Part shown: positions 1-64,000 of the stretch, one piece after another | Layout of the letters: the number at the start of each line of letters is the position of its first letter | Position numbering within the stretch: the stretch's first letter is position 1 | Assembly (NCBI GenBank): GCA_045837725.1 | Contig: JBEWZL010000236.1 | Span: forward strand, 62,001 to 126,000 | Source of the DNA: Vermamoeba vermiformis | Taxonomy: Eukaryota | Direction: 5' to 3' | DNA: 64,000 bases | Made by a program: the position numbers and the translations under genes | The notes under the pieces: generated by a model | Databases searched by the model: none | Told to the model about the DNA's origin: nothing | The model's input: only the letters and a program-made list of their open reading frames with translations

Positions 1-37
1 GCTTTATATACGTAATGTAATTACACGGTTGTACACT

Positions 38-839
38 TCATTCCAAAGCACTGTCTACTTTGGCAATTACACTCTTCAAAACTTTCCATTGGTCCTTGCT
101 CAATGCAATACCTAGCGGGCGATTGTTATTAATATATCGCAGAATATAGCTCGCAACACTAGCTACGTACCCTTCTTGCCAGGTTTGCGTTCACCAGACT
201 CTTTGTCGTTGTAATACTCGCGGATGTTGACGAACACTTGGCCTTTGAACTCACTCACGGAGACTGCTTTGTTCTTGCCCAACTAATAGCAATGATATTA
301 ATATGTATTGAGCTGCATAGATGCAATTTAAGAATTCCTCGTGACGTCAGCGCCAGCTCATTAGATAATAATTGTAACCAAAATAATTATATTAACTTGA
401 TGAAATAACTCGATGTTGCCTGCTTTACTTTGGAAATGAGCGTATTGAAGCACTCGGCACGAATGTGAAGGGAAATCTCTGGAGAATAATTCAAAGCACT
501 TACATCCCAGAACTTCTCGCTACTGTCATCGTCCGATTTTTTGCCGCCCTTGGCCTTCTTCGCGGGCCTCTCTTCAGCCTCATCGTCCTACAAATAGGGT
601 AATTAGACGCCAATAACTATATAATTAAATTGCATGGCTTATTTGTTACTATTACGGATGATTCCATTGAAGATCAATTTTAGAATATTTTTTAAATTAT
701 TTGCAGTATAATTGGACGAAGTGTTGATACGTACAGATGCGTCTTTTTTCGAGGAAGACTTCTTTCTCTTCTTAGTTTCCTTCTTCTCCTCTTGTTGTTC
801 AACCTCTTCCGCGCTCTTATCCTTTTCGCTGTCTGACAT
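38..839 (-). CDS. SUB1: Transcriptional coactivator PC4/Sub1 (4 exons: 839-735, 587-504, 282-171, 111-38)
   Basis: Spliced translation is a Lys/Ser/acidic N-terminus followed by [53 protein letters not shown], the PC4 ssDNA-binding domain. All introns are GT-AG and keep frame. Confidence 0.93.
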
Positions 840-907
840 TGTGGCTGTGTTCAAGATGTTGTTGTGGAAATGTAATTATTCTTGTTTGGTTGCAACGGGC
901 AGCACAG
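840..907. promoter_or_regulatory. Putative bidirectional promoter/5'UTRs between SUB1 and MED10
   Basis: Only 68 bp separate the divergent ATGs. Confidence 0.55.
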
Positions 908-1575
908 ATGGAGGAAAAGAGAAAAGAGCTCGAGCAGCATTTAGAGAATTTAATCGAGACTCTACGGCATTGTATCATTATTGTAGAGCAGTTCAAGCCT
1001 GAGGAAAGTCAATCTGTATTCCATGACAAATTGTAAGAATTAATATTTGCGTGCCAGTAATTATTTTAAATACAAAATAGCACCGCAAAATTATGCACGC
1101 GATGGTCCTAATTAATGAGGAATTTTTAGACAAAATGGAGTTATCAACAAGTTTAAAATATTGGACAAGTTCAGGGACGTCTACGACGTTGAAATACCAC
1201 TTGACGTGCTTGAGTAAGTAATATTCGGTACATTAATAAGCATCTAATGGCCCGCAGTTTGATTGATCAAGGACGCAATCCGGATCTGTATTCCAAAGAG
1301 GCTCTAGAAAAGTGCATCAAAATGAACGAAGTATCCAAAGGCAAGATAGATGCCCTCGAGGTATGTGCTACAACACGAAATAGTAACAGCACGGCAGTTC
1401 ACGGCACACTGTCGTGACAGTTTTTTTGAGATCATTGACCACGAAACTCAATCTTTCTCTTCTATAGAAATTTAGAACAGCACTCGAAACAGAGGTTGAT
1501 AGCGCCTTTCCTGAGTACTTGGCGGAGTACAAACGACTCAAACAGAAAGCTCAATCGGATGGAGCAGAAAATTGA
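908..1575 (+). CDS. MED10: Mediator subunit 10 (4 exons)
   Basis: MEEKRKELEQHLENLIETLRHCIIIVEQF...VEIPLDVL/LIDQGRNPDLYSKEALEKCIKMNEVSKGKIDALE/KFRTAL. IP..V...ID.GRNP and KGK are Med10 signatures. Confidence 0.92.
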
Positions 1576-2029
1576 GATCGAATGAAGTTGCAATGTACAT
1601 AATCGTGTAAATAAGAGTCGACAACTAAACCACTACTTGCTTGTATACTTTTCAATGTTTTCTGCTTGATCTGTGTCCTATAGTGCTGATTTCAAATCGA
1701 TTCTGCTGTTTTGAATATTCAAATACAAATTTATTATCCATAGGCCATAAATACAAACACTTGAGCAGTGTGATATCAATGAGTAGGGTCTAAATAAAAT
1801 TATAGTTAGGCTAAGAATAGCAACGGACAATAATTTTGGCGTGTTCGGACAATTCAGATCTTTCACAGAACCACCGAATTAATTTTCATTATTCACAGAA
1901 AAATAGGTTGCAACGTGTAATTGTCCGTAGCATCGGCGATTTACTTGCACATATAAGGGTAATTTTTCGGTCAATTAATAAATTTGCTGTGGACTAGTTA
2001 AAGTCCGATCCGTAAATTTGAGTGTACCT

Positions 2030-2414
2030 TTATTCCTCATCGACGGCCTTGGGGATAGTGTTAAAACGCTTGTGGTAGCTCTTCAAGGCTCCATCTCCGA
2101 GCAACTTGGGGCTCTCAACATCGGGCCAGGCTTGACGGTTGTGCTTAATCCAGCTATGAATTAATTGTTAATAACCGGATTATGAAAAATAAAATAAATC
2201 GTGAGCTTACTAGACATCATTGTGGAGGGCAAATGTGCGGGCAGAGAAGAACAACATTACACCGGTGGCGGCACCGAGTACGGCGTAAATGGGGTAGACC
2301 TGTGATTGCGAAATAAGTTTATCGTCCGAATCAAACCGAATCCCAACTGCTACTTACGGCCGGTTGCTTGATCCAGGTCTTCCAAACCCAGCTGTTCTTA
2401 AGTCCCGATGACAT
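2030..2414 (-). CDS. NDUFA4: NDUFA4/MLRQ/B12D-family small respiratory-chain subunit (3 exons)
   Basis: MSSGLKNSWVWKTWIKQPA/VYPIYAVLGAATGVMLFFSARTFALHNDV/.WIKHNRQAW. It has the P..YP motif, one TM helix and the DV.W motif. Confidence 0.75.
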
Positions 2415-2588
2415 GTTGGTTATGTTAGCGTTTTAATCTCAAAACAAAACCGGCAAAAGTCGACTTTTGTCCAACTAACTTTTGACCGTCAAATTTTTTT
2501 TGCTCCATTTTTGACCGGCAAAACTCTTCTGTTAACTCATTCGAAGTCCGTTGTTGCTATTATTCTGATATATTACTTAAATACCACC

Positions 2589-4035
2589 ATGTTGTCTCGA
2601 TCAGGTATTATTAAAGCTGCGGCTTCTCTCTTGAGCAAGCCCTCCTCACAAACCATTTCGAGTGCATTTGGATCGAGTTTGGCTCGTAAAAGCTCCAACA
2701 AAAACAGCTTTGTAAATAGAAATCAGAATAGTTTGATTAATGGTAGGTGCCCATATTATTATGTGACTAGAAGCTATTGCATCAAGAATCTAATCCCTCA
2801 CGAATTAAAACAAAATTTCTAGGCGGTTAATCGCCTTCCTTAATATCCATACGTATTATATAGCTATTTTTAACATTTATTCCATCAATATAATGAATAT
2901 TCTGCCTAATTCTAAGCCTGTCAAGCAACGCAAATAATAAATCCAACAACAATTTTGCAAGGCGATTAATTACAATTTAAATTTATAAAAGGCGACTAAT
3001 TAAGCAGTATTCAATAATACCACTTATTTCGATAATATTAACGAATATTCGAGATAACTACATCTAGATCTTATTTTCAAGAACCATCTGTTTTAATAGC
3101 TGATTGACGATTTATACATCAATATCGAGGCATTGAATAACGTATTTTTATTATCAGCTATCCAACAGCGACAAGCTAGCGGTGGTGTTAACTTCCCTCC
3201 TATGGGTGACTACAGACGCGAAGGATCTGCTGAGTCTCGCCGTGCTTTCACTTACTTCGTCGTTGGTGCTGCTGGTAAGTTCAAAAATACTTAATGACAC
3301 CTTAATATACAGGAGACACGAGCACAATTCGCAAAAAAATTGTTTTTGTTCGCCCGAACAGCTCGTGCCCCAATGTCACATTTGCCGCTCAGTTCAGTCA
3401 CTAACGCGCACTGCTCGCAGGTGTTGGTCTCGCCTCCACTGCTAAGAACCTCGTCAGCGAGTTCTTGTCCACTATGGGTGCCTCTGCTGATGTCTTGGCC
3501 ATGGCTAACGTCGAGGTATGTCTCATCGCTGTGACAGACGGTTGATGCTATGACGCGGTGGATTGGCGTTAATAGAGCACGTGACTGATGCGTTGCATGT
3601 AGGTCGATTTGAGCACTCTCGCTGAGGGCCAAACTGTCATCGTCAAGTGGCGTGGCAAGCCTCTCTTCATTCGTCACCGCACTGCTGAAGAGATTGAAGC
3701 TGCCAACGACGTCAACTTGGGTGGTAAGTGTCGCGTTGAATGAGCTGTGTTGTGTCACCAACTGACCTTGTCGTGCAGAATTGCGTGACCCTGAGACTGA
3801 CTCTTCGCGCGCCAAGAACCCCGAGTATTTGATTCTTTTGGGCATTTGCACTCACTTGGGTTGCGTGCCTTTGAACGGTCAAGGCGAGTACGGTGGTTGG
3901 TTCTGCCCCTGCCACGGTTCTCACTACGACATTAGCGGTCGTATCCGCAAGGGTCCCGCTCCTAAGAACCTTGAAGTGCCTCCTTATGTCTACGTTGAAG
4001 ACACCAAGGTCTTGATCGGTACCAACGAGGTTTAA
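2589..4035 (+). CDS. UQCRFS1: Cytochrome bc1 Rieske iron-sulfur subunit with mitochondrial presequence (5 exons)
   Basis: [24 protein letters not shown], and Rieske boxes CTHLGC and CPCHGS, followed by GPAPKNL. Confidence 0.98.
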
Positions 4036-4190
4036 ATTGAGATATACAATTAACTACATAACAACTTATTTAACTGCGTCTGTTTATTTTGTGGCTATTC
4101 AAATCAAGAGCACAAAGCCAACAATTTTGTAATAAAATGAATTCAAAGTACGCGTACGTGGTTCGTATTCAAGTAGTGTTGACGAGGTAT

Positions 4191-6409
4191 TTATTTAGCT
4201 TTATCAACATCTGTCTCAGTAATGTCAGGTTTCATCATGGGGTACAGCAGCACTTCCTTGATAGAAAAGTGGTCCGTCAGCAGCATGGTCAAGCGATCAA
4301 TGCCCAAGCCCCAGCCTCCAGTAGGGGGCAAGCCGTATTCGAGGACTTGACAAAAATCTTCGTCTGGCTGACTCAACTTCACTGTCGCTGGATCTGCATT
4401 CGTCTTGGCAGCAGTTTGAGCTTGGAATTGTTTGCGTTGGTACATCGGATCGTTGAGTTCGGTGTAGGCGTTGACAAACTCCATGCCCAAAATGAACAGT
4501 TCAAATCTTTCAACAACTCCTGCCTTGGCTCTGTGTGGCTTTGCGAGAGGGCTGGTAGATGTGGGGAAGTCACACAAGAACGTGGGCTGTTGACACTGTG
4601 GCTCTACAAAGTGCTCTACGAGTGCATCGAACAATCGTGTGCTCGTGAACGGCTCTTCGACTTCAATTTTGTGTTTGCGACACAGAGCTAAGAGTGCAGC
4701 ACTTGAAGCGGGATCATTAACATCTGGGAGTTTAGTGTTCGTGCATCGCTCAATCTCTTCAACCACTGAAATGCGTCTGAAGGGCTGGCTGAAATCAATT
4801 GTAACTTGTGTTGTTTCGGCTGAGGATTCATCTGTAACGCGTTTCTTGTGTGGTACATTGACAGTAATGACGTGTGAGCCTGTGACACTTGTTGCGATCT
4901 GTAAGAAGCAGTTAAGGATAACACAATGCTGTGCAAATGAATGCCAAAGTAATGCCATAAAAGGATATCTTTGAGTATCTCTTGAGTCGTGTTCATCAAT
5001 TTGTTGTAGTCCGAATATGCCTCGTAGAATTCGCACGTCGTAAACTCGGGGTTGTGTGTGGCGTCGATGCCTTCGTTTCGGAAACTTTTGCCAATCTCGT
5101 ACACTTTGTCAAAGCCGCCGACAATAGCTTGCTTCAAAAACAACTCAGGGGCAATACGCAGATACAAAGGCATGTTGAGTGAGTCAGAGTGAGTTTTGAA
5201 AGGCTGGGCAACGGCACCACCTACAAGAATTTAGCACCAGAAACTGGTTTGCTGTTGGCGTTACGTACCGGCTTGAATCTGAAGCATTGGCGTCTCTACT
5301 TCGAGGAATCCCCTGTTGTCTAGATAGGCACGAAGAGTTTTAATGACCTTAGAGCGAGAGATGAAGATGTTCTTGACACCGGGTGTAGTCAGCAAGTCCA
5401 GGTGTCGATGTCTGAAGCGTGTTTCTTTCTCACTGAGGCGACTGAATGAGGGCAAGTCACGCATGCAAGGTGTCAAAAGTGTCAATTCAGTGGCCATGAC
5501 ACTCAGTTCACCTTTGTCTGTGCGTCCTGGAAGACCTTTGACAGCTGTCAATGTGTCATATTAGATCACTCCCGTACAATGTTAAACAGTGGCCCGCTCA
5601 CCAATAATATCACCGCGCTTCAGCAGTTTGTTCATAAAAGTGAACTCGTCTTCGCCGTTGTGTGACTCTGATGGCACATAACGACGTGCCGAGGACATGA
5701 TTTGTACTGTTTGTCCGTCTGAATACAAATCATAAAATATCAACTTCTTGCTCTTTTCGCGCTTGGCTCGAATGCGACCTGTCAATTATGTCCGTTAAAA
5801 CTGTCATTTACAAACCATAGACCGGAACGCACCTCGAAGTACAACAGTTTCAGTCTCGACAACATTTCCAGGCTGTACGGGGCTGTATTTGTCAATGAAT
5901 TGTTTCATTGTGAGTGCGTCAAGCTCTAATGGTGGATAGAGCGCTTTAGTCCCTTTACGTTGCGCGAGTTCTTCTAACTGCTTTTGACGCAGATGATAAT
6001 ACTCTTTTTGACTATCAAATGTCCCTGACTGACTCTTTTCGGTGTTATCTTCTTTCTTATTGGTGGTGTAACTGCGAATAATCAATGCGGATCTGGATCT
6101 GACCGTTGAATTATTTGCTGATTTTATATACATTGATTTTTGGCTGCCTAGTGATGAATGCATTTGTTTGGAGTTATTTATCAGCCTTGAGGCATTGGTG
6201 GATTTTGTGGTGAATATTGAGGGAATTAATTTGGTCAGATCTGCGTAAGTAATCGTATTAATACGGACAAATAAGCGTTATAATAGCGAAAAAAATAAAA
6301 TATAAATAAACCATGCGAATTTGTATTAGTATTTGTTTCGATCCCAGTTAAAATGTGTAAACTCACTCGCTGACTTGACAGCTGCTCGACCCAATATATT
6401 CGACAACAT
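4191..6409 (-). CDS. KARS1: Lysyl-tRNA synthetase class II, probably mitochondrial (about 7 exons)
   Basis: OB-fold (GRIRAKR..KLIFYDL), [41 protein letters not shown] and [15 protein letters not shown]. The N-terminal exon [14 protein letters not shown] starts a long Ser/Arg/Lys-rich, acid-poor presequence. Confidence 0.93.
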
Positions 6410-6524
6410 CTTCAATACAACGCCACTATGTTGTACGTGTTGTTCGTATTATGAATGCAAATAAAACGCGTGGATCTGATTTACAATTTATTTATAAAAC
6501 AACTATTCACATAAAGTACACTTT

Positions 6525-8812
6525 TTAATTCATATTATTATTGTCATCCGTCCGATTCATATTGTTTGTATTTGTAGACGGTGATGTATTCGTGTTACTG
6601 ATGCTGGCTGTGTTGACACTCGGCAGCATAACCGAAGGCCGTTGCGACGAATAATAATACTTTTGTTGCCGCTTGTCCATCCACCGCGCATCTTTGTCCG
6701 TGTCTGGATCCAATCGCTTCAAGTTCTGCTTGATAATTTCAGCCAGTCCGTCCAGCTGATAAAAATCTGCCTCTTTCAACAGCTCCATGTGCAGCAAGTA
6801 ATTGGGCGGCAATATGACTGTGTTGTCGCGCAGGTAGTTGAGAATGTAGCGGAAGTGCGTGCCATCGCGGTCAATGAAGTACGAGCCATCAGAGTCTTGA
6901 ATGAGACCGTAGCGGCCTGAGAACATGGCACTCAACATGGACTGCGAGTCTTTGGTCAGTGTGGCGAGTGACGTGTCGTAGTAGTGTCCGCCAACATTGA
7001 CACGAACTCGCCCTGATTGGCCTTGAATGATCTGCGCCACGACTTTCTTCTGCTGTTCAAACTGTTTGCGCTCGTTCTCCAACACCGCGGCTTGTTCTTC
7101 GCGCCACCGTTCAAAGTCTTCTTTTTCTTCCACGAGCTTTTCAAACTGCAAGCGCATCTTGCTCATTGTTGTTTGCAGCCTCATTTTGATCTGCGCGCAA
7201 GTGTCTTTGTAGTATTTGAGACTCGAATTCTTTTCGCGTTCTTGTGCTCGTCCTGGTGAGGTAGGTCGTGATTTGCTTGTACCATTCGAAGTGTCACTGC
7301 TCGAGCTCGCTGAGTCACGTGATTCTTGTGTCAGTTCTTTGAGCAGACGACCAATCTCTTTGGTCACGTGTTCAATTGTCTCGTTCACTTGCGTCTTGGT
7401 TTCTTCAAAGCTGACTTCTTTCAAAATATCCACGGCCTCTGCGTGGCTGTTAGTATTCATTCCAGTGACATCGTGCACGTTACTTGCCTAGATCCAGCGA
7501 ATACACATCATTCAGTTTCTCGCGCTCTCCTTTGCCACTACCTCCAAATATAATGAAGTAATTGCCTCCAATGGCGGAGGCAAAGTGCGAGCGTGAAGGT
7601 GGTAATTCACCTGTTTGTTTGATTTTGGACCACTTCATGTTCGCTAAAGAGGGTTGTTATGGAATGTTTTAAGAGACTAACTATGCGTACCTAATTCGAA
7701 GATGTAAATGTCATTCGACAAGTTGCGGTGATGAACTCCAAAATCACCGCCGAAAATAATCAATTTGTCACGCACAGCTGCTGCCTGATGAGCGTACATG
7801 CCTACAATAGCTATGTTAGATCTATTGCATGACTTTAAATATGTGCTGATCGTACCAGGAGGTGTGGTGCCAGTGACAATAGGTCTGCTCCAAGTCATCG
7901 TGTCGAAGTGCAGCAGCGTCAAATCATTGTACTTGGTGTGTCCATCAGGGCCTCCATAACCACCGAATATAGCGAGCACGGTGCGGTTGTATTGCAAGAG
8001 TGCACTCACGTGACCGAGTCGCGGACTTGGAGGTTGACCCGAGATGATTGGCTGCGACCAACACATCGTCTCTGTGCGATATGTTAGACACCTTAGTGAT
8101 ATCACGAGCGGTACGTACTGAGATCTAACACGTGCAAGTCATTCAATCGACGACCCTCTTGCGAGAGACCTCCAAACACGATGAGTCTGTTGCCAATCAG
8201 CGAGGCCGTGTGATGAGAGCGCTTCTCAGGTATTTCACCATTGGTCACGACAAACTTCCACTCGAGGGTCTCTATCAAAAGCAATGCGTTATTATTGAAG
8301 GAGACAGCTTGGATAGGGCTGGCTACGCACTCAAATTCAAGAAGTGAACGGTGTTCAGCCGATCTCCATCGAAGCCACCAAATAATACTAATTTGTCCTC
8401 TGTGCTGTTGATAGTCGTGCAATATCGTGCTGTTGGAACATCTCCATGCGTTTCAAGCTTTACCCATTTGGGTTCAGCTGCGTCGAATCCAGGTTAATAA
8501 CGCGCGTTAAGAAGTAAAATAAAATACTTACGATCATCGAAGTCAAATGCATAGAGCTCGTTGAATTTCTCTTTTTCTGATTGGCCAATGCCACCAAATA
8601 CGAAAAATTTGTTGTTCCACGACGTTGCTATTTAAAATCACATTTATAAGCAAGATAAATACGTCATAATTATGTATGCATATTAATATTAGGTATTGCG
8701 TTCAATGTTGCAATAAACGGAACTTGCTAACTTTTAATTAAAATTGAATTTTACCTGCGACGCAATTACGTGGAGGCGGTGAAGTACCTCCCACGTCGCA
8801 CCTTCTCCACAT
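6525..8812 (-). CDS. Kelch beta-propeller + coiled coil + C-terminal KCTD-type BTB/T1 domain protein
   Basis: Repeated Kelch blades (GEIPEKRSHHTA..LIVFGG; GQPPSPRLGH..IFGG; YAHQAAAVRDKLIIFGG) and the T1 domain VRVNVGGHYYDTSLATLTK...YFIDRDGTHFRYILNYLRD. The start MWRRCDVGGTSPPPR is inferred. Confidence 0.85.
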
Positions 8813-9081
8813 TTATGAAACTGACTCCGTGATTTTGCGGTGTAATTTATAAATTGAGATTTTCTGTTAGCGTATCCGCATCTCACAGGATAGTCTTCAT
8901 AGTTAACATCAAATTATAGGACTACTGTTGTGATAAATTGAATCAAGTAAGAGTGAATGTTCGGAAGAAATTTGAATACACAGATAAATTACAGCAAGCA
9001 CGTGCTCATCACTGCTTCTTTTTGACAGCCACAATTTGGTCTTTATATACAACTTCCTATTATACAGCGTGGTTTGTCATA

Positions 9082-10256
9082 TTACTCATCGAGGTCCTCG
9101 GCATTGTTCGCCTCTTCATCGGCCAGTTCTTCAGCACTCGGAGCTGGTACTGGTTCGCCTTTGAGTCGTGCTTGGTACTCGCGCCACTCACGATCGAGTC
9201 GCGGTGCATTCTTCACGATCCAGTTCATAGCGAATGGACCCGCTAGACTCTGTTTGGCAAAGCACCTGTAGAACCCGTCGGGGTCAACACCTGAACAGCA
9301 AAGTGAGCTTTAGCGTCTTATTTGCAGCTGTCTATGCGTTACTTACGTTGCATCTCAAGCAGCTGAATGTCCACGATTGGTTGACTGGCCAGTTCAAAGT
9401 CCGCAAATTTGAGCTTCAATGCCTCGAGTGCAGCGTTGTCGAAGGGTTTGCGTGCGACTTTGCGTGCATTAGTGAACCTCTTCTTTTCGAACTTGGTCTT
9501 GTAGAGCGTGGCGTGCGGAGTGAACTTGGTGGCTGACTCAGTGAGCAGTGTTGGGTGCAGTGCACTGATGTGTGCGTGCAGCTCACGCACGAACTTGGTC
9601 AGATGTTCAGCGAAGGCCTTGCCCTCATCAGTGCTCTCTTCTAGTCCCGACCACAGCACGAATCTCTTTGTCGTGGGGTCTCCAAAGTGTCCCAAGCCCT
9701 TGACGCGCATGGTGCTAGAATCAAGCGTTAAAACATGTTAACACAAGCAGCACGAGGCACTTACAATTTACTGCCCGAAGCAGTAGTGTCAGCAGTGCTA
9801 TCCGCGGCCTTGTTTGTCAGATTGACAGCCTCGCCCCAATATTTGGAGTAAAGTTCTTTCGCGCTTGTCAAGGCGTTTACTATTTTCTGGATGTCTTCGC
9901 TGGTGTTCAATCTCAACACAAACATCGTTATATGCATTTTTTCTCTGAACGTATTCAGTCGCTTATCATCATAGCCATCATATTCACTGCAAGACAATAT
10001 TAATTATTTTCTACAATATTATTTAATTTTGCATAATTAGCAACACTCACCAGAGGACTTTATGAATTTCGCGAGCAGTTTCTTTGCAATTATGAAGCCT
10101 CAAGGCTAAGAAAAAGTTTGGTCTTTTCATAGCCTGGTCGTTGGCGGGTGCACGGTTCTGAAATCCGCGCTGTTGGAATCTTGCTTGACTGTTCGTGCTC
10201 ATGGGAGGTTGCGTGGTGTTCAGATTAGAATTATTAGTGTTATGATCGTGCTCCAT
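9082..10256 (-). CDS. AKAP7/ASCC1-like 2H phosphoesterase (4 exons)
   Basis: RPNFFLALRL, two catalytic HxT motifs (KMHITMFVLRL, FTPHATLYK), and C-terminal QLLEMQRVDPDGFYRC resembling the AKAP7 central domain. Confidence 0.8.
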
Positions 10257-10669
10257 GTTTGTTACAAAGGACGCTAAATGTCCTTTTGATTCCTCTCAGA
10301 ATTTTGTGGTTGCGGTCCACAACGGCAGAGAAAAAACAACGAAACTTGTTTGGTCGAAAGACCTCTATGAAACTTCATCTCCTTTTAGTAGCATAATGGT
10401 ATACTGGATTGAGGTAATCTACTATGCATTGCACGGATTCCTTTCGTTCCCGCTTGCTGCGTATATTAAAATGCCGAAAGTATATTTAAATGTAAATTAG
10501 CTGTCATAAATCTACAAAATTAATATAAGAGTTGGTGGTCCCTAAAAATTTTCGATTTACCAAAACTAAAAATCGCACGCTGCGGGTTGGTCAACTGTCA
10601 CGTGCGTGGGCTGTCCCTCTCGGTTGCTGCAATATTTAATTTACCATCTGTAGAAATAGGAAAACTATA

Positions 10670-12523
10670 ATGGAGTTTGAAAGTGCCGGAAACGGCGAAC
10701 CATTCGACAATTTTTTGTTAGATGCAGAAAACGCTAACCTCAGTCACGAAGAAATAACAACCTCACCAGAAAATAATTATACAAATGCATATTCTGAATC
10801 AAATTCAAATTATTTCAGTTCGGATCTGGATTCTGGCAGCCCGAACGCGGATGATGGAAATTTGCTCCACGTGACTTTGCGACACAAGCCCAAGCAAGTA
10901 CTTTAATTATGGCACTTAGTTTTCCTACCAAAATTGAAGAGTGCTAATTTGTAATTACTCGCGCTGATTTCTCTAAATTTAGACATGCGCGCGGTGAGTT
11001 TGAAACAATCGTTGCGGATCAAATGATCCGAGTCACTTCTGGACGAGGCAAACACATGCAATTGGTTGTCTCTAGCGGCGTCGAATGTGATTGGAAGACA
11101 TTTAAAGTGAGTTATGTCTCGGACATCGTCAGCCAGAGCGCGCAGGGCGACGACTTTGCGATCAAATTGGAAAAGATGTACGCCACTCAAATAGGACAGG
11201 GCAGCGGTATGTACTCGATAGAGAATTGGACCAATCAGAACTAACTTTCAATGAATCGCAGCACTCAAATACCAGCTCACAGCCGACATTCAATTGATTG
11301 CGCGCAGTAAAGTTAACAATCGCATGCACTTGTTAGTGGAGCTCGCGAGCATTGACGGCATGCTGCTTGATGCGCGCAGTGTCTCGTTCAAAACGAGTGA
11401 GAACAGCTCGTCAAAACGCGAACCACAGACGAAGAAGAGGAAGTTGAATGCGCAAGGAGACAGCGTGAGCATCAACACGACGAGTTCACCGACTGTGGTG
11501 GATGTCAGTCACATTCACAATGTGGAAAGCTTGGTGCCCCAGTCCACTTCCAACACTTACAATTATCAGTATTACAATCACAACAACATCAACATGGTGC
11601 CCGCGAACAGTGCTCAGGCAGTGGGCGATAATAACATGGCCATTGTCATGCCCTCGTCCTTAGATGTGCACGGTGTAGTGCGGGCACGAGGATTTTATCA
11701 GTTCTCAGATCTGCGGCTCAAAACCAATGTTGAAGAGATTGTGGACGCGCTGCAAATGATCACGCGACTGAATGGCGTGCGGTACCAGTGGCGACCGAAC
11801 ATACCTCAGACTGTAAGTCAGACTCGACAAAGTACCTTGTCTTCGTGTATTAATTGGACCACAGAACTATCGAGGGCCCGGTGAAAAAGTCATTGGACTC
11901 ATCGCGCAAGAAGTGCAGCGCGTGTTCCCCGAGCTCGTGCGACAAGAGCGCGATGGCTACCTGTCAGTCAATTACACCGATCTGATCCCTGTGATGATTG
12001 AGGCCATGAAAGAACTCGCGCGCAATCAGCAAGACACACAAGGTGAATTGCTGGCCCTGCGCATGACGATGGAAGATGTGGTCGTGCATCTCTCGGTCAC
12101 GAAGAAGGGCAAAGACTTTGAGGAAGAAGAGGAGCGCATGACACTAGCGCGCCTCAACAAGTACAAGCGAATGCGCGACCAAGTGACCTACGAGCTCAAA
12201 GAGAAGCAGCACGTGCTCGCCACGGTGGATCAGTTCACTGAACGGCTGAAACTGATCGAGTCGCAGACCACAGCGATTGAAGACACTGTTAAGAAAGGAG
12301 GTCGCAAACGATGCAATATGTCGCGCAGAATGTTTAGACTGTTGCTCGCGATCACTATAACTGTATCAGCGACTGTAGTAGTGGTCATTGGTAAGGCTCA
12401 ATTAGTATTTGTACTGGTGTCTGATTCACTGACAACTCTGTCGCAGTTTTATCGATAGTGTTGGGTAATACTATAGCAAAACAAAATCAAACTCCTTCGA
12501 CCCCAGTGTCAACTCCGTTTTGA
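10670..12523 (+). CDS. MYRF-like protein: unrecognised N-terminal domain + NLS + peptidase S74/ICA autocleavage domain + coiled coil + C-terminal TM helix (533 aa; exons 10670-10893, 10983-11206, 11262-11812, 11865-12390, 12447-12523)
   Basis: GFYQF-SDLRLK-TNV...LNGVRYQW...IGLIAQEVQRVFPELV...LSVNYTDLIPVMIEAMKEL is an S74 chaperone with the Ser/Lys dyad. Also KKRKL and TM LLLAITITVSATVVVVIVLSIVLG. Intron 1 requires a GC donor. Confidence 0.85.
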
Positions 12524-12602
12524 GCAATTTGTAAATAGTGCGATTTTATGTAAATAAAGAACACCAGATGTGAACGATTGTAAATCATGTCATCAATGTG
12601 CA

Positions 12603-15600
12603 ATGGATAATAGGGATAATGCGATTAGAAAAAGACAGAAACTAGCACATCCAACGGATAGGTAAGTTCTAGTCTCCTTGTTTATTCGCTTGATAAATTA
12701 AAAATAATTACTGATTAGTGGATTAGTCTGGAATTGAATGTTAGTGTATTGGAAAATTACTGAGTAAATTATTAAAAATACAGGGAGCCCCAAGCAAAAA
12801 CATTGTGCGATCTATTTGCGCAATCGTTCAAACTGTATCCCTCACGTGTGGCCATTGAATACGTAGAACACGACGCCAATGTACAACAAAGTAAGCATTA
12901 TTGAACCTCTCTCGCTAGATCTCACTCCTCCAGTTACCAGTACGTCCCTCACATACGCGCAGTTGATGAGTCACGTGCGCGACATTAGTGCCGCACTCAC
13001 GCAACAATACAACGTGCAGCGCGGTCACGTGATCGGTGTATTGGGCCCTGCCACGCCCGACACAGTAGCGGCACTGCTCGCAGTCATGTGCAGTGGCGCA
13101 GTGTACGCACCACTCGAGGTGAACAATTCTCGTGCTCCTGATCTGCAAATGACATGTGTCATCGGAACAACGGAACAATTGTCGCAAGCTGACCAGTTGA
13201 TTGGCAGCACACCACGCCTGACACTGCCTGTGACACGTGACAGCTCCAGCAATGACACGTCAGTGACGGGCGATATTAATGACGCGTATGTCATGTGGAC
13301 GAGTGGCACGACGAGCTCTAAGCCCACTCGCGTCACTGTCCCGCACTCGGCTGTGTTGCCTAATTTGGTATGTGAGTTCATGTACCCTCACTGCAAGTAC
13401 TGACGTGATGCAGCTCTCGTTGAGTGAGGCACTTCAAATAGATGGCGATACTAGGCCATTGAGAACTATATTGGTGGCACCAATCACCTTCGATCCATCG
13501 ATCATTGATCTATTTTTAGCTCTCGGCTATGGTGGCACAGTTGTCGTGCCCTATCCCGCTGTCAAATTGATTCCCAAGCTGTTCATCGACGCTGTGCACT
13601 CACATCACGTGACCACACTGCAATGTACGTGTCAGCTTGCTATTGGTCTGTCTAACAATATGCACAGGCACGCCTTCATTCATTCGTCGCATGCCACCTG
13701 ATCTTCGCGCAACATTGTTTTCAGTGTCGTCATTGCGTCACGTGATCTTGGGTGGCGAACAGTTCCCCACCGTCAGTGAACTCAAACAATGGCTGGTATG
13801 CGTCCCTTACTGATGTGATTGCCATTAACCTCTTGCCAGGGCACTGCAAACACGTCAGAGCTGCAAATATTCAACATATACGGCATCACCGAGGTCTCAG
13901 TCTGGGCCACACTCGAGCCAATCAATGTGCCTCGTCTGCTGTCGCGCAAGTCTGAGCAATACGTGCCACCCCTCGGCACTCCAATGCGCGACACACACCT
14001 CGCACTGCGCACCGATGACAATCAGCTTGTACCTCTAGCGCCGTACCTCCAACAGCGAGCACTCAAGCGCATGAACAGCCCTATTGTCGAGCACGTGACG
14101 CACGATCAAGTGCTCAGTGGTCAGCTCTTGATTGGCAGTCAGCGCAGACAATGTCGATTGAACGACGAGACTCAGCCGCAAGAGTGGCGCGAGACAGGTG
14201 ACGTGGTGCGTGTAGTGCGCGGCAAGGTGTATTATATGGGCCGAGCGCAGGACTGTTTGGTCAAAGTTAGCGGCAAAAGAATCAACTTGTTGGAGATCAG
14301 CAACACACTCGCGTCATGCGCTGAGGTCACTGAGGCTGTGTAGGTGCCTTCTGTTCTATATTTAGCAACACTAACACGCGCAGTGTCCTTGTACTGGACC
14401 AGAGTGGCCTGGTCTGCTTTGTGGTGTCACGTGTCACTGACGCTGTCACAGCTGTCAATCAATTCGCACGTCAACACCTGCCTCCCTTCATGCGTCCCAA
14501 TCACGTGATTGTACTCGAGACCATGCCCACCAACCTCAATGGCAAGATTGATAAGCACGCATTGCGCGACATATTCAGTGCGCGCGTGCACTTGTCGAGC
14601 ACTAGCACTACTGACGGCACTCAGCTCGTTGATGTTATGCTGCAGCTGTGGCGGAGTGCAGTGCCGGGACTCGAAGAGAAGAGTTATGAACACCTCAGGA
14701 CACAACACATTGTAGCTCTGGGTGCCTCGTCCATTGACGTGGTGGAGTGCGCGAACAAGTTGTGTGCACGACTAGGTGCGTAGTGAATGCAAGTGTGTCT
14801 GTCAACTGATGACTCAATCACTCACAGGATTTGACGCGCGAGTGAATGGTGCCGAGCTGAAACAACAGTAAGTGTGACACATGCACCTCATGATCTGACG
14901 AGTGAATAATTGTCATTGAACAGAGTGCACGACGCACTGCTGCATCACAAGTTTGACGAGGTGATTGAACTGCTGCTGACTCTCACAACGAACACGCCAA
15001 GTCCATCGAGTGTCGAGCACGGTGACATCTCGCCCCTCACTTCGTCGCTGCTTGGTACACCAGTGCGAGCAACGAGTCGATGCAACAATGTCGTGACATT
15101 CATGCCAGTCACTCAGCACTCACACCGCGCAGCAATCAATACAGGGCCCGGCACTCATGCAGCACTCAAGTGGAAGCAGTGGCTGATCAAGTGCGTAGAT
15201 GCTAGTCCACTGGTCATTGAGACCACGCAGCAGAAGTGTGTTGTGATTGGCTCGCACAGTGGTCACGTGACATGCATGGAATTGCAGTCGGGCGAGTTCA
15301 TATGGCGCACTCAACTGCCTGATCGTGTCGAGTCATCAGCTACGTTAATTAAAGTGCGAAGTCAGTTCTACATCTGCGTGGGTAAGTGTACTAATGAGCA
15401 CCAATACGGCTTGCTGACACATCGTAGGATGTTACGATCACTGCGTCTATTTTCTGGACGTCAGTCACGGCACTGTAACGTGGTCATATGACCTCCAAGG
15501 CCAAGTCAAATCCAGTGCTGCACAAGACCCGAGCACGGAACTGGTGTGGGTAAGTAGGCACTATTCTACCGCACTCTGCCTCGCATTGACCACGTCAGAT

Positions 15601-16376
15601 CGGAGCTCACAGCGGCACATTAGCTGTGCTGGATGTCGCGCAACAGCAGTGCGTTATGAGCCGTGTATTCGCTGCACCACTGTTCGCAGTGCCGTGTGTT
15701 GATGTCACGCGCCAACGAGTCTATGTCGCAGTGGAAGACAACTATCTGTACGCCTTCAACAGCACGCAACTCACATTGGACTGGAAGTTAAATGTATGCC
15801 CGTCTAACTTGCTCCCTTCGGCGTGTTTTTGACTCATATCGTACTTCTACAGCTGCAAGCACCACTGTTCTCATCGCCAGTTGTGACCTCTCGCGGCACA
15901 ATTGTCATAGGCGGAGTGAACAAGCTCATCACAGCTGTCAGTGTCGATGGCACAGTGCTCTGGCAGCACAAGACAGAGGGCCCTGTGTTCTCGAGTCCAG
16001 CACTGCTCACACATCTCGGTGTTGAGTGCGTGGCGTGTGGCTGTCACGATGGAAATATCTACTGCATAGACGTGAATGGGGCACTCAAATGGCAAAAACA
16101 CCTCGGTGACAAACCTATTTTTAGCTCAGCATTTGTTGGTACGTGAGAACTCGAGACGTGCAAGCATGACCCTCACCTTCAATAGGCAGCACTGATCAGA
16201 CTGCTGCCCTCGCAGTTGGCGCTACATCGGGTGAAATTAGCATCGTGAGTGCAGCAGGTGAGCTGTTGACACGTGTCAAGTGTCTAGGCGAAGTATTCTC
16301 ATCTCCAGTACTGGCTGAATCACTGCTCATAGTCGGATGTCGCGACGATAGCGTGTATTGCTTTGAATTCGAATAG
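12603..16376 (+). CDS. AASDH: AASDH/ACSF4-like NRPS-type enzyme (adenylation + carrier + PQQ-type propeller domains), many exons
   Basis: YVMWTSGTT, TFDPS, FNIYGITEVSVWAT, ETGD, VKVSGKRINL, NGKIDK, carrier LGASS, propeller KCVDASP..IGSHS..LPDRVESS, and C-terminal VGCRDD.VYCF. Confidence 0.9.
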
Positions 16377-16412
16377 TGGATTTATATTACAATATTAGCG
16401 ACAAAACAACAC

Positions 16413-18249
16413 TCACACAATCTGCGGAGTGCGCTCGTAGGACTTGGTGCGCGTCAAGCGATTCTTGAGCGGCAAGCCCATGACGAAGAACAGCGAGACC
16501 ATGCTCATGATGCCCACAAAGAAGACGACGTAGCTGCTAGTCATTACAGCTTGTTCAGTGTAGAGCGGTGCCAAAGTAAACAAGAATCGATTGCGCTCAT
16601 TGGTGAAGTCATTTGCAGCGTCAAATTCAGTGACGGTGATGTTCGTGGTGAGGGAGTGATAGCCTGGCGCACTGACCTCCACCGTGTATTCACCGGGCAT
16701 AATCAATCTGTGCGGGTGAATGAGAATGTGTTCGTCTTGTTCACTAGCGGACACGTTACCTGCGGAAATATCCCGCCGATCGGGCCCGAATGTTGTACAG
16801 TCCCGTGTTGGGCGCGAGAATGCGAATGAGGCCTTGAATGCCCTCGCCAGAGTCCTTGTCGACTATTTGGCCGTGCATGCCACTCGGACTGAGTGCGGTG
16901 AAGGCGAGCAGTGAGCGATTGTTCTCGCGCCACAGTTGGTCGAGTTCACTGGCATCGGGGAACTGCGCCATCGAGGCCTCAACAGTCACTTCAAAACAGC
17001 CTGCCCAAATGTAGTTCCACTGTGCGATACAGCGTTAGACACGTGTCAAACAGAGCACTGCACTTACATCTTGCATGCCGCCATTCAGCGGGTACCACGC
17101 CGCACCATTCGTCACGCCGTCTTTGAATCTGTGGCGCATGATGGCCGGGTTGTGTCGCGCGTACTCTTTGGCAATCACTTTGAACATGTCGTCATCAGGG
17201 GCCTGTCACGTGATTGGTCAGCACGTGATTTCAGTGAAATAATACACTCACCTTGGAGTACCTCGTGCGCATTTCAGGATTGCCGTCGAATGGATAATTG
17301 ACGACGAGATCGCCCTCGTGCATGTTGACACTCATCACAAAGGGGTACTGATGCGTGAATTCCATCAGTGCGCGAGTCTCTGGCTGACGGCGCGACAGAT
17401 CCTCTTTTGCATCCAAGAACTGATCTGGGAAGTTGCGATTGAGATCAATGCGGTTCTTATTGCCGCGCCATCCGAGAGCAAAACCATCGGGATTGAGTGT
17501 CGGCACGATGAATATGTGCGTGTGTTCGAGCAGTGCAGTGATGAGCGGATCTTTGCCGTGTTTCGTGAGCAACATGTCAGCGTAGCGCAGCAACAGTTCG
17601 CGACCACTAGGCTCATTGCCGTGCATATTTGCAACGAGCTTGACGTGAGGCTCGTGCTGCTCGTCTGTGCCCGCCTGAGCACTGATCTCCATCGCCATAA
17701 TGTCGACGTCACCTGCTGACTTGCCTGCGGGGGAGTGAGTGGATGTGCCAGTCACGTGTCACACTTACCGATGGAGAAGACACGCGTGAGTTGTGGATAG
17801 GTCGTGTGCAGTGCTTCAAGTGCCGCGTAGAGCTCGTCATTGCTCTTGTAGCCCTGTCGCATGGCATCGGTGATGTATTTAGCCTGCAATCATTGTCATC
17901 AGCACATTGCGGTTGGGTATGAGGTTGTTGAGAAATTATTGCAATAATTTTAGTAGCGGAATGGCGTAACTGGTGATTGATTATTGTATAGAATACATTA
18001 AGTAATTATTGTGATGGACACAAGTTTAAATTTGAAAAAAAAAATAATAATTAATTTTTAATAATGAGCGGTTATTATTACCTCTTCTAAATGATTCAAT
18101 GACGTTCGTTCAGATAAATATCGCTCTATTTTTACAGAATTGTGATTAACAGTTGCGGAATTATGCTCGTTTGTTAGCAAGTTAAGGTGCGGATCTGCTG
18201 ATCCGATTGCTACGAGAGCAAACAATAATAGTGTCGTTATTCTCTGCAT
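16413..18249 (-). CDS. M14B (CPD/CPM-like) zinc carboxypeptidase with signal peptide and C-terminal TM anchor
   Basis: Signal MQRITTLLLFALVAIGSA; NMHGNE; DLNRNFPD; NMHEG..VVNYPFD; catalytic TVEAS; transthyretin-like domain; TM YVVFFVGIMSMVSLFFVMGL. Confidence 0.9.
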
Positions 18250-18411
18250 TCGTGTACTGGTATAGTTTGAATTAAATAGGAGACATGGTACTCTTTTGCA
18301 CAGGCTCGGAATAATTAAGTTTTCAATTTCGAACCAATCAGCCGACACCGAACAGGACTGATTACAATTACAATAATTCTTGATCACCAAACATAAACAC
18401 AATAGCAGACG

Positions 18412-19177
18412 ATGCGACTGTCGCGCATTCTGCTCAACAAAGTTATTCGAGCGGTCAATGAAACAGATGTACTCGAAAGCAAAGATTGGGACAGCCACGA
18501 GCTGAGTGTATATGATCCCACCCCTCGCATCGTATGTACTAGCATATTCGTGGATCTGGACTGAATAAAAATCCAACAGGTAATTCAAAAAATGCTAAAA
18601 ATGGCTAATTTAAAGAAAAACGAAGTGCTGTATGATTTGTAAGCCTAGTTTAATATTTTAAAAAATATCTGACAAATTTGATGCTGACACGATGCTTAGT
18701 GGATGTGGTGACGGACGATGGTGCACTGTGGCCGCGAAGGAGTTCGGTGCCAAGTGAGTATCCATACACTACTATTCATTGAATTAATGTGCCCTGCGCA
18801 GAGCAGTCGGGATCGAGTTGAGCGATCGGCTAGTACACCTCGCACGTGAAGCAGTGACGCGCGAGCAAGTGAGTGACAAAGTGACAATTCTGCAGCAGAA
18901 CGGCTTCACAGTCGACTTGTCGCCCGCCAATGTCATCACGCTCTACTACCTGCGACGCGGGGTGGATCTGCTCAAGCCCAAATTAATGCGCGAACTGCGG
19001 CCAGGCACGCGTGTCATCAGCGTGAAATTTCCCGTGCCTGGCTGGAGACCAGTGCGACGCGTGAAGATGTTCGAGTACTTTGTGCACTTGTACAGCATGC
19101 CCCCACAACTGCTGAGTGCGAGTGAAGAGGCCGAACTGCTGCGCGAGTACCACGACCTGGACGATGTAGGCACGTGA
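18412..19177 (+). CDS. Class I SAM-dependent methyltransferase, archaeal aKMT/FAM173-like (4 exons)
   Basis: YDPTPRI/VIQKMLKMANLKKNEVLYDF/GCGDGRW..AAKEFGAK/AVGIEL...LKPKLMRELRPGTRVISVKFPVPGW. Confidence 0.82.
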
Positions 19178-19304
19178 TTGAATGGTCAGCAATGCGTGCT
19201 TGCAATGTACATAGCGTGAATAAACTGCGAGGGGTGTTATTTACAACTCATTTAATAGTTAGAAATGTGCATCTAATGACACGTGTCAAGCAGAGTGTTT
19301 TTAA

Positions 19305-20499
19305 TTAAGAGCTCTTAGTCCAGCGACCGAACCACACGCCGAACAAGAACAAGAGCGCGAGACCAATGTACAACATCTTGCCGGTCACTGGTGTCGCGTG
19401 ACTGGCACTTGAAGTCGCACCCTGGTCAGCGGTACTGCTCTCAGCACTGCCACCGACCTTGCGCTGACGTACTGTGAGAGCGATGAGTACGAGTCATATA
19501 GTGACTAGAGAGTACTTACAGCCTGATTCATTGTTGCGATACTTGTCCAGATCTGCTTTGAGACGATCAATTTCAAGGCGTTGCTTCTCAATTTCGAGCT
19601 TGTACTTGGCACGCGGGGACAATTGACCCTTGTTCGTCTCAGACACGGGCTGTACTTTGCCAGTGGCGAGAGGTGTCATTGGTGCGGGTGTTGGTTTGAC
19701 AGGCTCGGTGACAGGTGTAGAGGGCTGTTGCGGCACTGGTTGTGACACGACTGGGCTAGTGACACTGCTAGCTGCAGGATGATCCTTCTCGTGCTCTGAT
19801 GCGTCCTCGAATTCAGACTGATCGATAGTCTCGCGCGTGCTGTGCTCCTCAGCGGTCTCTTTGGCTGACAAGTAGCAGCGCAGCTTGTACTTGAGCACTT
19901 GGTCTTTCGGCACACGACTCCACTGCAGCCACGTTAATAAGCTAATTATGATAGTAAGGTTCGCGTACCAAGGTCTTAAGATCGGCTGTTGTATCAGTCA
20001 CGGGAATGCATTGGATTTGGAATTTGTCGGCTACTTTCGGATTGGCTGGCGGATCTTTTGTAAAATTGAGAGTGACTATAAAAATAAGATATTAATGATT
20101 ATTCTTTAGCTTCATATCAGAATTCAGAGGGAGAGTGAAATTTAGCAACTTAAAAATATTTTCAAAAATTATAATTCAGCCGGAAATTTGCTTCAAGTAA
20201 ATATTAATCTCTTATGATATGATATAATCATAGGTGTATTAATTACTTGTGACTTCTACGCTTTCGTTTGGCGAAATCGTTCCGGTGTTGGGTTTGACAC
20301 AATAGCGCTTGGGGGCAGTTGTTTTAACCTTATATGAAAGTGCTTCGGTACTTGTATTTGTCAATTTAATTGAATTATTAATCGGCTTGGTGAACGGGGC
20401 TGTAGAACCATTAGTTAGTCGCATTCAGAAGATTGACTAAGTCAACATACGCAAGAAGACCAAGTCCGCTGGTGATATCTTTAATGCCTTAGGATCCAT
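19305..20499 (-). CDS. VAP: VAMP-associated protein (MSP domain, coiled coil, C-terminal TM)
   Basis: YKVKTTAPKRYCVKPN MSP signature, DKFQIQ, and a C-terminal hydrophobic tail anchor. Confidence 0.93.
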
Positions 20500-20675
20500 C
20501 GATGGTGATGTGTGGTGATCAGGAGTCAATTTATTGTATTTATTATTTTTCAGTCCAATCAATTCCATTTTGTGCTCACGTCACACATTGTAATTAAATC
20601 ATGGCTGCTACAATGAGTGTTTATTGCAAGTATAATACAAGGAACTAAAACAAGATCAACCAACTACTTTTGCGG

Positions 20676-23600
20676 TTAATCCATGTCGACGTCGTCGGGA
20701 TTGAACGAGTCGACAGAAGTGGTGCTCTTCTGATCCTCAGCCACTTCTTCTTCGGGCTCAGGCTCTTCACTGCGCGGCGTCTCTTGTGGCGAGTCATTGT
20801 GCTCAGAGTGACCGCCTTCAGCTTGTTCGCGAGCCAGTTCTTCGGCCAAGAGTCGCTCCTCCTCTTCGAGCAAGCGATCCTCTTCCTCTTTCTTTTTGCG
20901 CTCCTCTTCTTCGAGCAGACGTCGTTCCTCTTCGAGTAGACGTTCTTCTTCGAGGCGATGGGCATCCTCTTCTTCACGTCTCAAGCGCTCCTCCTCTTCG
21001 AGCAGACGGCGCTCTTCTTCAAGTAAGCGCTCTTCCTCTTCTTTGCGCTTGCGTTCGTCCTCTTCCAACAACAGGCGCTCTTCTTCGAGCAATTTCTCTT
21101 CCTCTTCTTTGCGCTTGCGCTCCTCTTCTTCGAGCAACCGTTGCTCCTCGGCAAGCAACCGATCCTCTTCTTCTTTCTTTTTGCGCTCTTCCTCTTCCAG
21201 AATACGTTGTTCTTCAGCCAACAAGCGTTCTTCTTCGAGTCGCTTGGCTTCTTCAGCTAACAAGCGATCTTCTTCCTCTTTTTTCTTGCGCTCTTCTTCG
21301 GCAGCAAGTTTATCAGCCTCCTCTTTCTTCTTGCGCTCCTCTTCTTCGGCAGCGAGTTTATCAGCTTCCTCCTTTTGTTTTTGAGCTTCCTCAGCGGCCA
21401 ACTTGTCCGCCTCTTCTTTTTTCTTTCGTTCTTCTTCTTCAGCTAACAAGCGATCTTCTTCCTCTTTCTTTTTGCGCTCTTCCTCTTCGACCGCAAGCTT
21501 GTCGGTCTCTTCTTTCTTCTTGCGCTCCTCCTCTTTCTTCTTGCGCTCTTCCTCTTCGGCTGCAAGTTTATCGGCTTCCTCTTTTTGTTTTTGAGCCTCT
21601 TCGGCGGCAAGCTTGTCAGCCTCCTCTTTCTTCTTGGCTTCTTCAGCGGCCAATTGATCTGCTTCCTCTTTTTTCTTGCGCTCTGCTTCCTCAGCTGCAA
21701 TCTTGTCAGCTTCTTCTTTCTTCTTGGCTTCTTCAGCCAAACGCGCTTCTTCTTCTTCTTTCTTTTTGGCCTCTTCTTCTTTACGTTGTTGAGCGCGAAG
21801 TTTCTTAAGCTGTGTCTTGCTCATGGGTTTGGCAGGCTCAGCGCTCTTAGTCGCTTCTTCTTGTTTCTTCTTCTCTTCTTCAGCCGCAATGCGCTCAGCC
21901 TCCTCTTTCTTTTTGCGCTCTTCCTCTTCGGCTGCAAGCTTGTCGGCTTCTTCCTTCTGCCTTTGAGCTTCTTCAGCAGCCAATTTATCAGCCTCCTCTT
22001 TCTTCTTGCGCTCCTCTTCTTCGGCAGCGAGTTTATCGGCTTCTTCTTTTTGTTTTTGAGCCTCTTCAGCAGCAAGCTTGTCAGCCTCCTCTTTCTTCTT
22101 GCGTTCTTCCTCTTCGGCCGCAAGCTTGTTGGCCTCTTCTTCTTTCTTTTTGGCCTCCTCTTCGGCTAACAAGCGATCTTCTTCCTCTTTCTTTTTGCGC
22201 TCTTCCTCTTCGACCGCAAGCTTGTCGGCTTGTTCCTTCTGCTTTTGAGCTTCTTCAGCGGCCAATTTGTCAGCCTCTTCTTTCTTTTGGCGCTCTTCCT
22301 CTTCAAGCAAACGTCGCTCTTCTTCAAGCAATCTCTCCTCTTCAAGTTTCTTCTGACGTTCCTCTTCTTCGAGGAGACGACGTTCCTCTTCGAGAAGACG
22401 TTCTTCTTCGAGACGTTTTTCTTCCTCTTCACGTCTCAAGCGCTCCTCCTCTTCGAGCAGAAGGCGCTCTTCTTCAAGCAAGCGCTCTTCCTCTTCTTTG
22501 CGCTTGCGTTCCTCTTCTTCAAAGAGTCTACGCTCTTCTTCGAGCAATCGGTCCTCTTCCTCTTTGCGCTTGCGCTCCTCTTCTTCCAAGAGGCGTTGTT
22601 CATCATCAACCGTGTGATCCGCTTCCTCTTTCTTTTTGCGCGCTTCTTCCTCGCGCTTGAGGCGGTCTTCTTCTTCCAATTGATGCATAATCTCTTCGTC
22701 ATCCAGATCGTCGACATCTTTCTTTGTGCCGTTCTCTTTGGCGTTATTTCTAGCCTCTTCTTCTTCGAGTTCGCGCAGTAACTCCTCATCGGTGGGCTCC
22801 TCTTGAGGGCGCTTTCTTTGTGCCTCCATGCGAGCCAAGGCCTCTTCCTCTTCACGAATAAGGCGCTCCTCTTCCTCGCGCCACTTTTCTGCCTCAAGGC
22901 GCTCGCGTTCACGACGTTGAGCCTCTTGTCTCTCACGCTCGGCAGCAAGACGCATTTCTTCTTCTTCACGCAACAATTGTTCTTCAATCTCTTCGTCGGT
23001 TAACTCGCGCTGTCTAATTGGAGCGACTACTTGGACAGGTTCTGTGAAGAGTTAGCCGTGTTGTATTAGAATGCAAGAGCTAAATACCTGACAAATCGTT
23101 TTCGCCTTCAGTATCGTGTTGGCGAGCACGAAGACCAGTGCCGGCAGTTGTCGGCTTCAACGTTGGCTTGTCTGCCTTGCCGAAGGTACCAGTGGCGTCA
23201 ATGAAAGCACGGCGAGGGCCAGGCTTCCAAGGATTAGCGGCCACTTGTTGCGTCATTTGCTCGATCACAGCTTCGTCCCAGGTGCGTTGATAATCAAAAG
23301 TCATTTGTTCACGCACGCGAGAGTGACGAATCTTGTCCTCTTCAGCGTCTTTCTCTTCACGAGCCAAACGCTCTTCATATCGATCGCGCAAGCGAGTCAA
23401 TCGCTCGCCAATCAATTTCTCCTCGCGCTGTTGTCGCTTGTGATTCAAATCGTCCCAGCGATTCATTCTGACGCGCAATCGACGCTCCATCTCTTCGGTA
23501 CGTCGCTTCATGCGCTCTTCAAATCGTTCTTTCTGTTTAATATACCCAGATTAGTATACAATCGTCAGCGACCAATTATACGCGTACTAATTGTTGAGTC

Positions 23601-24885
23601 TTTTCAATGCGGGTCTTCAAGCGCTGTTGCTGCTCTTTGATGAAATCTTCAATTTCACGCTGACACATCTGTGACTCGCGCTCAAGTCGGTGCAAGAACT
23701 CGTCGTGTGCTGCGCTTTTTTCGCGCACTTTTTTCTCGTCATCTTTCCAGTACTTGTCCCATTCCTTCTTGCCCTCTTTGAACTCGCGATCGGACTCGTT
23801 AAACTCTTCTTCAAATTGACGTTGTCTTTGTTGCAATATTCTCTCGTAGTTTACGTCTAATACAAGTTATGTTATTCAATCGTATTTAATAGGTGCAGGA
23901 GATTTTTGTTGCGTGAAATTTCAGATCAACTGAAAATTTAAATTCGATACAAGTTTATATGGCGCGCTATTTACGCAAGAATTTGATTTAAATAATTTTC
24001 CAAATAATAATCCCATTATATTTTAATTTTAGGATATTTACCTGCGTCGTACAGGCCGATGACAGAAGATCCGCCTCTGCTACTTCCAGCAGCTCCTGCC
24101 GCACCAGCAGCACGCGATTTTGGAGCAGCACGAAGAATTTGCTTCAATTTGCGCGCACTGGGCATGGCACTGGTACCCGTCGCACCCTTGCTGCTAGATG
24201 TCGCAGCGGTTGAACGGGTAGAGCTGTATTTAGAGTCTAAAATTGAAGTCCTCTTAGTGTCACTGGTACTTGATGAATATTTAGAGGTTGTAGTATCGGT
24301 CAGTCGTGAAGGACGCGAAGTTGCTACATCTGAATATCTTGATCTTGACGAGCTTCTAGATGATCGAGAACTAACGCTATCGTCACTATTATCAGATGTA
24401 GTAGAGCGTGGTGATGCAGCAGGTGATGCAGCGGGGGAGCTGTCCTTTACACTGCTGGTATCCAACGTGATTCGACTTTTTCGTGTAGACACATTGTCAT
24501 CAGATTTATCTGCATCATATCGCGAGCTGCTCGGTGAATATTTAGAGGTGTAACTGCTAGTAGAGGGTCTATCTAAGTAAGAGCGCGTGCTGCTAGAAGT
24601 TGAAGGTCTACTGCTGTAATCTGAAGTTCTCGTGCCACCAAGACTTGCTCTAGAAGTATAGGAGCTGCTGCTCGATGAATATGAGCTGGTAGAGGTGCTA
24701 GGGGTGTAAGAAGAGCCAGTCGTGGTGCTGGAACGAGTGCTCGAGTAAGATGGCGTGTAGGACGTTGAAGTGCCGCCGAGTGATGCTCGAGGCTTGTAGG
24801 ATGAGGACGAGGTATATGACGAGGTACTGCTCGTACTGGAGGTGTACCTGCTACCCGTCTCCGTCCTTCTGTTTGAGTCACTCAT
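20676..24885 (-). CDS. Very large uncharacterised protein: Ser/Thr/Tyr-rich N-terminus, coiled coil, ~750-aa ER/K-rich helical tail (4 exons)
   Basis: ORFs 24016-24954, 23576-23836, 23080-23511 and 20676-22976 are on the same strand with GT-AG boundaries between them. Start inferred at MSDSNRR (24885). Confidence 0.7.
20830..22980 (-). repeat. Coding tandem repeats (RLLEEE-RKRKEEE and ADKLAAEEE-RKKKEE units)
   Basis: Degenerate TCT/TTC-rich repeats on the + strand, with near-identical ~60-bp blocks, e.g. ~21442-21505 versus ~22165-22228. Confidence 0.85.
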
Positions 24886-25031
24886 GCGTGCTCTGCTCAA
24901 CAGAAAAATAAATAAAATAATAAAATTCAATTTCAAAATCTCTCTTGAGCACAACCGTCAATCGGAACAATTGCTTATTGATTATATACATCATATCCAT
25001 GAAAGCTCACTAAGGACACATAATAAACATC

Positions 25032-28000
25032 ATGTCGATAGATGCAAATGATTCGCTGGTCGTAGATGACACCGAATCCACACTGTACCAAACAATTGCA
25101 GTTAAATATCAAAAAGCAATTAATTCACTTGCAGTTGATTGTACTGGTCAATATGCTGCGCTTGGAGGGTAAGAAAAATACTAGCAAAAATTAGTAAAAA
25201 TTGCTCAATAATTTCAAACAAATTCTGAGAGGCAATTATAACACCCTTACTACGGTTAATCGCTGTAATATCGATGAATAATATTAATACTATTCTTTAA
25301 ATAGAAAAAAAGGAATATACATTATAGATCTCGAAGAGCCTTGGGAGACATCCAAGACCCTCTATCAGAAAGGCAAGTGGGAGATATCAGTCGCGCAGTG
25401 GAATCCTCATCCGAGCAAGGCAAGTTGGATTGCGAGTGGCGCGGGCAACGACTTGCTCATTTGGAACTTGGAAGATCGACGCTCGGCGCTGCAAGGCATT
25501 GTACAAGCACATCAACGCGCAGTCGCAGACATCAATTGGAGTGTATTTGAGCCGAATATACTCGCATCCTGTTCCGCTGACACCTATATCAATGTGTGGG
25601 ACGTGCGAGACACGAAGAGCTGTTTGAAGATGCGATCCTTTTGCGCATGGACCGGTACGTGAGTGAAGTATAGGCACGCGCGTACTAACAAGTAGTGTAC
25701 TAGTGGGGGCATCACAAGTGCGCTGGAACAGATACAATCCGAGTCTATTGGCCTCTGCACACGACGGTGAAGTGCGGATCTGGGACATTCGCGTGAGTAG
25801 TACTCGACTCGAGATAATACAACACCGTTATTATGCACGCATTAACTCATTAACACATACACTAGCGCGAGGCAGCACCGATGGTCACCATCACCGCGCA
25901 CATGAGCAAGATCACGGGCATTGATTGGAGCTATCAGTCCGAGCACGAACTGCTCTCGTGCAGTCAAGACAAAACTGTCAAAGTGAGTGCTGTACCGCGC
26001 ATGACACCTGTCAACATGTCAATATGCGCAAGTGTCACTAACAGCTATTGTTGCTAGTTTTGGAATATTCGCACGCCAAATGTCTGTCAACAAACGCTGC
26101 AGACTGGCACACCTGTCGCACGAGCACGTTACACGGTACGTACATTCCTTATTAGGCAATAGTGGTCACGTGACAGCACTGACACCAGTCGCAGCCATTC
26201 GGCAAGGGAGTGATTACGATGGCTCAGCGCAGTGACTTCACGCTGCGACTGTGGGCCCTGAAAGATTTGAGCGCGCCCGTGCACTGCTTCATGGGCCACA
26301 CGGACATTGTGCAGGCCTTTGACTGGCGCGCAGTGGACCGACAAGAGGGCGATCTGTTCCACCAGCGCGACTACCAGCTCATCACCTGGGCCAAGGACTT
26401 GCATCTGCGGCTGTGGTCGATTGAGCCCGAGGTGTTGGACGAGATGGACGACAATCCCTCCAACACTCCGCGCAGCACGTCTGCGAGTGGCACTGCGCAC
26501 ATGAAGCAGAACGCCTTCAACTTGCTCGACGACCCCAACCTGATCACCAACTTTGAGCAAGAGCTGACGTACTTGGAGCAGAAACAGATCCCCAACATCA
26601 CCATTGAGGACGTCAATCTCGCCACGCGTGTGGTCACAGTGCTCATTCGTGTCGACATGCGCATCGTGCAGCTGCGCGTCGTGTTCCCCTCGCACTACCC
26701 CAACGGTGCCGCGCCGTCATTTGAGTTCTTGAACCTGACTTCGCTCACACACCGCGACAAGACCAAGCTCAAAGAGATACTCAGCGAGACTGCCAATCAC
26801 TACTGCGAGCGCAATCGACCCTGTTTTGAGGCCTGTTTGCGCCAAGCAGCTGTAGCGCTCAAGTCCGGTGAGATTGGCGGTGGCTTGGAGAGCGACGGAC
26901 TGACGCGCAGTTCACCGACACCTCTTTCACTGAACAGCGGTGGTGGCACACTCGAGGGACCGCTCATCATGCCCGACTTCACCAACACCATCAATCCAGC
27001 CCCTCCACCACGCACCACGAGCCCTGCTACAGCGGTGGACAGCAGTGACATGCGCGTGCCTTATCCGCGCACCTGTTCAGCGGTGTGGAGCGGCACTTCC
27101 AAGCTCGTGGTGTGGTTCAATCGCACGGCATTGCTCGGCAAGACAATGGCTGATTACAAGCGCAAGTTCGGCAGTGCTCCTGAAGTGACACGTGACAGCA
27201 AGCCACGTGATGTCATTTCAATCGCCAAGTACTTTTTTGGCACGGGCGACAATGATCTGTTGGCAGGAGATCACTTGATGAGCGACAATGTGCACGATCA
27301 CGTGGACATTGACTATTTTGGACCGAGCTTGAACATGCGAGGGCAGTCGAGTCTCAGCTCACTCAGCACGGCCAAGACATCGCGCGACCAGCTGGCCCTG
27401 GTGAGTGTGCGCGACATGTCAGCGTACATGCCGCTCTCAGAACACCTCGGCATTCACTACACGGTCAACTTCGACAAACAACTGCCCACACAGCTCTCAC
27501 GTCGCGAACAACTGTGTCACATCTGCGCACTCAACGCACAAGCAGCGCACAAAGTGGGCCGAGAAGATCTCGTGCAGACCTGGCACCTGATGAGTCACGT
27601 GATCGATCCCAAAGTGTACAAGACTCCGAACACGAGCAGGGACCGTGCCATGATGGTGATGCAAAACAACACAGCGGTAGTGCTGCCCTGGCCCCTGCAC
27701 CCCTTTGGTCGACACTTGGTGCTGAACATTCTGCGGCACTACGAACAGATGCGTGATGTGCAGACCCTCGCCATGATCAGCTGCGTGCTCGAACTCGCCT
27801 TCACACACCTCGCGGCGAGTGTTGAGAGTCCTGCCGCCGCTGAACACGAGCCTGCACAGCCCTCGCGTGCCAATGCCCCCAACACCCCCACGGTGAAGAT
27901 GAGCTCCACCACTACCTCGCTGATTGCAGACTACTTCAGCTTCTTCACGCAGAAGCAGCCGAGTCCCAAGCCCAAGTCCCACAACAACAACAACACTGCG

Positions 28001-28684
28001 ACACCTCCGCCCCCCTCGCAGTACAACAGCATGGCACAGCTGCCCGATGTCAGCAAGATCTCTGCCTCGCCGCGCGTGCCCAGCAAGAACTCGTGGTCCT
28101 TGCTAGAGCCGAGCAACACCGCGGCATATCATCAGTACCGCAAGTGCTACGCCGATGTGTTGTATCGCTGGGGACTGCTCAATGCACGCGCGTCAGTGCT
28201 CAAGTACGTCGAAGAGGCCTCAGAGTCGCACCAAGGCATTGGTACGTGTCAATCCATGCGTGACAGGTGTCATAATCATCAAGGGGTCATCCACTTACTG
28301 ACACTCGTCTTTGACAGATTTTGACATTTTGTGTCGTCACTGTGGCCGTGCCGTGAGCAGTCCGAATTGTCCGCACTGCAAGAAGAGTGCCATGACCTGC
28401 GCACTGTGTCACTTGCCTGTCAAAGGTCTGTTGCCGCACACACATATGACAAGCTGTGTATTCACCGTGTAATTTTCAGGTCTCTCGAGCTTCTGTTTGA
28501 CATGCGGACACGGCGGACACAGCCACCACATGCAGGACTGGTTCCGCACTGAGTCACTCTGTCCCTCGGGCTGCGGCTGTGCTTGTACGTACTCACCTGA
28601 TGTATTCGGCGCTGGTGCCACTCACTTATTTCCTTATTAGGTAAAGAGAATAATATGGCCCTCGCCACGGAAGATGACTTTTAA
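25032..28684 (+). CDS. WDR59: GATOR2/SEACAT subunit WDR59 (WD40, RWD, C-terminal RING-like zinc finger)
   Basis: WD repeats (ASQVRWNR..LASAHDGEVRIWD), RWD FPSHYP, RVPYPRTC, WPLHPFGR, DVQTLAMISC, YADVLYRWGL, and C-terminal CGHGGH..H..WF..CPSGCGC. The last exon is inferred. Confidence 0.93.
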
Positions 28685-28716
28685 CTTGTAAATACCTTTA
28701 TGTACAATAAACGCGT

Positions 28717-30090
28717 TTAATACAACATGCCGAGCAGCAGTGCGAGCCAGATCATCATTCCCGTGAAGTGATTGGCGCGAAATTTCACTGCGCAGTCAGG
28801 ACCGTCGTTGATGTCTAGAGTGCGGATCTGCCAGTACAAATGTGCTGCTACTGGCACCAGCGCAAAGTAATATACTGGATTCAATTCGTGTACGACTCCG
28901 GTAATAGTGAGTGCAGTCATCATCAGTGCAGCAAAGCCAGTGAACCATTGCTTGGATTCGGATCCGAATCTGAGTGCCGTGCTTTTGACGCCAATCAACT
29001 GATCGTCTGCCTTATCTTGGTGCGCATAGATAGTGTCGTAGATGAGAGTCCATGCCACACCTGCCATGTAGGGCCAGATGACAGGAGTGAGTGCGCGGAA
29101 CAACTCGTTCAGTGAATGGAAGTCAGCCAGGGCCACCGACCAGCCCAGCAACACTCCCCAATTGAATGCGAGACCTAGCACGAGCTGCGGCCAATACGAC
29201 ACTCGTTTGATCGCGGGGTAGATGATGACGAGCGGTGCTGACAGCAATCCCACTGATCACGTGACTGTCAATTCACTGAATGACATCAAAAGAATTCAGT
29301 CCACTCACCGATGATGGCACTCGTCGGCAGCTGCAACAACACCGCGAGACTAGCTAGGCCCGAGACAAGCAGTGCAGCAGCAGCGCCAGTCATCGTCACT
29401 GCACCACTCGCCAGGGGTCTGGATCGAGTGCGCGTCACTAGCCGATCAAAGTTGCGGTCCCACATGTCGTTGATAATCTGCGAGAGGAGTCAGCGCGGTG
29501 CTGCGATGCAACAATATGACTCACACAGCCAGCTCCTCGTGCCAACACAGCACCAGTCAAAAACAATGCGAGTGTGTACAAGTAGTGCGGGATCTGCTCG
29601 GGATGACTGAGACTCGGTCCTAGTGCTAGTGTGATGCCCCATGTGCAGGGCCAGTATAGCAACCACACTCCGATGGGCTTGTCTAGCCGCAACAGTCGTC
29701 TGTGTTGTTATTAGTATGAATGGTCAAGCTGAATGACACGTACAAATAGGGTTGCAGTGCAGCAGGGGCATGAGTCACTATATAACCAAATAGGCCCTCA
29801 CTTGCGCGCGCTTTTTCAGCGGTCGTTTGAAAGTACTGCGCGACTTCTCGAGCAAACCTGCGCGGCAAGCTGTTGTGAACTGGATCTGCTTCGCTCGAAT
29901 TATTTTTTGGAGCTGTACAATACTTGTAGGAGTTGATAAATATTTGTGGACTATTAATTATAATGGACTTTCTATTTTTTGTCAAGTTGTAAAAGAGGGA
30001 TCTGGATCCGGTGGTTTTGAAAGCTCTGGCATTGGTCAATACAGTCGAATGTAATATTGAACTGCGCGTTACTCGAGTGATGTGCCACAT
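28717..30090 (-). CDS. COQ2: 4-hydroxybenzoate polyprenyltransferase, mitochondrial
   Basis: [74 protein letters not shown]. Presequence begins [11 protein letters not shown]. Confidence 0.96.
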
Positions 30091-30201
30091 GTGTAGTGGC
30101 GCATGGTACGTAGTGAGAACAATGAGTGCGGTGAGTTTAGCTAGCCGTTTTCTGTCAAAAAAATCACGGAACCCAGTGAACATCACCAGCACAATCGTAA
30201 C

Positions 30202-31428
30202 ATGTTTATAGTGCAGAGCATTACAAGGCAGTGTGCTATTATTAATACCGCGAGATCTTATTTAATGTCTGCTTCGTACAGCACCAAGCGCAGCGCTGAA
30301 GAAGAGCCGCCTTTGAAAAGGCTCAAGTCAACCGATACCTCCGCCAGTGATAATCGCACAACAATAACAACACCGCGAATAATTCTGCACCTCCTCCTTC
30401 AGCTGAATTATCACTAGAGGCGAAAAAGAAAATTGAACAAAGTCGGATTGCAGCACTGACACGCCGCTATTCTGCACAGCTCAAAGATGAGTCGTGGAAA
30501 AATGTCCTAAAAGAAGGTGAATGATAATTTCATTAATAATTCTAATCGGCAATATTTAGAGTTTGAGAAGCCTTATTTTTCAGAGCTTATCCAGTTTTTG
30601 GACAATGAAAAGAAGCAATCAAAGGTGATCTTACCAGCGGAAGGAGATGTATTTAACGCATTCAATTACTGTCCATTCGATAAGACTAAAGTAGTGATCA
30701 TTGGCCAAGGTATTCAATTTGAATTTTGTCGTGATTTTGGCGGCAACAGATCGTAATGCACGAGAATTAACCCTGCGCTTTAGACCCTTATCACGGCTTA
30801 GGACAGGCACACGGACTTTCATTTTCAGTACAATACGGCATTGCCACACCTCCTAGTCTGCAGAACATCTACAAAGAGCTCGCGAGTGACGCAGTGAATC
30901 CACCATTCGTGGTGCCCAATCACGGCAATCTCACGCAATGGGCGACACGCGGTGTGTTGCTGCTCAATGCTGTGCTCACGGTGCAGCTCAAAACCGCTAA
31001 TGCGCATCAGGGCAAAGGTAGCTATTGTTGCGTCGTGCGAGCCACTGACTGACACGTGTCATTTGCAGGCTGGGAGAACTTCACCGATGCAGCGATCAAA
31101 CAGCTCTCAGCACAGCGCACAGGACTCGTGTTTTTGTTGTGGGGAAAATTCGCGCAAGCCAAGGCCTCACTGATCGATGCCAAGGTACCTTAAACTGTCA
31201 TTGCCTTATTTGGAGCTCAGTCACTGATCTGTCGCACAGAAACATCACGTGCTCAAAGCAGGGCACCCCTCGCCCTATTCAGAGCGCTTGTTCTTCGGCT
31301 GCAAACACTTTTCCAAAGCCAACCAGTTGCTGCGCGAGGCAGGCATGGATCCAATTGATTGGCGACTGGACCCTGCACCACAGACCCCCTCCTCGCCACA
31401 AAAGAAGCGAACTTACTCGCAGGTGTAA
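30202..31428 (+). CDS. UNG: Family-1 uracil-DNA glycosylase
   Basis: [67 protein letters not shown]. The first intron (30347-30402) is inferred. Confidence 0.95.
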
Positions 31429-31640
31429 TGATGTTCTGTAAATAGGAAAAATGATGTGGATCACATCTGCTTCGGCGCTTTTAATTGCTGTTGTCGTCCG
31501 TTATTCATCCAAACAACATTAATACAATGTGATTCAAAGGTGTTTATGTTAGGCTGGCTCGTGTTCCCTCTTTAATTCCGAGAACAGCTTTGGCAGCGCG
31601 ACATTTGATCTGACCACCACAATTGCATATTTCAATTTTA

Positions 31641-34600
31641 ATGGACCCAACTCAAGCAATTGCTTGGCACGATGACAATATAGAGGACCATGAGTCAAAC
31701 GTCGAGGAGATCCCGCAGGTGCGTACAGTTTCAATATTATAGGCTGGTTAAATTATTGGATATTATTTTTGCTAATATATATTCCTTCGTCGCATACCAT
31801 ATTTCGCATTTAAATATTTTTCTAATTTTTAATTAGATTTTAGTCTCGCTGACAGTCAAAGATAAAGACAAGGTATTTGAGCTGCACGAAGGAACGCACT
31901 CAATAGGCAGAACAGCCGACAATAAAATAGTCTTGTCTTACGCATCAATTTCCAAAAAACACGCCTTGCTCGGTAAGTTCGTGCTCGCAGTGCTGCATCG
32001 CTGACCGTGCACATCGATCAGAGGTGTCCAAATCGAGCAACAACACGGTGTACTGCTTCATCACTGACTGCGGCAGTCTCAACAAAACACGGCTGTGTCG
32101 CAGTGACGATGAGAAGGGCATTGTACTCACGCCTAACACGCGCTACGAGGTACAGTGATGCGCAGGAGGAGTAGCCAGTGTCTGACAGTAGTATATTTGC
32201 AGATATTGCCTGGCTCCAGACTCGTCTTTGGCGATGTCACGTGTCAGCTGACTGATCACACGGCTGAAAAAGAAGTGGCACCTGTCACCACTGAAGAACA
32301 ACGCGTGCCTGACACGAAGAGCGAGAGCGTTGTATTCAAAGTAGTGCATTTGCTATGCGAGTGTGTGTGGCTGTTGATTAACGTGTTGAACAGAAGCCAG
32401 CGAGTCTCGAGGCCACACAGGCCTACGAAGTCACCGATGAAGAGCTGTTGAATGATCTCATGCACGAGTCGCACGATGTCGTGCCCAAACGTCATGCAAG
32501 CAAGTGGACAGAACACGCCACTCAGCCATACGATGAGAGTGAGAGCACCACACTCGGATCCATGAACAACACACTCGGCAATGCATCGCTCAAATCAGAC
32601 TCGAGCACACTGTGGTTCAAGAAAGACAAGCCGAACAAGGACGCACTGCCGAGCACACAAGCTTATGATGAAGAGTCTACCCAAGGACCTGAGAGAGCTG
32701 AGATCACAGTGATTGTCACTGCTCCCACTCAAGCGTATGAAGAACCCGCAGAGGACGCTGGGCCCAAAGATGCAGCGGCAACACAGGCGTATGATGAGCC
32801 GTCGAGTGAGGTGAAGCACAAGGACATCAGTGCCACACTGGCCTATGACGAGGAGAGTGATGTGCCCATGAAGGACGTAAATGCCACACTGGCCTATGAA
32901 GAGCCCTCTAGTCCCATTAAAGCTGCAGACAACAACGCGACTCAAGCCTATGAAGAGCCAGCGAGCCCTGTCAAAGCTGCAGACAACAACGCTACACAGG
33001 CTTACGAAGAACCAGCGAGTCCGATGAAAACAGTGGACAACAACGCCACACAGGCTTATGAAGAACCAGCGAGTCCCCCCAAGTTGATTGAGGTGAATGC
33101 CACGCTGGCGTATGAAGAGGACAAGTCCGCAGAAGACAATAACAACAATGCCACGCAAGCTTATGAAGAGCCGTCCAGTCCGAAACTTGCGGACAACAAC
33201 AACAATAACGCTACTCAAGCTTATGAAGAGCCGTCCAGTCCGAAACTTACAGACAACAACAACAACAATAACGCTACTCAAGCCTATGAGGAGCCCGTCC
33301 AACCAGCAGACACTCACAACAATGCTACTCAAGCCTACGAAGAACCAGCGAGCCCCGTCAAAGCGGTGGACCACAATGCTACTCAAGCCTATGACGAGCC
33401 AGAGCACAATCTACCGGTGACACCCAGCAAGACCACTAAAGTTGTCACGTTTGCTGAAGTGAGTGTCACACAAGTGTACGAAGAGTCGGCGAGTCCAATG
33501 CGCGAAGATATGGACACCAACAATGCCACACTGCCGATCATTGAGCAGCACAGTCCACCTGAAATAGACCACAATGCCACACTGCCCATTGCAGAGCACG
33601 ACAGTCCTGAGTCAAATGAGCGGCACACAGACAAGATGGAGATTGACAGACCAGAGACCACTCACAAACGCGATGATGAAGAGCCATCGAGTCTGTTCCA
33701 CGACAGTCATCCGCGCGACAGACATGCGCAGCCTGTCAATCCTGAGACACGTCACTCTGACAGCAGTGACACGCAGGGCCCAGCACAGAGTAAAGTGACA
33801 GTGAGCGCTAGCAGCAAAATTACAACTTCTATTGTAGAGAGCATGCTAGACAATGAAGCGACACTGATGATAGTAGACTCGACTGAGATCAAGAACAACG
33901 AGAGCTTGGAGGCCACACTGCGATTGCCCTCGACTCCTCCCCTGCATGCATCAGCTGACTCGCTCTCTGATGAGGCAGTTGAGTCCATGCCTTCCGATCT
34001 GTGGTTCATCAAGCACAAAGGTATGAATGCTATTCCTATCCGAGCTCTTGCTCAATTGTGTTGCCAGATAAAGCATCAGAGGAGGCAGCAGACCAATCAC
34101 CCGCCTCAGAGCACACGAACACCCGTGCTGAACTGGCTCCTTCATCGCACAGCAACGAACAAAACAAGTTGCCAGCACAGGAACACAACACCGATCAGCA
34201 CACTGAGAGCCAAGCAGCTGTGTCGGAGAAAGAGTCGCACGACAACAATACCAACACTACAACAGAACCACCACCCAAATCCAGAACTAAAGGCCGCACC
34301 ACTCTGCGCAAGTCACTATCTCCGACACGTGCACGAACTAAGATTGAACCCGAAGAAGGCATGCAAGAGGATTCAACGGCCAATACGGACAAGTACGCAC
34401 TTGCATTGATCGAAAGAGTAACTAATGCTGTTGCAGGACCCGCGGCACTGAAGACAACGTCAAGACTGAGGCCCAGCAGAGCATTGCCACAGAGACGAAG
34501 AGCATACGAGGACGTCGCAAGAGCAAGAGCGAAGTGAGCGAGTCACCGCACGAACACACCGCTGAGTCGCACAACTCGAACAAGCGCACTACTCGTCGCA

Positions 34601-35578
34601 GCAGCTCAGCGAACAACACCAATGTGCCCATCAAAGAGGAGCCCAAAGAAGTGACCTCGAGTCAGAAGTCAGACGAGCAAGAGCACACCCCGCGCAAGAC
34701 TGGCAAGCGCAAGTTGTCGCAAGCAGTGGACGATTCACCTCGCGCAAGCAAGCGAGTCAAGGCCAGTCCCGAGGTCAAGTCCTCGCAAGACAAATCGACC
34801 ACTCGTCGCAAGAGCACAGGCTCAGATGCCATGGAGTCCGAGACAGTGGCCCCGCACATCTTGTTCACTGGATTCCCTGAAGACACGCTCAAAAAATACG
34901 CCAAGACAGTCGAGGCCCTTGGAGGTCACGTGATTGCAGATCTGAAGCACGTGGCTGAGTGCACACATCTCGTCACTGACTCTGCACAACGCACTGTCAA
35001 ATTTCTCGCCGCACTCAACTGTGTGAAGCACGTGGTCACATCCAAGTGGATCGACAAGTGTCACAAACAACACACCTTTGTCGAGGAGAGCACATTTGTC
35101 CTGCGCGATCACACAGCAGAACGCAAGTTTGACTTCCACTTGGAGCAGTCACTGCAACGCGCTGCTCAGGGCAAAGTGTTTGATGGGCTCTCATTCGTGC
35201 TCACCGCCAATGTCAAGCCTGTGCCTGACGATCTGAAGGTCATTATTGCAGCTGCTGGAGGACAGGTAGGCGCGTTGAATGCAGCACGACAATATACTCA
35301 TATCATGCTCAGTATGTTAAAGCTGCTCCCAAAAAAGTAGATCCGGCCACAATAATCATCGCGTGCGCTGAGGACTTGGAACAGGCGCGTACATTGCACG
35401 CACAAGGATATCGCGTGTACACGTCTGAATTCGTGTTGTCTAGCGTCATTCGACAGCAGATCAACTACGAAGCGTAAGTAGAGCTTGTATTGATGCACCA
35501 GTACTAAAGCGCTGCAGGAATCTGTTGCCTGATGCGACTGCGCCGGAGCAAGAGCGAAAGAACCGGAAAAAAAAGTAG
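31641..35578 (+). CDS. MDC1: MDC1 ortholog (N-terminal TQ motif, FHA, TQxY repeats, tandem BRCT)
   Basis: Start MDPTQAIAW; FHA IGR..SISKKHA..DCGSLNKT; 14 TQxY motifs; BRCT PHILFTGF...THLVTD..RTVKFLAAL; C-terminal basic tail RKNRKKK. Confidence 0.85.
32415..33479 (+). repeat. Coding tandem repeat (N)ATQAYEEP(A/S)SP, ~54-66-bp units in the core
   Basis: Repeated AC[AGT]CA[AG]GC[CGT]TA[CT]GA[AGCT]GA[AG] motifs with variable AAC (Asn) runs between them. Confidence 0.9.
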
Positions 35579-35800
35579 TTTGCGCTGAAACCAAGGCACG
35601 TGACAGGCAGCCAATCAGAGAGCGATTTCCTAAAAAGGAATAGTTCGCGCTCTTTTATGTAAAAAAACACCGAGCCATTTTGAACTTGTATAGTTAGCAA
35701 CGTACAATAATAGATTGTACCTCGCTCTTGTAATATATATTTATCCTCCATTTGTACGAACTTAATGAGCGAACAGCACTAACCAGATCTGCGGCACAAC

Positions 35801-37560
35801 ATGTTTGCGGATAGTTTAAGCAATAATAACGATAATCCTCGGGTTAAAAATGAATATATGAAGTCTGGCAGCTCAGGGTCAGTAGGCACCAAACCGAAAT
35901 CTGGTCCGAAGGTAAAACTCAAATGGCGCCATTTCTTTTGCTAATTATTAACGTTTAATCCTATTAATTTTGATATTATAATCCGATGATTATAAAAATT
36001 ATTTTCGTTACGCGGTCGGATCCCATCCTTATCAAGCACCCTACGCGTGCACCAATTTACAAGAACTGCTACTGACCGACGCACAGGACTCGGCGTTAGA
36101 ATCAGCGCGGAGTTCAGAGAGCGGCGAAGAATCACGTGACATTAGTCGCAGTCGTCGCGCACGTGTAGAACAACAAGCGAAGAGCAAAGTGAAGCACCAC
36201 CAAGCCGACGAGTCACTGCTCTTCGATGCCGCAGTCAAGTTCTGTGAGTGCCGCGATGGCTATAATAGTATTGAGGGACGGTGTACTGACTTGACTTGCA
36301 GATCTGCGCAAAGTACTCTCGCGAATGACCGCACAGATTGAGAAGTAAGTCTGATGATTGGACCACTAAGTGCCACTTCAGCACCGATCACTGACCCACG
36401 TGACAGACTGGACACATTCGGCCAATTCACTGAAGAGTACTACGCGTGCTCGCACAGCAAGGCCTACACTGCGCACCACCTGACCAGCGACGAGGAGTGG
36501 TCGATTGGTCTGCCCGTGCTCATTGCGCGCGTCAAGAGCTATCAGTACGACTGCGTCAACGACTTCAGACACGACTTTAGAGAGATGGTGACAACGCGAC
36601 TCAGATCTGACGCCCTGCCGCCCTTCAGCGCTGAGTACCAATCGAGTGAGGCGATGCTGTACGAGGGACTCAAGCTGATTGGCAACTATCGCGAGTACTT
36701 GAACGACAAGACCGTGCAGCAGCACTACATGGCCAACAAACAGTTTGACTTCAAGACCAAGCACGTGATCACTGCGATCATTGAGCGCGAGAGTGACAGC
36801 GAGTGTCTGTTGTGCGGCGAAGAGAAGACGAAGCACTGCCTCCAGTGTCGCTTGGTACGTATCTCGATCTCGATCTCACGTGTCACTGACTGACACCTGG
36901 CACAGTGCCACGACACGTATCATACGGCGTGCTTGCGCATGATTGACAAGCACGTGCCAGAGACAGATCGCAACAAGTGGTACTGCGAGAAGTGTCAACT
37001 GCTCGATCAACACCATCACATGCGCCAGTATCTCAATCAAGCAGCCACTCCACACTCACCGCTGACACATCACGGCACACTCACTGCCTTCACACTCAAT
37101 ATTGACTCTTCACAAAATAAACAGAACAAAAAGAGAAAGCGCACAGAAGACAAAGAAGACGATGATCCGCCGCAGAAGAAGCGTCGCGTCACTCACCGCG
37201 TCAAATTGCCACGAGCCACGCAGCAGACAGTGGATCCCGACAAAATTCAAAACAACAAAGACTATGCCCGGTCAATTAAGTGGGAGCCCGTGGAGCGGGT
37301 GGTGGGGCGACGACTCTGCAACAAAGTATTGCAGTACAAAGTCATGTGGCGGAACAAGTCCTCCGATGGTACGTAGGGCATTGTTGGAAATACAAGGGTA
37401 TTGATTGTTGCGTGCAGAGGCCAAGTGGGTGTATCATTATCAAATGCAGGACTGTGAGGACTACGTGCGCGATTTTGAAACTAAATTTGCGGACTTAATT
37501 AAAAAGAAACAGCTCGAGACACAAATGAAAAGGCAGAAAGAGGACAAAAATAAATCCTAA
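35801..37560 (+). CDS. Chromatin-reader protein: degenerate bromodomain-like region + PHD finger + NLS + chromodomain
   Basis: PHD CLLC..CRL/CHDTYHTAC..WYCEKC; chromo WEPVERVVGRR..QYKVMW..EAKWV..DCEDYVRDFE; bipartite NLS KKRKR..KKRR. The start exon is less certain. Confidence 0.75.
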
Positions 37561-37603
37561 TGTGAATATTACCGAAATAATGAGAACGAGCATCTATTTA
37601 CAT

Positions 37604-39257
37604 TTATTCAATGCGCTTGAAGAAGGACGTGATATTCACTTTAGGTTCAGGTAGATTGGTGACCTTCTTTTTCTTCTTTGCAGGCGACTCTTTGCTCTCA
37701 GGTTTCTCGCGTTTGCGCTTGCCGAGCACACTCGAGTTGACATTCTGCACATCACCGCCATTCTCTTTGTCTTCAAGCTCCTCGGTACTCGCTTGCGTGA
37801 CTGGCTGTTCAGTGCTAGCAGTCGTTGCAACGATGTTGACAGGTGTCACTTCAGAGGTCGATGCAACGTTGACAGGTGTCACTTCGGAAGTCGATGCAAC
37901 AACGTTGACAGGTGTCACTTCAGGCACTGCTGTCACTGTGTTTGCAGTTGTGTTGGTTGACTCGACAGTTGTAATTACATCGATGCTCGTCGTGTGAGCT
38001 ACCTCTGGCTCAGTGGACACTGCTGGCACATCGGGCAATTCTTCTTTGACAGCAGGTGTGACACTCTCCGTGACAGCACTCGACGCAGTACTCGTATTGA
38101 CACTCGCAGTTGATGCAGACTCGAGTTTGCCACTCTCTTTTGTCTCACTCGCTTTCTCTTGTGTTGTGCTCGTCTTCTTGCTGCGTGTGCTGGTACGACG
38201 ACGCGATCGATCGATCTCCTCTTCGAAGTCGATCTCGCAGTAGTCGATGCGCTCCTTGCGCTCTTGCTTGTCGAAGAAGTCGATGCTGTTCGTGTTGAAT
38301 AGACGCGCTTCAATGTCCATCAGCAGCTTGAGAAATCCTTCGTTGACGTTGATCCAAGGTGCGCGCTCTTTAACGTGATTGAAAGCACGTTGCAGAGGCC
38401 ATCGCTTAGCAATCATTAAATAGCTCAACAATATTGTCACTGAACGCGACTTGCCCTCGCGACAGTGGATCAGTGCGCGACCCTCACTGCCCATGTGCGC
38501 GGATTGTACGAATCTGACAGCTGCTTCAATCTCCTCGAATGGCAGCTCTTCATCGCGACTGTCTTCGATTGCAAATCTGCGGTAACGGATGCGCGTGCCT
38601 TCTTCGGCTTTGTCTGGCTGTTCATGATCTGGCTTGACTTCTGCGGGGGACACTTCTTCTTTATTGTCTTTATCGTCTACTTGCGCGTCGTCTCCTTCGT
38701 TGTTGTTGTTGTCCATAGACTCATCTTCAGGCTCTTCAACGAGCGCATGAGAAGTTGGATGTGCGTTGTCATTGTCTTCGGGATATCTCTCGTCCAAATA
38801 ATAGTTCTGAATATCCTTAGTGACGTTCATTACATGTGTGATGCCATTGTCACACAGCCACTCAGAATTAAGGGCAGCCAATCGATTGCCCAAGAACACG
38901 CCTTTGGTGATCTGAACGCCCTCGCAATAAGACTTGTTTTGAGCCTCACGTGCTGCTCTCTTTTCTTCAGACCTCTTGCGACGACTGACCGAAATGCGTT
39001 CTTTGCGCTCAAGATATAGTGCATACAGACGTTCCTCCTCCTAAGAACAGATTTGACACCGTTAAGAAAATGCACTGTTCAAACTCTAGCTATAATATAT
39101 ACAATACCTCTGCTTGTCTTCGTTCTATTTCAGCTCTTCGTTGACGCTCTTCCTCTTCTCGTTTCTTTCGATCTGCCTCTTCTTTTTGAAACAGATACTC
39201 ATAGTTGGGCTTATCTGTACCAAGATTTTTAAAGAATTTAGTTAAGCAAGCCTGCAT
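37604..39257 (-). CDS. Dual-specificity phosphatase with acidic insert, NLS and terminal PIP-box-like motifs (exons 39257-39108, 39040-37604)
   Basis: VFLGN..ITHVMNVT..IEDS..LIHCREGKSRS..LMIAKRWPL..INVNEGF. The phase-0 GT-AG intron joins the exons in frame. Confidence 0.88.
37835..37921 (-). repeat. Three-copy coding repeat (EVTPVN) in the DUSP tail
   Basis: GTTGACAGGTGTCACTTC occurs at 37835, 37868 and 37904. Confidence 0.85.
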
Positions 39258-39387
39258 CGCAACTGCTGTTAGGAAGATAGAGCTGTGTTGCAGTAGATAA
39301 TTATTCTGGTCTAACAACGGTCAAAAATTTTTAAACTTTTGAGCAGACAAAAAGGCGCGAAAATAAAAAAGGTGTTTAACAGTGTCA

Positions 39388-40980
39388 TTATTGCACAAAA
39401 TTAACAAAATCTTGCAATATTGAGGCATGTGCTGGGGAGAAGTGATACAATTCGAGATTTTCGTAAAATGTGGTGGTGATCGTGTAAATAGATGTGGTGA
39501 TCTCCTGCAGCAAGGCATTGGGCTGTACAGCAGAGAGCAAGTGACCGTGCAGCGCAGTGTTCACGTGATAGAGGTGCGGCAACAGCTGACAGAACCGATT
39601 GAGCAGTGACCAGGTGTGCAGCAGTGTGCTGAGTGTATCAGGCACGGCCAAGCTGCTCGTGACCAGGCCCAAGCGATCCTCCGCGCTCGAGGCTGCAATC
39701 AGCTGCGAGAGGGCGCGTGCTGACCACATGCAGGGCTGCATGTCTTGGAACAGATACTGCTGCAGACACGCTTGCGAGAGTTGTTGCGCTACAGGCCACG
39801 TGGCGAGTCGCGATTTGTTGCCCTGGTCGAGGGACTGCACAGCACTGACACGTGTCAACAGCGTGTCTAGACGCGTGTTGAAGGTCGCGAGTGTGGACAG
39901 AGTGACGTCGTGCACTAGCTGCCACGTGCGTCCCGTCTGATCTGCAAAGATCACGTGACGACTGTGCGGTCCGAACTGCACCAAATCTACCAGGGCCAGC
40001 AGTGCTTGATGGCGCAGGTGTGGGTCCGATGTCTGCAGTGCTTGCAGCAGTGGACTGAGCGAGTCAGTGTTCAGTGACAAGGGCTGTACAGAGGTTAGTT
40101 CCTTTTAAGGAAACTATTTCCTAATATGGACGTACCTCAGTGAATATGATCTGTGTGAGGTGACGGAGATAAGACTCGATGAATCCGCACAGCAGTGTCA
40201 CCAGCACCAATTTAGGCAACAGCGCGTCGAGTACGGTGAGATTCATGAACCATTGTCCGACACTCTGTTCAGTGAATTCGGTCACACTCGCCCCTGCTGT
40301 CACCGTGCACACCTCTGTCATAGAACTCCTGCTCACGGGGTCAGAGTGGTGTACAGTCAATGCGCTTAGACCTACCAGCCGAGTGAGTACGCGACGTAGG
40401 TGATGAGGGAGGTCAGCAGTGGTGCCAGCAGCAGATGCGCTGTGTACGCGAGCACTAGTACGGGACCGGCACGTGTCAGCGAGGTCTTGATACATTGCGG
40501 CAATGCCTGGCGTACTCGCTGCCATCGAGTGCGGTGCAATCGCGGGTACACAAACAGCAGTGCTTCGGTGTTGAATGCAGCGTAGATCCAGCTCACGAGT
40601 TGCAACAGGATGTGATGTTCGTGCAGACACAGGCCTTGCGTTGAGGGGATGGAAAATAGTGTCCTATACAGTATATTCAAAGTAGTGGCGTGTATTATCG
40701 CGAGTGGGATAGAAGGCACAAACTGAGTGCGCATCCAGAAGTGCAAAGTGGATCCGATCCCAGCTGTAGGATTGAAGCCGCTCCAATTCGTAGAAAATGT
40801 GTGTTTGCGCGATATGTAATAGGCTTGCAAGCAGATAAACGCCAAGAAAGGTGTGAAAGCGGTGTGTTCAGCCAGCGTGTCTGGAGCCAACCAATGTGTG
40901 AATGAGAGGAGTATATACACAGGCAATAGGGTCCATATTATTGTGCCCACTAGTCTCCAGCGTGCAATATGACTCATCAT
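39388..40980 (-). CDS. NDC1: Transmembrane nucleoporin NDC1 (3 exons)
   Basis: N-terminal TM segments (WRLVGTIIW), YPRLHRTRW, IIFTE, ALL.LVDL....RHVIF, WSARALSQLIAASSAEDRLGLV and IYTITTTFYENL match recalled Ndc1 blocks. Confidence 0.82.
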
Positions 40981-41230
40981 CGTGGTGATTTTAAAAATAT
41001 GCAACTGTTAACGCTATTAATTGCCCATAAAATTCCTCCAATACTCGACTAATAATAATATCAAGTCGTATTGTTGCTAAATAAATAAATAATAACAAAT
41101 AAGCACGAAAAATGTTTGAATAAAAAGGCGGGCAGTTTTTTCTTTCGGGTTCCCGCACCACATATTCCGGTGCCCGAAATCAAGTGTCACAGCGCTATGT
41201 ACAACAAATTTATACGTGTTGGTGGCTATA

Positions 41231-42815
41231 TTACAAGTGCGGTACAATGAGCTCGTCGCGCACAATGCTGCGTCGCGTGAGTGCCATGAGTCGATGCAGT
41301 TTGAGCGCGAGTACCTCGGAGCTGTCCTCCGCGCGTACTGGCACTGCAGCACTGCTCGGTGCAACGGGCGAGGAGGGGGCAGTGCTGGGGGCGGAGGACT
41401 GCGCGCTCTTGGGCACACTGCTCGCAGACTTGGCGGCTTTGAGTGAGGGCAGTTCCAAGCGCTTGGCGGGAGGTTTGTTGGCGGTGAGGGCGGTAACTGC
41501 GCGCTTGGCAGTGACGGTGGTCTTGGCGACTTGGGCCAGCGTCAGTTTGCTCTTGCTCGCGGGGGTCGGGGCAGCAGGGGTCTTGCTGGGTGTGTCCTTG
41601 GGCTTGCTGACGACACTGTTCGCGCGCGTGACAGCCGCGACAGCCGTGACAGCAGTGCTCATCTTGGGCGAGGAGAGATTGACACTGGCAGGACGCGCTT
41701 TGACAGTTTTGACACTGCTCGCGGGGGTCTTCTTCACTGCACTCACACTCGGAGCACGCGACGGTGTGCTGACTGGCTTGGTGTCACGTGACTTGGTGGT
41801 GGGAGCCGCGGACTGAATGGAGCGCACAGATCTGACGGAGCGCGGACTGGAGGGTGGACTGGATGCAGGGGACTGGGGCTCGGGACTGAGGACGGAGGTG
41901 GGTGTCGAGCTGGAGAGCGGTGTGTCGGGGGTGATGGCAGCTGCATTGAGTGTCCCACTGCTGGTATTGAGTGCCGTGTTGCTCGTGCTGGCCATCAGAT
42001 CTGAACTCTCGCTCAACAGCAGCGGATTCACATCGAACGAGAGCTCGAGGGTCTTGCGCACGGTGCGATCGATGGACTGCACGACCTTGACAGCGCGGTC
42101 AGGGAAGTACTCGTGGTACAGGTGCAGTATGTCGCGGGCAGTGGAGCGACACTCGAGCGAGGCATCGCCCAGAGCACGACTGAGCACCTCTTCAAACACC
42201 TCGCAGAATGGCTGCACGGCCTCGGCAGTGTGCAGCTGCAGCATGAGCAGCGTGTACTCGAGACAGCGGCGGCGCAGTGTAGTGTTCTTGAGGTCTTTGC
42301 TGCCGAGTGCGATCTGTGGCAACATGACCTTGATCGAGAGGTGATTGACCAGCGCGCGGATGCAGCTGTCAGTAGCATCGGCCATGGCCTTGACTGATAC
42401 GTGCAGTCGTCCAAGCAGCACTTGCAAGAACATGGTCGCTGAGGGCTCAAATTCTGTGGGCATCAATTCGGCCTGTCAAATCCGCGGTCAATAGACGAAT
42501 ATTGCAATACAAATCATTTTAAAATTAATACGCAGCTGTATGGCTATTATAGTGCTCGCTATTACGTACCATTTTGGCGACTAATCCACAAGACTCTCGC
42601 ACAATAGTTGAGCGCAAGTCTTCAATCTGTTGAAATAGTGCAACACGCAGTGCTATAATCTCTCTGCTCGTTAATTTCAAAGGCTCTTCTGGATCTGTAA
42701 TCAGCTTCTGCATCTCGATCAGCGCTGCATTGCGCTTTGTCCAATCGTCTTTGTCATCGAGTTTCTTCGCAAATTCAGCGAGCTTTTGTTTTTTAGCTGT
42801 GTCACTCATCGCCAT
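41231..42815 (-). CDS. CLASP-like protein (single TOG/CLASP_N domain + basic Ser/Thr/Pro-rich tail)
   Basis: DDWTKRNAAL, DLRSTIVRESC, LRRRCLEY, LGDASLECRSTAR, followed by a low-complexity basic tail. Confidence 0.8.
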
Positions 42816-43131
42816 GGTGTTTAATATTTAACAAAGTGTTATGAGCTGTGGTGGACTGCGCGATGAAATTTGAAAAGAATGAAGCGGATGCCATCAACCA
42901 GTACACTCGTGCCGCGCACTCCAAGTTACTGCATCGTACTGTTAGTGAACGAGTGTCATTCTGATCGTGCAGGTGTGTGTTTGACAGGTGTCACAGTTTA
43001 TTCGCGGTGTACCCCTTTCTGCGGTACAAATCTACAAGAAAGGCATATTGAACTCTCGCCCTACACTAGGCACGAGGCACTAATCGGACATAGTGCATGC
43101 ACGAGGCACTGGCAGGACAATACGAGCTCAT

Positions 43132-46100
43132 TTATCGTCGTTTGGGCTTCGTCTTGGCACCTTTCTTGGCACCCTTGACGATGTTTTCAAACTGTTGATG
43201 CGCGACATGACGACGTCTGTGGAGTAATTAGCGAGGGTGATAGCTATAGCACGAGTAGTAATGACGGTTGTATACGCACCTCTTATTTAAGAACTTGGGA
43301 TCAAATTTGATGTAAGCATACGGATCCGGTCTGCCAGCCTTCTTCATATCACCAGCAGCGTACTTCGAAGCATAGAGATCACCGGCCTGTCCCGCATTCA
43401 ACTTCTGCTTCTTGTTCGCGGGGCCCTTTTTCATCTTCGTCTGCGCTGGATCTGCTTCTTCATCGTCATCGTCATCACCGCGCTTTCGTTTCTTATTACT
43501 GTTGTTGTTGTTGTTAGCGCTCTTCTTCTCATCCTCCTCGTCCTCGTCATCATCCTCCTCTTTGATGATCATACGACCGTCTTCAGTCATCTCAAAGCCA
43601 CTCTGCTTCTCGCGTCGTCCACTGAACCTGTGCGGATTGGTCGCTGCGCGGTGGTGAGTACTGCTGCTAGTGCAAACACTACCTGTGGTACTTACAGACA
43701 ATGTACTGATTGGCATTGGGGTCCAAGAAGTCAATCACGCGCTCCTCGTCCAGCATCTCCTCGTCCTCGTCCTCCTCGCCCAGTGCAGCGCGGTGTCGAG
43801 CAGCAGCAGGGGTGTGCTGGCCCTCCAAGATCCACATCTGCTTCTCACCCTGCGCACCGGACTTGTGCTGCGACTGCTGCTCTTTGTAGCGCTTGCGTCG
43901 CTCCAAGGTCTCTTTCAACTGACTCGCGTACTGATTCACGCGCTTGACCGCAGCACTGCTCGGCTCGCTCTTGAGCAGCTTCTTGGCAATGTCTTCTTCG
44001 TCCTCCTCGCTGCGTCGAGGCTCGGGTTCGCTCTCGATCATCGCTGCATCTTGTTCAGCTGCGCGCTGTTCTTTGACGCGCTTCTGATACTCCTCTTGCT
44101 TCTGCTTCTTCTTCTTGTCCAAGCGACCCAGTGTCTTGCGGATGTTGACGATCAGCTTGCGGTGTTTGCGCGGCACCAGCGGTTCAATGGTCTCGTAACC
44201 AAATTTGGTAATGAGGCGTTCAAGAATGATCTTGATCTTCAATCGGAAGTGTTCGCGATTGTCCTTGGTCATGCCCGTGAATATGGTCTTGATCAAGTAC
44301 TCGAGATGGGGTCGCAGCAGGGTAGTGTCGGCAATGGACTTGGTGCTGAGGGTCTTGATCACCTCCAGCGCACTCGCCACCACTTCCTTATAAGGCGATT
44401 CGAGCACGGAGATGACCATCTTGGGCACGGTGGTGATCTGTTGTGCGAAGGGCGTGGAGTTGTCGGTCATGCTGTCGCTCTCGTCCAAAAATAGCAACAG
44501 CTCGCTGTCGTGCCTGTGCTGACGATAGAGATTGATGATGTACTTGAACAGAATTCTGAACGCACTCAGCGCCGCACTGATCATCATCGCGTGTCTGCCC
44601 GCGAGCAGGGCAATCAGGTGCTTCATGAACAGTGCCACGTGATTGCTGCTCGTGTGCGTCATGGTGTGCTGCGTGTCGTGCAGTGCAATCATCTTCACGA
44701 ACATGACGTCGAAGATCTTCTCCGCGGCAGTGCGCACTTTGACACTGGTCTCTTTCAGGGCCAGGGTCACCTCGGGCATCAGATTGCCTAATTTGGCAGC
44801 ACTCTTGTCGGGGTTGTTGTTGAGCAAGAACTCCAATGCGGGGGGTGCAGCATTGAGGTGCGTGATCACGTGCAGCACGGTGCGCAGTCGCATGGCCTTG
44901 CTGCTCGGCGAACTGCTGGCCAGTGTGCTGATCAGTGCACGGTGCACCGTCCACATCTGACTCGTCACCCACGCACTGTGGTGTTCGCACAGGGTCATCA
45001 GTGCCTTGAAGGCCTTCTTCTCGATGCCGTGCTGCTTGCTGTGCAGCAGTGGCTCGATGGACTTGTACACGACACTCAGATCTGACTCGCCTTGCAGATA
45101 GGCGATGAAGGGAATCAGCAGCTCAATCAGAGACTGCACTTCAGCGTGGTCTGTAGTGTCTGCGCTCTTAGAAGTAGCAGTTAAGAACTTGGTCATCACT
45201 GACTTGAAGATCTGCAACACGAGCGGCTGATCTGCGATCTGAAGCCAAGCAGCGATGGACTGAATGATCTGATTGCGCAGTGAACTCATGGCTTGCGAAG
45301 TAGTGTCTGCAACGAAGCTGTTGAATAGTGTTGAGAGCACTTGTGCACTGTGCGGGGCCAGTACGCGAGTCAGATCCCGCGACTCATCACGATGAGCTCG
45401 GTGCGCGAGAATAGTGAGGCACTGCACTACGGAGGGGCGAATGTCCACTCTGCGCACCTGCTTCTCCCCCAAGGTCTCGAGCAACACGCTGGACAGTTGC
45501 GGGAATGCAGCGACCACATCGCGCGACTCGAGTGCAAAGCTCGGCAACAGTGCCCAGCTCTGTTTGTACAGCTGCAGCAGGGTCTGTTGTTGCGCGGGCT
45601 GAGCGGCGAGGGCGGCAGTGTAGAGCAGCGCAGTCTGTTTGACGAACACGTTGTGGTAGTACACGAGCGAGGCCCCAGCAGTCACGCGACGTCGCAGGAT
45701 GGGCAACAGCCAGCAGTGGCGCGGAGTGTGCGTGGGGGGCAGTGCGAATTGAATGGCCGTCAAGTAGCGCGCAATGCCCAGCAGCGAGATGAGGGGTGTG
45801 AGCAGCTGTTCAATCTCCTCGTCGAGCTCGTCCTGTTCGCGACGACTCATGCGTTGTGCGCGACCGAGGGGCTGATCACGCGACAGTGCCATGGTCACGT
45901 GATCGTCGTCCTGTGCAGTCTCCTTGGCGTGCAGACTGTGCAGATTGATGACTTGCGTGCAGAGGTCGCGCAGCAGATAGAAGTAGCCCTCTTGTTGCGC
46001 AGCGAGGCTCTTGTCGTCCGTGCACGCGAGGTGCATGAGGTCTGCGAGGGCGCGCGTGAGGGTGTGCAGCAGCGCGATGATCTTGCCCCAGGCCTGTTGG

Positions 46101-47626
46101 TAGATCACTTTGAGCGAGGTCTGCAGTGACTGCACCATCTTGTCGAGCGCGGTGGTGAAGGACTCGCCGCACAGCCAGCTCTCAATCTCATCACGCGGCT
46201 GCTGCTTCATCGATGCACAGCCCTGGTAGATGACACTTTGCAGCGAGAGGGTGGCCACGCGATGCAAATCAACAGTGTCAGTCTGCAAATAGGTGAGGGT
46301 GGTGGCGAGCAAGCGCGGCAGTTTGTTGGTCCAGAGCTCGCGATCGGTGAGACACAGTGCTGCGAGGGGTGAGTGCGCGCACAGGACACGTGTGGGACTG
46401 ACTAGCACTTACCTTGATAGGCACTGCCCAGCACTTGGACGTAGTGCAGCGAGAGTTCAATGTCGTTCTTGTTGGGCTGCAGTTCGTAGAGGGCATTGAT
46501 GAACTGCACCACCAGGGGCTGCGGTTGCGTCAGTTGCGCGCAATAGGCAGCGAGTTGATCGAAGGCTGCCACACTCAGCTCGGGGTCTGCGCGCTGCGTC
46601 ATCTTGAGCAGCACATCGCTCAACTTCTTCACGCCACTCTCACTCACCAGTGGCAAGATGCCACCAATCAGCTCACTCGCGCGCACCAGTGTCGCGTGAT
46701 TGTGTTGCGCGGAGATGTGCACGAGATGTGACACGAGGGGCTTGCTGACTGCTTCGCGCCACTGCTCTGCTGTCACGTGCGCATCGAGGGGTCCTTCGAG
46801 AAATGATTGCAATGTCTTGTTGATCTTGTTGCGCATCTGTCACGTGATTGCTGTCAGTGTCTGGCACGTGATTGGTTAGAAGCACACTTACCGACTGATC
46901 GTCTTCGAGTGCACGTGACACCAAGAGGCGAATCATCTGCGCCATGGTGTTCTGTGACCACGTGCCAGTGCTCTGTGCGCGCGCGATGCGAATCAGATTC
47001 TTGAGCACGTGCTGATACACCGCGTGCACTGGTCGCTTGTCAATCAGCGCCATGCACAGGGTCACGCTGTGTTCGAATACGGTGCTCTGACGCAGTGTGG
47101 CAGCACTCAGTTGCATGCATATAATGTGCAGCAGTTTGAAGCCTGCCTCTACGCGGCGCATTTCATTCTCGTACTGGATGCGCTGTGCTGCACCGCGCGA
47201 CTTGTGCGCCTGCATGTCTTGGTGCGTGAACTTGTGCGCACGACGCTGCGCTTTAGAACGACGATCGCGTGGAGCACGAGGCATATCGTCATCGTCTTGT
47301 AGCTCGTCATCGTCTTCCTCATCTGAAGAGCTCGATGCAGATTCTTGTTCGGCGTTGGAGCTCAACGTAGCCACTTGTTGCTGCAATACTGACACTAGTG
47401 ATCCATATAATACAGCCAATGTGACGCCACTCTGTTGCGAGCCCACGACTTCACTCAACGCGTCCCAGATGGCACCGAGTTGCGTGTCGTTGAGTCGTTC
47501 GTACTTGATCTTGCGCTCTAGTGCCTGCCACTTGCTCTCTTCATCGAGGGGTGTGGCGGTGTTCTGCGCAGAGTTGAGAACGTCATTCTCTAACGTCTGT
47601 TTCATAGCGGAGAGACCTCGATCCAT
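43132..47626 (-). CDS. RRP12: Ribosome biogenesis HEAT protein RRP12
   Basis: WLLPILR, IEKKAFKAL, MPEVTLALKE, HFRLKIKIILERLITKFG, LIVNIRK, IDFLDP, GDMKKAGRPDPYAY. Confidence 0.92.
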
Positions 47627-48101
47627 TCTTCAGCTCTGATCGTGTCAGTGAGATGCGAGAAAAAAATCATTTTTGAGGCAAAATATAACAATTAAGGTGC
47701 AACAACTATATATAGAAAATTGATTGGGTTCATAAAGTGAAGTGAAGTTTGATCTTGGATCGGATCCAGATCACGATCAGTTATAAATTACTATTAATTA
47801 GCATTGTAAATACAATATTCTTAATAACGATTGTTTGTTGCGATTGTGGATGCAGATTCATTGTTGAAATAAACCACGATGCATCCGAGGGCGATCGGAT
47901 CTTACCTGTTAGCAACCGATTGTTATCTTGATGTTCGTTTAGTGCGTTAAATAGCAAATATATGATGAGTTCCAATATAGAGCTGTGGGGACTGGTTGCG
48001 AGGCCTGAGCAGAAATGAAATTGTCATTTTGGATGCAACCAACACCGTCGTCAACACGAGGCTGAACGAGGTGCTATACTCCATTGCGTTCTATTAATAC
48101 C

Positions 48102-49914
48102 ATGTGCGGCATTGGTGCGTTAATACGAGCCATTAACGCCGCTGAGTGCACGGTAAGCCTTCAGCTCTCAACAGAGAAATAACTGCGAAAATAATAATTC
48201 GAATAAAAACACCATTGAATTAATTGTCCTGCTAGATACCGCGCGAAGAGTGGCGCTCTGTGCTGCGACGTCGTGGTCCTGACAGCTGTCAAGAGCAGCA
48301 CTTCACCACCGAGCACGTGGCGCTCGATCTGTTCGGCACTGTACTGTCCATGCGCGGGGCACTGACTGCGCAGCCAATCACCGATCAGCACGGCAATTGC
48401 CTAATTTGGAATGGCGAGTTGTTTGGACTGCGCGACGCGACGACAGATGTGAGTGACCCCGCGGTGCACGACACGCAGCTCGTACTGGATTGGTTGGCCG
48501 TCACGTGCGATGCCGATCACGTGATGCGCGTACTGGCACGCATTGAGGGCCCCTACGCACTCATCTACTATCAGCGGGCCACTCAGCGCATCTACTTTGC
48601 GCGCGATCCGCTCGGTCGTCGCAGTCTGCTGCTGAGTGCGGGCACCACTCACCAGGGCACTGATCACGTGCCTGACGCGAGTGAGGAGGGCGAGGGAGAT
48701 ATTCCGCCTCCTCTGATCGATCGACTTGCCACCACCGAACTCAGCACAGTGATGCTGTCATCTGTCAAGTTTGGTGACAGGTAGTGGCACTTGTATCTGC
48801 GCGCTATCTCGTGGCACTAATAATAGCCTTATTTAGTCAATGGATCGATGTCGACACACGTGGCGTGTACTGTCTCGCGCTCGATCACGTGCTGCAGCTG
48901 TCACTCACGCCCTGGTCGAGTGCTGTCAAGTCCTGGGAACGAGACCAGAGTTTGAATCAGTCACGTGATAATCCGCAACAAGAATTGTTCCGCTTGCTGT
49001 CCGATGCAGTGCGGCGTCGAGTCCGTGTGCCAGCAGTGCCACGTGACACCGCGCCAGTGCTCGTGCTGTTCAGCGGAGGATTAGACAGCACTGTCCTCGC
49101 TGCCCTGGTAGATTTGCATCTGCCACCGCACTGTCCGATCGATCTCGTCAATGTAGCATTCCCTGCAACGCCACGTGCCACCAAAGGTCCACCAGGGCAA
49201 CAATCGTTTGACACTGCGCCCGATCGGCTCGCTGCTGTCACATCGCTCGGAGATCTCCGCGCTATATCTCCACAGCGAGAGTGGCGCCTAATCTTTGCGG
49301 ATATTTCAGCCGAAGAATTGCAACAATTTCGCGAGCACGTGATACAACTCATGTACCCAGCACACACTGTCATGGACTTGAGTATTGCAGCCAGTCTGTG
49401 GTTTGCAGCACGTGGTCAGGGCTATATTTATCGTGCGGAACAACCCTCCGATCGATCGGCAGTGTACTGCAGCACAGCGCGCATTGTGCTGTCGGGACTC
49501 GGGGCCGATGAATGTCTCGGCGGCTACTCCAGACACCGCGCTGCTGCCCTGCGCAGTGAACTCGATCTGACGCGCGAACTGGAGCGTGATGTCACGCGAC
49601 TGTGGTACCGCAACTGTGGCCGCGATGATCGCTTGGTGAGTGACCACGGTCGTGAACTGCGCATTCCTTTTTTGGATGAACGAGTGATGAGCTACTTGAC
49701 CTCACTGCCAGTGAATGAGCGCATGAATATGAGTGAGGGGGCAGGTGTGGGGGACAAGAAGCTGTTGCGACAACTGGCCCTCTCGCTGGGCCTCAAACAC
49801 GCTGCACAACTGGCCAAGCGTGCGATACAGTTTGGCTCCAATATTGCGCGGCTGAATAAGGAGCAAAAGGGAACCAGTAAGAGAACCATCAAAGGTGATG
49901 ACAAGATTCAGTAA
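48102..49914 (+). CDS. ASNSD1: Asparagine synthetase domain-containing protein 1
   Basis: MCGI, RRGPD, WNGE, FARDPLGRRSLL, VLFSGGLDS, IDLVNVAF, PDR, GLGADE..GGYSRH, RN.GRDDR, R.PFLDE, KRAIQFGS. Confidence 0.95.
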
Positions 49915-50179
49915 AATGTAAATAAAATGCTGTATTTTTACTCTTTGGGCTTTATTTCTTTAGTCCTTGGTGTCAATTGATGTTGGCATTACCACTATTC
50001 CTGATGAATTATTTTACTCAAGCGTCTCCAGTGCACTGAGGAACCCTGATGCAATTGTGAGTGTACAGCTGAAAAAGGAACAAAGATTATGATATATGAA
50101 AAAGGACCAGAACGAGCGAATACCCAAAGTTGCTACCCTGGCAAATGAAGAAAAACGACCCGAAGCAAGGGCAAAGGAG

Positions 50180-50252
50180 GGCGGACGTCCCGTCCGCCAA
50201 AAATTTTTCGTCCGTCCGTGGACATTGCGTCCGTCCGGGGTCGCTGCGTCCG
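50180..50252. repeat. CGTCCG repeat cluster with hairpin (possible subterminal repeats)
   Basis: Perfect 8-bp inverted repeat GGCGGACG-tcc-CGTCCGCC, then an AAAAATTTTT palindrome, CGTCCGTCCG twice and CGTCCG. Confidence 0.7.
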
Positions 50253-50534
50253 CTGAAGTTAGTAATTGACCAACGTATACCAAACTTTGCCATTATCACC
50301 AGCGTACCTAAGAAGGACTACTATTGGCATCAGGAGGCTTTGGGCTAGCTGCTGGAGGCTGAAAATGGCAATGTTCTGCAAAGAACTTAAGTACTAGAAC
50401 TTTGTTCTATATGCTGCAAAACCATTTAAACTTTGGAAATACTGTAAACTCTCAAATAAAGGAACAAAGCCCCAATCAATTTTTAGAGCAAACAAAAGTA
50501 GAAAAAGAAAACGGTAGTGATGAATAAGAATAAC

Positions 50535-51095
50535 ACCCAGCCGCCCCCCCCCCCGCGCGGCCGGCGGGGGCCGGCCCCTGCCCGCCCGCCCCCCCCCCGC
50601 GAGCGGCGGGGGGCCCGCCCCGCCGCCGGGGCCCGCGTCCGCCCCGGCGCAGACCGCCCCCGCCCTGGGCCGGCCACCCGGGGGCGCCCCCCACAAACCC
50701 AAGGAGGGGCCCCTTTAATACCACAAACCCAAAAAATCAAAACTCCAAACCAACAAAACTTACTATATAAAAAGCCGCACAATAAGACCAGACTCCACGC
50801 CAAAAAAAGACCAAAGTCCCGCCCACCTGAAACCCCCCCCCCCCCCCCAAAAAACCGCCTCCCAAAAAAACCATCCCCTAAAACTACAACCCCCCCCATC
50901 CCCAAATTAATCTCACCCCCCCCCCCAGCCCCAACCCCCCCCACCCAACAAACCCACCCCCAAAACACCCCCTTCTCCACCCACCCCCCACTAACCCCAA
51001 CTCCACTCTAAACCCACTTACCTTCAAGCCCCAACCCCCCCCCCACCCTCTACACACTCGCCAGGGCCCCCCCCCCCCAAAACAAATCTTCTCCC
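50535..51095. other. C/A-homopolymer low-complexity tract, probably low-quality sequence
   Basis: Irregular poly-C and poly-A runs with T strongly depleted, unlike the rest of the window. A similar purine-rich tract lies at ~51685-51820. Confidence 0.7.
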
Positions 51096-51108
51096 CAAAG
51101 AAACAACT

Positions 51109-51489
51109 ATGATTCCTGGACACACCCACGAAGATATTGACCAATTGTTTCAAGCCATTCACACCTATTTAACAAAAAACAAAGCCCTCACATTTGAGCA
51201 ACTTATTGAATGTGTCAAAGCTGCTTATACAAACCCACCAGCCACAATTATTTTTCAAAGAGTCTTGGCATGGAAACAGTGGTTCTCTTCATTCACCAAT
51301 CCCATCAAAGGACACAAGAAATTGCATTGTTTTCACATCAAAAGACCAACAGAAACCCAGATCAAAACAAACAAAATGTCTAATTTGCCAAGATTATTTG
51401 TTAAACAGTACTCAACTGAGAAGATGGGATGGAGGAGTTCAAGGATTAGGATATGTTTTTTAATGCCCCACCAGTTGGTCAACCACTAA
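51109..51489 (+). pseudogene. Transposase catalytic-domain fragment (GHTHEDIDQ motif)
   Basis: MIPGHTHEDIDQLF..L....A.T..QL....WKQW...IKGH..LHCFHI. The frame appears to break near 51420-51490. Confidence 0.6.
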
Positions 51490-52408
51490 AAAATCTCCTA
51501 ATTATCACAAATTGCCAACAATGGTTTGAAAAATTTATTTCGTCTGGACGACAAGCAGAAGCATCATGGCCAGTGTCAACTCAAATGGAAAAATCTGTCC
51601 AACCCAACTGTTGCCATAATTTTATATTCAAGAGGACATTCAATATTAAGATCGAAAACACTCCAAAAAAATCAGAAATTTAATTGAAGAAAAGAAAAGA
51701 GGAAAGAAAGAGGGAGGGAGAGGGAGAAAGAAAGGGGGGCAGGCGGAGAAAATATGAGGAATAATTAGGAGGGAAAGAAGAGAGGACAAGAGAAGGTCCC
51801 AAAAAACTAAAAAAAAATCCGATTTTTTTTCCCCGAGCCACTCAGCATGAGCCTGAACAAGGCTAGAGTTGGGGCGTGGTGTGAGAGAAGAAAGGCATCA
51901 GTGCTTTTAATAGAAGGAGGGGAGACGGCCGGGCCCGCAAAACTCAACTTGAGAGGTTCGTGAGGGACCCCGGCCAATCGGCCCGGCCGTCCCCCGTGAG
52001 CATTATGACCATTAGAGAGCAACAGATGTTCATAATGTTGGTCAGGGCCCCCAAACATTGACATAGCAGTATTTTCTGTGTGGGCTGTGTTCTAGATGTC
52101 CCGTTAGAATTCCTATTGGTTGATGGTGGAAAGCTTTTTGTGCATTCAGTTGACATCCAACTCAACCATCAAAAATTGTTCCAAGCTTCGTTAAAATAAG
52201 ATATGATTGATGGATTATTTTAACAACTAAAACCAAGTGTCCCTTTCTGCAGCAGTTTGCAATAAGAACAAGGATGCAAAAATCGATCAAATCACAGCAA
52301 TCAGGTACGGTTTGAGGTTTATTAAAGGGTTACAAGGGAAAGGGTAAGGCTTTTCAATCAAAATTGAGGGTGGTTATCGCAATGGTTGGGTTAATGTTGA
52401 ATGACTTG

Positions 52409-55400
52409 TTAGAATCTGTTCTTGTTGCGCTGAGTGAACACGTTGCCAGGTCGACGGTTCTGACCGCGATAGTTGGCTTGATTGCGCGGACCACGGCGCT
52501 GATCTGAGTAGCCCTGTTGACCCGATTGTTGTCCTTGGCCGGGTCCGTAATTGCGCATGCCTCTGTTGTCGCGCTCTTCTTGCTGATCGCTCTCGACCAA
52601 CACACCGGCCTTCTCGCCAAAGTGCAGTGCGAGGTACTGCAGTCTGCTGGGCTCAGCGCGGTGCAGCACGAGAATGCTGTTAGGCTGATCCCACGAGGCA
52701 TGCAACTCCTCGCTGATGATCAGCTTGCTGACAATGCTGTGCACGACATTGGTCGGCAGTTCAAACAAGGACGCGAGTTCTTTGAGCGAGATCGAGTCGT
52801 AATAGGCGCTGTACGTGAACAGATAGGTGCGCAGACCTTCTTCTTGCAACTTGCGACGCAAGAGCTCTTTGATCTCCTTGTCGTTGGGCAACAACTTCCA
52901 AATGTTGAGACCGAGCAGCAAGTCTGCAGCTGCGTGCCAGTCACCCTTGAGCAACAGCTTGCTGGCTGCAATCACGTGCTCGCGCGTGTTCTCGGGGGGA
53001 CCCATGAATACTTGACGGTCGTACCAATCAAACACGCGTCTAAAGTTCTTGCTGATCACCTTCTTCTTGGTGTCAAAGGCATTGAGGGCCATATTGGGCA
53101 CTTCTAGCAGCATGGCGCTGATCAAATGCACGGTCTCGATCAGTTCCAAGTTGATGTGCATGTGATAGGGGATCTGACGACGACGTTCTTGACGCTCTTG
53201 TTCGGGGGTCTTCTCTTGATGACTCTTGATATTGATGCCCTGAGCGAGCAGTTCTTTCATCTTGCCACCCGAGACCAGATCCGTCAAGCACTGGTGCGCA
53301 TCGAGAATGCGACCGTGACGGAAAGCAGCGAGGCCGAGCTGCGTCATGGTGCGATTGAACAAGATCTGCGTGGGGATGTCTGCGTGTTGAATCGTGTCTT
53401 GCAAGTGACTCATCAGCAACAAGTCGCGTGCAGCAAAGAAGCGATCGTGTTGCGCCATAAAGTAGATCTGCTGCAACATGGCAGTGCGCTTGAGTCGATC
53501 GTCACCCCAGCGATAGATCTTCTGACACAAGTCCTCCACCTCTTCAGTGAGGGACGAGTGCGCTGACACGCCGCTAATGTCCACAGCGACGGGCACTGCA
53601 ATCACGGTGGTGTTGCTGATGTGATTCAGCGTGCTCATCAGCGCCTTGTTCGAGGCTCCGTCGCGCGTGACCAGCACCAGCGAGGCTGCGTTGGCTGCAG
53701 GGACTTCGCTGGGCTTGGCAGCACGGCCAGTGTCGCGCTTGTAATAGAGGTGCTCCAATCTGCGCGCAGAGATGCGAGCCAATCTCTCGTAGATGGAGGG
53801 ACCAGTGGTGGGTGCGACACCAGCACTCACTTGCGACTCGTAGTACTCTTGCACGAACTTGGCGAGCTTGAGGAACTGACTCTCATCGCCCAATCGGACG
53901 CGGTAGTCGAGCGAGGAGGGATCGATGAACTGCAAGCTCTTGATCAGCTCGGCGTCCAACTTCTCGACGCTGGTGGTCAAGTGGCCCATGACTTCATTGC
54001 TGCGCACGGCTGTGCTGGCACTCAACGAGGCTGGAACACTGGTCGAGGCTGCGAGACCGACAGAGGCAGCCGAGGAGCGCAACGAGAAGTCCTCGTCCTC
54101 GTTGTCTTGCTCCCAGTTGAGCAGCGGCGCTTCTTTGAGCGTCACACTCTCACCCAACTCGTTCATGGTCGCCACGGCACGCGTCAGGTCGTTGAATGCA
54201 CTGCGCCACATGGTGACGGGCATGTGCGAGGCAGAGTTGGCGGTGGCATCGAACTGCGCGTCAATGATCGCGAACTGAATGCGCATCACTTGCGCACTGC
54301 CCACGGCCTTGTCGAGCAAGAAGGCTAGCTTCTCCACTTGCTTCAAGCGATCGTAGCTCTTCTTGCCACGCTGCGCCAAGAGTTCTTTGAGCTTGGCCTC
54401 GACCTTCTCGTAGTTCCAGACCTCTTCCTTCTTCTTCTCCTCGCCCGCTTTGTTCTTCTCGTCCTCGTCCTCGGTCTTGGCGTCAGCAGGCTTCTTGTCG
54501 TCCTTCTTCTTGTTCTTGTCTTTCTTGCCACTCTTCCACTTGTCCTCTTCAGAGTCGCTCATATCCGAGTCCTTGTTGTGCTTGTTGTTCTTCTTAGTGG
54601 TGGACACAAAATCATCGTCTGAATCTGCATCAGGATCCCAGTCATCAGAATCAGAGTCGCTTTCATCGCTGTCACTCTTAGAGCCAGGCTTCTTCAACCA
54701 CTTGCTAATGTCTTTACCACCAGCACCAATAGTAGGGCCTGCTTTACCGGGCACGGCAGCTGCCTTCTTGTCATCTGTGACAGCAACTGCTACGCCGCCC
54801 TTTGTGGCTTTCTTCTTATCGTCCTCTTTTTCATCATCGCTGTCTTGAGGGTTCTGTTGCAAATAAAATATTAAGTGTTGCTCAATTGAATAGAGATAAA
54901 GCTGATGCATGTTTTTTGTTGGATCTGGTGGTGCATCTTAGGATCGATTATTACCTTTCTGAAATCATCCATGGCCTTTTCAATATCAGGTCGTGATTTG
55001 AGCCACTTCTTTAACTTTTGTTTCATTGTATTGAGGGACTTGGCATTGATCGAGTTCATTTTTCGATCTTTGTTTTCAAAAGTCTTCTTCATAAAATCCT
55101 CAATTTGAACCATAATGCGAGTATAAAATCGAGGAACTGCTTCTTTCTTAGTAGAGGTGTTCTTGCTCAATACTTTGTTGAGCTTTTCCCACTCTAGATT
55201 CAGTTGCGAAAAAAATATTAATATTTAAATGTAATGAATATGCTTCATTAGTACCTGTATAGATCGCGTTCCAATCATTAATATTCATTTGGTTTTGGAT
55301 TTTTTTGATAATTTTCTTCATCTCATCCTCCTTCTTTTCAGAAGCCGATCTGACCGTGCGTTTTTCTTCTTCTTCATCGCTCGAGTCTAGATCGACTTGA

Positions 55401-55586
55401 TATCTGTTGGCAGGCTTAGGCTTAGGAGTCTCCTTCACCTCCTCTTCACTCTCACTCTCAGACGAGTAGAGATCTTCATCGCTCGAATCTTCTCCGGGCA
55501 CTGTTTTCCAAAATGACGACACTGTACAATAGAGACCAATTAATTATGCAACTCTTAGATTTGAGCAAGCTCGTGTGTTACTTACT
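52409..55586 (-). CDS. EIF3C: Translation initiation factor eIF3 subunit c (start codon split by an intron)
   Basis: MSSFW..SSDE, KRTVRSA, INDW, NAKSLNTMKQKLKK, RGKK, ARDLLLMSHLQ, QILFNRTMTQLGLAAF, PYHMHINLEL, GPPENTRE, PCI domain. Confidence 0.96.
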
Positions 55587-56117
55587 TTTTAACAATATTG
55601 ACAAAATAACTCGAACGCAGTGCTGGGCCTAAAACCCCCGCATTCTCAGAGAATAGAGAATCGAGCACTATAGAGCTCGTGTTTGGTGCATCATTCTTCG
55701 TTCTATCGCAGCTCTGCCCTTGTTTGTGCGAATACGAAGAACTGAACGAGAAAGACAGATCCAAGCTGGCCAGTTCTTCAGACCGAGAGCCGGGCAATAG
55801 CCAAGTACACTAATACATATTTGATTATAACGAGTATATACTTGTGTCTACTGTGTCCTGTCACGCTCGGGCTTGACGTGGATCTGACAGAATCAAATCA
55901 GAATCAGCGCATTGCTACCGATTGTACAGCACCTACCCAATGCTGCCAGTCATGGTGCATCCATATACATGCTTCTCGGTACTATAGTATCGCACCTCGG
56001 GTGATAACGCGAATCTTTTTTGTGATTATTATTGCGCTAACTACCACGCACGAGAACACAGTTCAGTCCCCTCGCGCACAATCATAATAACAGCAATTAA
56101 TACCGCATTAATAGTCA

Positions 56118-57969
56118 ATGGCGCTCTGTCGTGCGAAGGCCAAGTTTGATTATCAAGCGAGAGGTGCGAATGAGCTGGGCTTCAGCGCAAACGAAGAGAT
56201 TATCGTTTTGAAAAAAGACGATCGTGGTCTGTGGTGGCAAGGCTCGATTGGCAACCGCAAGGGCTGGTTCCCAGTGAGTTATGTGGAGGTCGTAGCTGAC
56301 TTCTCTGCTGGCACCGCAAAGACTCCACCACCTCCATCTCCTCGCAGCACTGAAAACGGCGTGGCACGAACTACTTCCTCTTCTAACATGGTTCCAGGTA
56401 TGCCATTAATTCGGAGAATAATTTGGTTCGCTTGATGACTATACGATTCTTTATCTTAAGAATTTTTTAAAAGCAGTAAATTTCTCGTTTAAATCCGCTA
56501 CGTTAATAATCTCGAACGTAAAGCGTTTAAATCCCGAGATAGCCTCTTTTTAAATTATTTATACTGCGTGTACTTATAATTATCGCCAATACAGCGAGCC
56601 CGCGTCAAGGATTAACGGCGTCATCTGGTGTACCCAAACAACCCACACCTGCGCCCACACCAACACCTGCACCCTCCGTGGAGAAGTCTAGCAAGAGACG
56701 TGGCAGCAATGTTGGTGGTGACAATGATGAGCACCCACCTAAACCCAAAGGAGCTCCACAGAAAGAAAAAGGCAAATCCACCACTTACTTGCGTCTCCAA
56801 GTAGTTGGAGGACGTGGATTTGATCGTAAGTCATCGGCGTTGAAAACGACCATTGTCATTAGATTAATATAATTGCCCGTTATAGCCAAAGGAGAATCTC
56901 AAATATTTATCTCCATGCTGGATCTGCACTCGAACAAAGAACGCAAGTTATTTAATACGGCCAAAGTGACCAAGACTGCAACACCGACCTGGAACGAGGC
57001 TTTTCAAGTGTGAGTACCGCTGCGATGCACTACGTGTGAATCCTTAGTGACATGTATTGCAGCAATGTGCAGGACGCAGAGAGTCAAGTGCTGCTGTTGA
57101 AGCCCAAGAAGCCGAGCATTGAATTCAGATTCCCGCTGCGCAGCTCTGAACGCAATTACGATCACCCGAACTGTCAATACAAGTGGCATCAAGTCACCAT
57201 TCCCGGCACCTCGCAGGTGGTAGAACTGCGCGTGTACATTCAATTCGTTGACACGCGTCAATACGCAGCTCCGACCAACTTCACGCACAACACGCACGTG
57301 GGCTGGACGAGTGGCGGCGGATTTGACATTCGCAACATCCCCCCGCAGTGGAAAGCGCTGTTCGAGAAAGCAGGCATTGCGCAGAAAGATCTCGAGAACC
57401 CCGAGACCGCAGAGATGTTGTACAACGTCGTGGCCAAGTACGAGGCAGACAACGGCGTGTCCATTGCCCCGCCCCCTCCTCCACCACCAGGCCCCACTGC
57501 AGTCAAAGCAGCACCCCCGCCACCACCCACACCAGGCGTCAAGAAAGCACCGCCCCCTCCCACCACACAACGCACCCCACCTCCACCACCCAGTCCGCGC
57601 AACAACGTGCCCCCTCCTCCTTCACGTCAACCCTCCACCACACAGCGCAACAACTACAGCTATCAACAGGAATATCAAGAGGAGTACCAAGAGGAGTATC
57701 AGGAAGAATATCAAGAAGAGTACCAAGAAGAGTATCAAGAGCAGCCCTCGTCAGGCATGTCCTCACTCGCTGCTCAATTAGCCGCTGCCAAGCTCAAGAG
57801 CTCAGCGAACACAGCGTCTTCTTCTGCATCTTCCACCAAGGAATTGACGCCAGAACAAGCCAACAACTTGACGGACTTGCTGTCGCGAGCCATGGACAAA
57901 CGACGTGATTTCCTGGAAGAAGAGGCCCCGAATGAGGACTCGTGGTCTGACTGGGACGATGACAGCTAG
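56118..57969 (+). CDS. WASP-family actin nucleation-promoting factor with SH3-C2-CRIB/GBD-polyPro-VCA architecture (exons 56118-56397, 56595-56825, 56886-57009, 57063-57969)
   Basis: SH3 AKFDY..ELGF..WW.G..GWFP.SYV; C2-like LRLQVVGGRGF..PTWNEAF; GBD PTNFTHNTHVGW..FD..P..WKALF.KAGI; C helix LLSRAMDKRR; acidic tail WSDWDDDS. Confidence 0.88.
57661..57744 (+). repeat. Seven 12-bp units encoding YQ(E/Q)(E/Q)
   Basis: TATCAACAGGAA TATCAAGAGGAG TACCAAGAGGAG TATCAGGAAGAA TATCAAGAAGAG TACCAAGAAGAG TATCAAGAGCAG. Confidence 0.95.
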
Positions 57970-58059
57970 AACCCTTGTATTGTATATATACCTCTCGTAT
58001 TAAATCTATCGTTGTGATCACTTTACAGTTCTATGTACATGATATTGATAACGCGGTCG

Positions 58060-59010
58060 TTACTCATCGAGCACTTCTTTCTCTAATTGATCGCGCAAGT
58101 CTTCAGACACCACTTCAGTCGCAAACAGCTCCCAGTCCACATCCGCACGATTCGTTTCAATCTCGAAGAACTGTCGTCCTGTACAATGGTCAATCAATAG
58201 CTCTTCGTGCATTGTGTTGTGCACGTCACTCACCTGTCAATTTGACACCGCCTTCACTGGAGCTGAGATTGTTGTTGTTGCCCTTGCGTCGTTCAGCATC
58301 AAACTTCTCCTTCCACTGCACGAAGGACTCCATGGTGACGGGGTCGCCATCGCGCTCCTCGACAGTCAAATCGTCCTTCCAGTCAATCTCTTCTTCGTCC
58401 TCTTCGTCGCTGTCCAGCACTTCCTCTTCCTCTTCGTCACTCGCTGTTTTGCGCTGACCTTCACGCTGCACACTCAGATCGGACATGTGTTCCTAGTGCT
58501 AGAGGTGAGTAGCTGTCAGCACGACTCTTCGTACCGCTTACTTGAACATGTTGCGCGAGCAAGTAGATGGAGGGCATGCCAACATTCTGCTCGGCGAGTT
58601 CATTCACTTCTTGCAGCAGTTGTTCGCACAATTTGCTGGTAACAAATGTCTTGCCCTTGATGGTACTCAGTGTAATAATTGGTGCTGTTTGAGGATAAGT
58701 GCCGGATATGTCCACGGTCATAAGTACGCCAACTGTGCGCCAAAATTAGCGCAAATATTTTTAAAAAAAGGTACGTACCTTTGCTCGTATCCTCAGCGTC
58801 AATACTAGGCAGTAAAGTTATTTCGAGATGCTCTGGATCGATTACTGCAGAGAGAATGTTATTGAGGCGCATAGCGACGATAAATGTATTTACCATTGAT
58901 ATGCTCCATGAAGATTGATTGCAATGCTTCAACCTCCATTTGCTAGAATTTAGAAGTTAACACACCGCCTGAAGATCACAAATCTGTACCTTTTCCTCAG
59001 CAGGATCCAT
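58060..59010 (-). CDS. RWDD1: RWD domain protein RWDD1/Gir2 (DRG-partner DFRP2)
   Basis: EVEALQSIF, YPQTAP, AEQNVGMPSIY, GDPVTMESFVQWKEKFDAE, KLTG/RQFFE, VDWELF. Confidence 0.88.
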
Positions 59011-59249
59011 GATGAAATATTCTCTTACACGTGGTAGTAGCTATTGAACCGATGACAAAGAGAAACTGCTCACCAGCAAGTTAACGATCCAAAGAAGCGA
59101 GATTTCGTCACTTTTTTTATCAATTTTATTTTGGCCGCTGAAAATTACTTCGTTCTTCAATCTTCGTCCTGGAACGGTGTCGCGAACTCCTTTTTGTTTG
59201 TCTTGTTTGTCCTCCAACAACACACCTATTTATTTAATAAATAATAAAA

Positions 59250-60191
59250 ATGGCCACCGAAGCTAAAGTCGAAAACACTGAAGTTAAGGTTGAAGATGTT
59301 AAAGTCGATCAACCCGCTACTGAGGATATGCCCGAATTAGAAAACCCCGCTGATGCTGAAGCTCAAGCTAAGGGTGGCAACAAACAAAGCAAGAACGAGA
59401 AGAAGAGCCGAAAGGCTGTTCAAAAATTGGGCTTGAAGCCTGTCACCGGAATCACCAGAGTGACTTTGAAGAAGGGCAAACAAGTAAGTTATAATTATTT
59501 TATTATTGTATCATATCGCGTATTATTGATTTTAACTTTATTAATTCGTTCTGTGATGCTTTAGCATGACAAATAAATTATTACATAATAATAATAATAA
59601 ATTATTATATCCCGACCTGGCTTACTTATTAATTTCTATTAGTACTTGTTTGTCATCAACGACCCTGAGGTTTACAAGAGCCCTGCCGCTGATACTTACA
59701 TTATCTTCGGTGAAGCCAAAATTGAGGATGTTACTAGCACTTTGCGCGATGCTGCCGCCAAGTTCCAAGGTGCTGATGGCAACATCGACCCCAACTTGTT
59801 GGCCAACCTCACTGGTTCTGAAACCGCTGAACCCACCAAGGTAAATATTACTTGGAGAGCATTTCTTCAAGATCGCAGATCCAGGATCTTGATTTATTCA
59901 AAATATTTTTGCCGCGTTTAGTAATCATATATGACCAAATCGCTAACAAATGAATGCAGGTTGAGGAGACTGCTGCCCCCACTTCCGAGGACGAGAAGAA
60001 ATACGAGAAGGAAATCCAATTGGTGTTGGAGCAGGCCCCCAATGCCACCAGACAACAGGCCCTCGCTGCTCTCAAAAAATCCGACGGTGAAATCGTCTCT
60101 GCTATTATGGTACGTGTGATGTGGTGCAAAATAACAATTTTATGATTGACTAATACCTATTTTCTCATAGGAACTCACTATGGGCTCTTAA
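59250..60191 (+). CDS. NACA: Nascent polypeptide-associated complex alpha subunit (4 exons)
   Basis: [54 protein letters not shown], and C-terminal UBA (IVSAIM/ELT). Confidence 0.97.
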
Positions 60192-60571
60192 ATTCTGAGC
60201 TAGTTGTGCGAATTAATAAAAAAAATATTAAAAATTACATAATGAGGATGCATTGGGATTGAACACACTGCGATTTGAAGGGGTATTAATCATGTACATG
60301 CACGAGGGACACTGTGCGTGCTGCCATCCATTTATTGCAGGCTATCATAGCTTTGTTATTACAATGAGCTATTATACTTACAAACTGCCGGCCTTCGCTA
60401 AACTAAAATTAACTGCGCTGCTCCTACGTTATTATTTAATTATTTAGTTACAAAAACGCACCACCACAAAAGCTCCTTCAGATAATCACACGGACTCTAT
60501 TCTCTTTCAACGTTAATAAAGATTTACATAGACACACGCAGTAGTTAAGACTAGACAAAGAGATTAGAGAG

Positions 60572-61813
60572 ATGGAGCAATACCGCCGAGTTGAGAAACA
60601 AAAGGTTGAAGACCAAATTAAGGAAAATGAAATTCGCGTGACCACTCAAGGAAAGATGAGAAGCTTCATTTCCTACGCCACAACTCTGCTTAAGGTATTT
60701 ACACATCCTCAAAATTAGCAAAATTTTTTATCCAAAATTCTTTGTTTGTAAAATTAATAATGTTTATGACTTATGATAATTACACAAATAAATCGTCTAT
60801 TTGTTATTATTTGGTATTAAACACCGACACAAAAATGTTAATCTGCAATTTCAATAGGAAAAAGGATTTTCAGAGATTGTTCTCAAGGCAATGGGGCGTG
60901 CTATCAACAAAACTGTTACAATTGCTGAAATTATCAAGAGAAGAATTCCCAACTTGCACCAAATTACCGAGATCGACTCGACTGATATTACTGACGTGTG
61001 GGAGCCCTTGCAAGAGGGTCTTGATCGGTAAGTCTGCAAACACTAGCCTCGCTTAGCTGTACTGCGACTAACAGCACGCTTCTTCTTCGTATTTGCAGAT
61101 TGGAGATGACACGCCACGTCTCGTCGATTCAGATCCGCTTGTCCACCAAAGAATTGGACACCACTTCACCGGGATATCAACCTCCCTTGCCGCAAGATCA
61201 AGTCAAGCCCGTAGACGAGGAGACTACAGCGGCCTTGGAGATTGAGGTCGGTGAAAAGCCTCGTCGTCGTGGTCGTGGCAGAGGTCGCGGAGGTCGTGGC
61301 GGTCGCGCAGATCGCAGTGAGGAGCACGAGGGCGAAGAGCACACCCCTCCCCCTCCTCGCCGCAACAACAACAACAACACCAATGCTGTGGCCAACGACG
61401 CTGAAGAGACTGGCACTGAAGGTCGCGGTCGTGGTGGCCGTCGACGCCGTGGAAGAGGCAGCCGTGGCACACGTGGAGGAGCACGTGGAGGACTGCAAAT
61501 GACAGGTCTGGAGAATGGCGCACGTGATCAGCACGACGAGCACGCGGAGAGCACAGAACAGAGCTCGCGCGGACGACGAGGCCGAGGCAGAGGTGGTCGC
61601 GGCAGAGGATTTGGTGATCGAGGCCGTGGTGGATTCCGCGGTGACAATGGCGCACGTGCAGAGCAAGGTGAGGGCGAGACAGAGGGGCCCTCATTCCGTC
61701 GCGGTCGTCGAGGAGGACGTGGCGGACGAGGAGGTGTGCGTGGTCGTGGCCGAGGAGCTCGCGGTGGTCACAATGACGCGAACAACAATAAGACTAGCAG
61801 TCCGTATCAATAG
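60572..61813 (+). CDS. Alba-family RNA-binding protein (Rpp25-like) with RGG tail (3 exons)
   Basis: MEQYRRVEK..ENEIRVT..GKMR..ISYA/IVLKAMGRAINKTVTIAEIIKRR..LHQ..WEP..RHVS.I.I.LS..LD...GYQPP, followed by RG/RGG clusters. Confidence 0.92.
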
Positions 61814-61920
61814 CAATAGTAATAATAATAATATTAATGGTGATGACGGTGCGCACTAGAATGTAACACTATCATTGTGGTTGGTGGACCTAAAAAATTG
61901 CAAATATAACAATCGCCTAT

Positions 61921-62843
61921 TTACTGTACAGTACTGTCCCTAGTGTCGTTGTCCAGGGTCTGTGCATAGCGGTGCAGTTGCAGCACAAAGCCGCGATTGG
62001 GTTGCACAGCTGGCCGCACAGCTTTGAGGTGCGCGAGTGCGTGGGCGAGGGACCAGCGCTCACTGTGCATCACTGCTGCCACGCACACTGCTGCGGACCG
62101 AGACACCCCGGCATTGCAGTGCACCACTACCCCTCCTGTGCGCGTGTGAGTGCATTGTGTGGCAGTAGTAGTGTTAGTCACGCACCTGCTTCGCGACCAA
62201 GGCGGATCCACTCCAAACACTGCGGCAACACGGCAAGCAGATCTGTCTCGTCCACATCAAGCACTGGCACTGTGAGGTACTTAAAGAGCTAAATTGTAGC
62301 ATTAGCACGAGTCAAGAGCAGTGCTAGTACTGCACCTCTGGGAAGAGCGGCTGCAGATCTGGCACCAAGTTGAGTACGTGCGTGATGCCGAGCTGTTGTA
62401 ACTGCTGCGCATCGGTAACACAGTCTTGACTGCCTAGTGGTAGCATCTATTGTAATTATATATCGATGGGCAGAAGGTGCTGTGCTCACCGATAAAGAGG
62501 CCTGGCAACACCTTGTAACACAGCGGATCTGGCTTGCTGGAGGCGTGTTAATAGGTCCTTATAATACAACAGTGCTCTATTAATTACGTGTCTATAACAT
62601 AGCCATGACTCGCGCCTTCTTCCACGACACTGTCCCCATCCATGACAACGCTGCACCAGTTAACAATGCCCAGCAGCACTCAGCACGCACTACGTACCTC
62701 TTGCCGCTCTGATAAGTGATGCGCGTCTGTTGGTGCTTCAGTTGGGACTGGGCGAAGTCTTTGAGCTGTTCTGCCAGCGACGCAGCTGACACCTCCTTGA
62801 CTGTAAATGTCGGGGGTGCTGGACACGCATGATTGTGTTGCAT
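61921..62843 (-). CDS. DUSP19: Atypical dual-specificity phosphatase, DUSP19-like
   Basis: LAEQLKDFAQSQLKHQQTRITYQSGKR resembles the DUSP19 N-terminus. Also VHCNAGVSRSA and RPAVQPNRGF. Confidence 0.8.
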
Positions 62844-63063
62844 GCTAGTAGTAGTAGTGGTAGTGGTAGTGTTGTGCACTCAATAATAATAAATTATACT
62901 ATAGAACGGGTGTTGTGTGCCTCATACCAGGGCAGGGAAATTTAGCTTCCATTTCGCGTGAAAATAAGAACCACGCCCTCGCTTGCACGCACTACCACAA
63001 CTGGACGAGAAAACTCGATTGTAGCTGCATTCGTGAGCGCACTAGCACCAGTCACTGTTGTCT

Positions 63064-64000
63064 ATGAGCTCTCGCAACTCGGTAACATTGGAATTGTTAA
63101 TTTTTCGTAATTTTTTAATGCTCGAAATTAAATGATTGCGACAATATATAATTGCACTGATCATTTAAATAATTGTAATGATACTAATAATTAATTTATT
63201 TTCTTAGGATTACAAATCCGGTTTATTTCGCGATCTAAGCACCATGAACACTAATAATACAAACACTCCACCTCCACCCTATGTAAATACAAATCCACTC
63301 GCGCAGTCCGCGAATGGTCCTATATACACCATGTCCTATCTGCACCTGTCCTCACTGCGCGACAGTATCGATGAAGATCCAACCCCGCTCTATCCACAGC
63401 TGCAACAGCCACGCACGAGCACATCACCGCCACACTCCGCAGCACCCACGCAGTACTACACCGTCACTACGCGCAGTGCTGACCACTATCAGCCCCCGCC
63501 ACCGCGACCAGATCTGCCCCCGCTGTACAGTCACGTGCTGCAGAGCGGTGCCCCGAGTGTGTTGAGCACGCAGTATCAGCAGTACTTGACGCACTATCAG
63601 CACCAGCAGAACGTGCTGCACGCGCACTCAGTCGACGAGCACCTCAAGGCCCTGCAGCGCGAGGCCAAGTTCCGCAAGTTCCAGCAAGAGCAGATTGAAG
63701 AGATGCGCCGCATTGAACTCGCGCACGAGGCACGCAAGCGACAGTTGAGCGAAGAGCACAAGAAACAAGCGCAGCACAAGGGCAAAGAACTCGCGATACG
63801 GTGCAGCGAGACACAACTCGCGGACTTCAAGCGCGAGGCTCAGCACGTGATCGAAGCGTACCACAAGTGCGACACAGCCTCGACACCGCTGTGGCAGCTG
63901 ACTGCATTCACGGTGACTGCAGCTGAGGACCGATTGGCCACGCTGTACAGCAGTCGCGGACACTTCGACGCCAATCACCCGAGGTACGTAGCTGTCATTC
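63064..64000 (+). CDS. Partial uncharacterised protein (Pro/Tyr-rich N-terminus, coiled coil); continues beyond the window
   Basis: Exon MSSRNS followed by a GT donor, an AT-rich intron, then an open frame from ~63208 (DYKSGLF...) to a GTACGT donor near 63984. Confidence 0.65.

What the first reader, a model, noticed from the sequence alone, without database searches (positions are those of the whole stretch)
10670..12523. Self-cleaving, membrane-tethered MYRF-like factor with an unrecognised N-terminal domain
Seen: a 533-aa spliced protein. It has an acidic N-terminus, a ~130-aa beta-strand-like domain (LHVTLRHKPK..MIRVTSGRGKHMQLVVSS..LLVELAS..SFKT), NLS KKRKL, then an S74 domain with an intact Ser-x4-Lys dyad (SDLRLK; Ser codon 11705, residue ~298), a coiled coil and one C-terminal TM helix. 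Known: in phage tailspikes and in MYRF/Dictyostelium MrfA this domain trimerises and autocleaves at that Ser, and in MYRF/MrfA this releases an Ndt80-type DNA-binding trimer from the membrane. Inference: cleavage would release a ~297-aa nuclear trimer whose domain I cannot recognise as Ndt80, so it may be a separate family of membrane-released transcription factors with a new or highly diverged DNA-binding fold.
Basis: partly seen in the sequence, partly recalled or inferred. Interest (0 to 1): 0.8.

Follow-up and report, generated by a model that had tools for sequence, protein, structure and literature searches.

The report
Membrane-tethered self-cleaving factor, new cargo domain
This five-exon gene, probably from an amoeba, encodes a protein built like the animal myelin regulator MYRF (a phage-derived self-cutting domain next to a membrane anchor), but in place of MYRF's DNA-binding domain it carries a different, unstudied immunoglobulin-like domain shared by a sizeable family of amoebozoan proteins.

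Summary
A 5-exon, 1602-nt gene (10670-12523, + strand) encodes 533 aa. Intron 1 has a GC donor. RNA data support three of the four splice sites.

The protein has these parts:
- an acidic tail (net charge -14 over residues 1-66);
- a ~130-aa all-beta domain;
- KKRKL;
- a Peptidase_S74/ICA domain with Ser298-x4-Lys303, aligned onto MYRF's catalytic motif;
- a helical stretch;
- one C-terminal TM helix.

The N-terminal domain is not detectably Ndt80, by Pfam or by a PDB profile search. It defines a family of at least 207 protein clusters. Of 46 members long enough to judge, 41 have S74 downstream. Members with an organism name come from seven amoebozoan genera. Soluble forms rich in Ser/Pro (some also Gln/Asn), without S74, also exist.

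Cleavage, nuclear entry and DNA binding are inferred, not shown. A language-model lead to Pfam 38.1 PF28397 (DG1062_N) could not be tested.

Verdict: a new variant of the MYRF principle.

The parts
10670..10893 (+). Exon 1: start codon, acidic N-terminal region (residues 1-~63) and first strand of the N-domain (LHVTLRHKPK)
   Evidence: Open frame and ATG. An X1 contig matches 10660-10893 and then leaves the window. Net charge is -14 over residues 1-66.
10894..10982 (+). Intron 1, 89 nt, GC-AG (GCAAGT...ATTTAG)
   Evidence: X13 RNA reads have a loose end at 10983 carrying the relative's exon-1 end. Frame is kept only with this junction.
10983..11206 (+). Exon 2: N-domain, first half (HARGEFETIVADQMIRVTSGRGKHMQLVV...)
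   Evidence: Six-frame ORF 10948-11241 scores 43.5 bits (E 2.2e-12) against the N-domain HMM built without window rows. An X1 contig covers 11061-11206.
11207..11261 (+). Intron 2, 55 nt, GT-AG, phase 1
   Evidence: Loose ends at 11262 in X13 (9 reads), X14 (3) and X15 (6) carry the relative's exon-2 end.
11262..11812 (+). Exon 3: second half of the N-domain, NLS, low-complexity linker, first half of S74
   Evidence: Pfam PF13884 profile positions 1-33, 33.1 bits against a cut-off of 22. Also matches the N-domain HMM.
10859..11404 (+). N-terminal Ig-like domain, residues ~64-197 (spliced across introns 1 and 2)
   Evidence: Scores 74.1 bits, E 9e-16 at a library size of 1.84e9, against a 47-sequence family HMM that excludes the window. 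The AF2 model of homologue P0003 has pLDDT 93.4 and is all-beta.
11432..11446 (+). KKRKL, residues 207-211: putative nuclear localisation signal
   Evidence: Read directly from the sequence. In the 31-protein family alignment a KKRK-type cluster sits at the same place and K254 (P0003 numbering) is nearly invariant. A basic cluster is present in 26 of 41 S74-bearing members.
11651..11942 (+). ICA / Peptidase_S74 domain with its conserved upstream segment (residues ~280-359; intron 3 lies inside)
   Evidence: PF13884 matches at E 7e-8 (exon 3 part) and 1.9e-4 (exon 4 part). The family profile hits the MYRF ICA structure 7dc3 (E 4.2e-4) and tail-fibre 6f45 (E 1.4e-7).
11705..11722 (+). SDLRLK: Ser298 (11705-11707) and Lys303 (11720-11722), the predicted catalytic dyad. 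Cleavage is expected just before Ser298.
   Evidence: S, D, R and K of this motif are invariant in the 31-sequence alignment. The motif aligns on 'ADLRAK' of chain 7dc3. Li et al. report S578/K583 as MYRF's dyad (PMC3742443, passages).
11813..11864 (+). Intron 3, 52 nt, GT-AG, phase 0
   Evidence: An X1 contig starting at 11865 carries 16 loose letters equal (1 mismatch) to 11797-11812. The Pfam profile is split across it.
11865..12390 (+). Exon 4: second half of S74, ~125-residue charged helical region (residues 361-485), start of the TM helix
   Evidence: PF13884 positions 40-58. (22 K/R and 23 D/E in residues 361-485). In homologue P0003 the equivalent stretch is one long helix, 368-409.
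12391..12446 (+). Intron 4, 56 nt, GT-AG, phase 1
   Evidence: No RNA coverage. Supported by relative P0002, whose C-terminus ...VVVLSIVLGNTIGK... is contiguous, and by the frame.
12339..12466 (+). Single TM helix, residues ~492-515, preceded by KKGGRKRCNMSRR and followed by an 18-residue tail
   Evidence: Best Kyte-Doolittle 19-mer scores 2.87 at residue 492. Homologue P0003 has a predicted TM helix at 414-437.
12447..12523 (+). Exon 5: end of the TM helix, short C-terminal tail, stop codon TGA 12521-12523

Best explanation
The gene encodes a tail-anchored (N-terminus in the cytosol) membrane protein. Its Peptidase_S74/ICA domain trimerises and then cuts the chain just before Ser298, as in MYRF/MrfA and phage tail fibres. 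That would release a ~297-residue trimeric fragment made of an acidic tail, an Ig-like domain and the KKRKL signal. The fragment would enter the nucleus and act there, most probably as a DNA-binding transcription regulator. The cargo domain is not the Ndt80 domain of MYRF. It belongs to a separate, uncharacterised family found across Amoebozoa, both tethered (with S74 and TM) and free (soluble, low-complexity-rich proteins).

Shown here: the gene model, transcription in near relatives, the domain identities, conservation of the catalytic residues, the family and its domain linkage, and the Ig-like fold.

Inferred: trimerisation, cleavage, nuclear import, DNA binding.
For: 1. S74 domain. PF13884 scores above its gathering cut-off in both exon halves (33.1 and 22.1 bits against 22). 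S, D, R and K of SDxRxK are invariant in 31 aligned family members. The motif aligns with the MYRF ICA chain 7dc3.

2. Topology. There is no hydrophobic N-terminus. There is one TM helix 18 residues from the C-terminus, with a basic cluster on its N-terminal side.

3. Nuclear and regulator-like features. The tail is acidic and free of K/R. KKRKL lies between the domain and S74. A KKRK cluster is conserved at that place in the family.

4. The N-domain is a real, constrained family.
- The window protein scores 74 bits, E 9e-16, against a window-free HMM.
- 207 clusters match at E<=1e-3.
- 34 of the 40 listed differences to a relative's transcripts are at third codon positions.

5. Linkage of the N-domain to the release module.
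- 42 of the 62 members scanned carry PF13884.
- 41 of the 46 members with at least 250 aa after the domain have S74 downstream.
- 31 of those 41 have a TM-like segment after S74.

6. Free forms exist. Examples are Heterostelium album PPL_11119 (Q/N/S-rich) and P0046, P0058, P0062, P0132 and P0141 (S/P- or A/G-rich). They have no S74, and their strongest hydrophobic 19-mer scores below 1.5. This parallels soluble Ndt80 versus tethered MYRF.

8. The locus is cellular. It has four spliceosomal introns and ordinary neighbouring genes.
Against: - No experiment or prediction here shows cleavage, trimerisation, nuclear entry or DNA binding.
- The window's copy departs from several near-invariant family positions. 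HKPRGSKGxW reads HKPKHARGEF, and HNNGK reads SENSS. It also sits on a long branch. If those loops contact a ligand, this member may bind differently or weakly.
- In a C2-bearing sub-family (P0038, P0056, P0063, P0071) a C2 domain lies between two hydrophobic segments. That layout is hard to reconcile with a simple cytosol-facing topology.
- Intron 4 lacks RNA support. Expression evidence comes from relatives (mostly 90-99% identity), not from the source organism itself.
Confidence: 0.55

Rival explanations
1. It is a self-cleaving, membrane-anchored trimer that is not a transcription factor. The Ig-like domain would bind a protein, lipid or glycan. It could be a cytosolic or nuclear scaffold, or a shed surface or luminal fibre head like bacterial S74-plus-TM fibres. 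The ICA domain would mainly serve folding, trimerisation and release.
For: - The best structural matches are adhesion, receptor and carbohydrate-type Ig domains.
- Bacterial proteins with S74 followed by a TM helix were read as surface fibres in earlier notes of this scan.
- The C2 sub-family suggests membrane or Ca2+-linked biology.
- DNA binding is untested.
Against: - The window protein and the members whose N-termini I read (P0003, P0005, P0006, P0038, P0056, P0063, P0071) have no signal-peptide-like N-terminus, and several hundred residues precede the only TM helix. An extracellular N-terminus is therefore unlikely.
- A KKRK cluster is conserved between the domain and S74.
- The N-tail is acidic.
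- Soluble paralogues are rich in Ser/Pro or Gln/Asn, as nuclear regulators often are.
Confidence: 0.25
2. It is an ordinary MYRF/MrfA orthologue whose Ndt80 domain has diverged beyond easy recognition.
For: - The order of parts is the same: activation-like tail, beta domain, NLS, ICA, helix, TM.
- MYRF's DNA-binding domain is itself an s-type Ig fold with low sequence identity to other Ig-fold factors (PMC5473870, passages).
Against: - No PF05224, PF13887 or PF13888 match at E<=1 in the exon translations or P0001-P0004, and none at E<=1e-4 in 62 family members.
- The family profile finds no PDB chain at E<=10, although MYRF and Ndt80 DNA-binding-domain structures exist (their existence from PMC5473870).
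- The domain has ~125 residues. MyRF's domain aligns to Ndt80 over 162 C-alpha atoms.
- The family's ICA profile scores higher on a phage tail fibre (33.9 bits) than on MYRF (22.4 bits).
Confidence: 0.07
3. It is a gene of viral origin, such as a giant-virus or polinton-like-virus fibre protein with an S74 domain, sitting in the genome as an insertion. It would then not be a host regulator.
For: S74 domains occur in fibre-like proteins of eukaryotic viruses (search listing only: PMC12220804, PMC13620141).
Against: - The gene has four spliceosomal introns.
- Its neighbours are ordinary cellular genes: aaRS, BTB, Kelch, ACSF4-like and M14 peptidase.
- No other copy of either domain lies in the 64-kb window.
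- It is transcribed and spliced in relatives.
- The family occurs in transcriptomes of seven amoebozoan genera.
Confidence: 0.03

Closest known systems
MYRF (animals) and MrfA (Dictyostelium): membrane-bound transcription factors released by an ICA domain
   Same: - The order of parts is the same: N-terminal regulator-like tail, beta-sandwich domain, NLS, ICA/Peptidase_S74 with a Ser-x4-Lys dyad, helix, single TM.
- The family's ICA profile aligns on MYRF chain 7dc3, with SDlRLK over ADLRAK.
- The mechanism is expected to be the same: trimerisation-dependent self-cleavage releasing an N-terminal trimer (PMC3742443 and PMC3828593, passages).
   Different: - The cargo domain has no detectable Ndt80/PhoG signature.
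- There is no MRF_C1 or MRF_C2 domain.
- Only 18 residues follow the TM helix, so there is no luminal domain.
- The protein is much shorter, at 533 aa.
Phage tail-fibre / endosialidase intramolecular chaperone domains (Pfam PF13884; e.g. PDB 6f45 long tail fibre distal subunit)
   Same: This is the best sequence match of the family's ICA region in the PDB (E 1.4e-7, 33.9 bits). It has the same SDxRxK motif and the GLIAQEV block.
   Different: In phages the domain sits at the very C-terminus of an extracellular fibre and is discarded. Here a helix and a membrane anchor follow it in an intron-bearing eukaryotic gene.
Ig-fold ('p53-like') DNA-binding domains: STAT, Runt, velvet, EBF/COE, Rel/NFAT, Ndt80
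   Same: - The fold class is the same, a ~10-strand beta-sandwich.
- ESM Atlas feature neighbours include LAG1-DNAbind (0.85), COE1_DBD (0.79) and SPT23_MGA2_DBD (0.77). These are leads only.
   Different: - There is no sequence-level relation.
Pfam 38.1 PF28397 'DG1062_N' (name as given by the ESM Atlas output)
   Same: The three best Atlas feature hits for the P0003 N-domain are clusters in which 50-60% of members carry PF28397. Their scores are 0.86-0.87, with 166-170 of 256 features shared.
   Different: - The scores are below the tool's 0.9 line.
- A second, more typical family member (P0026) gave no such hit.
- The model is absent from the local Pfam copy, so identity is untested.
- A search for 'DG1062' found 24 papers, and none of the 15 listed is about a protein.
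CudA-like (cdl) transcription factors, reported as found only in Amoebozoa (PMC8808424)
   Same: Both are Amoebozoa-restricted regulator families.
   Different: The paper's supplementary alignments (mmc3.zip) contain none of the motifs KPRG, GKGK or HNNGK. They do not contain PPL_11119, the Heterostelium member of this family.

Membership tests
MYRF / MrfA family | Ndt80/PhoG-type DNA-binding domain (Pfam PF05224) N-terminal to the ICA domain | tested here: not met
   No PF05224 match at E<=1 in the four exon translations or in P0001-P0004. No match at E<=1e-4 in 62 family members. The family profile finds no PDB chain at E<=10. I did not separately confirm that PF05224 is in the local Pfam copy. 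It is an old family, so I assume it is.
MYRF / MrfA family | ICA (Peptidase_S74) domain with the catalytic Ser and Lys | tested here: met
   PF13884 scores 33.1 and 22.1 bits (cut-off 22) on the two exon halves. SDLRLK is at residues 298-303. The motif aligns on the 7dc3 MYRF chain.
MYRF / MrfA family | MRF C-terminal domain 1 (PF13887) just after the ICA, and MRF C-terminal domain 2 (PF13888) | tested here: not met
   No such match at E<=1 on the exon 4 translation. PF13887 is named as part of the 'MRF domain' in PMC3828593 (passage). The accession PF13888 is recalled.
MYRF / MrfA family | Transmembrane helix C-terminal to the ICA domain | tested here: met
   Hydrophobic segment at residues 492-515, Kyte-Doolittle 2.87. 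31 of 41 S74-bearing family members have a TM-like segment after S74.
MYRF / MrfA family | Self-cleavage and nuclear translocation of the N-terminal trimer | not testable with these tools
   Needs expression of tagged wild-type, S298A and K303A proteins.
Peptidase_S74 / ICA domain | Homotrimerisation through the domain and its C-terminal helices | not tested
The monomer AF2 model gives the ICA region pLDDT 60-75 and a long helix at 368-409.
N-domain family (HKPRGxKGxW ... RVTKGKGKxLKL ... HNNGK) | Significant match to the family profile over the whole domain | tested here: met
N-domain family (HKPRGxKGxW ... RVTKGKGKxLKL ... HNNGK) | Near-invariant residues (P0003 numbering: H129 K130 P131 R132 G133 G136 W138 R148 V149 G154 K155 G245) | tested here: inconclusive
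   The window keeps H, K, P, G136, R148, V149, G154 and K155. It has R132K, G133H, W138F and G245S.
Pfam PF28397 DG1062_N | Match to the Pfam model above its gathering score | not testable with these tools
   The local Pfam copy appears to lack this family. It also fails to report PF26147, which the precomputed annotation gives for P0162. Only an ESM Atlas lead of 0.86-0.87 exists.
Ig-fold transcription-factor DNA-binding domains (STAT, Runt, velvet, EBF, Rel, Ndt80) | Structural match standing clearly above unrelated Ig-like domains | tested here: inconclusive
CudA-like factors | Shared conserved sequence motifs | tested here: inconclusive
   0 occurrences of KPRG, GKGK or HNNGK in the paper's supplementary alignments. 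This was a motif text search only, and gaps or line breaks could hide some occurrences.

The most novel reading that the evidence does not exclude
The Ig-like domain is a previously uncharacterised DNA-binding domain. It would define a second family of membrane-bound transcription factors released by the phage-type ICA domain, present in three amoebozoan phyla (Evosea, Discosea, Tubulinea). The ICA-plus-TM unit would then be a portable 'release cassette' that has been joined to different nuclear cargo domains: Ndt80 in MYRF/MrfA, this domain here, and possibly a third N-terminal region in Cavostelium P0004. It would also have been lost repeatedly, giving free nuclear paralogues.
Probability: 0.4. 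Interest if true: 0.75.

Novelty: new variant of a known kind. Interest (0 to 1): 0.6.

Why it matters
MYRF/MrfA is so far the only described family of eukaryotic transcription factors freed from a membrane by a phage-derived self-cleaving domain. A 2026 survey of membrane-bound regulators still treats the ICA domain as MYRF's signature (PMC13294678, passages).

A second, sizeable family would show that this release mechanism is modular rather than a one-off. That family uses the same ICA-plus-anchor module with a different cargo domain. It also has free paralogues.

It would add a candidate DNA-binding domain to amoebozoan gene regulation. The supplementary files I could search from a catalogue of social-amoeba transcription factors do not list the Heterostelium member.

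It would also give a compact (533 aa) natural system for studying what triggers ICA cleavage. The claim is directly testable with two point mutants and a DNA-binding assay.

Tried and rejected
1. GT donor at 10898 with the AG at 10982 breaks the frame. GT at 10898 with the AG at 10998 keeps it (529 aa), but it was dropped once the RNA loose ends showed the GC donor.

2. No whole genome is held for this window. Paralogues and a canonical MrfA in the source genome could therefore not be sought.

The queue was full every time, so there is no result.

4. Neither Ndt80 nor the MYRF DNA-binding domain appeared among the 50 rows shown in any of the three VIA lists or the Foldseek list. This does not exclude them.

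5. Foldseek against viral models (BFVD) gave only generic Ig-like hits with TM scores below 0.5.

6. The second ESM Atlas call (P0026) gave one unnamed viral cluster at 0.82, which is not informative.

7. The search for homologous proteins with alignment A3 and 'longer' searched only proteins of 630-2000 aa and returned 3 proteins.

8. Literature searches:
- 'DG1062' found 24 papers; the 15 listed are about instruments.
- 'Peptidase S74' + Dictyostelium + 'transcription factor' found 0 papers.
- 'chaperone of endosialidase' + eukaryot found 16 papers, 13 listed, none on this family by title or abstract.
- 'intramolecular chaperone' + amoeb + 'transcription factor' found 16 papers, 13 listed, none on this family.
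- I found no description of this family. Subscription journals and unsearched PMC articles are not covered.

9. The CudA-like hypothesis was tested by motif and by PPL_11119 in the supplementary files of PMC8808424. There were 0 hits. The PDF supplements could not be read.

10. PPL_11119, DG1062 and S74 are absent from the 3 supplementary files held for PMC6873476.

11. This scan's earlier findings hold nothing for this genome or for the P0003 sequence. The word search returned only bacterial S74 fibre notes.

I then scanned 62 of the 150 listed hits, choosing the longer ones.

13. A FastTree tree was built from 121 N-domain segments (120 hits plus the window; 33 of 154 inputs were dropped for incomplete domain coverage). 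It places the window on a long branch among S74-bearing members (P0102, P0097, P0139, P0113), and it scatters the five long S74-less members over at least three places. No support values were examined, so I draw no firm conclusion on gains or losses.
Full report
**1. The observation**

The region holds a eukaryotic gene with four short introns. Reading the frames and splicing them in a script gives these exons:
- 10670-10893
- 10983-11206
- 11262-11812
- 11865-12390
- 12447-12523

One detail differs from a naive model: intron 1 starts with GC (AA|GCAAGT at 10894).

The splice evidence is as follows.
- Intron 1. RNA reads of a related organism (runs X13-X15, mostly 90-95% identical) were laid on the region. 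In X13 they show a loose end at 10983 whose letters are that organism's version of the end of exon 1. A contig of run X1 (95-99% identical) matches 10660-10893 and then departs.
- Intron 2. Loose ends at 11262 appear in X13, X14 and X15.
- Intron 3. An X1 contig carries the last 16 bases of exon 3 directly in front of 11865.
- Intron 4. It has no RNA coverage. It rests on an 82%-identical relative (P0002) whose C-terminus is contiguous.

Of the 40 base differences that the tool listed between the window and these transcripts, 34 fall on third codon positions of my frame (p 2e-11). The tool did not show 25 further differences.

**2. The parts of the protein**

- Residues 1-66 carry 14 acidic and no basic residues.
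- Residues ~64-197 form the beta-rich domain.
- KKRKL is at 207-211.
- A low-complexity linker follows.
- SDLRLK is at 298-303 (Ser codon 11705, Lys codon 11720).
- Residues 361-485 are highly charged (22 K/R, 23 D/E).
- One hydrophobic helix (~492-515) is preceded by a basic cluster and followed by 18 residues.

Pfam finds Peptidase_S74 (PF13884) in two pieces split by intron 3. Profile positions 1-33 score 33.1 bits and positions 40-58 score 22.1 bits, against a cut-off of 22. Nothing else is credible in any exon at E<=1: no Ndt80/PhoG and no MRF C-terminal domains.

The neighbouring ORFs are ordinary cellular genes: class II aaRS, BTB, Kelch, an ACSF4-like AMP-binding enzyme with its beta-propeller, and an M14 carboxypeptidase. 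No second copy of either domain lies in the window.

**3. Relatives**

A word-based search with exon 3 found four proteins.
- Two are close relatives called as truncated ORFs (P0001 at 98% identity, P0002 at 82%).
- P0003 is a 440-aa full-length protein with the same N-domain, NLS, S74 and TM.
- P0004 is a Cavostelium protein with S74 but a different N-terminus.

A search restricted to the P0003 N-domain added P0005 and two Phalansterium isoforms.

I built a profile from these N-domains plus the window's two exon pieces (A1). Searched against 1.84 billion representative proteins, it found 207 proteins at E<=1e-3 and 104 at E<=1e-10.

I scanned 62 of the 150 listed hits, choosing the longer ones, against Pfam.
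- 42 carry PF13884 downstream of the N-domain.
- 4 of these also carry C2, and 1 carries Fascin.
- 20 have no family at all.
- None has any Pfam family over the N-domain.

With family-specific HMMs:
- 46 of the 150 hits have at least 250 residues after the N-domain.
- 41 of these 46 have S74 downstream.
- 37 of the 41 have SDx[RK]xK.
- 26 of the 41 have a basic cluster between the domains.
- 31 of the 41 have a TM-like segment after S74.

The window's spliced protein scores 74.1 bits (E 9e-16 at the library's size) against an HMM built without the window rows.

In a 31-protein full-length alignment, the S, D, R and K of the cleavage motif are invariant. A KKRK cluster sits between the two domains.

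Nine N-domain proteins carry an organism name. They come from Phalansterium, Soliformovum, Protostelium, Heterostelium, Dracoamoeba, Luapeleamoeba and Copromyxa. All are Amoebozoa, from the phyla Evosea, Discosea and Tubulinea. An amoebozoan origin is an inference from this distribution.

**4. Free forms**

Heterostelium album PPL_11119 is annotated 'hypothetical protein' and has 831 aa. It carries the N-domain, interrupted by a long low-complexity insert, in a Q/N/S-rich protein with no S74 and no hydrophobic segment. P0046 (Copromyxa), P0058, P0062, P0090, P0132 and P0141 are similar: rich in Ser/Pro or Ala/Gly, with the strongest hydrophobic 19-mer below 1.5 and no S74. The domain therefore occurs both tethered and free, as the Ndt80 domain does in MYRF and in Ndt80.

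**5. What the N-domain is**

AlphaFold2 on a 49-row alignment gives pLDDT 93.4 and pTM 0.83, with about ten strands and no helices.

The fold searches gave only generic matches.
- Foldseek against the PDB returns only generic Ig-like domains. The best E is 3e-4 and TM scores are below 0.6.

So the fold is an ordinary Ig-like sandwich, and no specific relative is identified. A profile of the family finds no PDB sequence at E<=10.

The family's most conserved segments are basic and glycine-rich: HKPRGxKGxW, RVTKGKGKxLKL and F..HNNGK. In the model they fall at strand ends and turns.

The ESM Atlas feature search for the P0003 domain returned three clusters as its best hits, half of whose members carry Pfam 38.1 PF28397 'DG1062_N' (scores 0.86-0.87). 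After these came LAG1-DNAbind (0.85), COE1_DBD (0.79) and SPT23_MGA2_DBD (0.77). All are below the tool's 0.9 line, and a second query (P0026) gave nothing. The local Pfam copy appears older than that release, so this lead is untested.

**6. The ICA domain**

The family profile hits two PDB sequences.
- A phage long-tail-fibre distal subunit (6f45): E 1.4e-7, 33.9 bits.
- The MYRF ICA chain 7dc3: E 4.2e-4, 22.4 bits. The family's SDlRLK is aligned on ADLRAK, and the conserved L.V.G.V segment lies upstream.

Li et al. report S578 and K583 as MYRF's catalytic dyad, conserved from phage to eukaryotes. They report that cleavage depends on trimerisation (PMC3742443, passages). Senoo et al. report the same processing for MrfA (PMC3828593, abstract and passages).

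A monomer AF2 model of full-length P0003 shows:
- the N-domain at pLDDT above 92;
- disordered regions at 1-115 and 246-304;
- a moderate-confidence ICA region;
- one long helix at 368-409;
- a TM helix at 414-437.

A trimer prediction could not be obtained, because the queue was full at every attempt.

**7. Most likely mechanism**

The protein is made as a tail-anchored membrane protein with its bulk in the cytosol. This rests on three points: it has no signal peptide, it has a single C-terminal TM helix, and a basic cluster lies on the N-terminal side of that helix. The ICA domains and the following helices would trimerise. Ser298 and Lys303 would cut the chain before Ser298. The ~297-residue fragment, as a trimer carrying three Ig-like domains, acidic tails and KKRKL signals, would go to the nucleus.

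My confidence in the separate steps is:
- ICA-mediated cleavage: about 0.8.
- Nuclear destination: about 0.65.
- Sequence-specific DNA binding: about 0.5.
- The whole chain: 0.55.

The main rival (0.25) is a self-cleaving tethered trimer whose Ig-like domain binds something other than DNA. Points in its favour are the generic Ig matches and an unexplained sub-family in which a C2 domain lies between two hydrophobic segments. The window's copy is also a divergent member. It has HKPKHARGEF for HKPRGSKGxW and SENSS for HNNGK, and it sits on a long branch in the domain tree.

**8. Comparison and novelty**

The protein works like MYRF/MrfA but fails that family's defining test, the Ndt80 domain, and lacks the MRF C-terminal domains. 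It should not be filed as a MYRF orthologue.

I found no paper describing this family. Two further checks gave nothing:
- A 2026 survey of membrane-bound regulators discusses only Ndt80-containing proteins in this context (PMC13294678, passages).
- The searchable supplements of the social-amoeba transcription-factor catalogue do not list PPL_11119.

The domain may already have a Pfam number (PF28397), without a known function. I class the finding as a new variant of a known kind: the same release module with a different cargo domain.

Noticed in passing
P0004 (Cavostelium apophysatum, EukProt; not in the window): This 380-aa amoebozoan protein has a full Peptidase_S74 domain (E 3e-19) and a KKRR cluster. 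Its N-terminal region is different and matches no Pfam family at E<=1. My crude hydropathy scan finds no TM segment. It could be a third kind of cargo on the same self-cleaving module.
   Followed up: partly
P0038, P0056, P0063, P0071 (family members; not in the window): This sub-family has the layout N-domain, S74, a long hydrophobic segment (~27-33 residues), a C2 domain, then a final TM helix. P0038 is from Protostelium nocturnum. The side of the membrane on which the C2 domain sits is unclear, and it bears on the topology of the whole family.
   Followed up: partly
P0049 = Heterostelium album PPL_11119 (not in the window): A dictyostelid 'hypothetical protein' of 831 aa carries the N-domain split by a ~150-residue low-complexity insert. 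It is Q/N/S-rich and has no S74 and no TM helix. This is a free form of the domain in a genetically tractable group.
   Followed up: partly
window 20985-22631: CT-rich tandem repeats on the + strand, with periods of 45, 48, 66 and 93 nt. On the minus strand they would encode a Glu/Lys/Arg-rich repetitive, coiled-coil-like protein (not translated here). They probably account for the strong AT and GC skew at 20-24 kb.
   Followed up: no
window 32883-33343: Imperfect tandem repeats of 54 and 60 nt, with 2.7-3.6 copies at 80-87% identity. They lie inside a region of strong positive AT skew. This is probably a repetitive coding segment.
   Followed up: no
window 12867-15488 (+): The downstream neighbour looks like an ACSF4-type beta-alanine-activating enzyme. 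An AMP-binding domain piece (E 7e-14) is followed by the ACSF4 beta-propeller (E 1e-20), split by introns.
   Followed up: no
window 10894-10982: Intron 1 of the gene is a GC-AG intron (GCAAGT donor), supported by RNA evidence from two sources. Gene finders that allow only GT donors would mis-splice this gene or truncate it at the TAA at 10904.
   Followed up: yes

What the first reader, a model, noticed from the sequence alone, without database searches (positions are those of the whole stretch)
56118..57969. WASP-type Arp2/3 activator with SH3 + C2 in place of WH1
Seen: one in-frame 4-exon gene encoding SH3, a Pro linker, a C2-like domain (~56785-57250), a full WASP GTPase-binding domain, polyproline, a WH2-like segment, a C helix (LTDLLSRAMDKRR) and an acidic Trp tail. 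Known: canonical WASP is WH1-basic-GBD-polyPro-VCA and is recruited by WIP and by partner SH3 domains. Inference: this protein carries its own lipid-binding module and its own SH3, which could bind its own polyproline (extra autoinhibition or self-assembly). I do not know this architecture from described nucleation-promoting factor classes. The WH2-like segment (SLAAQLAAAKLKS) looks more like the Ena/VASP G-actin-binding motif than like WASP WH2.
Basis: partly seen in the sequence, partly recalled or inferred. Interest (0 to 1): 0.75.

Follow-up and report, generated by a model that had tools for sequence, protein, structure and literature searches.

The report
Amoeba WASP-like actin activator with SH3+C2
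This is a real, expressed four-exon gene of a Vermamoeba-like amoeba for a WASP-type activator of actin branching that carries an SH3 and a lipid-binding-type C2 domain where ordinary WASP has its WH1 domain, and it belongs to a conserved but apparently undescribed subfamily of lobose amoebae.

Summary
The exons 56118-56397, 56595-56825, 56886-57009 and 57063-57969 (+) join in frame to 513 aa. Spliced contigs from 4 public runs of 4 studies join all three junctions exactly, and single contigs of 1610-1645 nt cover the whole coding sequence, so it is one mRNA. All 11 of 11 coding differences among these contigs are synonymous.

Domains:
- SH3: Pfam E 8e-14.
- C2: split by two introns. It was confirmed through relatives, a family HMM and a fold search.
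- WASP-type GTPase-binding domain: Pfam E 5e-13, and 7 of 7 PDB sequence hits are WASP or N-WASP.
- Polyproline region.
- YQEE repeat.
- A degenerate WH2, one residue short.
- C helix and an acidic tail with Trp.

The architecture is not unique to this window. Eighteen stored proteins, the window's included, carry SH3+C2+GBD+CA. All four named species are Tubulinea, and the window's closest named relative is Vermamoeba vermiformis. No member sourced from NCBI or UniProt was found, and no paper describing the architecture was found.

Most likely function: an autoinhibited, Rac- and membrane-gated Arp2/3 activator in which the C2 takes the place of the basic region. This is a new variant of a known kind, and biochemical activity is untested.

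The parts
56048..56117 (+). 5' untranslated leader (transcript contigs begin at 56048-56051)
   Evidence: table 8; in-frame TAA TAG just before the ATG
56118..56397 (+). exon 1: start codon, SH3 domain (aa 6-58 = 56133-56291), start of the Pro/Ser/Thr linker
   Evidence: SH3_1 E 8.2e-14; 87 PDB SH3 sequences at E<=1e-5
56398..56594 (+). intron 1 (197 nt, GT..AG)
   Evidence: skipped in contigs of 4 of 4 runs laid
56595..56825 (+). exon 2: rest of the linker and first strand of the C2 (C2 begins at aa 158 = 56786)
56826..56885 (+). intron 2 (60 nt, GT..AG), inside the C2
56886..57009 (+). exon 3: middle of the C2, including the K-x-T-K-T / PxWNE stretch
   Evidence: (C2 E 0.063 for this piece alone)
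57010..57062 (+). intron 3 (53 nt, GT..AG), inside the C2
57063..57969 (+). exon 4: C-terminal half of the C2, GBD, polyproline, YQEE repeat, WH2-like segment, C, A, stop codon
56786..57252 (+). C2 domain (aa 158-275, spanning introns 2 and 3); loops are Lys-rich and loop 3 is shortened to KPKKPS
   Evidence: family C2 HMM hit; Pfam C2 in relatives up to E 3.8e-13; AF2 of relative P0212 with pLDDT >90 and Foldseek top hits all C2 domains; loops
57265..57441 (+). WASP-type GTPase-binding domain: CRIB core 57277-57306, then hairpin and three helices
   Evidence: Pfam PBD E 5.4e-13; N-WASP E 1.4e-15 and 7 of 7 PDB hits WASP or N-WASP; AF2 helices at pLDDT 82-87
57466..57627 (+). proline-rich region: three runs of 5 or more Pro, three class I and one class II SH3-ligand patterns
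57655..57744 (+). YQEE tandem repeat (period 12 nt, 6.8 copies, 82% matches; the copies differ at synonymous positions)
57763..57804 (+). WH2-like segment, degenerate: one residue shorter than the family WH2 and ending LKSS
   Evidence: aligned to the second WH2 of N-WASP in a non-significant stretch; short helix, pLDDT about 51; no Pfam WH2 hit
57865..57915 (+). C (connector) helix
   Evidence: L269, L273 and A276 of exon 4 are invariant or nearly so in 37 sequences; AF2 helix 269-284 at pLDDT about 80, placed against the GBD as in 1ej5
57916..57966 (+). acidic tail with two Trp
   Evidence: W297 nearly invariant

Best explanation
The locus is a single expressed gene of a Vermamoeba-like tubulinean amoeba. 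It encodes a WASP-family class I nucleation-promoting factor with the order SH3, disordered linker, C2, CRIB/GBD, polyproline, YQEE repeat, WH2-like segment, C, A.

Shown here: the gene model, its transcription as one mRNA, the domain identities, purifying selection, and conservation of the architecture across Tubulinea.

Inferred mechanism:
- At rest the C helix packs on the GBD, as in autoinhibited WASP.
- A GTP-bound Rac-type GTPase binds the CRIB and frees the C and A regions to activate Arp2/3. The proline region and the WH2-like segment feed in profilin-actin and actin.
- The C2 ends only about 8 residues before the CRIB, with no length variation in the family. It has Lys-rich loops that lack the Asp clusters of Ca2+-binding C2s.
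- The C2 therefore takes the place of the basic region, and of WH1/WIP targeting. It would bind acidic membrane lipid, so the protein fires only where lipid and active GTPase coincide.
- The N-terminal SH3 has its canonical ligand-binding residues in place. It recruits a proline-rich partner or binds proline motifs of the same or neighbouring molecules.
For: One mRNA. Spliced contigs in 4 of 4 runs laid (4 studies) join all three junctions. Three runs have single contigs of 1610-1645 nt across the whole CDS.

Selection. 11 of 11 CDS differences are synonymous third positions, spread over exons 2, 3 and 4.

Domains.
- SH3 E 8.2e-14 and PBD E 5.4e-13.
- The GBD is most like N-WASP (E 1.4e-15), and 7 of 7 PDB hits are WASP or N-WASP with no PAK.
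- Of 78 non-family top hits scanned, 54 are WH1+PBD proteins.

C2. Pfam C2 was found in 22 of 29 family proteins scanned. AF2 of the nearest full-length relative P0212 gives pLDDT >90 over residues 300-430, and the Foldseek top hits are C2 domains (best E 2.3e-7, TMt 0.66-0.69).

Autoinhibition.
- In the AF2 model of the window's own exon 4, the best structural match is 1ej5 (autoinhibited WASP GBD-C): Z 6.1, rmsd 3.5, 75 aligned. The model range 77..284 spans the GBD and the C helix.
- Complex prediction of the GBD (exon-4 residues 64-136) with C/A (256-301) gave weak support: score 0.41, best of 3 controls 0.18.
- Calibration for that mark: it was reached by 51 of 78 solved complexes and 2 of 108 mismatched pairs. 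At 0.60 or under it was reached by only 5 of those 78 solved complexes and by all 4 mismatches that passed (of 180).
- The three runs agree in at least 85% of contacts and the partner's pLDDT is at least 60. A like complex is solved, so the pass may come from memory.

VCA. L269, L273, A276 and W297 are invariant or nearly so in 37 sequences.

C2 loops. They are Lys-rich, loop 3 has no D-x-D in any row, and a KKT-type motif before PxWNE is conserved.

Published analogue in Amoebozoa. Dictyostelium formin ForA has a C2 in front of its GBD. [quoted passage not shown]

Conservation. Eighteen stored proteins including the window's carry SH3+C2+GBD+CA, and all 65 with the family C2 also have the GBD. 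Named members are from Pyxidicula, Difflugia, Arcella and Flabellula, all Tubulinea.
Against: - The WH2 is degenerate in this lineage. There is no Pfam WH2 hit at E<=1, it is one residue shorter than in relatives, it ends LKSS instead of LK[KR]V, and its AF2 helix reaches only about pLDDT 51.
- The window's C2 is divergent. The exon-3 piece alone scores E 0.063, and in the nearest relative P0212 the C2 scores 21.4 bits against a cut-off of 22.
- No lipid, GTPase, Arp2/3 or SH3 binding was measured.
- The autoinhibition evidence comes from predictors trained on the solved WASP structure. The VIA Z of 6.1 is middling and the complex test gave only weak support.
- The assignment of the Ca2+-ligand positions rests on AF2 secondary structure plus general knowledge of C2 domains, not on an alignment to a Ca2+-bound structure.
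- A family member from the EukProt Vermamoeba vermiformis transcriptome was not among the hits, although the eIF3c of that transcriptome was found.
Confidence: 0.7

Rival explanations
1. The protein is a WASP-derived scaffold or GTPase effector that no longer nucleates efficiently. In the Vermamoeba lineage the WH2 has decayed, so CA may still bind Arp2/3, but actin-monomer delivery is lost or depends wholly on profilin-actin bound to the proline region.
For: No Pfam WH2 hit in the window protein. A one-residue deletion and loss of the R/K-G and terminal V positions compared with relatives. Pfam finds WH2 in only 11 of 29 family proteins scanned. The nearest relative P0212 also has no WH2 row at E<=0.01.
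Against: The segment keeps the amphipathic L-x-x-x-L helix and an LK motif at the homologous position. The C helix and the Trp of the acidic tail are conserved. All 11 coding differences are synonymous, including ones in the repeat and just after the WH2-like segment. WH2 motifs are short and Pfam often misses true ones (general knowledge).
Confidence: 0.15
2. The C2 is not a lipid sensor. It would be a protein-interaction or autoinhibitory module that packs on the GBD or the SH3, with membrane targeting coming only from the prenylated GTPase.
For: The loops lack the Ca2+-ligand Asp clusters. The C2-CRIB junction has a fixed length and a conserved sequence, which could equally reflect a packed unit. 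C2 domains that serve protein-protein contacts appear among the Foldseek hits (Munc13-1 C2A dimer entry 2cjs and Nedd4 C2/Grb10 entry 3m7f).
Against: Lys-rich loops and the conserved KKT stretch fit Ca2+-independent binding of acidic lipid (plus general knowledge). The amoebozoan precedent ForA C2+GBD binds PI(4,5)P2 (PMC4598863). The AF2 model gives the C2-CRIB linker pLDDT below 50 (residues 433-438 of P0212), which does not suggest a rigid packed unit.
Confidence: 0.12
3. Two adjacent genes (an SH3/C2 gene and a WAWH-type GBD-VCA gene), or an assembly artefact, were read as one gene.
For: Database ORFs of relatives often begin inside the C2 or at the GBD: 36 of 65 stored family proteins are C2+GBD+CA without an SH3.
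Against: Single spliced contigs cover SH3 to stop codon in 3 runs of 3 studies, and a fourth run bridges all junctions. There are 17 full-length database proteins with the same order, mostly from mRNA-length contigs of about 1.5-1.7 kb. Introns 2 and 3 lie inside the C2, so neither half is a complete unit on its own.
Confidence: 0.02

Closest known systems
WASP / N-WASP (WH1-B-GBD-PRD-VCA)
   Same: The GBD is WASP-type (N-WASP E 1.4e-15; 7 of 7 PDB hits). Proline region, C helix and acidic Trp tail are present. The model places the C helix on the GBD as in autoinhibited WASP 1ej5.
   Different: No WH1 and no basic stretch in front of the CRIB. An SH3 and a C2 stand there instead. There is a single degenerate WH2, and a YQEE repeat lies between the proline region and the WH2.
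WAWH, 'WASP without WH1' of amoebae (Kollmar et al. 2012, PMC3298513), which I recall to include Dictyostelium WASP-B/C (recalled, from no call)
   Same: GBD + proline region + VCA without WH1, in Amoebozoa. P0049 from Dictyostelium (PBD at 36-89, WH2, no other domain) is an example among my hits.
   Different: The three described WAWH subtypes have no folded N-terminal domain (type I), CxxC motifs plus a coiled coil (type II), or a long charged region (type III) (passage read). None has SH3 or C2. By the paper's own rule (VCA plus a different N-terminal domain means a new subfamily), this would be a further subfamily.
Dictyostelium formin ForA (C2-GBD-FH3-FH1-FH2-DAD)
   Same: An autoinhibited amoebozoan actin nucleator with a C2 directly in front of its GTPase-binding region. 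The C2 binds PI(4,5)P2, and the paper's discussion proposes that targeting needs lipid and an active GTPase together (PMC4598863, passages read).
   Different: ForA is a formin, not an Arp2/3 activator. Its GBD is of the Diaphanous type, not a CRIB. No sequence relationship between the two C2 domains was tested.
WAML (IMD + VCA) and other WASP-family members with a built-in membrane module
   Same: Same design idea: a membrane-binding domain fused to a VCA (Kollmar 2012 abstract).
   Different: WAML uses an IMD instead of a C2, has no GBD, and was described from Entamoeba species.

Membership tests
WASP family (class I NPF: proline region + C-terminal VCA) | WH2 (V) motif that binds G-actin | tested here: inconclusive
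   No Pfam WH2 hit at E<=1 in exon 4. The segment aligns with the WH2 of relatives and, in a non-significant stretch, with the second WH2 of N-WASP, but it is one residue shorter and ends LKSS.
WASP family (class I NPF: proline region + C-terminal VCA) | C (connector) amphipathic helix with conserved Leu/Ala/Arg | tested here: met
   L269, L273 and A276 are invariant or nearly so in 37 sequences. AF2 helix 269-284 at pLDDT about 80.
WASP family (class I NPF: proline region + C-terminal VCA) | Acidic tail with a Trp near the C-terminus | tested here: met
   W506 and W509 in an acidic tail. W297 of exon 4 is nearly invariant.
WASP family (class I NPF: proline region + C-terminal VCA) | Proline-rich region before the VCA | tested here: met
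   Three runs of 5 or more Pro at aa 348-388.
WASP family (class I NPF: proline region + C-terminal VCA) | Stimulates actin nucleation by Arp2/3 | not testable with these tools
   Needs a pyrene-actin assay.
WASP subfamily sensu stricto | N-terminal WH1 domain | tested here: not met
   No WH1 hit in any of the four exon translations at E<=1. None of the 65 stored proteins with the family C2 is among the 72 proteins I had listed as carrying WH1.
WASP subfamily sensu stricto | CRIB plus autoinhibitory helices (GBD) | tested here: met
   PBD E 5.4e-13 over profile positions 4-54 of 59. N-WASP E 1.4e-15. 1ej5 Z 6.1.
WASP subfamily sensu stricto | Basic region directly before the CRIB | tested here: not met
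   The last C2 strand ends at aa 275 and the CRIB core starts at aa 284. The residues between them are not basic.
WAWH (Kollmar 2012) | GBD + proline region + VCA, no WH1 | tested here: met
WAWH (Kollmar 2012) | Fits one of the three described subtypes | tested here: not met
   The subtype descriptions (passage read) include no SH3 or C2. The figures and supplements of the paper were not seen.
C2 domain | Eight-stranded beta sandwich / Pfam PF00168 | tested here: met
   The window's pieces alone fall below the cut-off (E 0.063), but the spliced model hits the family C2 HMM. Relatives score up to 50 bits. AF2 of P0212 has 8 strands at pLDDT >90 and its Foldseek top hits are C2 domains. The fold was tested on a relative with about 45% identity over exon 4, not on the window protein itself.
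C2 domain | Asp clusters in loops 1 and 3 that bind Ca2+ | tested here: not met
   Loop 3 of the window is KPKKPS, with no Asp. No family row has D-x-D there, and loop 1 lacks the Asp-Pro found in Ca2+-binding C2s. The loop positions come from AF2 secondary structure. Which positions bind Ca2+ is general knowledge.
SH3 domain | Pfam PF00018 above the cut-off | tested here: met
   51.4 bits against a cut-off of 22.9. 87 PDB SH3 sequences at E<=1e-5, with intersectin-2 best at 5.4e-14.

The most novel reading that the evidence does not exclude
This is the first genomic and transcript-verified member of an undescribed WASP-family subfamily ('SH3-C2-WASP'). The subfamily would date back to the common ancestor of Tubulinea. 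It builds lipid sensing (C2), Rac sensing (CRIB) and SH3/polyproline multivalency into one chain. It would thereby replace the WH1-WIP and adaptor-SH3 recruitment logic of animal and fungal WASPs, and it may be a principal Arp2/3 activator of lobose pseudopods or phagocytic cups.
Probability: 0.3. Interest if true: 0.7.

Novelty: new variant of a known kind. Interest (0 to 1): 0.55.

Why it matters
WASP-family proteins are classified by their N-terminal targeting modules, and each module has so far meant a distinct way of recruitment and regulation. Here a WASP GBD-VCA is wired directly to a C2 and an SH3, and the arrangement is conserved across both classes of Tubulinea.

If active, it gives a compact natural test case for coincidence detection (lipid plus Rac) without WIP, PIP2-binding basic regions or adaptor proteins. 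It would also add a branch to the evolutionary map of Arp2/3 activators in a group of amoebae whose motility machinery is almost unstudied at the molecular level.

Vermamoeba is also a common environmental host of intracellular bacteria and giant viruses (general knowledge), so its phagocytic actin regulators are of practical interest.

Tried and rejected
- **RNA holders.** No RNA holder is listed. The look-up of sequencing runs marked the runs only as 'RNA? (a guess)'. The case for transcription rests on the spliced contigs themselves.
- **Whole genome.** None is held for this window. I could not ask whether the same organism also has a WH1-WASP, SCAR or other paralogues.
- **GBD phylogeny.** The tree had 182 rows and 69 columns, after dropping GBDs shorter than 55 residues or more than 92% identical to a kept row of equal length (201 rows went to 182). 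It was unresolved. The C2 family needs 9 changes on the quick tree, while starred branches force only 2. The AU test of one clade gave p 0.066, so a single origin is neither shown nor rejected. No donor or sister group can be named.
- **Ena/VASP motif likeness.** A 25-aa PDB search of the WH2-like segment gave 0 hits at E<=10. A paper search (listing only) did not give me the motif to compare. The claim is left untested.
- **SH3 binding to the protein's own proline region.** In the AF2 model of full-length P0212 the proline region stays below pLDDT 50. This gives no information either way.
- **ESM Atlas.** The query with P0016 gave no usable hit.
- **Earlier findings of this scan.** Nothing by place or by sequence.
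- **PAK-type or Par6-type CRIB.** Rejected, because all 7 PDB sequence hits are WASP or N-WASP.
- **Two-gene reading.** Rejected.
- **Veltman and Insall 2010 (PMC2921111).** Not held, so not read.
- **Literature limits.** The searches cover only the held library. Figures and supplements of Kollmar 2012 were not seen.
Full report
**1. Is it there?**

The region 56118-57969 (+) reads as four exons: 56118-56397, 56595-56825, 56886-57009 and 57063-57969. They join in frame to 1542 nt, which is 513 codons and a TAG. All three introns are GT..AG. In-frame TAA and TAG stand directly before the ATG, and the leader holds no earlier ATG.

I laid Logan contigs of four public runs from four different studies on the stretch. 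Every run shows the three joints exactly where predicted, skipping 197, 60 and 53 nt. In X1, X3 and X6 a single contig of 1613, 1610 or 1645 nt runs from about 56048 to 57968-58005, that is from the leader through SH3, C2, GBD and VCA to just past the stop codon. X2 bridges the joints with two contigs.

The runs are on record only as 'RNA? (a guess)'. Intron-less contigs with UTR-like ends, set against a genome that holds the introns, are what processed mRNA gives.

The contigs differ from the window at 11 coding positions, and 11 of 11 are synonymous third-position changes, in exons 2, 3 and 4. So this is one gene, expressed and under purifying selection.

**2. What the protein contains**

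Scanned exon by exon against Pfam:
- Exon 1 has an SH3 (SH3_1 E 8.2e-14, aa 7-53).
- Exon 4 has a P21-Rho-binding domain (E 5.4e-13).
- Exon 3 gives only a sub-threshold C2 hit (E 0.063). This is expected, because introns 2 and 3 cut the C2 into three pieces.

- The spliced model matches an HMM built in the Python box from the family's C2 columns.
- Relatives score up to 50 bits against Pfam C2.
- An AlphaFold2 model of the nearest full-length relative P0212 (50-row alignment) has eight strands at pLDDT >90 over residues 300-430.
- The Foldseek top hits of that model in the PDB are C2 domains. Trichomonas C2 entries lead (best E 2.3e-7, TMt 0.66-0.69), followed by PLC-delta1, Nedd4, E-Syt and Munc13.

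The GBD is of the WASP kind, not the PAK kind. The exon-4 translation hits 7 PDB sequences at E<=0.01, and all 7 are WASP or N-WASP (best E 1.4e-15). Of 78 non-family proteins among the top database hits that I scanned:
- 54 are WH1+PBD;
- 20 are PBD alone or with WH2;
- 3 are PBD+PDZ;
- 1 is SH3+PBD.

Behind the GBD come the following (coordinates):
- A proline region with three runs of 5 or more Pro, three class I and one class II SH3-ligand patterns.
- A YQEE repeat: period 12 nt, 6.8 copies, 82% matches, with copies that differ at synonymous positions.
- The WH2-like segment.
- A C helix.
- An acidic tail with two Trp.

**3. The WH2**

Pfam finds no WH2 in the window protein. In the family alignment the segment sits exactly where relatives have a recognisable WH2. 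Pfam finds WH2 rows in 11 of 29 family proteins and in 4 more.

The window's copy has lost one residue between the helix and the LK motif, and it ends LKSS. HMMER also lines it up with the second WH2 of N-WASP with a one-residue gap, in a stretch that is not significant on its own.

A 25-aa PDB search gave nothing. I recall the same resemblance in spacing, but recall is not a test.

**4. Relatives**

A search of 1.84 billion cluster representatives with the C2-half plus GBD (139 aa) gave 663 hits at E<=1e-3. About 30 of the best 150 cover both the C2 half and the GBD.

Pfam then showed complete SH3+C2+PBD proteins of about 480-680 aa. A profile search with 13 members gave 55 proteins at E<=1e-10 among 8000 scored candidates. 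Of these, 22 carry precomputed C2+PBD. None of the 22 comes from NCBI or UniRef. The five NCBI-sourced hits are WH1-WASPs or PBD/WH2 proteins without C2.

A census with my own four HMMs over the 248 stored proteins gave:
- 65 with the family C2, and all 65 also have the GBD;
- 18, including the window, with SH3+C2+GBD+CA;
- 3 with SH3+C2+GBD;
- 36 with C2+GBD+CA;
- 8 with C2+GBD.

The set was collected with C2+GBD queries, so 'C2 never without GBD' is biased. Many of the shorter forms are ORFs that begin inside the C2, which is what ORF calling on intron-bearing genes would give.

The members that carry a species name are from Pyxidicula operculata, Difflugia compressa, Arcella intermedia and Flabellula baltica. 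All four are Tubulinea, class Elardia.

The window's organism was placed through the neighbouring eIF3c gene. Its long ORF is 89% identical to a EukProt Vermamoeba vermiformis protein and 100% identical to an unnamed NCBI protein. Vermamoeba is Tubulinea, class Echinamoebida. The family therefore spans both classes of Tubulinea.

The nearest full-length relative is P0212 (676 aa, unnamed). It has the same order of parts, a longer linker and a very similar C-terminus.

A point against a simple picture: no family member from the EukProt Vermamoeba transcriptome appeared.

**5. How it most likely works**

*Shown:* identity and order of the modules, expression, selection and conservation.

*Inferred, first, autoinhibition.*
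- The AF2 model of the window's own exon 4 (37-row alignment) gives the GBD helices pLDDT 82-87.
- It also gives a C helix (residues 269-284) at pLDDT about 80, in the middle of otherwise disordered sequence.
- Its best structural match is the autoinhibited WASP GBD-C fusion 1ej5: Z 6.1, rmsd 3.5, 75 residues aligned. The aligned range 77..284 takes in both the GBD and the distant C helix. Only 3 of 50 chains reach Z>=2, and all three are WASP or N-WASP GBDs.
- The complex test of the GBD against C/A gave weak support: score 0.41 against a best control of 0.18. That mark was reached by 51 of 78 solved complexes and 2 of 108 mismatched pairs. At 0.60 or under it was reached by only 5 of the 78 solved complexes and by all 4 mismatches that passed, of 180.
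- The three runs agree in at least 85% of contacts and the partner's pLDDT is at least 60.
- Both predictors know the solved WASP structure. These results therefore show likeness, not binding.

*Inferred, second, the C2 as the membrane arm.*
- Its last strand ends about 8 residues before the CRIB core, and the junction has no length variation in the family. This is the place where WASP and N-WASP have their basic, PIP2-binding region (general knowledge).
- The loops are Lys-rich. Loop 3 of the window is KPKKPS, no family row has the D-x-D of Ca2+-binding C2s, and the KKT-type stretch before PxWNE is conserved.
- This points to Ca2+-independent binding of acidic lipid.
- A published amoebozoan precedent exists. 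Dictyostelium formin ForA has a C2 in front of its GBD. [quoted passage not shown] The authors propose joint reading of lipid and GTPase (PMC4598863, passages read).

*Inferred, third, the SH3.* It is a standard SH3. Its best PDB hits are intersectin, sorbin, Grb2 and amoeba myosin-I SH3s. It may bind a partner or the protein's own class I/II motifs. Nothing here tests that.

Amoebozoa are generally held to use Rac-type GTPases for WASP (general knowledge), so I expect Rac rather than Cdc42.

**6. Comparison with what is known**

The protein works like WASP or N-WASP, but it fails two defining features of WASP proper: WH1 and the basic region.

It formally fits 'WASP without WH1' (WAWH) of Kollmar et al. 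2012. However, none of the three described WAWH subtypes has an SH3 or a C2 (passage read). In that paper 'C2 domain' occurs 0 times, and the single SH3 mention concerns BAR/IMD proteins. [quoted passage not shown]

Literature searches:
- Full-text searches for the domain combination gave 0 papers.
- Searches for Vermamoeba+WASP, Tubulinea+WASP+SCAR and Arcella+WASP gave nothing on this architecture (listings and passages only).
- Fritz-Laylin 2017 (passages) lists amoebozoan WASPs without it.

The held library is incomplete, and Veltman and Insall 2010 could not be read.

**7. Verdict**

The thing is not a one-off. It is a conserved, transcript-supported subfamily of WASP-type NPFs in lobose amoebae, present in public transcriptomes but, as far as I could find, neither annotated nor described.

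It is a new variant of a known kind, because domain shuffling at the N-terminus of the WASP family has precedents (WAML, WAWH).

Still open:
- whether the degenerate WH2 still works;
- what the C2 and the SH3 bind;
- whether the subfamily descends from WH1-WASP or from WAWH. The GBD tree is unresolved (AU p 0.066).

Noticed in passing
window 57655-57744; also P0002, P0003, P0213: A YQEE repeat lies just before the WH2. The window has about 6 copies, kept at the protein level with synonymous variation between copies. Shorter versions occur at the same place in unnamed C2-GBD relatives (P0003, P0213) and in P0002, a WH1-bearing WASP. This may be a lineage-specific acidic/Tyr motif of unknown role.
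   Followed up: partly
P0159 (516 aa), P0124 (395 aa), P0077 (552 aa): Other unnamed WASP-GBD proteins have different front ends. P0159 has an N-terminal region, SH3, GBD, polyPro, WH2 and CA but no C2. P0124 has a long charged coiled-coil-like region, then C2 and GBD. P0077 has a divergent region that matched into the query's C2 half, then the GBD. N-terminal shuffling around this GBD seems common.
   Followed up: partly
P0019, P0020, P0022, P0030, P0031, P0043: Several hits have two or three tandem PBDs, some together with WH1. P0043 has a RING finger in front of WH1+PBD. They may be real multi-CRIB WASPs or gene-model fusions.
   Followed up: no
window 52409-55543 (-): The upstream neighbour on the minus strand is eIF3 subunit c (eIF-3c_N E 1.3e-115 and PCI). 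An upstream exon piece at 55151-55543 also hits eIF-3c_N. Its start lies about 500 nt from the start of the WASP-like transcript, so the two genes diverge.
   Followed up: partly
window 58060-58745 (-): The downstream neighbour on the minus strand has an RWD domain (E 1e-9) and a weak DFRP_C hit, so it is an RWDD1/DRG-partner-like gene. It converges on the WASP-like gene. In run X6 a separate contig covers 57999-58182, and the two 3' ends lie within about 90 nt of each other.
   Followed up: no
window 20676-23051 (-), 26183-28324 (+), 32382-34409 (+): Three long open frames (675-791 aa) have no Pfam hit at E<=1e-5. They were not examined further.
   Followed up: no
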